A stretch of DNA of 34,191 nucleotides from a virus (taxonomy: Duplodnaviria; Caudoviricetes): positions 1-34,191 of IMG/VR virus record IMGVR_UViG_3300035135_000934; one strand, 5' to 3'. The position numbers and the translations under genes are program-made. Shown piece after piece: positions 1-34,191 of this stretch; the first letter of the stretch is position 1; every line of letters starts with the position of its first letter. The notes beneath the pieces are model-generated. The model did no database searches and was not told the DNA's origin. It worked only from the letters and a program-made list of their open reading frames with translations.

Positions 1-2
1 CG

Positions 3-143
3 GAGAGGGCGATAGACAGGGCGATATCAGAAGTGAACGGTCATTTTCTTGACCAGTGTCATGTTGATGCAACCGACTGTGCTATCTTCGTCGAAGGAGA
101 GAAAGGGAAGGTTACGATACTGATCGAAGCGATCTTAGCGTAA
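3..143 (+). CDS. 3' end of a hypothetical protein (truncated by window edge)
   Basis: Open frame ERAIDRAISEVNGHFLDQC...ILIEAILA ending in TAA at 141-143. Confidence 0.6.
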   Translation, partial: ERAIDRAISEVNGHFLDQCHVDATDCAIFVEGEKGKVTILIEAILA

Positions 144-164
144 CCCTATATAATGTGCATTTGA

Positions 165-240
165 GTCCCGTTCGTCTAGTGGTCTAGGACTCCGCCCTTT
201 CACGGCGGCAACAGGGGTTCGAACCCCCTACGGGATACCA
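165..240 (+). tRNA. tRNA-Glu (TTC)
   Basis: Cloverleaf GTCCCGT/ACGGGAT, anticodon arm CCGCC-CT-TTC-AC-GGCGG, GTTCGAA T-loop, encoded CCA. Confidence 0.97.
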
Positions 241-259
241 CATACAATTGGAATTTATT

Positions 260-1501
260 ATGAAAAAGCGTGACTACTCACCCGAACAGGTATACCGTCT
301 ACAAGGTACCGTACAAATCGATCACACCCTCGCAAAGATGGGTGCTAGGAAATTACGCGAACTGTTCGAAGAACATGAGTACATCAATACATTTGGAGCA
401 TACAATGGCCAACAAGCAGTCCAACACGTCAAGGCAGGACTCAAAGCAATCTATCTCTCAGGATGGCAGGTTGCCGCATCCGCCAACTCGCACAACGAAG
501 TTTATCCAGATCAGTCTCTTTATGCTGTTGATAGCGTTCCCAATGTTGTCCGCAGTATCAATAATGCATTTAGAAGACAAGACCAAATCGAATATTTGGA
601 ATCTGGAAACGGGTTTGAATTTGCCCCTATTATTGCCGATGCTGAAGCAGGATTCGGAGGAGTTCTAAATGCGTATGAACTTGCAAGAAACCTTATCGAA
701 GCAGGTGCTGCCGCTGTTCACTTTGAAGACCAAGTTGCTGCCGAAAAGAAGTGCGGACACCTTGGAGGAAAAGTTCTTATTCCTACTAGTCAGGCTATAC
801 GCAATCTTAACGCCGCTCGCCTTGCTAGTGACGTTGCTCGCACCGATACTGTTGTTATCGCTCGCACTGACGCCGAGTCTGCGAAACTAATCTCAAGCAA
901 CATTTCAGACATCGACAAACCATTCATCAAGAGAGTCGCGCAGGGCACTGCGGGATCTATTCAATGTCGTACACAAGAAGGGTTCTACCAACTACAAGAA
1001 GGTCGTGGGTTGGAGTTCGGTTGTGTGCGCGGTCAGGCATACGCAGAATACGCAGACCTCGTTTGGTGCGAGACATCGACACCAGACTTGAAGGATGCGA
1101 AGCGTTTCGCCGATGCAGTTAAAGGTGCAGTTCCAGACGCGATGCTCGCGTACAACTGTTCACCATCATTCAACTGGCGCAAGTCAATCCCCGGCGATCA
1201 AGAACTAAAAGAGTTCCAGAGAGAACTAGGTCGCATGGGATTCAAGTTCCAGTTTATAACACTTGCTGGTTTCCACCAGACTAACTATGCAGTCTTTGAT
1301 TTCGCAAACCGATACAAAGATGAGGGGATGTATGCTTACAGTTTATTACAGGAGGCAGAGTTCGATGCAGAAGAGCGCGGATACACCGGAGCAAAACACC
1401 AAAGAGAGGTTGGAGTCGGCTACTTTGACGCGATTACGACAACTCTGGGTTCTTCTTCGACCGCAGCGATGGCGGGTTCAACCGAAGAAGACCAGTTCTA
1501 A
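260..1501 (+). CDS. aceA: Isocitrate lyase (glyoxylate shunt), phage-carried metabolic gene
   Basis: Catalytic KKCGHLGGK motif, AIYLSGWQVAA, YPDQSLY, PIIADAEAGFGG, LAYNCSPSFNW, C-terminal HQREVGVGYFD...GSTEEDQF. Confidence 0.97.
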   Translation: MKKRDYSPEQVYRLQGTVQIDHTLAKMGARKLRELFEEHEYINTFGAYNGQQAVQHVKAGLKAIYLSGWQVAASANSHNEVYPDQSLYAVDSVPNVVRSINNAFRRQDQIEYLESGNGFEFAPIIADAEAGFGGVLNAYELARNLIEAGAAAVHFEDQVAAEKKCGHLGGKVLIPTSQAIRNLNAARLASDVARTDTVVIARTDAESAKLISSNISDIDKPFIKRVAQGTAGSIQCRTQEGFYQLQEGRGLEFGCVRGQAYAEYADLVWCETSTPDLKDAKRFADAVKGAVPDAMLAYNCSPSFNWRKSIPGDQELKEFQRELGRMGFKFQFITLAGFHQTNYAVFDFANRYKDEGMYAYSLLQEAEFDAEERGYTGAKHQREVGVGYFDAITTTLGSSSTAAMAGSTEEDQF

Positions 1502-1546
1502 GGCGGCACCACCTAATAAGTGTATATGGGATCTGGAGAACGAAGG

Positions 1547-1846
1547 ATGACTGATATTGCAGAATCACCCATTTCCAAAACAGGTAATGAGGAGTGGGAT
1601 AAGACATTCAACGAATGTTTTTGGGAGAACATGAGACAGGTGATGTGGAGTCACTCGTGTATGTTCAACGGACAGCACTACGTTGCAAAGGGTTACGAGT
1701 GTAACTGGTGCGGTTGCAAGGAAGAGGACGAACCGAAACCGGAATACGTTGAGGTCGTAGGTGATATTGGTCGCACTCCGTCGGCAGTTGATGATGCCGC
1801 AGATGTGATGAGTGGATACAATCGTTTTAAATCAAGGAAGAGATAA
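1547..1846 (+). CDS. Hypothetical protein with possible Zn-binding H-x-C...CNWC
   Basis: ORF with GGAGA RBS before ATG 1547; abuts next gene. Confidence 0.65.
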   Translation: MTDIAESPISKTGNEEWDKTFNECFWENMRQVMWSHSCMFNGQHYVAKGYECNWCGCKEEDEPKPEYVEVVGDIGRTPSAVDDAADVMSGYNRFKSRKR

Positions 1847-2049
1847 TGCCAATAAAGTACAAGCGAAGTAACGTTGCGAAGAGTCGTCTGAAGAAGACCA
1901 AGACGCAACACTTCTATATGCACCAACTCGACAATGCGCAGCTCTGGAAGGAGTTCGACAGTTGTAATGAAAAGAAGTATAAGAACAAGATGCGCACTGA
2001 GTTGTACAAGCGCGGGTTCAAGTTAGAGGACTTTGCCGAACGTGGATGA
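1846..2049 (+). CDS. Small basic hypothetical protein
   Basis: TAATG stop/start coupling with upstream ORF; Lys/Arg-rich. Confidence 0.65.
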   Translation: MPIKYKRSNVAKSRLKKTKTQHFYMHQLDNAQLWKEFDSCNEKKYKNKMRTELYKRGFKLEDFAERG

Positions 2050-2173
2050 TATCGGTCTGTTAGGTCTCCTAGCAGTTTTCTTGTGTCCTATGGTGTTTGG
2101 TGGTATCACGATGTACTACTCACACAAGTCCATACATAAGTCAACCCTAGATAGATGGGAGAAACAGAAATGA
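2042..2173 (+). CDS. Small single-TM membrane protein (43 aa; not in ORF track)
   Basis: GTG start, MDDIGLLGLLAVFLCPMVFGGITMYYSHK..., overlaps both neighbours. Confidence 0.55.
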   Translation: MDDIGLLGLLAVFLCPMVFGGITMYYSHKSIHKSTLDRWEKQK

Positions 2174-2322
2174 TCTCAATGTGGTGGCCTCTTGGCATCA
2201 TCATGGTATCGCCGATTCTTTTTTTCTTTGCAGGTGCTTACGGCGATTACCAATCTACAGGTAAGTGGCCGTGGACACGTAAGAAGAAAGATAAAGTGAA
2301 TTCGGGGGCGAAATTCGGATGA
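2170..2322 (+). CDS. Small single-TM membrane protein (50 aa; not in ORF track)
   Basis: ATGA overlaps at both ends; MISMWWPLGIIMVSPILFFFAGAYG... followed by basic tail. Confidence 0.6.
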   Translation: MISMWWPLGIIMVSPILFFFAGAYGDYQSTGKWPWTRKKKDKVNSGAKFG

Positions 2323-2696
2323 AGTTTAAGATAGTGTACAGAGAGGAGAACGAGTCAATCTTCCCTTGGAAGTCTCGTTACCGTGGTGTCGTATTATGGC
2401 CATACATGATAATGCGACCAAAGAAATACGCGACGGGATCAGTCGCACAATCTGAGTTGATGACACGACGATCACTCGTTAAGTTGTATCGACACGAGTT
2501 GCAACACTGTTATCAGATCAAAGAGAGAGGCGTCATCGGGTTCTACGTCCGATACGTATTCTTGAGTTTCGTGAAAGGTTACTGGAACCATCCAGATGAA
2601 CTAGAGGCGCGTCAGTACGAGAATGAAAAATTGACCCCTTTAGAAGAGAAGTGGCTCCACGAAGGGGTCGTGAACTTAAACGATTTGAACGACTGA
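2319..2696 (+). CDS. Putative HExxH zinc metallopeptidase-like protein (DUF4157-like)
   Basis: HELQHCYQ motif plus downstream YWNHPDELEAR third-ligand motif. Confidence 0.7.
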   Translation: MKFKIVYREENESIFPWKSRYRGVVLWPYMIMRPKKYATGSVAQSELMTRRSLVKLYRHELQHCYQIKERGVIGFYVRYVFLSFVKGYWNHPDELEARQYENEKLTPLEEKWLHEGVVNLNDLND

Positions 2697-2960
2697 ACAG
2701 ACGTTCGACTTGTTATCCACCAGAACACGGAGCCTAGATTTTTCATTTATCTTGTTTCCGTTGTTCTTCACCACGACCTTTGAGTCTGGTGAGATTTTTA
2801 AATCACAGTCATGTGAAATCTTGACATCTGCATGATCTTGTGATACAATGCGTATGTCTTTTGATGAGATGATCAGTTGATCGTCTTTACAGACTGTGAC
2901 TGAGTTTGCAAGTGCTGTTGGTGTGAATAGACACATCATCAACGCAATAGTGTATTTCAT
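2676..2960 (-). CDS. Small secreted/periplasmic protein; only convincing minus-strand gene
   Basis: Signal peptide MKYTIALMMCLFTPTALA, AGGAG RBS on minus strand (2968-2972), no competing + strand ORF. Confidence 0.75.
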   Translation of the reverse strand: MKYTIALMMCLFTPTALANSVTVCKDDQLIISSKDIRIVSQDHADVKISHDCDLKISPDSKVVVKNNGNKINEKSRLRVLVDNKSNVCSVVQIV

Positions 2961-2972
2961 TTGCTTTCTCCT

Positions 2973-2996
2973 GTCGTCATCACGACGACTTTTGTT
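2973..2996 (+). terminator. Probable intrinsic terminator (hairpin GTCGTC-ATCAC-GACGAC plus TTTTGTT)
   Basis: Perfect 6-bp GC-rich stem followed by T-tract; the same hairpin lies in the leader of the minus-strand gene. Confidence 0.5.
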
Positions 2997-3016
2997 GCCT
3001 CACGGCAGTTAATGGT

Positions 3017-3034
3017 GTTACAGTTTTATGACAC
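3017..3034 (-). promoter_or_regulatory. Pho box (PhoB-type binding site)
   Basis: Minus strand GTGTCATAAAACTGTAAC closely matches the E. coli-type consensus CTGTCATA(A/T)A(A/T)CTGT(C/A)A(C/T); two 11-bp-spaced TGTCA/TGTAA repeats. Confidence 0.65.
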
Positions 3035-3079
3035 TGTTATAGTATATATACGTAATGTTAATTTTACGTAAAGATTTTT

Positions 3080-3155
3080 TGGCGAGTAGTTCAGTTGGTA
3101 GAACGCGTGACTGTTAATCACGTTGTCGCAGGTTCGAGCCCTGCCTCGCCAGCCA
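3080..3155 (+). tRNA. tRNA-Asn (GTT)
   Basis: TGGCGAG/CTCGCCA acceptor, CGTGA-CT-GTT-AA-TCACG anticodon arm, CCA. Confidence 0.96.
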
Positions 3156-3159
3156 CATT

Positions 3160-3244
3160 GCGAGAGTGGTGGAATTGGTAGACACGCTGGTTTTAGGTAC
3201 CAGTGCCGCAAGGCGTGAGAGTTCGAGTCTCTCCTTTCGCACCA
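3160..3244 (+). tRNA. tRNA-Leu (TAG)
   Basis: Class II tRNA with long variable arm, CTGGT-TT-TAG-GT-ACCAG, ACCA end. Confidence 0.96.
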
Positions 3245-3270
3245 ATTTATAATGAACCAGTGAGAAGATA

Positions 3271-3624
3271 ATGACCATGAAGGCAGGAAAGATTTGGGGA
3301 CAAACAGAACTTATTCACGCGAATGGCGTGTTGGAGTTTCACCGTATCGAGTACAAGAAAGGTTTCAAGTGTTCCGAACATCTCCACCAATATAAGTGGA
3401 ACGGGTTCTTCGTAGAGTCCGGTCAGATGATCGTGCGCGTATGGCAGGACGACCAAGACGGTCTTGTCGACGAAACCATCCTTAACGCAGGCGACTTCAC
3501 CCAAGTCAAGCCAGGCAAGATCCACCAGTTCGAAGGACTCAAAGACGGAGTCGCATTCGAGTTATACTGGGCGGAGTTCAATCATAACGACATCGTCCGT
3601 CGCACTATCGGCAGTAAATCTTAA
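3271..3624 (+). CDS. Cupin-fold protein
   Basis: CSEHLHQYKWNGFFVESG and QVKPGKIHQF cupin motifs 1 and 2. Confidence 0.8.
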   Translation: MTMKAGKIWGQTELIHANGVLEFHRIEYKKGFKCSEHLHQYKWNGFFVESGQMIVRVWQDDQDGLVDETILNAGDFTQVKPGKIHQFEGLKDGVAFELYWAEFNHNDIVRRTIGSKS

Positions 3625-3706
3625 AAAAAGTGCAAAATTACCATTGACACACGTTTCTAAATCAAGTACAATTACTCTGTAATTTGATGATGAGAGATTA
3701 ATTGTT
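3622..3706 (+). promoter_or_regulatory. Sigma70-type early promoter with A-tract UP element (repeat copy 1)
   Basis: TTGACA 3644-3649, 17-bp spacer, TACAAT 3667-3672; near-identical to 32848-32911. Confidence 0.85.
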
Positions 3707-4198
3707 ATGACCCCTGAACAAGAATTTAAGAAACTTTTTGAACGAATGTACGAACTGTGTCAAGAGAACGATTGGGGAGACCCATTCTCTTATGCTCGTT
3801 CGCGTGAGATTCACATTGCCGGTACACTAGGACATGAGATTAGTCCTACCTTGTCTGGTGCCGACGGTATCGACGAAGCTGGTGAGTGTGAGTACAAGTC
3901 GACCATTGCTAAGAAGATTCAAGGTACATACAACGGCATCTCTGTCCAACCATCTTGGTCAGATCAAGTCAAGTACCTAGAAGAGAAGAAGATCTTGAAG
4001 TACGCCCATCACTATTTTGCTCGATACAACGGTGGTGAGATCGCTGAGATTTACCGATTGACAGGTCGTCAAGTTTTTGATATAATCGTACCCAAATTGA
4101 AAAAGAAGTTTCCAAACGCCGCTGGTAAGAAAGATCCACGTCTAGGCGCTATGGTGACACATACTGAAATCCTACGAAACGGAGTTAAGGTTTTATGA
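3707..4198 (+). CDS. PvuII-like PD-(D/E)xK restriction-type endonuclease
   Basis: GADGIDEAGECEYKS catalytic motif; KYAHHYFARYNGGEIAEIYRL and ILRNGVKVL resemble the corresponding R.PvuII segments as I recall them; similar length. Confidence 0.65.
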   Translation: MTPEQEFKKLFERMYELCQENDWGDPFSYARSREIHIAGTLGHEISPTLSGADGIDEAGECEYKSTIAKKIQGTYNGISVQPSWSDQVKYLEEKKILKYAHHYFARYNGGEIAEIYRLTGRQVFDIIVPKLKKKFPNAAGKKDPRLGAMVTHTEILRNGVKVL

Positions 4199-5127
4199 TA
4201 GTAGATTATGATCGTGTAGACGGTCTTTACAAAAAGCGAGTTAGTGGCGAGTTGAATGCCCAAGAGGTCAACATCGACCCATTCTTTAAAGTGGTAGACA
4301 AGGAAGAACGTATTGCGGAACCCGTTAATCGCGTTCAGGTTAGAGAGTATTTGGTTGATCCTAATAAGGTCAATAAGATTGCCCAACTTATAATAAGAAA
4401 CGGCGATCGTAATATCGACCCTATGGATATCGTTGTGAATTATCCCAACGATGCTGGTCAAGCCATCATTGGTGGTAACCATACTTGCGGCGGTCTTTTT
4501 GAGGTAGGTCGCGATTCTGGAAAAGCATTTGTCTACGATTTCTTTGAAGATTTTGACGGAAATAAAGAGAACGTCAAGAGATATGCGAACCTTGTAAACT
4601 GTCCAAGTGACGGTAAGTTTAGTGACTTTATCACTGAACATGAAGTCAAGCGAGAATTGTATGACTTGATGGATGCTCGTCAAAAAGCTGGACTTGAGGC
4701 AGTACCATCGGAAGAAGAAAAGAGGAAGCTTCTGCAGCCATATCCTTTTGTCAATCTAGCTACTCTAGGACAGTGGATCGGACATCACCCAACTTACGGC
4801 GGACGTGTTGCACCAAGAATCATGTACGATCCAGCGAAACTTGCCAGTATCCGAGTTTCATATGAGCATATGGAAGCATACAAAGGTTGGAATATTTTAT
4901 CACCAAGAACTTTGAATGCGGCGAACGAAGAAGCTCTAGCGGCGGCAATAAAGAAGATCACAGAGACGGGGATCAAAAAAGTTCTGATTCCGATTTATGC
5001 GAGTACAAAAGCACACGCAGATAGACTCGCTAAGGGTGAAGTGCAGGCATCGATTCAAAAAATGTACGACGAAATCGGTGAAGTGTTGGGTATTACCTTG
5101 AAGGCTGAATTCTTAAAGTATGAGTAA
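4195..5127 (+). CDS. Hypothetical protein with putative ParB/Srx-like N-terminal domain
   Basis: IDPMDIVV...AIIGGNHT resembles the ParB/Srx 'P-i-v-v...i-D-G-x-H-R' motif; ATGA overlap with upstream gene. Confidence 0.5.
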   Translation: MIVDYDRVDGLYKKRVSGELNAQEVNIDPFFKVVDKEERIAEPVNRVQVREYLVDPNKVNKIAQLIIRNGDRNIDPMDIVVNYPNDAGQAIIGGNHTCGGLFEVGRDSGKAFVYDFFEDFDGNKENVKRYANLVNCPSDGKFSDFITEHEVKRELYDLMDARQKAGLEAVPSEEEKRKLLQPYPFVNLATLGQWIGHHPTYGGRVAPRIMYDPAKLASIRVSYEHMEAYKGWNILSPRTLNAANEEALAAAIKKITETGIKKVLIPIYASTKAHADRLAKGEVQASIQKMYDEIGEVLGITLKAEFLKYE

Positions 5128-5668
5128 ATCCTTTGCAAAAGAACTGACATATTCTGTCGGTGGTAATGATGAGTGCTACACCCCAGACTATGGGGTGACA
5201 CCTATCTTAAAATACATACCCGTGGGTGCCACTGTGTGGTGCCCTTTCGACACTGAAGAGTCTGAGTTTGTCAAGCAAATATCCCAACAGAATAAAGTTG
5301 TTCGATCCCATATATGGGACAACCAAGACTTTTTTGAGTACGAACCAGACAGATGGGATGTGATGGTATCCAACCCGCCATTCACTAACAAGAGAAAGTA
5401 CTTCGAACGAGCATTGAGTTTCAACAAACCCTTCGCTCTAATCATGACTAATACTTGGTTGAACGATTCTGCTCCTAAGCAACTGTTCAAAGAGAAGGAT
5501 CTGCAACTATTGATGTTTGAACGTAGGATGAAGTTTAATTCTCCAGACGGTCGACCTAATGACAAAATCACGTTCAGTTCTTCGTATTACTGCTGGAACT
5601 TTTTACCCAAGCAAATTATTATGGAGACTTTCCCTGAACCAAAATCTCCACTTGAGGAGTTTATGTAA
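5120..5668 (+). CDS. DNA amino-(N6-adenine/N4-cytosine) methyltransferase, small phage type
   Basis: VSNPPF motif IV, N-terminal DECYTP, VWCPFD, QDFFEY. Confidence 0.85.
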   Translation: MSKSFAKELTYSVGGNDECYTPDYGVTPILKYIPVGATVWCPFDTEESEFVKQISQQNKVVRSHIWDNQDFFEYEPDRWDVMVSNPPFTNKRKYFERALSFNKPFALIMTNTWLNDSAPKQLFKEKDLQLLMFERRMKFNSPDGRPNDKITFSSSYYCWNFLPKQIIMETFPEPKSPLEEFM

Positions 5669-5970
5669 TGCCCCCTAAGCAAGGACGTGGTGACCCGATG
5701 GTGAGAGCAGACGGTCGCAATAAACCAGACCGCGAATGGTACCCCGAAAACTTCGATTGGTACCTCAAGTGGGTCGCATCTATTTTAATCCTCGCATCCC
5801 TTGCGATGCGTTCCGCAGGACCAGAGTACCGAATGTACGATCTCGTGATCGGATTCATGGGTATCATTCTGTGGACGTGGGTGTCGGTCATCTGGAAAGA
5901 TCGCGCGTTAATCATGTTGAACGCAATTTCTGGATTTATGATCTTGACAACCATACTACGGGAGTGGTAA
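5668..5970 (+). CDS. Three-TM membrane protein (DUF6552-like)
   Basis: WYLKWVAS...W.DRALIMLN pattern with three hydrophobic helices. Confidence 0.7.
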   Translation: MPPKQGRGDPMVRADGRNKPDREWYPENFDWYLKWVASILILASLAMRSAGPEYRMYDLVIGFMGIILWTWVSVIWKDRALIMLNAISGFMILTTILREW

Positions 5971-5971
5971 A

Positions 5972-6130
5972 ATGGACATCGAAAAACATATTGCAACTTG
6001 GGTGTATTGGACCTATCGAGATTTGAAGGTCAAACCTGAATGGTTAGAACGTGACTTCCAGAAGTCAAAGGTAATTTTAGGAATAGATGATGGCGAAGAA
6101 AACACCGAAAATCGACTACAAGTTCAGTGA
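5972..6130 (+). CDS. Small hypothetical protein (52 aa; not in ORF track)
   Basis: MDIEKHIATWVYWTYRDLK..., GGAG RBS, fills the gap between genes. Confidence 0.5.
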   Translation: MDIEKHIATWVYWTYRDLKVKPEWLERDFQKSKVILGIDDGEENTENRLQVQ

Positions 6131-6386
6131 GGATAGACTCATCGCAGAGTTCGCAGAATACGTGGACGCAACCTACGACCAACACTACGCGAAGCAGAAG
6201 TTTCAGGCGACTGAGTTTATCGTAGACGGTGGCCACGGTACGGGGTTTTGTATTGGAAACGTGTTGAAGTATGCGCAACGGTATGGTAAGAAAGGTACCG
6301 AAGCAGACGCACGTAAAGACCTAATGAAAGTTCTCCACTACGCACTGATTCAGTTACACGTACATGACCAATCTGCTTCTAACTGA
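6087..6386 (+). CDS. DUF3310 (T7 gp1.7/SaV-like) putative nucleotide kinase
   Basis: HY...GFCIGNVLKYAQRYGKK...DLMKVLHY signature. Confidence 0.8.
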   Translation: MMAKKTPKIDYKFSEDRLIAEFAEYVDATYDQHYAKQKFQATEFIVDGGHGTGFCIGNVLKYAQRYGKKGTEADARKDLMKVLHYALIQLHVHDQSASN

Positions 6387-6999
6387 TAGAATTCGTTACG
6401 TCGGTCTAGGTGACCGACTTGACGCCCTAGGTGTCGCAAAGATCATGAGCAAAGAAGGACGCGTAAAGATCCTTCAGCCCAATGGTTGGTTCCGACAACT
6501 AGAAGAACTCACGGAGTTGTTCGATCTCAACTGCGTTTACTATCACGGTAAACCAGTGGATCATGAGACCTACAGAGTCCACGATCCGGACGGAGACCAC
6601 AAGTTCTGGAGTGTCCGCGACTACCCTCGATTGAGCGTCGATCTCGATCTGGAGTTGCCGAAGAAATTCGTGACCATGCAGTTTGATGGTACACATAATC
6701 ATAATAGGATTCGCAATCCTCAGACAATTATGTCAGAGTGGCGCGAACAGGGGTACGACATTATCCAAGTTGGTGGTAAGGCGACCGATCCAAGGTTTGC
6801 ACCCAAGGCGGGTAATCTCAAAAACATAGCTTACGCAATGTCTAAGTCTCACGGACATATCGGTGTCGATTCGGGTATGATGCATCTCGCAAAGTTCTCA
6901 ATGGACGCAGATAAAATTTGTGTATATACAGTTATGGAACGAAAGACTAGTTTTGTGTGTGCCCTTGAGAAAAAAGGAGCACTTATTTTAGAGCACTAG
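6364..6999 (+). CDS. GT-B glycosyltransferase (family 9, heptosyltransferase-like)
   Basis: N-terminal GLGD and C-terminal HIGVDSGMMHLA motifs. Confidence 0.7.
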   Translation: MTNLLLTDRIRYVGLGDRLDALGVAKIMSKEGRVKILQPNGWFRQLEELTELFDLNCVYYHGKPVDHETYRVHDPDGDHKFWSVRDYPRLSVDLDLELPKKFVTMQFDGTHNHNRIRNPQTIMSEWREQGYDIIQVGGKATDPRFAPKAGNLKNIAYAMSKSHGHIGVDSGMMHLAKFSMDADKICVYTVMERKTSFVCALEKKGALILEH

Positions 7000-7075
7000 G
7001 AGCGGTAGTTCAGTTGGTTAGAATACCTGCCTGTCACGCAGGGGGTCGCGGGTTCGAGTCCCGTCCGCTCCGCCA
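6999..7075 (+). tRNA. tRNA-Asp (GTC)
   Basis: GGAGCGG/CCGCTCC acceptor, CCTGC-CT-GTC-AC-GCAGG, CCA; first base shared with the upstream TAG stop. Confidence 0.97.
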
Positions 7076-7092
7076 ACTTTCGAGAGAAAATT

Positions 7093-7320
7093 ATGAGATT
7101 TCTTTTAGTTGTAGTATTGACAGTGGTAGCAAGCTGTAGTACAATGGGAGAACAAGTGGATAAAGGTCTCTGTCTCAAGTGGACTACCTTTACCTCTGAG
7201 AGACTAGAATGTGCCGGTGGTCGTGGTGTTGCGCAACAAGTTTGCGTAGTGCGAGAAATACAAATGGCGCACTGTTTAGTTTGGGAATGGCCAGAAGGTC
7301 GTCCGGAGGGTGAATCGTGA
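7093..7320 (+). CDS. Small Cys-rich lipoprotein (paralog 1)
   Basis: Lipobox VASC, four further Cys starting CLKW. Confidence 0.75.
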   Translation: MRFLLVVVLTVVASCSTMGEQVDKGLCLKWTTFTSERLECAGGRGVAQQVCVVREIQMAHCLVWEWPEGRPEGES

Positions 7321-7529
7321 ACAAGTGGATTCTGCCCGTCGTAATGGTTACTGGATGTGCCACACAAGAAGATGATCGTATCTGCCTTGAGTGGGAATCC
7401 CGAACAGAAATTAAAGAAAGGTGCATCCCCATGTATGGCAACTTGATATGTGCGGATGAGGAAAGAGTAAGGCACTGGTGTGTTCTATATGATGAACCCA
7501 TCGGTAAACCGGATGATAATGATGCGTAA
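7317..7529 (+). CDS. Small Cys-rich lipoprotein (paralog 2)
   Basis: Lipobox VTGC, four further Cys starting CLEW; GTGA overlap. Confidence 0.75.
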   Translation: MNKWILPVVMVTGCATQEDDRICLEWESRTEIKERCIPMYGNLICADEERVRHWCVLYDEPIGKPDDNDA

Positions 7530-7761
7530 AAGTATAACCCCATATCTTCTGAAGTTGGATGACCGACTTTGGGACGAGATCGAAGACAACCGAATGGCAC
7601 TGAAGGCATTGTTTCCTTCAGGTGTATCCAAGAAAGAGTTTATCCAGAATGCGATAATCGCATACAATCAATCATTTGTTGAGTCTGGGGTTAAAGAGAA
7701 ACTAAGACAAATCCGACCAGTGGAGATTGAAGATCCGCTGTCGCCATACTACGGGGAGTAA
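7519..7761 (+). CDS. Possible ribbon-helix-helix (Arc/CopG-like) DNA-binding protein
   Basis: YLLKLDDRLWDEI...VSKKEFIQNAI beta-helix-helix pattern; start codon uncertain (7513/7519/7522). Confidence 0.5.
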   Translation: MMRKSITPYLLKLDDRLWDEIEDNRMALKALFPSGVSKKEFIQNAIIAYNQSFVESGVKEKLRQIRPVEIEDPLSPYYGE

Positions 7762-7763
7762 AA

Positions 7764-7964
7764 ATGGCAAGAGGTAAGTTAGAAACCAAGCGCCGTCGTG
7801 AAGGTGCTTTAGAGCGTCTCCGTGCGTCAAAGTTCTTTGAGAAGAACGATCGCACAGAGGCAAAGTGGCAGGCACGTAAGGACAAGGAGATCGAGATTCT
7901 TGAGATCGCCCTTGGACTCAAGCAACCTGCTAAAGTGAAGAGGGAGGAGATCTCCCTCGATTGA
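7764..7964 (+). CDS. Small basic hypothetical protein
   Basis: GGAG RBS, RRREGALERL motif. Confidence 0.7.
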   Translation: MARGKLETKRRREGALERLRASKFFEKNDRTEAKWQARKDKEIEILEIALGLKQPAKVKREEISLD

Positions 7965-7977
7965 TAAGGGGAATGCT

Positions 7978-8106
7978 ATGGAAATCCTAGCAGTTGTAGC
8001 AGTAGTTGTAGTAGTGTACTTTGTAGTACGTAGTCGCGGAGGCAAAGGTGGTTCAGGTGGATCCGGCGGTGGCGGCGGTAGTAACCCTAACGACAACCTG
8101 AAGTAA
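7978..8106 (+). CDS. Tiny membrane protein with Gly-rich tail (42 aa; not in ORF track)
   Basis: MEILAVVAVVVVVYFVVRSRGGKGGSGGSGGGGGSNPNDNLK, AAGGGG RBS. Confidence 0.65.
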   Translation: MEILAVVAVVVVVYFVVRSRGGKGGSGGSGGGGGSNPNDNLK

Positions 8107-8111
8107 GAGTT

Positions 8112-8179
8112 AGTCCCGAGACGACTCTAAACTCGCTCTGGTCGTTACGCCCGTCTCCTGAGTATGAGAAAAACTGCTC
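8112..8179 (+). ncRNA. Candidate pair of small H-type pseudoknots in an intergenic leader
   Basis: AGTC/GACT with CGAG/CTCG, and TCTC/GAGA with GAGTA/TGCTC, each with an A-rich connecting loop. Confidence 0.4.
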
Positions 8180-8198
8180 TACTAATTGAGGAAATGTT

Positions 8199-8360
8199 AT
8201 GATACACGAGTGGAAAATTTTTTACAAAGGTATACAAGTAGGTCTCACCTATTCATTGACAGAGTACGGTGCGAGAGAGCGTTGGTACAACACACACTCT
8301 AGGAGTGCAAGTAAATACTCCGGTCTTTCGTTTGACGACATCTTCGCAAAGAAGGCATGA
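8199..8360 (+). CDS. Small hypothetical protein (53 aa; paralog A; not in ORF track)
   Basis: GAGG RBS; MIHEWKIFYKGIQVGLTYSLTEYGARERW. Confidence 0.7.
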   Translation: MIHEWKIFYKGIQVGLTYSLTEYGARERWYNTHSRSASKYSGLSFDDIFAKKA

Positions 8361-8527
8361 TAGGTCTTTGGAAGATTTATATAAACGGGAATTTTATGGG
8401 GATCGTTTCGGCGGTCACCAAACACGGAGCCTGCGAGAAGTACTGCGCAGTCTTTGGGATTCCCACGGACATGACTCATACGGGTCACGTCCACATCGTA
8501 GCAGAGAGGTTCAAATATGAGCTTTAA
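8357..8527 (+). CDS. Small hypothetical protein (56 aa; paralog B; not in ORF track)
   Basis: ATGA overlap; MIGLWKIYINGNFMGIVSAVTKHGACEKY aligns with paralog A. Confidence 0.7.
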   Translation: MIGLWKIYINGNFMGIVSAVTKHGACEKYCAVFGIPTDMTHTGHVHIVAERFKYEL

Positions 8528-8768
8528 ATTACCAAGTCCCAACGATATGGGCAACGTGGTCCGTGACTCTCTCCATCATTATTTGGAGTGGCACATATGC
8601 GAGCACTATGGTGTTCACCGTGTAGAGGATCTTTCAGTAACTGAGATTACAGAAGTCATGGCCGAATACTTCAATCAAAAATCCGCACGTCTTGATTCGA
8701 TGGTTGCGGAGGCACTGAGACTCGCGATCGGAAACTGGGAGTCCAGTAACGGAAAGGGAATCCTATGA
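8517..8768 (+). CDS. Hypothetical protein
   Basis: GAGG RBS, coupled to neighbours. Confidence 0.65.
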   Translation: MSFKLPSPNDMGNVVRDSLHHYLEWHICEHYGVHRVEDLSVTEITEVMAEYFNQKSARLDSMVAEALRLAIGNWESSNGKGIL

Positions 8769-9115
8769 AAATTTTAACCATACTAGTATTGATGCTTTTG
8801 CCATTGGGGGCTAACGCGCAGAAGTATGGTACAGACAATTTTAGGTTTCTGGAAAAGGAATACGAAAATCTTACGCCAGGCGTAGAGTTCGTTCTAATGA
8901 AGAACGAACGAGAATACGATGCAGTGAGACGCAAGCACCTTGGAGTGCAGTGGGACACGATTAGTGCGTTTACCTACTGGAACCAAGAAAAAGGGACTTG
9001 TAAGATCTATATTAAAGATCCCGCATGGAAGTACGAACCAGAGTTGATCGGACACGAAGTCGCTCACTGTATCTGGGGTCGATTCCATAACGGACGAAAG
9101 GGGATGAAGAAATGA
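8765..9115 (+). CDS. Secreted HExxH metallopeptidase-like protein
   Basis: Signal peptide MKILTILVLMLLPLGANA; GHEVAHC. Confidence 0.7.
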   Translation: MKILTILVLMLLPLGANAQKYGTDNFRFLEKEYENLTPGVEFVLMKNEREYDAVRRKHLGVQWDTISAFTYWNQEKGTCKIYIKDPAWKYEPELIGHEVAHCIWGRFHNGRKGMKK

Positions 9116-9486
9116 TGTCGAAGTTGTTTGATGTGTTAGAGGAACTGATTCTAGGTTCCATCGTGATCGCAACGATGTTTGCGGTTGGGGAAGAGATCTA
9201 CCGTTTGATCGACGCAGGGACAGTCGCACTGACTGATCTTCTGCTTCTCTTCATCTATGCAGAGGTTGTGGGTATGGTTGCGATCTTCTATCGAAGTCAC
9301 CGCATCCCCGCAGTCCTACCGATCATCATTGCGACTACCGCATTGAGTAGAATGATCATCCTACAGAGCAAGGACTTGGATCCTACGATAATCCTGTTCG
9401 AGGCGGGCGGTATTGTTCTACTAAGTATAGGTGCATTCATCATGACATACCGCGATCGGTTTGTCAGTGAGGATGAACTCCAATAG
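9112..9486 (+). CDS. psiE: Phosphate-starvation-inducible PsiE family membrane protein
   Basis: Four TM helices, LLLFIYAEVVGMV..FY...RIP...PIIIA.TALSR.II signature. Confidence 0.85.
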   Translation: MMSKLFDVLEELILGSIVIATMFAVGEEIYRLIDAGTVALTDLLLLFIYAEVVGMVAIFYRSHRIPAVLPIIIATTALSRMIILQSKDLDPTIILFEAGGIVLLSIGAFIMTYRDRFVSEDELQ

Positions 9487-9589
9487 GGTCTGATTCCCCT
9501 ATCCAAATAACTGAATCAGTGGTGCCCAGAAGAGCAGAGAGTCTCGTTCCTCTCTCAAATCAACGAACGAGTGGTACCGGAGGCTGGAA
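9483..9589 (+). ncRNA. Tandem pseudoknot plus anti-tRNA-3'-end RNA element (two covarying units)
   Basis: Unit 1 ATAGGG-T-CTGATTC-CCCTAT-CCAAATAACT-GAATCAG-TGGTGCC...; unit 2 AGAGAG-T-CTCGTTC-CTCTCT-CAAATCAAC-GAACGAG-TGGTACC...; both stems perfect in both units despite different sequences. Confidence 0.75.
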
Positions 9590-9596
9590 AGAATTG

Positions 9597-9673
9597 GCGG
9601 GTGTAGCTCAGTTGGATAGAGCGTCGGTCTACGAAACCGAAGGTCATAGGTTCGACTCCTATCACCCGCGCCA
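9597..9673 (+). tRNA. tRNA-Arg (ACG)
   Basis: GCGGGTG/CACCCGC, TCGGT-CT-ACG-AA-ACCGA, CCA. Confidence 0.96.
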
Positions 9674-9680
9674 GAAATAT

Positions 9681-9755
9681 TGGGGTGTCGCCAAGTGGTA
9701 AGGCAGCGGGTTTTGATCCCGCCATTCGGTGGTTCGAATCCATCCACCCCAGCCA
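9681..9755 (+). tRNA. tRNA-Gln (TTG)
   Basis: TGGGGTG/CACCCCA, GCGGG-TT-TTG-AT-CCCGC, CCA. Confidence 0.96.
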
Positions 9756-9770
9756 TATGTGAGGAATAGT

Positions 9771-10004
9771 ATGAGTTTTATTAGTGAAATGCAAAGACTG
9801 CAACAGAACATCAAGGAACTGGCGCAGACATTCGAAGCACTCAAGGACGCGGTCGATCAACTGAATCCACCGGAGTATCCTAACCAGTTGCGCGAACCAG
9901 ACACGACAGACCTCGTAGATCAAGAGACACCAAGGAATTCGATTGATGACATAACCCCACAAGAGTGGAACTCTTTGAGGTTCGATAGAGATTCCAAGTC
10001 ATAA
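9771..10004 (+). CDS. Hypothetical coiled-coil protein
   Basis: GAGG RBS, ATG at 9771; the track's start at 9729 overlaps tRNA-Gln. Confidence 0.65.
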   Translation: MSFISEMQRLQQNIKELAQTFEALKDAVDQLNPPEYPNQLREPDTTDLVDQETPRNSIDDITPQEWNSLRFDRDSKS

Positions 10005-10009
10005 TATTA

Positions 10010-10097
10010 GGTGGGCTGGCTGAGCGGTCGAAAGCGGCGGTCTTGAAAACCGTTGAACCGAGAGGTTCCGTAGGTTCGAATCCTACGCCCACCGCCA
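10010..10097 (+). tRNA. tRNA-Ser (TGA)
   Basis: GGTGGGC/GCCCACC, GCGGT-CT-TGA-AA-ACCGT, long variable arm, GCCA end. Confidence 0.96.
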
Positions 10098-10103
10098 TTT
10101 TTG

Positions 10104-10111
10104 TATAAATA
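10104..10111 (+). promoter_or_regulatory. T4-type late promoter
   Basis: TATAAATA about 30 nt upstream of ATG 10143. Confidence 0.8.
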
Positions 10112-10142
10112 AATACATCTATCATCAACAGACTGTATTACA

Positions 10143-10823
10143 ATGAAATCTTTCAAAACATTCCTAGACGAAGGTGTCAACGATCCAGCAATCTTCAAGG
10201 CAATTTTCCTTGCAGGTGGGCCAGGCTCTGGTAAGTCATTCATCGTCGGTAAAACCGGACTGACCTCTATGGGTTACAAGGTCGTCAACTCTGACGACGC
10301 ATTCGAAGCTGCCATGAAGAAGGCAGGTATGGAGATGGACCCAGAAAACATCTTCTCTGTGAAGGGTCAGGAAATCCGTGGTAAGGCAAAGGCACTTACA
10401 GGTAAACGACAGGCACGTTACATCGAAGGTCGTTTAGGACTAGTCATTGATGGTACAGGTAAAGACCCAGACAAGATTGTGACTCAAGCAAGACAACTGA
10501 TCAAGTTAGGTTATGATGTCGCAATGGTCTTCGTAAACACCGATTTAGAAACTGCTATCAAACGTGATGCCGCTCGTAAGAGAACTATCGGTGAAGTCGA
10601 AGCGACTAAGTATTGGAAAGAAGTGCAACGCAATATCGGTCGTTACCAACAGTTGTTTGGTAAGAACAATTTCCTAGTAGTCGACAACTCAGAAGGTAAG
10701 GACTACCAAGCAGAGACCCTACGCGCATATCGTGATGCGACAAAATTCACTAACAAGGCACCAGACAATCCGAAGGCGCAAAAGTGGATTGCGGACGAAA
10801 AAGCGAAAGCAAAAAGGTCTTGA
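10143..10823 (+). CDS. P-loop kinase (zeta toxin/AAA_33-like) with capsid-targeting-like N-terminus
   Basis: Walker A GGPGSGKS, VNSDD, LVIDGTG; starts MKSFKTFLDE. Confidence 0.8.
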   Translation: MKSFKTFLDEGVNDPAIFKAIFLAGGPGSGKSFIVGKTGLTSMGYKVVNSDDAFEAAMKKAGMEMDPENIFSVKGQEIRGKAKALTGKRQARYIEGRLGLVIDGTGKDPDKIVTQARQLIKLGYDVAMVFVNTDLETAIKRDAARKRTIGEVEATKYWKEVQRNIGRYQQLFGKNNFLVVDNSEGKDYQAETLRAYRDATKFTNKAPDNPKAQKWIADEKAKAKRS

Positions 10824-10848
10824 CACCCCCCACACACTGTAGTATAAT
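10820..10848 (+). promoter_or_regulatory. Consensus sigma70 promoter for the peroxidase gene
   Basis: TTGACA-17 bp-TATAAT. Confidence 0.85.
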
Positions 10849-10891
10849 TCCTCTCGAAACTTGAAATAGAGTATTGAGAGGCTCTTAAATT

Positions 10892-12313
10892 ATGCAACGC
10901 TTACTTACTGTAGCGGTATCTAGTGCACTTATCAGTGCGTGTTCTGGTGGAGGTTCTGACACCCCACCACCCGTCGTGACAGACCCTGTCACATCCACAC
11001 CCGTAACGATACCTGTCGACCCCGCAGTCGAGGCACGTGAAAATCTACTCACGTTACTTGACTCTACGTCACCGACAGGTACTTACGAGGCATACATCCT
11101 ACCCGCAAGTGATGACTTCGACAACATCCCGCAGGATCCCAGCAATGAGATCACCGCAGAGAAGGTCGCACTGGGTAAGTTAATCTACCACGAGACTGGT
11201 ATCACTGAAGGTGACATCGAGTCTAGTGAAGGTACGTTCTCGTGCTCGTCTTGTCACAATGCGCAGAACGGATTCAAGTCTGGTATCCGTCAGGGTATCG
11301 GTGAAGGCGGTATCGGTTTCGATCACCGTATGGTTATGGAAGGTGTTGACCTTGCAGACGTTGATGTCCAACCCGTGACATCTCCTACAGTTCTAAACAC
11401 TGCGTTCCAAGAGGTCATGTTGTGGAACGGTCAGTTCGGTAACGAGATCGGTGGTGTGGTCAACGTGGGTATCGATCCCGACCGTCACTTCACAGAAGGT
11501 ACACCGAAGGAAGCGAACCTACGTAACCTGTCCGGACTAGAGACTCAGGCAGTCGCAGGTCTTGGTGTTCACCGTATGGGAACGGACAATCCCAATTCAC
11601 TACTACGCACCAACGAGACGTATCGTCAGATGTTTGAGGACGCGTATGGTGTCGCAGAACCCGACGACATGTTAGAGGCTGCCGCACTTGCGATTGCCGC
11701 ATTCGAACGGACTGTCCTATCTAACGAGGCACCATTCCAAGAGTATCTCCGTGGAGATGAAACTGCGATGACTGAGAAACAGGTCGCAGGTGCAGAGGTG
11801 TTCTTCGGTAAGGGTAACTGCCACACGTGTCACAACGGTGCCGCACTATCGTCACCCAAGGGTGCGATGGCAGACGATATCTTCATGACGTTGGGTTTCC
11901 ACGATCTCGATATGTGGGAAGATACAATCGGTGAAGTGAATGAAGCAACACGTGAGGGACGTGGGGGATTCACTGGAGATACACTGGATAAGTTCAAGTT
12001 CAAAGTACCGCCACTTTACAATCTTATAGATACAGAAGTATTTGGTCACGGTGCGTCGTTTGCATCTGTTGAGGATGTGGTTCGTTACAAAGTAGAAGCG
12101 ATCCCACAACACCCACAAGTAGAAATTGGCGACCTTGACTACAGGTTCACTCCTCTGGATCTAACAGAAGATGAGATCGCGAATCTCGTTGAGTTCCTAG
12201 AGGTCGGTTTGAAAGATGACAACTTGATGCGGTATGTCCCTGAGTCTTTACCCAGTGGTAACTGCCCTGTTAACAACGACGAAGTGTCGCGACAAGAGTT
12301 GGGTTGCGACTAA
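10892..12313 (+). CDS. Di-haem cytochrome c peroxidase (CcP/MauG family) lipoprotein
   Basis: Lipobox LISAC, haem motifs CSSCH and CHTCH, KVALGKLIYHE, WNGQF, FKFKVPPLYNL, PLDLTEDEIANLVEFL. Confidence 0.9.
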   Translation: MQRLLTVAVSSALISACSGGGSDTPPPVVTDPVTSTPVTIPVDPAVEARENLLTLLDSTSPTGTYEAYILPASDDFDNIPQDPSNEITAEKVALGKLIYHETGITEGDIESSEGTFSCSSCHNAQNGFKSGIRQGIGEGGIGFDHRMVMEGVDLADVDVQPVTSPTVLNTAFQEVMLWNGQFGNEIGGVVNVGIDPDRHFTEGTPKEANLRNLSGLETQAVAGLGVHRMGTDNPNSLLRTNETYRQMFEDAYGVAEPDDMLEAAALAIAAFERTVLSNEAPFQEYLRGDETAMTEKQVAGAEVFFGKGNCHTCHNGAALSSPKGAMADDIFMTLGFHDLDMWEDTIGEVNEATREGRGGFTGDTLDKFKFKVPPLYNLIDTEVFGHGASFASVEDVVRYKVEAIPQHPQVEIGDLDYRFTPLDLTEDEIANLVEFLEVGLKDDNLMRYVPESLPSGNCPVNNDEVSRQELGCD

Positions 12314-12326
12314 GAGAAGGAGACTT

Positions 12327-12536
12327 ATGTCTTACAAAGAATATCACGGTGACATCGCTAGGGTCTGCGACCAGTGCGGTTACATAATCGAACACATCGA
12401 AGACGCAGTTACTCAACGTGATATTCTTACAGGTCAACTAAAGTTCTATGCAAAGGCACTCAAGGTAGACTCGGAATACCGAGAAACCTTGCGCCAATCA
12501 TACGATAAATGCGACGATTGTAAGACATATAAATAG
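12327..12536 (+). CDS. Small protein with two CxxC motifs
   Basis: AGGAG RBS; CDQC and CDDC. Confidence 0.65.
   Translation: MSYKEYHGDIARVCDQCGYIIEHIEDAVTQRDILTGQLKFYAKALKVDSEYRETLRQSYDKCDDCKTYK
12528..12535 (+). promoter_or_regulatory. T4-type late promoter for tRNA-Ala and the downstream structured RNA
   Basis: TATAAATA about 10 nt before the tRNA. Confidence 0.7.
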
Positions 12537-12544
12537 GAAGTATA

Positions 12545-12620
12545 GGGGCTATAGCTCAGTTGGGAGAGCGCTTGATTTGCATTCAAGAGGTCGTGGGTTC
12601 GACTCCCTCTAGCTCCACCA
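12545..12620 (+). tRNA. tRNA-Ala (TGC)
   Basis: GGGGCTA/TAGCTCC with G3:U70, CTTGA-TT-TGC-AT-TCAAG, CCA. Confidence 0.96.
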
Positions 12621-12621
12621 G

Positions 12622-12787
12622 TTCCCCCGCTTGCGCGGGACTCGACATAAGATTGGATAAGCGCAATATGCCGTGCGCCCACGAACGTGATCTCTCAAAC
12701 GTGCATGTTGAAAATGCCTTGACGTTCGTCGGATCCAACTTGCCATCACATGTCCTACGGAGTCCTGCGTAAGCGGGGATCTTTTTT
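12622..12787 (+). ncRNA. About 160-nt highly structured ncRNA of unknown function
   Basis: Closing helix CCCCGCTTGCGCGGGACTC / GAGTCCTGCGTAAGCGGGG with three G:U pairs; nested GACAT/ATGTC, TTGGAT/ATCCAA, GCGCA/TGCGC, ACGAACGT/ACGTTCGT; ends in T-tract. Confidence 0.75.
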
Positions 12788-12788
12788 A

Positions 12789-12817
12789 TTGACACGCAAC
12801 AAAAGTTGTGGTACTAT
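12789..12817 (+). promoter_or_regulatory. Sigma70 promoter
   Basis: TTGACA-17 bp-TACTAT with extended TG. Confidence 0.7.
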
Positions 12818-12823
12818 TACATT

Positions 12824-13501
12824 ATGTTTGAACACGTATTCACAGAATTAACCGAAATGAAAGCTGTCACCACTGAGAAGGGGCGACAGTACCGCACACC
12901 TGAAGGCATCGACCTTCCATCCATCACAACAGTTCTCTCGATACTGTCTCGTGAATCTATTGCAAAGTGGCGAGCTAGAGTAGGTCATGAAGAAGCGAAT
13001 CGCATTTCGCATCGTGCATCATCTCGCGGGACACGAGTCCACGAGATCGTAGAGAAGTATATCAACAACGAGGAGAACTTTAAAGATGGATATACTCCAG
13101 ATATTATTAGTAGCTTTAGTGATCTTAAGCCCATTTTGGATAGCCGTATCGGTAGAGTATATGCACAGGAAGCCCCTCTCTACTCAAACCACTTGGGAGT
13201 GGCTGGTCGCGTCGATTGCATTGCTGAGTTTGATGGTCGTCTTTCTGTCATTGATTTCAAGACATCTATGAAACCCAAGCGGAAGGATTGGATCACCAAT
13301 TACTTTATGCAAGAGTCCGCTTACGCAATCATGTGGGAAGAACGAACAAATCGTCCCATCACTCAACTTGTCACCATCATATCCGTAGACAACCACGAAC
13401 CGCAGATCTTTGTCGAACACAGAGATACGTGGGTCCGTCCCCTACGCGAAACAATCGCACAATACAACAAAGAAAATTCTCACAGTTCCCTTGACATATA
13501 A
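12824..13501 (+). CDS. PD-(D/E)xK exonuclease (Cas4/RecB-like, T4-like marine phage type)
   Basis: PSITTVLS, RGTRVH, AGRVDCIAEFDGRLSVIDFKTS, YFMQESAYA. Confidence 0.88.
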   Translation: MFEHVFTELTEMKAVTTEKGRQYRTPEGIDLPSITTVLSILSRESIAKWRARVGHEEANRISHRASSRGTRVHEIVEKYINNEENFKDGYTPDIISSFSDLKPILDSRIGRVYAQEAPLYSNHLGVAGRVDCIAEFDGRLSVIDFKTSMKPKRKDWITNYFMQESAYAIMWEERTNRPITQLVTIISVDNHEPQIFVEHRDTWVRPLRETIAQYNKENSHSSLDI

Positions 13502-13518
13502 ATAGAACCATGTATACT
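13491..13518 (+). promoter_or_regulatory. Late promoter TATAAATA nested in a possible sigma70 promoter
   Basis: TTGACA 13491-13496, TATAAATA 13497-13504, TATACT 13513-13518 (16-bp spacer). Confidence 0.65.
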
Positions 13519-13546
13519 CACCATATCAAATTATTAGGGAATTGGT

Positions 13547-14863
13547 ATGTTAAAGTTTAAGAATTTCATAACAGAAGGTGCCTCTCTGACTACGGGCCAG
13601 ATCCTGAATCCGGATCGCTCGTTTAGACTAGAGTTGTTCCTTCGTAAGTACGTAGGTAATGAGCCGTTTGAACTGAAAGACGGTGGTACTGTTGTACTGA
13701 AATACAACGAAGCAGTGGCGAAAGCACTAAAGTCGGGTAACGGAAAAGAAGCAAACAAGATTGGACTAGAGACTGCAAACGGTGAAAAACTATCGTTCGG
13801 TAAACTACTGAAGAGTAAAGACTTCGGTGGTGGTATAAGTGGATCCGGTGGTGGTGCTTCGCAAACACGCGCCGTTGAATCTGCACAGTGTGTTTACCTA
13901 CAAGCGATCTGGGATAATCCACAGACCAAGTTTACGCCGGAAGAAATCGCTAACTCGTTTTCAAAATGTCATACCGACGCAACACTTGAAGAGGTGTTGG
14001 GCATCACCGATGATTGGGTGAACTCTTCTATGTCGGTCGCAAAGGCACTTTACCGAAATCTAGGCAAAAAGCGATACAGTTTCCACAGAGGATCGGATTG
14101 GGTAAACTCTATCACCGGAAAGAAGGGTGTGTGGTCTGTTCTCAACAGACAAGAAAAACTGTTTCAAGACGCTAATAAGTGGAACCCAGCAGACATCTGG
14201 ATTGTTGCTGAAGGTGCAGAAGGTAAGTACGATCTACAGAACGCTGAGAGTATTACACAGTTGAATCAAAGTCTATTGAAGGCGTGGGAAGCAAGAGACA
14301 TCATTGGGGTGTCTCTAAAACTTGCTGGATCTAAACCAAGAATACAGATCGTCAACTACAAGAAACCATTCAAAGCACCTGTTTTCCAGTCCGTCTCTTA
14401 CAACAAGCGCGGAGACTTCTTCAAGTCAAAGGACGGATATCTCTTTGGTCGTGGTGGTATTGAAGTCCAGTTCAGAACCTTCCCTACCTTCCAAGCGGAG
14501 GTAATCGGTAAGAAGGCGAAACATGGTAAACTCTCTCATGGTGGGATCGAATCTATTTTGAAAGATGTTACAGGTGGTTCATTAGATCCTCGTAAACAAC
14601 TAGAGTCAGAGATACGATCTAAAACCTCTGTCTTCTTGGATCGTTTCCACGCGATGTATTCTTCGGCAGTATCGGATCCGGTAGACCGTCAAGAGTTCGA
14701 GAAGAAACTGCAAGGCAAAGATACAAACTGGTTAGTCTCAAAGTACTATGTAACATCTATTTTTTCGCAGATCAAGGGCAGAGAACAGGAGTTCCTAGGT
14801 CGAATATATCAGATTGCGAAGTCTCAAACGAAAGAGTCTTCTATCCACTTGAAGGTGTCCTAA
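13547..14863 (+). CDS. Putative PD-(D/E)xK-like nuclease with capsid-targeting-like N-terminus
   Basis: KWNPADIW...IIGVSLK motif; starts MLKFKNFITE. Confidence 0.55.
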   Translation: MLKFKNFITEGASLTTGQILNPDRSFRLELFLRKYVGNEPFELKDGGTVVLKYNEAVAKALKSGNGKEANKIGLETANGEKLSFGKLLKSKDFGGGISGSGGGASQTRAVESAQCVYLQAIWDNPQTKFTPEEIANSFSKCHTDATLEEVLGITDDWVNSSMSVAKALYRNLGKKRYSFHRGSDWVNSITGKKGVWSVLNRQEKLFQDANKWNPADIWIVAEGAEGKYDLQNAESITQLNQSLLKAWEARDIIGVSLKLAGSKPRIQIVNYKKPFKAPVFQSVSYNKRGDFFKSKDGYLFGRGGIEVQFRTFPTFQAEVIGKKAKHGKLSHGGIESILKDVTGGSLDPRKQLESEIRSKTSVFLDRFHAMYSSAVSDPVDRQEFEKKLQGKDTNWLVSKYYVTSIFSQIKGREQEFLGRIYQIAKSQTKESSIHLKVS

Positions 14864-16083
14864 TGGAAAACTTCTCTTCCTACATCACCGAACAGAAAAA
14901 CACCCATATGACCCACATTGAGGACAAGGTTCTCTACGGTGGTGTCGATGGGACGCGCGAGGCGATCAACGCACTGCGCGGACTACGTGATATGTTAGCG
15001 GGAAAGAAGGCGGGTAATGTGTCGGTCAAGTGGGACGGCGCACCCGCCATCTTTTGTGGCACCGACCCGTCAGACGGTCAGTTCTTTGTCGCGAAGAAGG
15101 GCATCTTCAACAAGAACCCGAAGGTCTACAAGACCGACGCAGACATCGACGCGGACACCAAGGGTGACCTCAACACGAAACTGAAACAGGCACTCAAGTA
15201 TCTCCCAGATCTAAACATCAAGGGTGTCGTCCAAGGCGATTTCCTATTCAGTCGTGCAGACCTACAAGGTAAGAAAATCGACGGACAGAAGTACGTCGTC
15301 TTCCATCCGAACACAATCGCATACGCAGTACCTTGGGAACAGGCGGCAGACCTACGCGCCGCGAAGATCGGTATCGTATGGCACACGACCTACACCGGAG
15401 ATTCTTTTGAAAACATGAAGGCGTCATATGGTGTGGACGTATCCAAGTTCCGCAAGTCGCGTAACGTATGGTCGCAGGACGCGATGCTCCGCGACGTGAC
15501 TAACGCAACCATGAGTGACAAGGACACCAAAGAGGTCAACTCTCTACTGACCCAGATTGGTCGTCTATTTAAACAGACATCGTCCACTACACTCAAGTCA
15601 CTCGAATCAAATCAGAAACTCGCACAGGCGATCGAGACGTACAACAACTCGTTTGTTCGTGCAGGTGCACTCATCCCAGACTCTACCAAACACGTCACGG
15701 GATTGGTCGCAAATCGCCAAGCGTACTACCAGAAAGAGATCGACAGTAAGAAGTCCCAACGTGGAAAAGACACGTGGATTCAGAAATATGCGGACGAAAT
15801 GAAGTTTTTCTCCCCCGATAACAAGGCAAATCTCGTAAAAATGTTTGAAATGCAACGTTTGATGGTACTGGTGAAATTAAAACTTATAAATAGTTTGGAC
15901 AAACTAAAGACGATCGACACCTTCGTTCAGACAGTTGATGGATACCAAGTCACTGGTGAAGAGGGATACGTGGCGATCGATACACTTGGTGGTGATGCGG
16001 TGAAACTGGTTGATCGTATGGAGTTCTCATACAACAACTTTTCATCTGATATATTGAAAGGGTGGGATTCCGCCCGAAGATAA
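14863..16083 (+). CDS. Conserved T4-like protein (DUF6267-like) with ligase/nucleotidyltransferase motifs
   Basis: VKWDG (KxDG), VQGDFLF, EEGYV, VKLVDR in the order of ligase motifs I, III, IV, V; starts MENFSSYITE. Confidence 0.7.
   Translation: MENFSSYITEQKNTHMTHIEDKVLYGGVDGTREAINALRGLRDMLAGKKAGNVSVKWDGAPAIFCGTDPSDGQFFVAKKGIFNKNPKVYKTDADIDADTKGDLNTKLKQALKYLPDLNIKGVVQGDFLFSRADLQGKKIDGQKYVVFHPNTIAYAVPWEQAADLRAAKIGIVWHTTYTGDSFENMKASYGVDVSKFRKSRNVWSQDAMLRDVTNATMSDKDTKEVNSLLTQIGRLFKQTSSTTLKSLESNQKLAQAIETYNNSFVRAGALIPDSTKHVTGLVANRQAYYQKEIDSKKSQRGKDTWIQKYADEMKFFSPDNKANLVKMFEMQRLMVLVKLKLINSLDKLKTIDTFVQTVDGYQVTGEEGYVAIDTLGGDAVKLVDRMEFSYNNFSSDILKGWDSARR
15885..15892 (+). promoter_or_regulatory. Intragenic T4-type late promoter
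   Basis: TATAAATA about 210 nt upstream of 16105. Confidence 0.5.
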
Positions 16084-16104
16084 TGGGATAAACCAAAGAG
16101 GATT

Positions 16105-16470
16105 ATGACTGTGGAGTCATTTAAACAATTTGTGGACGAAGTCCTAGATAACGCCCAACGTCGCAAACTTGCAATGCGAATGAAAAAGAACAAGGCGAAA
16201 ATCGCACTTGCTCGAAAGAAATCCGAACGCAAGATGGCTGACATGGACACACTAAAGAAACGTGCACGACGTGCTGCACGTAATCAGATGGCAGATAAAC
16301 TCGCTAAGGGTAAGTCTAAAGAAGAATTATCAATCGCGCAGAAGAAGAATATCGAGAAGCGCCTAGACAATCCTGCCATGCAGAAGAAAATTGACCGTGG
16401 TGCCAAGAAACAACTGAAGGTTGTTCGTAAGGCAGAGATACAACGCAAGCGCGGTGGCGGTCAAAAGTAA
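16105..16470 (+). CDS. Highly basic hypothetical protein
   Basis: GAGG RBS; MTVESFKQFVDE then Lys/Arg-rich helices. Confidence 0.75.
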   Translation: MTVESFKQFVDEVLDNAQRRKLAMRMKKNKAKIALARKKSERKMADMDTLKKRARRAARNQMADKLAKGKSKEELSIAQKKNIEKRLDNPAMQKKIDRGAKKQLKVVRKAEIQRKRGGGQK

Positions 16471-18092
16471 TGATAAAGAATTTTTCACAATACCTCGTTG
16501 AAGAGGAGCGTGAAGTATTTTTCACGTTTGGTCGCATGAACCCGCCCACCATTGGTCACGGCAAGGTCATGGATGCACTATCAACCAAGTCGGGTAAGTC
16601 TGACTACAAAGTCTTCGTGTCGCAATCTCAAGACCCGAAAAAGAACCCGCTGTCCTATAGTGACAAGATCAAACACACACGTAAGATGTTTCCAAAACAT
16701 GCACGAAACATCATCGCAGACAAGTCGGTAAAAACCGCAATCAATGCGATGGTCGCTTTGTATGACCAAGGTTACAAGACAGTAACGATGGTTGTTGGAG
16801 AAGACCGTATTACAGAATTCGATGTCCTGTTGAAAAAATACAACGGGACGAAGGGCCGTCATGGCTTCTACAATTTTAAGAATATTAACATAGTATCTGC
16901 CGGTAAGAGAGATCCAGACGCTAGTGGTGTGGAAGGAATGTCCGCGTCTAAACAGCGAGAGAATGCAGCGAAAAATGATTTCGTAACGTTCGCGCAAGGC
17001 GTTCCAAAGTCTATGTCCGATAAAGACACACGTCGACTATTCAACGACGTGCGTAAGGGCATGGGACTAAATGAAGCCCTAGAATTCCGTAATCACCTAG
17101 AACTGAAACCAGTATCTGAAACCCGCGAACAATATGTTGCGGGTTCTCTGTTTGAAGTTGGCGATACAGTAGTCATCAAAGAAAGTGATGAGGTGGCTAC
17201 TGTATCCGTTCTAGGAGCAAACTACGTCATTGTGGAACACAATGGCAAGAAGTCCCGCAAGTGGTTAGACGCAGTCGAGAAACTTGAAGAGGACGTGTCG
17301 CAAAGACAGATAGACGACCTAGAGAAGTTCGGTGATCGTTTGTTGAAGAAGTTCAATATCGACATCGAGTTCACCCGTCATTTCGCAGATCGTATGAACG
17401 ACAAGCGCAATGACCCAGAGATCAAGGTCGCAGAGATTCAGCGCTTGTTCAAGAAGATCGCAAAGAACAAGGGCAAAGACATTAAGAAACACGGAGATGC
17501 AGAGGCGGTCCTCAAGGATATGCAGTCAGATCTGAATCTTCCGGTTGTTGTAAACTACAAAGACGGTGAGTTTGAGGTGGTCAACAAGACCATCATGCGC
17601 AAGAAAGGATTCAAGACAACGAGTCCAGAGATTAAGTACGAAGCAAAGGCGCAGGATCCAGACATCAAGGATCGTGAAGGAACTCAACCAGCGCGATACC
17701 ACGCAGGACTGAAGAAGTCCACCAAGGCGAAGAGAGACGCGCACTTCAAGAAACACGGTAAGAAGGCAGATGACGATAACTCTGCATACAAACCAGCGCC
17801 AGGCGATGCAACCGCAAAAACCAAACCATCGAAGTATACCAAGGCGTTCAAGGACATGTATGAAGAACAGGATCAGATCCTAGAAAACTGGGTGACAGAT
17901 CTTATGAACAAGTTGGACGCCAAGTCTATCCATAGGAATAAATATAAAAAGGTCGCACAGTACATCAAGAAAGAACTTGAGAAGTCTGGCGACAAACGTT
18001 CGATAGAATACCACGCTGCTGATACTATTCGTAAGTTCAATCTGGACATGGATACAAAGGCACTCGCGGGTATGATAAGGCAATTGGCATGA
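16470..18092 (+). CDS. Multidomain protein: cytidyltransferase-like (HIGH-class) N-terminal domain plus further modules
   Basis: FTFGRMNPPTIGHGK, KNPLSY..K, VVGEDR, SAGKRDPD...GMSASK; downstream TRHFADR domain and KTKPSKYT module. Confidence 0.85.
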   Translation: MIKNFSQYLVEEEREVFFTFGRMNPPTIGHGKVMDALSTKSGKSDYKVFVSQSQDPKKNPLSYSDKIKHTRKMFPKHARNIIADKSVKTAINAMVALYDQGYKTVTMVVGEDRITEFDVLLKKYNGTKGRHGFYNFKNINIVSAGKRDPDASGVEGMSASKQRENAAKNDFVTFAQGVPKSMSDKDTRRLFNDVRKGMGLNEALEFRNHLELKPVSETREQYVAGSLFEVGDTVVIKESDEVATVSVLGANYVIVEHNGKKSRKWLDAVEKLEEDVSQRQIDDLEKFGDRLLKKFNIDIEFTRHFADRMNDKRNDPEIKVAEIQRLFKKIAKNKGKDIKKHGDAEAVLKDMQSDLNLPVVVNYKDGEFEVVNKTIMRKKGFKTTSPEIKYEAKAQDPDIKDREGTQPARYHAGLKKSTKAKRDAHFKKHGKKADDDNSAYKPAPGDATAKTKPSKYTKAFKDMYEEQDQILENWVTDLMNKLDAKSIHRNKYKKVAQYIKKELEKSGDKRSIEYHAADTIRKFNLDMDTKALAGMIRQLA

Positions 18093-18361
18093 TCAATTTT
18101 AAGAAGTACCTTGAAGAAAAACGATATGGTCTCTACTCCGAAATTGATTTAGGAGAAGGTCCAGACGGTATCGCAGCGAAGGCGAAAAAGTCGGGTATCT
18201 CACCGGACACCCTTCGCAAGGTTTATAATAGAGGTGTTGCTGCATGGAAGACGGGTCACCGCCCAGGCACCACACCGCAACAATGGGGAATGGCAAGGGT
18301 TAATGCCTTCATCGTAAAGAAGAAGAAAGGTAACCTGAACCACGACAAAGACTTAGCATAA
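18089..18361 (+). CDS. DUF5824-like protein
   Basis: KAKKSGIS...LRKVYNRGVAAWKTGHRPG..PQQWGMARVNAF; starts MINFKKYLEE. Confidence 0.75.
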   Translation: MINFKKYLEEKRYGLYSEIDLGEGPDGIAAKAKKSGISPDTLRKVYNRGVAAWKTGHRPGTTPQQWGMARVNAFIVKKKKGNLNHDKDLA

Positions 18362-18388
18362 AACTCAAATAGAGGTTTTAAACAAAAA

Positions 18389-19951
18389 ATGGCAAATCAA
18401 ATTTTAGCGGGTGCTGTGTTTCAGGCTGGTCAAGTAATTGCCGGTGTTGACGCAGATAACCCACCATACGTAGGACCACCACAACCAAAGTCGTGGAACT
18501 TCGACAACCAATACAACCACAGCACATACGTTTTAGTAGATGCGCACAGTGGTATGAAACTATCAAATACTAGTGGTTGGACTCTTGAATTCTGGTCCAA
18601 GTTCGACGGAAGCCCAGGCCAAGAAAATATTATCGAGTGGAGTGACGGTGATCACATTTCTATCACTAGCTGGGAAGGTGGTAACGAATGGAAATTCAAC
18701 ACCAACACCGGTCAGAATATGACCATAGCATTTGATAATGTTGGTGGAAGCTTCCCATCTCTGTGGACAACTGGAAGTAATGATGAATGGAGTCATGTGG
18801 CATTTGTAGGTACTCCTACGGGATCTGGTAGTGTTCGAATTGATTTCTACCTAAATGGTGTTAAACATCCACAAAACTACACATCTTCACAGACATATGG
18901 AACCGCAGGTAACACGCAGATTGGTAAGTACCTAGATGGTTCTATGTTCGACTTCCGTATGAGCAGCACTCCACGTTACACTGCGGACTTTACTGCACCA
19001 ACTGATCTACTACCAATTGATGGGAATGTCACTTTATCGACTCTACGATATGAGACACTAAGTGATGAATCTACATACGGTTCTTCAGTTTCTGTAGTCG
19101 GTGACTTTGGTGTTGAACCAGTGCCACAAGAGAACTATCCGTTCACACCTGTTCCACCACCATCTTATACTAACTACAGTACAGAATATACAACATTAAG
19201 TGGTGGTTCACTTGTTGAAGTAACACACTCGGGTGGTGTTCATAACCTAAATGCTACCATCGATTCTATGACCGATGGAGATGCACTACTTCTTTCTCCG
19301 GGCGAATATGAAATTGATGGTGTAACTGACACAACTGATGGTGGAAATCCTGATAATAGTTACACCAATGATTATATGCGTATGAAGAATATCGCTCTTG
19401 TAGGCAAGTCGGACAATCCATCCGACATTACTGTTCACTTGAGAGAAGGTCCAGCAACATATATTGATGGTGGATACGATCCTATATTCGGTGCATATAG
19501 TGGTGTAACATCTGATTGGTTAAGACACTTTGCTTATCTGAGAGTGGTCAGACACACCACTCAAACAGTGCCATATGGAGTTGCACTTGCTGGATACCAT
19601 GCGGGGCCAACCAAAGGATATGCTAAGAATGTCATATTTGATTTAGGTGGTTCTTCAGTGTCATGGAGATATAATAACGCCAATACCTCTCAGAAGGTCA
19701 AATTTGAAGACTGTTCATTCGTAAATTATAGTGAGTGGGTAGGATCTTATAGTGGTGCGGCAGGGACAGTGGTAGTAGAAGACTGTGCATTCTCTGGAAC
19801 CGGAAATTTGGGCGATTCTAGGATATCTGTTTCAGGAACTAACATTGAAAACGTAACGTTCGATTATGCGTTCAATTACACACCGACCACGTCTGGTCAC
19901 TTGAATGAAGCAACAACATCTTCAACGGTTAGCATTTCTGATCCAAGTTAA
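18389..19951 (+). CDS. LamG/concanavalin-like virion protein with possible C-terminal beta-helix
   Basis: WTLEFW, WSHVAFV, FYLNG, FRMSSTPRYTADFTAPT; GDALLLSPGEY beta-helix start. Confidence 0.75.
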   Translation: MANQILAGAVFQAGQVIAGVDADNPPYVGPPQPKSWNFDNQYNHSTYVLVDAHSGMKLSNTSGWTLEFWSKFDGSPGQENIIEWSDGDHISITSWEGGNEWKFNTNTGQNMTIAFDNVGGSFPSLWTTGSNDEWSHVAFVGTPTGSGSVRIDFYLNGVKHPQNYTSSQTYGTAGNTQIGKYLDGSMFDFRMSSTPRYTADFTAPTDLLPIDGNVTLSTLRYETLSDESTYGSSVSVVGDFGVEPVPQENYPFTPVPPPSYTNYSTEYTTLSGGSLVEVTHSGGVHNLNATIDSMTDGDALLLSPGEYEIDGVTDTTDGGNPDNSYTNDYMRMKNIALVGKSDNPSDITVHLREGPATYIDGGYDPIFGAYSGVTSDWLRHFAYLRVVRHTTQTVPYGVALAGYHAGPTKGYAKNVIFDLGGSSVSWRYNNANTSQKVKFEDCSFVNYSEWVGSYSGAAGTVVVEDCAFSGTGNLGDSRISVSGTNIENVTFDYAFNYTPTTSGHLNEATTSSTVSISDPS

Positions 19952-19956
19952 ATACT

Positions 19957-21006
19957 ATGAAAAAGTTTACTGAAATAAGAGAAGCAAGGCGGTCTGCACA
20001 AGACCGTCTTTCCGCACGTGCGGCAAAACATGGTCTTGGTTCGCAGAAGCGACTAGACAAAATTAAGAAGTCTGCTGATTTTTTCAGTAAACCACCACCA
20101 TCTTTCTCTAAGGACGAACTGAAGAAGATGGGATATGCAGTTGAAGCATCGTCGCCTGAACAACAGGCGGCGATCGCTATTGCCAAGAAGGCGGACAAGG
20201 TAGTTAATGAGGATATCAACGTCAAGAGCATTGACATCTTCAAGGCTGCCGCAAAGGATTTCGAAAAGAACAAGGACATCAACTTCCAGTCCATCGCAGA
20301 CGCACTGCGCACGATTGCGACGATGGTGAGATCGTTGAGTATGAGTAAGTCCGGACGAAGTGATTATAAGTCTGAAAAGATCATCAATAAACAGGAAGTC
20401 CGAATCAACAACATCATCAATAAGACGATGTATGGTAAAGGTGGCGCTACTCCAGAAGGAAGAGAGATCAAGAAACTTCTGACCAAACACGGACTTGATC
20501 GCACATTCAACGGATTGATTTTCAACTCCGTAGACGAAGCAACCATCCTGAGAACCAAGACTACACGAAAGCAGTCCGATGCGTCTAAAAAGAAAGACCA
20601 AAAGAAAGCAGTAAAAGTTTTTAAAGACATTAAGAAAGGAAAATATCCTAATGTCAAAATTGGTGAAGAAACACTTGACGAAGCATACTACCGTGGCCAA
20701 CGCAGGGCGACACCAAAGAAAAAGGAACCACCAAAGATGGGTTCCAAATCAGGTTCCGGTTATGACCTTTACCATAAGTCCTATTCAGGTGCGTTACAAC
20801 ACGCATACGCATGGGCGAAGAAACAAGGTCACATAGTAGATCCAGACGACATCGATTCGAAGGTTGCATCTGGTCCTAAGAAACCAAGCGAGGGTCGCAC
20901 TAACAGTTTCACATTGAAACTCAAGGACAACCCTAAGAAGATGCTTGCTGTCCAAGTGTATGGCATGGGTGGTGGTAAGTACGAATTAAACACGTATATC
21001 ACGTAA
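19957..21006 (+). CDS. Basic multidomain hypothetical protein, putative internal head polyprotein
   Basis: MKKFTEIRE start; modules separated by V/L-x-E sites; C-terminal AVQVYGM..KYELNTY domain. Confidence 0.7.
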   Translation: MKKFTEIREARRSAQDRLSARAAKHGLGSQKRLDKIKKSADFFSKPPPSFSKDELKKMGYAVEASSPEQQAAIAIAKKADKVVNEDINVKSIDIFKAAAKDFEKNKDINFQSIADALRTIATMVRSLSMSKSGRSDYKSEKIINKQEVRINNIINKTMYGKGGATPEGREIKKLLTKHGLDRTFNGLIFNSVDEATILRTKTTRKQSDASKKKDQKKAVKVFKDIKKGKYPNVKIGEETLDEAYYRGQRRATPKKKEPPKMGSKSGSGYDLYHKSYSGALQHAYAWAKKQGHIVDPDDIDSKVASGPKKPSEGRTNSFTLKLKDNPKKMLAVQVYGMGGGKYELNTYIT

Positions 21007-21015
21007 GGTATAAGA

Positions 21016-22716
21016 ATGTCAACAGATATTTCAGGCGGAACTTCGGTCGCCGCAGGAACAGTCATCGCAGGTATTGATGCGTTAAACCCGCCAGTTCCCA
21101 CTGTAGAAACTCCATCTTGGGTAAACTCATACAGTCTTATCTCGCTGGGACTAGGTTTATCAGACGAACCGTATGAACATGTCCAAGGGGATTCCGTCCT
21201 TACTGTTCACGGTAATGGTGTCACTGCCGATACAGCAGTTGGTGAGATAGATGGTGAGACTGGACGACCAATCATTCAGTTTGATGGTAGTGGAGACTAC
21301 ATCAAAATTGAACATCCTACTGCATTCAAGTATGGTACTGGTGACTTCATGATCGAAGGTTGGTTCCTTACACGTGGTAGTGGGGCCCCACAAAACGTAT
21401 TTGCGCAGAGAGACCAAGGTGGTCCTATTCTAAGGATCGAGTCTAACGGAAAACTAAAATACTTCCGTGGTGGTGGTAACAACATGCAAGTGTCTACGCT
21501 GACATTAGACGTGGATACTTGGTACAACTTTACTATGGTTCGTGCTGCAGGAACAATGACGATCTACCTAAATGGTATAGAGTACATGAGTTTCCCAGAG
21601 ACGTACAACTTCAGTTCACTGACCGAAATTCAAATCGGTGGGTGGGTGAACGGACCAGAGTGGTTCGACGGTGCATTGTATGGGTTCCACATTACTACAG
21701 AAGTGGAAGTCCCAGAAGTCCCAGCAGAACCAGAGTCGTTCGGTCTGCATTCGGGTGAAGTATACTACACAGGGTCTCACTACGTAGGAGTTAACGACCA
21801 CACCGCAGGCAGTGACGACTTTACGTTCGAGACTTGGTATAAGTTCTCATCGACAAACGACTCTTGGGGTCGTATCGTTGAAGCAGGTGCTTATGACGCA
21901 CCAAACACTTGGAGAATCAATCAGAACAACACCTCTACCGAACTTGTATTCCAAATCGGTGGACCATCTCCGAGACAAGAAATTTTCAGTGGGGTTAACG
22001 TAGTATTAGACGATTGGAACCACGTTGCGGTTGTTAGGTCTAGTGATGTTATCACCATGTATATCAATGGTGTGTCAAGAGGTACTCTGAACTATACAGG
22101 GTCTTTCGACACTCCAATCAAGTACTTGGGTGTAGGTAATAAGAGTGCAACTAACGGAGGAATTGAAAACTTCTTCCACGGATATTTGAGTGATCCAAAT
22201 TACTCCAACTACGCAAAGTATACCGCAGATTTCAGTCCATCCGGTGACCCAGACATTCCATTCTTACTTAATGGTGCAGTCGCTGACGGTGGTACCGGAA
22301 CTGCAACGGGTAGTATCTCGTTCGGAGATTGGAACTTTGGTAACGGTAAGCAAGATGCGGACGCAGGAACCACCAACCCAACAGGTTCGGTTGTTGCAGA
22401 AGGTCTGCGAGTCGTCGCACCACAGTGGTCATACGGTGACTGGTGGATTGAACCAGATATGACAGGTGCTACACAAGTTAGAATCGCAGGTAACTACAAT
22501 AACAGTGGTGGGTATGGTACAATCCGTGTGTATCAAACTAATGGATATGCGCACGAGACAACACCAACCTCTAATTGGACTAACATTATTTACAACACCA
22601 ACGGAACGGACACTTTCGATGTGACAATCCCGTTGATCAGTGGTAATTCAAGAATTACTATTAGAGTATTCAATAACAACGGTCCAGCTACTATTGAACA
22701 AGTACAGCTACTATAA
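21016..22716 (+). CDS. Double LamG-domain virion protein
   Basis: FDGSGDYI, GTGDFMIEGW, DFTFETW, WNHVAVVR...MYING. Confidence 0.8.
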   Translation: MSTDISGGTSVAAGTVIAGIDALNPPVPTVETPSWVNSYSLISLGLGLSDEPYEHVQGDSVLTVHGNGVTADTAVGEIDGETGRPIIQFDGSGDYIKIEHPTAFKYGTGDFMIEGWFLTRGSGAPQNVFAQRDQGGPILRIESNGKLKYFRGGGNNMQVSTLTLDVDTWYNFTMVRAAGTMTIYLNGIEYMSFPETYNFSSLTEIQIGGWVNGPEWFDGALYGFHITTEVEVPEVPAEPESFGLHSGEVYYTGSHYVGVNDHTAGSDDFTFETWYKFSSTNDSWGRIVEAGAYDAPNTWRINQNNTSTELVFQIGGPSPRQEIFSGVNVVLDDWNHVAVVRSSDVITMYINGVSRGTLNYTGSFDTPIKYLGVGNKSATNGGIENFFHGYLSDPNYSNYAKYTADFSPSGDPDIPFLLNGAVADGGTGTATGSISFGDWNFGNGKQDADAGTTNPTGSVVAEGLRVVAPQWSYGDWWIEPDMTGATQVRIAGNYNNSGGYGTIRVYQTNGYAHETTPTSNWTNIIYNTNGTDTFDVTIPLISGNSRITIRVFNNNGPATIEQVQLL

Positions 22717-22725
22717 GGACAACAT

Positions 22726-22914
22726 ATGAGCAAATCGAAGAAACCACGTAACAAGAAAATGTCTGCTGCGAAGAAACAAAGACTGCAACAGGCGTCCGAC
22801 AACAACTACGGGGGACTGAATTTCAACCCACTAAATAACAAGGGTAGTAACACAAAGACAGTCAATCCAGTTGCAGGAACGAAGGTATTTCGAGGAGCAT
22901 CAAGAGGAAGTTAA
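22726..22914 (+). CDS. Small basic hypothetical protein
   Basis: AAGGA RBS. Confidence 0.65.
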   Translation: MSKSKKPRNKKMSAAKKQRLQQASDNNYGGLNFNPLNNKGSNTKTVNPVAGTKVFRGASRGS

Positions 22915-22916
22915 AA

Positions 22917-23489
22917 ATGATAGATTTTTTTGAATTGAGAGAGAACTATCGCGCTCTCGCAGTTAAAGGTATGGGTACAGAAACCAAGAAAGACGCAAGA
23001 GTCGGTCTTGAGTTAGACTACTATGATGGTTCTGGTACTAAGAGGTCGGGAAAGATCACGAAGGTTGGACCGAAGAGTTACATCGTTAAGGACGACAAGG
23101 ACGGTAAGAACCGTCAATTTTTATTCCACGATCGTGCCAAGGCGAAAGAGATACTTGCAAAGAACGAGTCCGTTGAACTGGACGAATCACTAGAACTAGA
23201 AGAAAGGAAAGAACCCGTTAAGGTTCCTAGAGCAGTTTTTGATAAACTGAAGAAAGGTTCTTTGGTTGATCTTGATTGGAGTGGATCAATGTCTGCTGGT
23301 GCTGGTGCATTCAAAGTCGTAAGTAAGTCGCGCAGTGCGAAATACGATGTCGATAAAATCAAGCTTGCGCCTACAAACGGAAAGAAGACAGTTCCATTTT
23401 ATCTCTATAGTCGCTCTGGTGGAGACGCAACTTTGGCGATCGGTGACATGGGAGCAAGTCTGACCAAATATAAGGTCGTCAAAGAGTAG
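22917..23489 (+). CDS. Two-module hypothetical protein (SH3-like beta modules)
   Basis: GAGG RBS; MIDFFELRE start; ESVELDESLELEE linker. Confidence 0.7.
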   Translation: MIDFFELRENYRALAVKGMGTETKKDARVGLELDYYDGSGTKRSGKITKVGPKSYIVKDDKDGKNRQFLFHDRAKAKEILAKNESVELDESLELEERKEPVKVPRAVFDKLKKGSLVDLDWSGSMSAGAGAFKVVSKSRSAKYDVDKIKLAPTNGKKTVPFYLYSRSGGDATLAIGDMGASLTKYKVVKE

Positions 23490-23496
23490 GTCGAAA

Positions 23497-23847
23497 ATGA
23501 AACCGTTTAACACATTCCTTGAAGACACTATTGACGCCTGCTGCGAGTCGTGCGCGGGTGAGACTCTTGTCGTCGAGGAATCGGAGTATCAGGGTAAGAA
23601 GGTGAAACTGAACAATCCGTTCCGTACACCCGATGGCCCAAAGAAGTTTTCTGTGTATGTCAAGAATGACAAAGGTAATGTAGTCAAGGTGAACTTTGGT
23701 GACCCTAACATGGAAATCAAGAGAGACGATCCTAATCGTCGCAAAAGTTTCAGGGCAAGACACAACTGTGACAACCCTGGCCCGAAGTGGAAGGCGCGTT
23801 ACTGGTCTTGTTACCAGTGGCGATCAGGTGCCAAAGTAGATAATTGA
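23497..23847 (+). CDS. DUF6321-like conserved phage protein
   Basis: KKFSVYV...VNFGDPNM...RRKSFRARHNC...ARYWSC; starts MKPFNTFLE. Confidence 0.8.
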   Translation: MKPFNTFLEDTIDACCESCAGETLVVEESEYQGKKVKLNNPFRTPDGPKKFSVYVKNDKGNVVKVNFGDPNMEIKRDDPNRRKSFRARHNCDNPGPKWKARYWSCYQWRSGAKVDN

Positions 23848-23852
23848 TTTCG

Positions 23853-23860
23853 TATAAATA
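23853..23860 (+). promoter_or_regulatory. T4-type late promoter
   Basis: Intergenic TATAAATA. Confidence 0.8.
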
Positions 23861-23948
23861 AAAACATTAACCCGTAAGTCAGAACAAGGATCCACTAGAT
23901 CATATAGATGACTTATATCATTTAACACATACTAATGGAACAATCGAA

Positions 23949-24260
23949 ATGAGCGATAACTCCAAAGAACTGTATGAGCATGTGCAACGTGAAGAACAAC
24001 GCCTCGCAAGAATCGAGGACAAGATAGACAAACTTTCCGATGCAATGATTAACCTAGCTCGTGCAGAGGAGAAGTTGATCAATATCGAGAAAGCAAACGC
24101 ACAACACTTCGAACGTATGAACCGTTTTTCTCAGAGAATGGATGATATCGAAGATAGTGTAAACGAACAAGGCAAGACAGTGAAGGTGATGCAGTATATC
24201 ATTACTCTAACCGCAACAGTCTTTGCCGGTGTGATCGTCAAAATGTTTTTTGACGCATAA
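23949..24260 (+). CDS. Coiled-coil protein with C-terminal TM helix (XhlA/holin-like architecture)
   Basis: RLARIEDKIDKL heptads; YIITLTATVFAGVIVKMFF. Confidence 0.7.
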   Translation: MSDNSKELYEHVQREEQRLARIEDKIDKLSDAMINLARAEEKLINIEKANAQHFERMNRFSQRMDDIEDSVNEQGKTVKVMQYIITLTATVFAGVIVKMFFDA

Positions 24261-24272
24261 TTAACGGAGACT

Positions 24273-25016
24273 ATGATGTCAGATATTACTAAAATTATGG
24301 AGGCATACTTGGGAATGGTCTCCGAGCGTAAGCAAACTGAAGAGACTGAATGTCCTAAGTGTAAAGGTGAAGGATGCGACCATTGCGATGGTAAAGGCGT
24401 CCACGAGAAGAAACTTGATCCAGTAAACGACAAAGAGAACGACAAGAAGTTCGACGATCGTAAGGACAAGGACATCGACAACGATGGTGATGTAGATTCT
24501 TCTGACGAATACCTACACAAGCGTCGTAAGGCAACTGACGATGCAATTGACGGTGGTAAGAAGCCAGCGAAGGAAGAGGTTGAGAAGGACGAAGAAGAGT
24601 CCGAAGAAGAACCAAAGAAGAAGAAGTCCCCAGTCCCACCTAAGAAAGACGACGGCGAAGAAGAGTCCGAAGAGCCAGCACCAGAGAGTGATGACGAAGA
24701 GGAAGAAGAAAAGCCAGAACCAGAAGGTGGTGACAGCAAGTTGAAGCAGAACCCAAAGACCGCTGACAAAAAGGCAGAGATCTCTAAGATCGAAACCAAG
24801 GAAGCGTTCGAAGAGTTCTGGGCTGCACTAATCGAAGCGACCCAGAAGTCTGCGAAGGGAGAGACTCCAGAAGATTCGACTACTCCAGATACCAAACGTG
24901 CTCAAGAAATGCATAAGGGTAAGTCTGATAAAAAGGTCGAAGACATGGAAGACGATAGTCACGACTCTGTATCTAAGGCGGGCAAATCTACTAAGAAGGC
25001 CCCAGAGCCTAAGTAG
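24273..25016 (+). CDS. Acidic low-complexity protein with DnaJ-like CxxCxGxG zinc finger
   Basis: CPKCKGEGCDHCDGKG; DIDNDGDVDSSDEYL EF-hand-like motif; GGAG RBS. Confidence 0.75.
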   Translation: MMSDITKIMEAYLGMVSERKQTEETECPKCKGEGCDHCDGKGVHEKKLDPVNDKENDKKFDDRKDKDIDNDGDVDSSDEYLHKRRKATDDAIDGGKKPAKEEVEKDEEESEEEPKKKKSPVPPKKDDGEEESEEPAPESDDEEEEEKPEPEGGDSKLKQNPKTADKKAEISKIETKEAFEEFWAALIEATQKSAKGETPEDSTTPDTKRAQEMHKGKSDKKVEDMEDDSHDSVSKAGKSTKKAPEPK

Positions 25017-25022
25017 TGCATC

Positions 25023-25241
25023 ATGACCTCGCTATGGGAGTACCTCGTCAAGTTAGTGGGTCTCAAAAAGACCCACGAAACTCGTGAAGGAAAACTACCT
25101 ATACACAAAATGACCAAGTGGCAACTCGTTGATCTCGCAATAAAGGAAGGTGTAGATCGTGAGGATCCACTAAGTCGTCTCACTAAAGACGAACTGGCAG
25201 AGAAGATTTACCAGCAACGAAATACTAAATGTCAAGTCTGA
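25023..25241 (+). CDS. Hypothetical protein with Rho-N/HeH-like motif
   Basis: KMTKWQLVDLA...SRLTKDELAEKI. Confidence 0.55.
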   Translation: MTSLWEYLVKLVGLKKTHETREGKLPIHKMTKWQLVDLAIKEGVDREDPLSRLTKDELAEKIYQQRNTKCQV

Positions 25242-26182
25242 GATTCTACGTGTTGACTAGTAGTGATATCGACACGCTTATTCGTCAATTCGACACCCTA
25301 CCTAAAGACCAAACTACGGTCGTTATCAACACCCAAGACTCTGAATACGAGTACGAGGTGATAGGATACTGCGAACGAAACAAGATCGAGTGGTTCGCCA
25401 CCGATTCCGATGGCACACCCGCAACGGGTAAGAACGCAGTCCTCAAAATATTCCTAGAGAGCGAACACGATTACATGGTCCACGTGGACGGTGACGATAT
25501 CATCACGCCCTACGGAAAGAACTTCTACCGTGCGGTCGTCGACACCGACGCACCGGACGTGATCTGTCTCTACAACCAGATATCCTTCTCTCGATGGGAC
25601 GACGGTCTACTGAAGATCTTAGACGCGAGACCAGACTCTCGTTCCGAAGACTTCATCTACTTTCCCAAGAAATACGTCCCCAAGTGGAGATACGAATCCG
25701 CGAAGAAGCCGGGGAGCAACAAAGGAGTAGAGAGTAAGGTCAGATATTACGAGAGACACCACCCCGAAGTTGATGCGGACAAACGTCTCCACTGGGCGAT
25801 CTGCGCAGAAGAACTGACGGACTGGTGTCACCGATATAACGACAGAGGAAACTCCCTGAACCGAATGGTCTTTTTCTCGCGCAAGGCCGCAGAGTTGATG
25901 GACTATGACCCCGCGATTGTTGTGGGTGAGGATCAGGTACAATACTACAAACTAAAGAAACTGGCGTTCGACGGTGAGTTGGACATGCGGGTACATAACG
26001 AGAGACCTAGATACACATACCTCTATATGCAGGACATACAGAGTACAACACGAAACGATGAGGTCAACTACGATTGGAGAGAGTTGTTACTGGAACAACT
26101 AAATAAGATCAAACCGGACATGTACCCCGAAAAATACCAACTACCAGAGTTGATACCGCCATATTATGAAGTTAACAAGTAA
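25229..26182 (+). CDS. Putative GT-A glycosyltransferase-like protein
   Basis: PATGKNAVL...YMVHVDGDDII (DxD), GEDQ. Confidence 0.6.
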   Translation: MSSLRFYVLTSSDIDTLIRQFDTLPKDQTTVVINTQDSEYEYEVIGYCERNKIEWFATDSDGTPATGKNAVLKIFLESEHDYMVHVDGDDIITPYGKNFYRAVVDTDAPDVICLYNQISFSRWDDGLLKILDARPDSRSEDFIYFPKKYVPKWRYESAKKPGSNKGVESKVRYYERHHPEVDADKRLHWAICAEELTDWCHRYNDRGNSLNRMVFFSRKAAELMDYDPAIVVGEDQVQYYKLKKLAFDGELDMRVHNERPRYTYLYMQDIQSTTRNDEVNYDWRELLLEQLNKIKPDMYPEKYQLPELIPPYYEVNK

Positions 26183-26534
26183 GAGTATCGTCGTCTACGC
26201 CGCAAAGAACTACTACAACCCGACATGTATTGATGGGGAGGAGTTTTTTGATGACCTCAAACGTTTTAAATACGTTAAGCGTCTGATCAATCGATACTAC
26301 CAGAACAACGACCTCGCAGAGCGTCTCATCCTCAATCACCTCATTGTGATCTTCAACGTGTTCGGTCACGAGGCAGGTGTGGAGATTCTCGCTGCAAAAA
26401 TCCCACTCGAACAGTGGCCTGCTTTAAAACCTTTCCTTATTTTTCTCCGTGCGGTCCATAATACCGATCTTACCGGAATCAAAATGGATAAATACGTAGT
26501 AGAAAAGTTGAGAGGTCTCCGATGGGAATCCTAA
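26166..26534 (+). CDS. Conserved T4-like phage hypothetical protein
   Basis: NYYNP.C...EFFDDLKRFKYVKRL...ERLILNHLIVIFNVFG. Confidence 0.8.
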   Translation: MKLTSKSIVVYAAKNYYNPTCIDGEEFFDDLKRFKYVKRLINRYYQNNDLAERLILNHLIVIFNVFGHEAGVEILAAKIPLEQWPALKPFLIFLRAVHNTDLTGIKMDKYVVEKLRGLRWES

Positions 26535-27118
26535 AATCTGCAGCGGACTTAGTCTACACAATTCGTTTCTTGAAATTACTCGTTACTCCGTTCGAGGACA
26601 CACCTGCGTTCAAAGCAGGGATCATCGATAAAGAAGGTAAGAAGAGGAAAGATTTCAATACCGACAAAATGGATGATCGTGAAAACTATCGCGACCACTA
26701 TACCGCATTCCACCGTCTAGTCTATAACCTGAAGAAGATCATGGCAAAAGCGCCAGGCGGTCAATCGGTCATCGCACGTTACGGTGCAGCTCTTGCACTC
26801 ATCAAAGAACACGGTGAACTGTCCGACAAACAGGTCGAGAAGATTCACGCAGAGACGGGCATCGACGTGGTGGATTTTCTGTTGGAGTCTCAGTCCAAGT
26901 GGTACCTAATCGAAGACGGTAACCTAGGGCCAGGCGTGTATCGTATGCAACACGACACCCTTACCGATCAGGCAGAAGACATAGTCCGTAAGGACGATCA
27001 AATTCGTGTCACCGACCACAACCACATCGACGACATCTTGGGCATCGCGATCTACGAAGGCGTCCATATCAAGACAGGACGCAGAGTCCTGTTCTCCGCA
27101 AACGAGGTCCGCAAGTGA
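26522..27118 (+). CDS. Conserved T4-like phage hypothetical protein
   Basis: DLVYTIRFLKLLVTPFEDTPAFKAGIID..GK...YTAFHRLVYNLKK. Confidence 0.8.
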   Translation: MGILKSAADLVYTIRFLKLLVTPFEDTPAFKAGIIDKEGKKRKDFNTDKMDDRENYRDHYTAFHRLVYNLKKIMAKAPGGQSVIARYGAALALIKEHGELSDKQVEKIHAETGIDVVDFLLESQSKWYLIEDGNLGPGVYRMQHDTLTDQAEDIVRKDDQIRVTDHNHIDDILGIAIYEGVHIKTGRRVLFSANEVRK

Positions 27119-27708
27119 GAACCCTAGAGGATCTACAACTCGACTTCGTCTTGGAGTCGATGGACAATCCGTATAACGCTCGCCTGAAGAAAACAGGGAA
27201 GACTGAATATCGATCTGACTTTACCACCGATGACGGTGACAAGGTCAGTGTTCACTTTGAGGGTGACGAACACATCGACGACTACGATGAGACGGACTGG
27301 GAGATCTCGTTCGTTCGCAACGGAAGTCAGGCGTTGACCGGAGAAGGAGATGCTATGCGCATCTTTGCGACCGTCATCAAGTTGATTCGAGAGTTCATCA
27401 AGAAAGAAAAGCCTGTCTACTTTAACCTGTCGGCCGCAAAGGATGACAAGAGCAACACCAGTAAGTTGCAGAGTCGTGAGAAACTCTACGGACGACTGAT
27501 CAAACGATACATCACTGGATACAATATCCAACCAGAAAGATCCCGCAGTGGTACGACATTCTATTTCACTGCCCAAGAGGTCCAGATGGAGATGACCACA
27601 ACATCTGGTGTCGCAGGCACCGGAGACGATACAGATACTGTGATTATCCGCCGCCGCAAGAAAAAGAATCCTGCCCAGATTGCACGTCGATTATTTCCCA
27701 AAAAATAA
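27115..27708 (+). CDS. Hypothetical protein
   Basis: GTGA overlap; TGEGDAMRIFATV...SREKLY motif; basic C-terminus. Confidence 0.7.
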   Translation: MRTLEDLQLDFVLESMDNPYNARLKKTGKTEYRSDFTTDDGDKVSVHFEGDEHIDDYDETDWEISFVRNGSQALTGEGDAMRIFATVIKLIREFIKKEKPVYFNLSAAKDDKSNTSKLQSREKLYGRLIKRYITGYNIQPERSRSGTTFYFTAQEVQMEMTTTSGVAGTGDDTDTVIIRRRKKKNPAQIARRLFPKK

Positions 27709-27720
27709 TCAAAATAATAC

Positions 27721-27749
27721 TTGTCACCGAACCGATTTTGATATATAAT
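27721..27749 (+). promoter_or_regulatory. Sigma70 promoter
   Basis: TTGTCA-17 bp-TATAAT. Confidence 0.65.
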
Positions 27750-27780
27750 TCTACCCGTTAAATTTTAGGAATTGTATCAG

Positions 27781-28116
27781 ATGAAGTGTGAAGATTATGG
27801 CGAGTACAAGGTCGTCATCCTTGAAACCCCCGACGACAACCCCGATGAAACACTTCGATCCCTAGATGCAGATACCCTAATCTTTGTATCCATGAAAGGA
27901 TATACGGGCGATGACATCCCACCCAGCAGATTCCTAGTCAAAAACTTCCAGAACTCATTTGAGAACCATCTCATGTGGGAAGGACTTCTTGACGCTGAAG
28001 AACAGGAAGAGTACATCGCAAAATGCTGTCGCAAGTTCTGGGAGACCGGAAAGCAGATAGTGATTGAGAACTACGAGTTCCAACAGGACGAACCGTTCTA
28101 CGACTACAGTAAGTAG
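27781..28116 (+). CDS. Acidic hypothetical protein
   Basis: AGGA RBS; ORF between two promoters. Confidence 0.7.
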   Translation: MKCEDYGEYKVVILETPDDNPDETLRSLDADTLIFVSMKGYTGDDIPPSRFLVKNFQNSFENHLMWEGLLDAEEQEEYIAKCCRKFWETGKQIVIENYEFQQDEPFYDYSK

Positions 28117-28145
28117 TTGACGAAACCCCTCAGATTTGGTATAAT
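28117..28145 (+). promoter_or_regulatory. Sigma70 promoter of the nrd operon
   Basis: TTGACG-17 bp-TATAAT with extended TG. Confidence 0.75.
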
Positions 28146-28182
28146 GATCGATCTGGGAACAAATTATTAGTACAGGATAGCA

Positions 28183-30174
28183 ATGACAGTAGATGTTAAA
28201 TACGATCGTGACGATCTGTTGACAGATTATGCGGTGGGTATGCTGAAAGACTTCTATATGATGGAAGGGGAGACTTCTCCACAGGATGCCTACGCAAGAG
28301 CGTCAACCGCATGGGCCACCTTTCAAGGTGAGTTAGATGAAGACCTAGCAAAAAGACTATACGAGTATGTGAGTAAAAAGTGGTTCATGTTCGCATCTCC
28401 TGTATTGTCTAACGCGCCGCGTAATGGTGAGACCAAAGGCAAGGGTCTCCCGATCTCATGTTTTCTGACCTACGTCCCAGACACCCTTGAAGGACTGATT
28501 GACCACTCCAGCGAGCTACGTTGGTTGTCCGTGATGGGTGGTGGTGTCGGTGGACACTGGGGTAGTGTTCGAACAGTCTCAGATATCGCGCCTGGCCCGA
28601 TTCCTTTTATGCACACGGTCGATGCGGATATGATTGCATACCGACAGGGTCGAACTCGCAAAGGGTCATACGCCGCGTATCTGGACGTGTCACACCCAGA
28701 CATCATTGAGTTCCTAAACATCCGTATCCCTACGGGAGACGTGCAACGTAAGGCACTAAACATACACAACGCAGTCAATATCTCCGATGAGTTCATGGCG
28801 GCGGTTATCAACAATACGGACTTCGATCTTCGTGATCCGAAGGACGGTGCGGTCAAGGACACAGTCAATGCCCGTAAACTATGGGAACGCATCCTTGAGA
28901 TTCGTTTCCGTACAGGTGAACCCTACCTGAACTTTATCGACACTGCGAATCGTGGTCTACCGATGGCCCTCAAAGAAAAGGGTCTGCGCATTCACGGGTC
29001 GAACCTATGCAATGAAATTCACTTACCGACAAGCGAAGACCGCACCGCCGTCTGTTGTTTGTCATCCCTTAACCTAGAGTATTATGATGAATGGAAAGAC
29101 ACTAATATCGTCCGTGATCTTGTTCGTATGCTGGATAACGTTCTCCAATACTTCATCGATCACGCGCCCGATAGTATTGCCCGCGCTCGTTATTCGGCAG
29201 AAAGAGAACGAAGTATTGGTTTGGGAGCGATGGGATTCCACTCACTCCTACAAAAACACGGTGTATCTTGGGAATCAGACAAGGCGCGAGAGATCAATCA
29301 AGTTGTATTCCAACACATCTCTGACGACGCTGTCGCTGAAACCCAACTACTGGCAGAAGAACGCGGTGAGTATCTTGACGGAGAGAATACAGGACGCAGA
29401 AACTCACACCTCTTAGCGATCGCACCTAACGCATCGTCGGGTGTAATCCTATCGACATCTCCGTCGATCGAACCCCTCAAGGCTTGTGCGTACACACATC
29501 GCACACGTGCGGGATCCTTCCTTGTGAAGAACGCGCACCTAGAGAAACTCCTAGAGGAGAAGGGTCATAACAACGAATCTACATGGTCTAGTATCATTAC
29601 CAAAAAAGGGTCGGTGCAACACCTACCATTCCTTAACGAAGGAGAGAAGGCGGTATTCAAGACCGCTCAAGAACTAGACCAAAACTGGGTAGTAACACAC
29701 GCTGCTGACCGACAACCATATATCTGTCAGGGTCAGTCAGTCAACCTGTTCTTCCCATCCGGTGCACCAAAACGATACGTCAACAAGGTGCACTTCAAAG
29801 CGTGGCAGTCCGGACTCAAGGGTCTTTACTACCTACGCACCGAAGCCAAGTCAAGAGCAGAGACGGTTTCGGACAAAGTCGAACGAGTCGCACTTGAAGA
29901 CGATAACCGTACCATCATCTACGGCAAGAGTAACTGTCCGTGGTGTAAGATGGCGACCGAAGAGTTGTCGCTACGAGGTATGACGTTCGACTACATCGAT
30001 CTGGAAGAGATCGGTAAAACCGCCGCAGAGGTAACTGGGCGAAAGGTCAAGACTGTTCCACAGATCTATATTGAAGGTCGATACGTGGGTGGTTACGAAG
30101 ACCTAATGAGTCACTTGGAGAGTGATTATAACGCGACCGAATCAGGTGACGAATGTCGTGCCTGTGAAGGTTAA
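28183..30174 (+). CDS. nrdA: Ribonucleotide reductase class Ia alpha subunit with fused glutaredoxin domain
   Basis: PISCF, GSNLCNEI, LAIAPNASS, QGQSVNLF, KGLYYLR; then CPWC...TVPQIYI...VGGYEDL; C-terminal ECRACEG. Confidence 0.97.
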   Translation: MTVDVKYDRDDLLTDYAVGMLKDFYMMEGETSPQDAYARASTAWATFQGELDEDLAKRLYEYVSKKWFMFASPVLSNAPRNGETKGKGLPISCFLTYVPDTLEGLIDHSSELRWLSVMGGGVGGHWGSVRTVSDIAPGPIPFMHTVDADMIAYRQGRTRKGSYAAYLDVSHPDIIEFLNIRIPTGDVQRKALNIHNAVNISDEFMAAVINNTDFDLRDPKDGAVKDTVNARKLWERILEIRFRTGEPYLNFIDTANRGLPMALKEKGLRIHGSNLCNEIHLPTSEDRTAVCCLSSLNLEYYDEWKDTNIVRDLVRMLDNVLQYFIDHAPDSIARARYSAERERSIGLGAMGFHSLLQKHGVSWESDKAREINQVVFQHISDDAVAETQLLAEERGEYLDGENTGRRNSHLLAIAPNASSGVILSTSPSIEPLKACAYTHRTRAGSFLVKNAHLEKLLEEKGHNNESTWSSIITKKGSVQHLPFLNEGEKAVFKTAQELDQNWVVTHAADRQPYICQGQSVNLFFPSGAPKRYVNKVHFKAWQSGLKGLYYLRTEAKSRAETVSDKVERVALEDDNRTIIYGKSNCPWCKMATEELSLRGMTFDYIDLEEIGKTAAEVTGRKVKTVPQIYIEGRYVGGYEDLMSHLESDYNATESGDECRACEG

Positions 30175-30206
30175 CATAGTTTCACAATAACATTAATAGG
30201 ACTTAT

Positions 30207-31184
30207 ATGTCGTCTTTACTAAAATTCTCAGAAACATATAAGCCGTTCCACTATCCGTGGGCGGTCGATTTAGCAAAGAAACATGAAGAGATCCACTGGA
30301 TTGAGGACGAAGCAGAACTATCAGAAGATGTACAGGATTGGAAGACCAAACTGTCCGCCGCAGAGAAAGAGTTCATCACACACGTCCTACGACTCTTCAC
30401 GCAGTCAGACGTTCAGGTAGGAGAGAACTACCACGAACTACTGATTCCAAAATTTAAAAACAACGAAGTCCGCAACATGCTATCATCGTTTGCGGCACGA
30501 GAGGCAGTACACCAACGTGCGTATGCCTTACTGAACGACACACTTGGTCTACCGGACGAAGACTTCCACAAGTTCCTTGACTACAAGGCGATGGCTGACA
30601 AGATCGACTTTATGAAAGAGGGTAATGTCACCTCTCATACAGGTCTTGCACTCGCGCTTGCACAGTCAGTGTTCAACGAAGGTATGTCGGTATTCGCGTC
30701 GTTCGTCATGCTCCTGAACTTCCAACGATTCGGAAAGATGAAGGGTATGGCAACTATCGTCGAGTGGTCCATCCGTGATGAGACTATCCACGTGCAGGGT
30801 AACGCAAAGTTGTTCCGCACGTTCTGCGAGGAACACCCTCGCGTGGTCAACGACGAACTTAAATCCAAGATATATAAGATGGCGCGAAACGCTGTCAAAT
30901 TGGAAGACAAGTTCATCGACCTTGCATTCGATGGGAACGAAGTGCAGGGACTGACCAAACAGGAAGTTCGTGACTATATAAGACACATCGCAGATAGACG
31001 ATTGCTTCAGTTGGGACTGAAGCCAAAATTTAACCAAAAAGACAATCCTCTACCGTGGTTGGACTGGGTACTCAACGGAGCATCCCACGACAACTTCTTT
31101 GAAAAACGAGTGACCGAATACTCAGTTGCTGGTATGGAAGGAGATGACTACGGATGGGAGGAATTAGAAGCTGAGGTAGCGTAA
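30207..31184 (+). CDS. nrdB: Ribonucleotide reductase class Ia beta subunit
   Basis: FTQSD, EAVHQRAY, EWSIRDETIH, NFFEKRVTEY. Confidence 0.97.
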   Translation: MSSLLKFSETYKPFHYPWAVDLAKKHEEIHWIEDEAELSEDVQDWKTKLSAAEKEFITHVLRLFTQSDVQVGENYHELLIPKFKNNEVRNMLSSFAAREAVHQRAYALLNDTLGLPDEDFHKFLDYKAMADKIDFMKEGNVTSHTGLALALAQSVFNEGMSVFASFVMLLNFQRFGKMKGMATIVEWSIRDETIHVQGNAKLFRTFCEEHPRVVNDELKSKIYKMARNAVKLEDKFIDLAFDGNEVQGLTKQEVRDYIRHIADRRLLQLGLKPKFNQKDNPLPWLDWVLNGASHDNFFEKRVTEYSVAGMEGDDYGWEELEAEVA

Positions 31185-31333
31185 TGGACGCTGAATACAT
31201 TATTGAATGTCCGGTATGTGATATGACCACGGTGCTTCGTGTAAAGTACGTAAGCCTGTACGAAGACGAAGTGCCGTGTTATTGTCCCATGTGCGGAGCA
31301 GATGTAGAAGCCGAAGAGTCGGACGAACTTTAA
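31184..31333 (+). CDS. Small zinc-ribbon protein (49 aa; not in ORF track)
   Basis: IECPVCD...YCPMCG; TAATG coupling to nrdB, GAGG RBS. Confidence 0.75.
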   Translation: MDAEYIIECPVCDMTTVLRVKYVSLYEDEVPCYCPMCGADVEAEESDEL

Positions 31334-31334
31334 T

Positions 31335-31862
31335 ATGAATCTAAAACAAGTAATACATTCCGTACCAGACTGGCCGGAGGAAGGAATCAACTTCCAAGAC
31401 GTGACCAGTCTCCTACAGAACCCGCAGGCATTCCAACAGAGTGTCCGTACCCTTGTGAATCAACTCGAAGGCAAAGGGTATACGGACATTGTTGCCCCCG
31501 ACGCCCGTGGGTTCTTATGGGGTGCGCCTGTTGCCTTGTACTTGGGTATACCTCTACACATTGTCCGCAAACCCAACAAGTTGCCCCCGCCCGTGAGATC
31601 TCGCAAATATAAGTGCGAGTATGCAACGCGTACACTAGAAATCAAAACGACTGCACCACTGAACAAGAATAGTCAGGTGTGTATCATTGATGACGTGAGT
31701 GCGACAGGCGGGACGGCACTTGCCATTGCAGAACTATTGCAGACTTTCGATGTCTCGAAGATCTCTTATGGTTGCGTCATCGACCTCGCGTTCTTGGGCG
31801 GCACAGAGAAATTACGTGGACAACATATCAAAACATACAGCGTGGTGACCTACGATGAGTAG
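31335..31862 (+). CDS. apt: Adenine phosphoribosyltransferase
   Basis: PDWPEEGINFQDVT, DARGF, VRKPNKLP, IIDDVSATGGT PRPP-binding loop. Confidence 0.92.
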   Translation: MNLKQVIHSVPDWPEEGINFQDVTSLLQNPQAFQQSVRTLVNQLEGKGYTDIVAPDARGFLWGAPVALYLGIPLHIVRKPNKLPPPVRSRKYKCEYATRTLEIKTTAPLNKNSQVCIIDDVSATGGTALAIAELLQTFDVSKISYGCVIDLAFLGGTEKLRGQHIKTYSVVTYDE

Positions 31863-32385
31863 TCTAATTTTTATCGCACTCGAACTTGAAGCGCCTAGGA
31901 TGTCATCGTGGCAGAACGTTCACTTCACTGGTGTCGGTAAGGTCAATGCGGCAATGACTGCTGCAAAGATGATCGAACGACACAAACCAGACGTGGTCTG
32001 GAACTTTGGTACCGCAGGTGGTATCACTGTAGACAGCGGATTCCATCGAGTCACTCAATTCGTGCAACGCGATATGACGTGCGGTGGTATCGGTTGCGAT
32101 CCCGGCCAGACTCCATTCGAGCAGGGCATCGTCCTTGGTGAGGGTGACGGTCTGACTTGCAGTACCGGAGATAACTTCGTCTCTGATCCAAACTTAGAGA
32201 TCCCCGCTGACCTCGTGGACATGGAGGCGTATGCGATCGCTAAGGTCTGCGAACGTGCGGGTGTCGAGTTCCGTTGTTACAAATACGTCAGTGATCAGGC
32301 AGACGGAGACGCATCCGCTGAGTGGTCGAAGACGGTCGCGAACGGAGAACCCTACTTCATAAGGACTTACAGTACCTATAGATAG
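31855..32385 (+). CDS. mtnN: MTA/SAH nucleosidase (PNP/UDP phosphorylase fold)
   Basis: TGVGKVNAA, NFGTAG, STGDNFV, VDMEAYAIA, KYVSDQAD. Confidence 0.88.
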   Translation: MSSLIFIALELEAPRMSSWQNVHFTGVGKVNAAMTAAKMIERHKPDVVWNFGTAGGITVDSGFHRVTQFVQRDMTCGGIGCDPGQTPFEQGIVLGEGDGLTCSTGDNFVSDPNLEIPADLVDMEAYAIAKVCERAGVEFRCYKYVSDQADGDASAEWSKTVANGEPYFIRTYSTYR

Positions 32386-32389
32386 GTGC

Positions 32390-32806
32390 ATGACATGGTT
32401 GTATGAAGACAAGATATTCGAACCCGAAGAGACCTTCCTAGAAGACTACCAAGGGTTCGTCTACCAAATCACCGAACTGGACACTGGTATGAAGTATATC
32501 GGTAAGAAGTTCTTTTGGAAACCCAAGACACTCCCTGTCACCAAGACCCGCAAACGCCGTGTCAAGACGCGCGTTCAATCCGACTGGCCCAAGTACTACG
32601 GGTCGAGTCAAGACCTCAAAGAAGCCGTCGCATCCCGTGGCGCAGACAACTACAAACGCGAAGTCCTCAAACTCTGCCGTACCAAGGGAGAGTGTTCCTA
32701 CTACGAGGCAAAACTCCAGTTCGAGTACGACGTACTCCTACGCGACGACTACTACAACGCCTTCATTGGTTGTAAAATTCACGCGAAACACCTGCCAGAA
32801 ATGTGA
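32390..32806 (+). CDS. GIY-YIG nuclease
   Basis: GFVYQIT...KYIGKK, YYGSS, SYYEAK, YYN. Confidence 0.85.
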   Translation: MTWLYEDKIFEPEETFLEDYQGFVYQITELDTGMKYIGKKFFWKPKTLPVTKTRKRRVKTRVQSDWPKYYGSSQDLKEAVASRGADNYKREVLKLCRTKGECSYYEAKLQFEYDVLLRDDYYNAFIGCKIHAKHLPEM

Positions 32807-32816
32807 CAAATTACCG

Positions 32817-32911
32817 AAAAAAAGTTCATTTATTTCGAAAATAAGTGTTGACACACGTTTCAAAAACGACTATAATTACTCTGTAATTTGATGATAGAGA
32901 GAGTAATTGAT
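32817..32911 (+). promoter_or_regulatory. Early promoter (repeat copy 2)
   Basis: A-tract, TTGACA 32848-32853, 17 bp, TATAAT 32871-32876, leader TACTCTGTAATTTGATGAT shared with copy 1. Confidence 0.88.
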
Positions 32912-33187
32912 ATGGCACGATTTATTTACCAGAGTGAGTGTGAGATCGAAGGTCTTGCAGACGAAATCGACTTCGGTCAAGCCCTGCGTATTATCAAAGG
33001 TTTCATGGATACCGATGACACCCTTGACGCTCTCCAAGGTTTCGAGAAGCGATACGAGAAAGCTGAGATCGAAGCGATGAAAGAAGACGCTCACCTTGAC
33101 CTTGATTGGGACTGGAGATACGAGATCTTCTCTTACAACCTTCTGATTGATGGGTTCGGTAAACTGTTTGCGCCAAAGGAGGCATAA
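32912..33187 (+). CDS. Acidic early hypothetical protein
   Basis: First ATG after the early promoter leader with GAGAG RBS. Confidence 0.7.
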   Translation: MARFIYQSECEIEGLADEIDFGQALRIIKGFMDTDDTLDALQGFEKRYEKAEIEAMKEDAHLDLDWDWRYEIFSYNLLIDGFGKLFAPKEA

Positions 33188-33189
33188 TC

Positions 33190-33366
33190 ATGATTTTGAT
33201 TGAAAACATTAATGAGTTTGTGGGTCGTATCCCCACGGGTCACGAGTTGATCGTGATGGAAAAAGATGAAATCGACACTGCGATGACTTTGTTCGGTTTC
33301 GACGAAATCGGTATGTTTGACAATATGTTTGTCAACCCACAGTATGCTTTCTTGGAGGTTGTGTAA
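33190..33366 (+). CDS. Small early hypothetical protein (58 aa; not in ORF track)
   Basis: AGGAGG RBS; MILIENINEFVGRIPTGHEL... Confidence 0.7.
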   Translation: MILIENINEFVGRIPTGHELIVMEKDEIDTAMTLFGFDEIGMFDNMFVNPQYAFLEVV

Positions 33367-33515
33367 TGGATGCAGTATTAGGTGATCTTTATAACGAGTT
33401 GATGTGCCTCGCGGAGATCCGTGGGGAGTTGTCTCCCGAAGACAACGCACGTGTTGAGGATGCGATCCTCGCACTTCAACTCAAAATCCAAAAGCTTGAA
33501 AAGGCAGGTGAGTAA
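33366..33515 (+). CDS. Small early hypothetical protein (49 aa; not in ORF track)
   Basis: GGAGG RBS, TAATG coupling; MDAVLGDLYNELMCL... Confidence 0.7.
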   Translation: MDAVLGDLYNELMCLAEIRGELSPEDNARVEDAILALQLKIQKLEKAGE

Positions 33516-33688
33516 TGAGTGAAGTGAAGTGGTATTGTCGTGGTGAACTCGGGGAGTATATTCTCGATCAAGTTGAGTCGGTTCTCGATGGGTCTATTAC
33601 CCGTCAAGCATTTTGGTTCAAGATGGATCGTCAAGGTCTCTCTGCCGATGAGATTCGTGACTTGATGTATCAGGAAGGAATCTGTTAA
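33515..33688 (+). CDS. Small early hypothetical protein (57 aa; not in ORF track)
   Basis: TAATG coupling; MSEVKWYCRGELGEYILDQV... Confidence 0.65.
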   Translation: MSEVKWYCRGELGEYILDQVESVLDGSITRQAFWFKMDRQGLSADEIRDLMYQEGIC

Positions 33689-33697
33689 AAATTTACA

Positions 33698-33783
33698 TAA
33701 AAAAGTTTTCAAAAAGTGTTGACAGACGTTTCCAAAAGATGTTATACTTACCCTGTAAGTTAATGAGATAGAGAGTTTTGATT
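33698..33783 (+). promoter_or_regulatory. Early promoter (repeat copy 3)
   Basis: A-tract, TTGACAGACGTTTC, 18 bp, TATACT 33743-33748, leader TACCCTGTAAGTTAATGA. Confidence 0.8.
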
Positions 33784-34077
33784 ATGACTGATATTTTAGA
33801 AATCCACGCAGTGACTGAGTACTACCGTTGTGCGTTCCGCCCCAACGATCCAGAGTTGACTGTTGCCGAAGTCCTTGACTTCATCGAGTATATGCAGTTG
33901 TTCTACTGCGGTGAAGAGGCAATCTACCCCTACGACTTCACTATCCCAGAGATCTGTCAAGGTATGATTGACCGATTCAAGGGTCGTCCGTCTTTTGACT
34001 TTGACGGTGACAGCATCGACCGCGAGATTGTCCGCGACATGATCTTGGACGCTCGCGAGCGAGTGGAGGCGGCGTAA
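33784..34077 (+). CDS. Acidic early hypothetical protein
   Basis: GAGAG RBS; FDGDSIDREIVRD motif. Confidence 0.7.
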   Translation: MTDILEIHAVTEYYRCAFRPNDPELTVAEVLDFIEYMQLFYCGEEAIYPYDFTIPEICQGMIDRFKGRPSFDFDGDSIDREIVRDMILDARERVEAA

Positions 34078-34191
34078 TGACCCAAGTAGAAATGGAACTC
34101 TTTGAGCGAATGCTCCAAACCCACGACTGGACGTATCACTACAGTGACGATCATCGTTACTACGTCAAGGGTCGTGATGAAGCCCAACGAA
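34077..34191 (+). CDS. 5' part of a hypothetical protein (runs off window)
   Basis: GGAGG RBS, TAATG coupling; HDWTYHYSDDHRYY motif. Confidence 0.7.
   Translation, partial: MTQVEMELFERMLQTHDWTYHYSDDHRYYVKGRDEAQR

Follow-up and report, generated by a model that had tools for sequence, protein, structure and literature searches.

An uncatalogued, conserved phage RNA system lies among the tRNA genes of the stretch of DNA analysed here (the window; 34,191 nucleotides), a 34 kb phage fragment with eight tRNA genes, all on the + strand. Two H-type pseudoknots in the window belong to a real family of such RNAs, and each is followed by a tail complementary to the 3' end of a leucine tRNA; the fold, its covariation, the complementarity and the specificity for isoacceptors absent from the phage gene set were all established computationally. 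Because the tails are complementary to the ends of particular tRNAs of the likely host and not to those of the phage, they are likely to bind and disable the tRNAs on which the host relies most. Judged from sequence, the units probably act in trans as anti-tRNA RNAs, capturing and thereby inactivating host tRNA-Leu(CAG) and tRNA-Leu(CAA), with a third unit directed at tRNA-Pro(GGG); that they bind these host tRNAs at all appears very probable from modelled pairing. The original prediction of an RNA directed at host tRNA-Leu was thus supported, and the isoacceptors can be named as CAG and CAA.

The two leucine-directed units and their flanking genes are arranged as follows.

9112..9486, + strand: psiE-family gene (PF06146), whose stop codon overlaps S1 of unit 1
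9483..9519, + strand: unit 1, H-type pseudoknot of type A (S1 6 bp, L1 1 nt, S2 7 bp, L3 10 nt)
9520..9534, + strand: tail 1, a 15-nt complement of positions 76-62 of host-type tRNA-Leu(CAG)
9536..9571, + strand: unit 2, H-type pseudoknot of type A (S1 6 bp, L1 1 nt, S2 7 bp, L3 9 nt)
9572..9588, + strand: tail 2, a 17-nt complement (16 Watson-Crick pairs, 1 G·U) of positions 76-60 of host-type tRNA-Leu(CAA)
9597..9673, + strand: phage tRNA-Arg(ACG), 3' of unit 2

Two units of the same architecture had been described within 9483..9589, and stems, loops and tails were all found at those coordinates; the knot of unit 2 also closes tail 1 on its 3' side. Apart from units 1 and 2, neither strand of the window has a tight Watson-Crick H-type pseudoknot, and their fixed 6/1/7 geometry matched twice there versus twice in total in 40 dinucleotide shuffles (both strands). 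A 1-nt L1 and a 7-bp S2 are the geometry of the T2/T4 gene 32 pseudoknot, and the units share its two stems, 1-2 nt L1, 6-7 bp S2, lack of L2 and covariation. Both are compact H-type folds with two coaxial stems (gene 32: available text of PMC3014915); the present units differ in lying outside any gene 32 leader, in tRNA clusters, and in carrying an anti-tRNA tail. Their position is also not that of the gene 32 translational operator, since they follow psiE or tRNAs and precede tRNAs, terminators or small knots.

Searching IMG/VR and metagenomes by pattern revealed at least 102 distinct type-A units in marine phage tRNA clusters, although the carrier sequences are related, so that counts overstate the number of independent events. 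When the S2 strands were left free in the pattern, 94 of the 120 matches listed paired at 7/7 positions, and all 95 listed matches with at least 6 S2 pairs ran on into TGGT (TGG being part of this pattern). When TGG was left out, S2 was fully paired in 104 of the 114 matches listed; 99 of these 104 intact folds continued into TGGT and the other 5 into TGAT, bearing out the expectation that homologous pseudoknots would carry tails starting with TGG. The TGAT-tailed units (L401, L414 and L532) have no firm target, Thr(CGT), Arg(CCT), initiator Met, Ala and Asp tRNAs being possible.

Stem differences had been read as compensated, and two-sided changes were indeed seen at 11 of 13 pairs across 79 of 80 cores (the one left out was the C48C1 copy); in slid controls on the same 79 cores pairing dropped to 36-56%, and the 100% pairing of S2 is circular because S2 pairing was used to select the aligned cores. 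Almost no variation is seen in L1, in the top pairs of the two stems or in the AAAUAA loop, positions that the search patterns had largely fixed. A search of the window with Rfam at the gathering score returned tRNAs only, and a search by E-value over the regions of type-A and type-B units gave nothing credible. Single-strand folding of the region, which cannot show pseudoknots, gave a z of 0.98, and a pattern with a 9-nt loop produced 9 matches with no unit among them. The type-A pattern was found in 0 of 41 candidate host genomes, and in a scan for units directed at an E. coli-type Leu(CAG) end the knot was present in 0 of 80 pattern matches.

Real tRNA-Leu 3' ends complementary to the tails over at least 12 nt were found for both. 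Tail 1 pairs with Leu(CAG) of genome G405 at 15/15 positions, all Watson-Crick, and with Leu(CAG) of genome G001 over 15 nt with one mismatch; tail 2 pairs with Leu(CAA) of G001 over 17 nt with one G·U. The tails accordingly stand as complements of tRNA-Leu 3' ends, with the qualification that the exact 17-nt complement of tail 2 ends no tRNA in GTDB, where it gave 41 chance-level matches, none of them at a tRNA 3' end. One exact match (L132) lay in degenerate repeats behind tRNA-Leu(CAA) of G001 and led to the target family. These repeats, at L132:97-317, are degenerate tandem copies of the tRNA-Leu(CAA) 3' end behind that gene; similar repeated tRNA ends occur in G414, G440 and other genomes.

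G001 is catalogued as 'uncultured Alteromonadaceae bacterium', from a marine gammaproteobacterial family. The exact 15-nt target of tail 1 is present in 7 of 41 genomes of this family and its one-mismatch form in 32 of 41, the anticodon CAG being confirmed in the genomes fetched; the same Leu(CAG) end occurs outside the family too. The target end of tail 2 is present in 37 of 61 genomes of the family and, among 401 class-wide genomes, in G001 alone. The phage Leu(TAG) is identical to that of G405 at 79/85 positions versus 72 and 70 in two other genomes of the order; because the phage tRNAs are nearer to those of the G001 family than to those of other genomes of the order, this family is the likely host group, as judged from tRNA likeness alone. 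G405 encodes 37 tRNAs in 3.3 Mb, a low count that suggests an oligotroph.

Specificity was assessed by predicted pairing energies, which ignore tRNA modifications, tertiary structure and EF-Tu. Against a panel of the 37 tRNAs of G405 plus a few of G001, duplex energies placed 37 of 41 distinct tails on Leu(CAG) or Leu(CAA), versus 53 of 410 shuffles that keep TGGT. Cofolding with whole tRNAs ranked Leu(CAG) or Leu(CAA) first for 54 of 65 type-A tails, at a mean of -13.1 kcal/mol versus -8.2 kcal/mol for 130 controls; the remaining 11 of 65 did not rank either first. In 48 tails chosen by their first bases, pairing was nearly complete across tRNA positions 76-67, remained strong as far as 63 and fell almost to background past about 61, and departures from the target were often G·U wobbles. 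Many tails contain a bulge or mismatch.

The leucine tRNA supplied by the phage appears to be spared.

3160..3244, + strand: phage tRNA-Leu(TAG), the isoacceptor supplied by the phage and not targeted

As anticipated, this tRNA is predicted to bind the two tails weakly (-2.6 and -3.3 kcal/mol, versus -13.2 and -22.5 kcal/mol for the host targets). All 40 distinct phage Leu tRNAs adjoining units read TAG (31) or TAA (9), and in each of 55 comparisons of a tail with its own phage tRNA-Leu, host CAG or CAA was predicted to bind better. A target among the tRNAs of the phage itself, or pairing in cis, was rejected. One 10-nt complement of a tail lies elsewhere in C48C1.

Tails change together with the target tRNA. 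Loci L580:998-1110 and L585:998-1110 carry a tandem like that of the window with both tails altered: 3 of the first 12 positions of tail 2 are changed, and the tail switches to Leu(CAA) of another family, found in other genomes of the order, which the L580 tail matches at 12/12. Tail 1 of these loci fits neither Leu(CAG) of G580 nor that of G517, both of which possess one, and an Arg(ACG/TCG)-type end fits it over 10 nt. In several further units the tail is a clamp, in which cofolding predicts 7 nt on the 3' end and 8 nt on the 5' strand of one Leu(CAG), leaving its other arms folded; for these tails the scores of Leu(TAA) or Leu(GAG) come close. Retargeting, clamp tails and the existence of a second fold are hard to explain without RNA-tRNA pairing.

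This second fold, type B, occurs upstream in the window.

8112..8138, + strand: third unit, type B, a small coremin-like pseudoknot directly 5' of a TGG tail
8139..8152, + strand: tail B, predicted clamp on tRNA-Pro(GGG), with 6 nt on the 3' end and 7 nt on the 5' strand
8154..8179, + strand: small closing pseudoknot capping the 3' side of tail B; the same kind follows the unit in 33 of 114 type-A contexts

Among 38 host tRNAs, tail B is predicted to bind Pro(GGG) best (-11.1 kcal/mol), followed by Pro(CGG) at -9.5 kcal/mol. The unit is also present in G442 and in C48C1, the latter encoding no tRNA-Pro; where a Pro tRNA is present in type-B loci, it is Pro(TGG). When the fold was sought with no tail in the pattern, TGGT stood at a fixed offset in 59 of 126 matches and 67 of 126 were without a TGG tail; a tRNA was found in the locus of 35 of the 59 TGGT-tailed folds versus 1 of the 67 untailed ones, which lie in L815-L934, mostly small tRNA-less contigs, and probably represent RNA-virus elements of the coremin kind. 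Of 29 distinct type-B tails, 19 prefer Pro(GGG) or Pro(CGG), straight or clamped, versus 25 of 87 controls that keep six bases. Type-B units at L821, L832 and L899 have TGGTCC followed by a hairpin, and those at L826, L896, L909 and L912 have TGGTGG tails; their targets are not firm, with Thr(CGT), Arg(CCT), initiator Met, Ala and Asp as candidates. Tail B can also form 7 bp with window sequence upstream of it, but this pairing was rejected, as relatives do not conserve it.

The type-B and 3' cap knots share with coremin/xrRNA-C of RNA viruses a GUC-loop-GAC hairpin and an AAAC spacer pairing back to the loop (as far as described in the available text of PMC10520033). They differ in their setting within tRNA clusters of a dsDNA phage, in the TGG tail and in a loop of 7 nt, longer than YGAD/YGNNAD, and they have no Rfam match; nuclease resistance is putative here. 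Such a motif is unexpected in dsDNA phages.

The placement of the leucine-directed units between psiE and tRNA-Arg, part of the original prediction, is correct, but the association with psiE is incidental: only 10 of 20 psiE loci carry a unit, and most units adjoin other genes or tRNAs. Dependence on psiE was rejected on this count, and a readthrough or frameshift signal for psiE was rejected by inspection, the stop codon lying inside S1. Association with tRNA genes is much closer. A same-strand tRNA lies within 300 nt of 68 of 73 units, with no opposite-strand tRNA in the loci of the 73, and in 42 of 114 contexts among the matches listed the unit begins no more than 15 nt after a tRNA. A small knot follows on the 3' side in 33 of the 114 contexts (versus 2 in 570 shuffles); a tRNA follows in 27, a terminator in 13 and another unit in 10, and in the other 31 nothing was found. 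This context would fit small RNAs cut from tRNA precursors with both ends protected. In each of 6 RNA-library runs, from six studies, contigs span one or both units, though they carry no strand, end or level and may reflect DNA carry-over.

7117..7145, + strand: sigma-70-like promoter consensus (11/12), the nearest strong candidate upstream, by consensus match only

This promoter candidate lies 2.3 kb upstream of the units with no late-promoter motif between, a weak hint in the sequence that the units may be expressed early.

Codon usage was compared between the phage and 63 host ORFs from tRNA-flanking loci. CTG shows the largest host-minus-phage gap of any codon (45.6 versus 7.1 per 1000), and by host/phage ratio CTG ranks 2, CCC 4 and CCG 9. 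For TTG, the codon decoded by the unit 2 target, the gap nearly vanishes (16.4 versus 12.7 per 1000; rank 23). The bias in CTG, CCC and CCG favours sequestration of host-biased isoacceptors, with TTG only at rank 23.

The mechanism that we propose would begin with co-transcription of the units with the phage tRNAs and their release by tRNA processing; an RNase P cut at the 5' end of tRNA-Arg(ACG) would create the 3' end of unit 2. The pseudoknot would shield the 5' end of the RNA, and the 3' end would be protected by a second knot, a terminator, a tRNA or the next unit. The free ACCA of an uncharged tRNA would serve as a toehold for UGGU, after which the tail would open the acceptor (and T) stem by strand invasion. 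Stacking of the resulting helix on stem 2 would bury A76, so that the tRNA could be neither charged nor delivered. Host genes with many CUG, CCC and CCG codons would slow down, leaving synthetase and amino acid for the U34 isoacceptors used by phage codons. We lean slightly towards a broader view in which the units form a programmable toolkit, with interchangeable nuclease-resistant knots and retargetable guides that would strip Leu CAG/CAA, Pro GGG/CGG and perhaps Arg/Ala/Thr isoacceptors, shifting decoding to phage codons without protein.

Two other readings accept the same contact with host tRNAs and differ in its consequence. The RNA could be a guide or scaffold, the tail-tRNA helix on its pseudoknot recruiting a phage or host nuclease or modifying enzyme; the complementarity evidence serves this equally, and the near-invariant L1, stem tops and AAAUAA loop, at positions largely fixed by the patterns, could be a protein site. 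T-even phages cleave host tRNA-Leu1(CAG) by nuclease activity, so that the identical host isoacceptor is removed while a U34 isoacceptor is supplied; here, in contrast, the agent is predicted to be an RNA, and the predicted targets extend to Leu(CAA) and Pro. However, the units have no constant protein neighbour, following psiE, other genes or tRNAs, a single role would be served by two unrelated folds, and conservation of the loop is expected because it is needed for tertiary packing of an H-type knot; we regard recruitment as unlikely. (The T4 tRNA list, in the available text of PMC4810235, includes a phage tRNA-Leu(UAA).) It is less likely still that the RNA counters a host response, concealing uncharged 3' ends from RelA or CCA-attacking defence enzymes, or holding tRNAs reversibly. 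Such shielding would suit a toehold offered by the free 3' end alone, the bulges and mismatches that would weaken binding in many tails, and the weak TTG gap, a poor fit to the codon model; tRNA-targeting defences are also common (accessible portion of PMC10264068). But a masked tRNA is useless for translation, and it is the isoacceptors least used by the phage that are targeted, with those most used left alone; a protective role would predict the reverse.

The remaining readings place the function in cis or in the DNA. A T-box-like sensor, or a processing or stability signal in which pairing with uncharged tRNA alters downstream termination or maturation, would account for units always lying on the tRNA-operon strand, and for the terminator that comes next in 13 of 114 contexts. 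T-boxes also pair through UGGN, which in their antiterminator contacts the NCCA of an uncharged tRNA. The units nevertheless would invade 10-17 nt rather than 4 nt, lack a stem I with a specifier codon that reads the anticodon, have no constant expression platform and no Rfam match; moreover, the 3' neighbour varies among small knot, tRNA, terminator, unit or nothing found, and the terminator stem, where seen, starts beyond the tail core. We consider a cis role very improbable. Theta ribozymes are also small pseudoknotted RNAs beside phage tRNA genes, but they are HDV-like and self-cleaving and process the adjacent tRNA (both as given in the available part of PMC10879173). The units are single H-type knots of 36-37 nt, not HDV-like nested double pseudoknots, have no Rfam match, and their tails match other (host) tRNAs. 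Least probable of all is a primer-binding site for tRNA-primed reverse transcription, or a DNA scar such as an attachment site or inverted tRNA fragment. tRNA 3' ends commonly serve as integration sites, and the TGG start and 15-17 nt length of the tails resemble the retroviral site of 18 nt, at which viral RNA starting with UGG pairs with the last 15-18 nt of one host tRNA, opening its acceptor and T stems (as described in the available text of PMC13191261). The complement of a tRNA 3' end (about 18 nt in retroviruses) is present here at 15 and 17 nt, but its cognate enzyme is not: five carrier records, which include two at least 90% complete plus C48C1, had no reverse transcriptase by the RVT_1 profile (PF00078; 0/5) and no tyrosine integrase (PF00589; 0/5). 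In this dsDNA phage the site is preceded on its 5' side by a stable knot rather than a template, and the G·U-type substitutions and clamp tails, unlike the identity expected of an attachment site, make sense solely as RNA pairing.

Kyanoviridae phage C48C1 (OQ984149) is the sole cultured match to the window among 50,697 phage records; two divergent queries against cultured phages gave no genuine match beyond it, and a literature search for its host found none. The carriers are marine T4-like phages. Near-complete ones (3 of 5 records) encode a gp23-type capsid, and the capsid proteins of the carriers are 73-84% identical. The carrier at L371 (G445:C1:25000-40000) has 36% GC and is about 40% complete at 146 kb, and is therefore probably a much larger phage; its tRNAs are Leu(TAA), Ile(TAT) and a Ser-type tRNA called with anticodon ACT. 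Elsewhere in the window, an isocitrate lyase family gene (248-1501, +; PF00463, E 2e-94), an unusual metabolic gene for a phage, lies directly 3' of tRNA-Glu; a P-loop kinase-like protein (10143-10823, +; Zeta_toxin/AAA_33 profiles) is preceded by a T4 late-promoter motif at 10104; and a di-haem cytochrome c peroxidase-like protein (10892-12313, +; PF03150) has a perfect sigma-70 consensus ahead of it at 10820-10848.

A literature search for phage RNA antisense to host tRNA ends, with most subscription journals outside its range, found none. The available text of PMC10690425 contains no such motif, and four tail strings were absent from its searchable supplements; the type-A fold may be among the unannotated candidates of that study.

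Why phages carry tRNAs is a long-open question, usually answered by codon compensation or escape from host nucleases (available text of PMC10264068). If true, the predicted inactivation of host tRNAs would provide the active counterpart, in which a phage silences chosen host isoacceptors by RNA while supplying U34 tRNAs, and would represent both a mechanism of host shut-off and translation takeover and a natural antisense strategy against tRNA. The predictions are sharp and cheap, specifying which tRNA and which base pairs, and C48C1 is a cultured carrier. The tails may also help to predict the hosts of uncultured phages, and such a system could give a function to some of the small RNAs of T4-like tRNA clusters that still lack an explanation.
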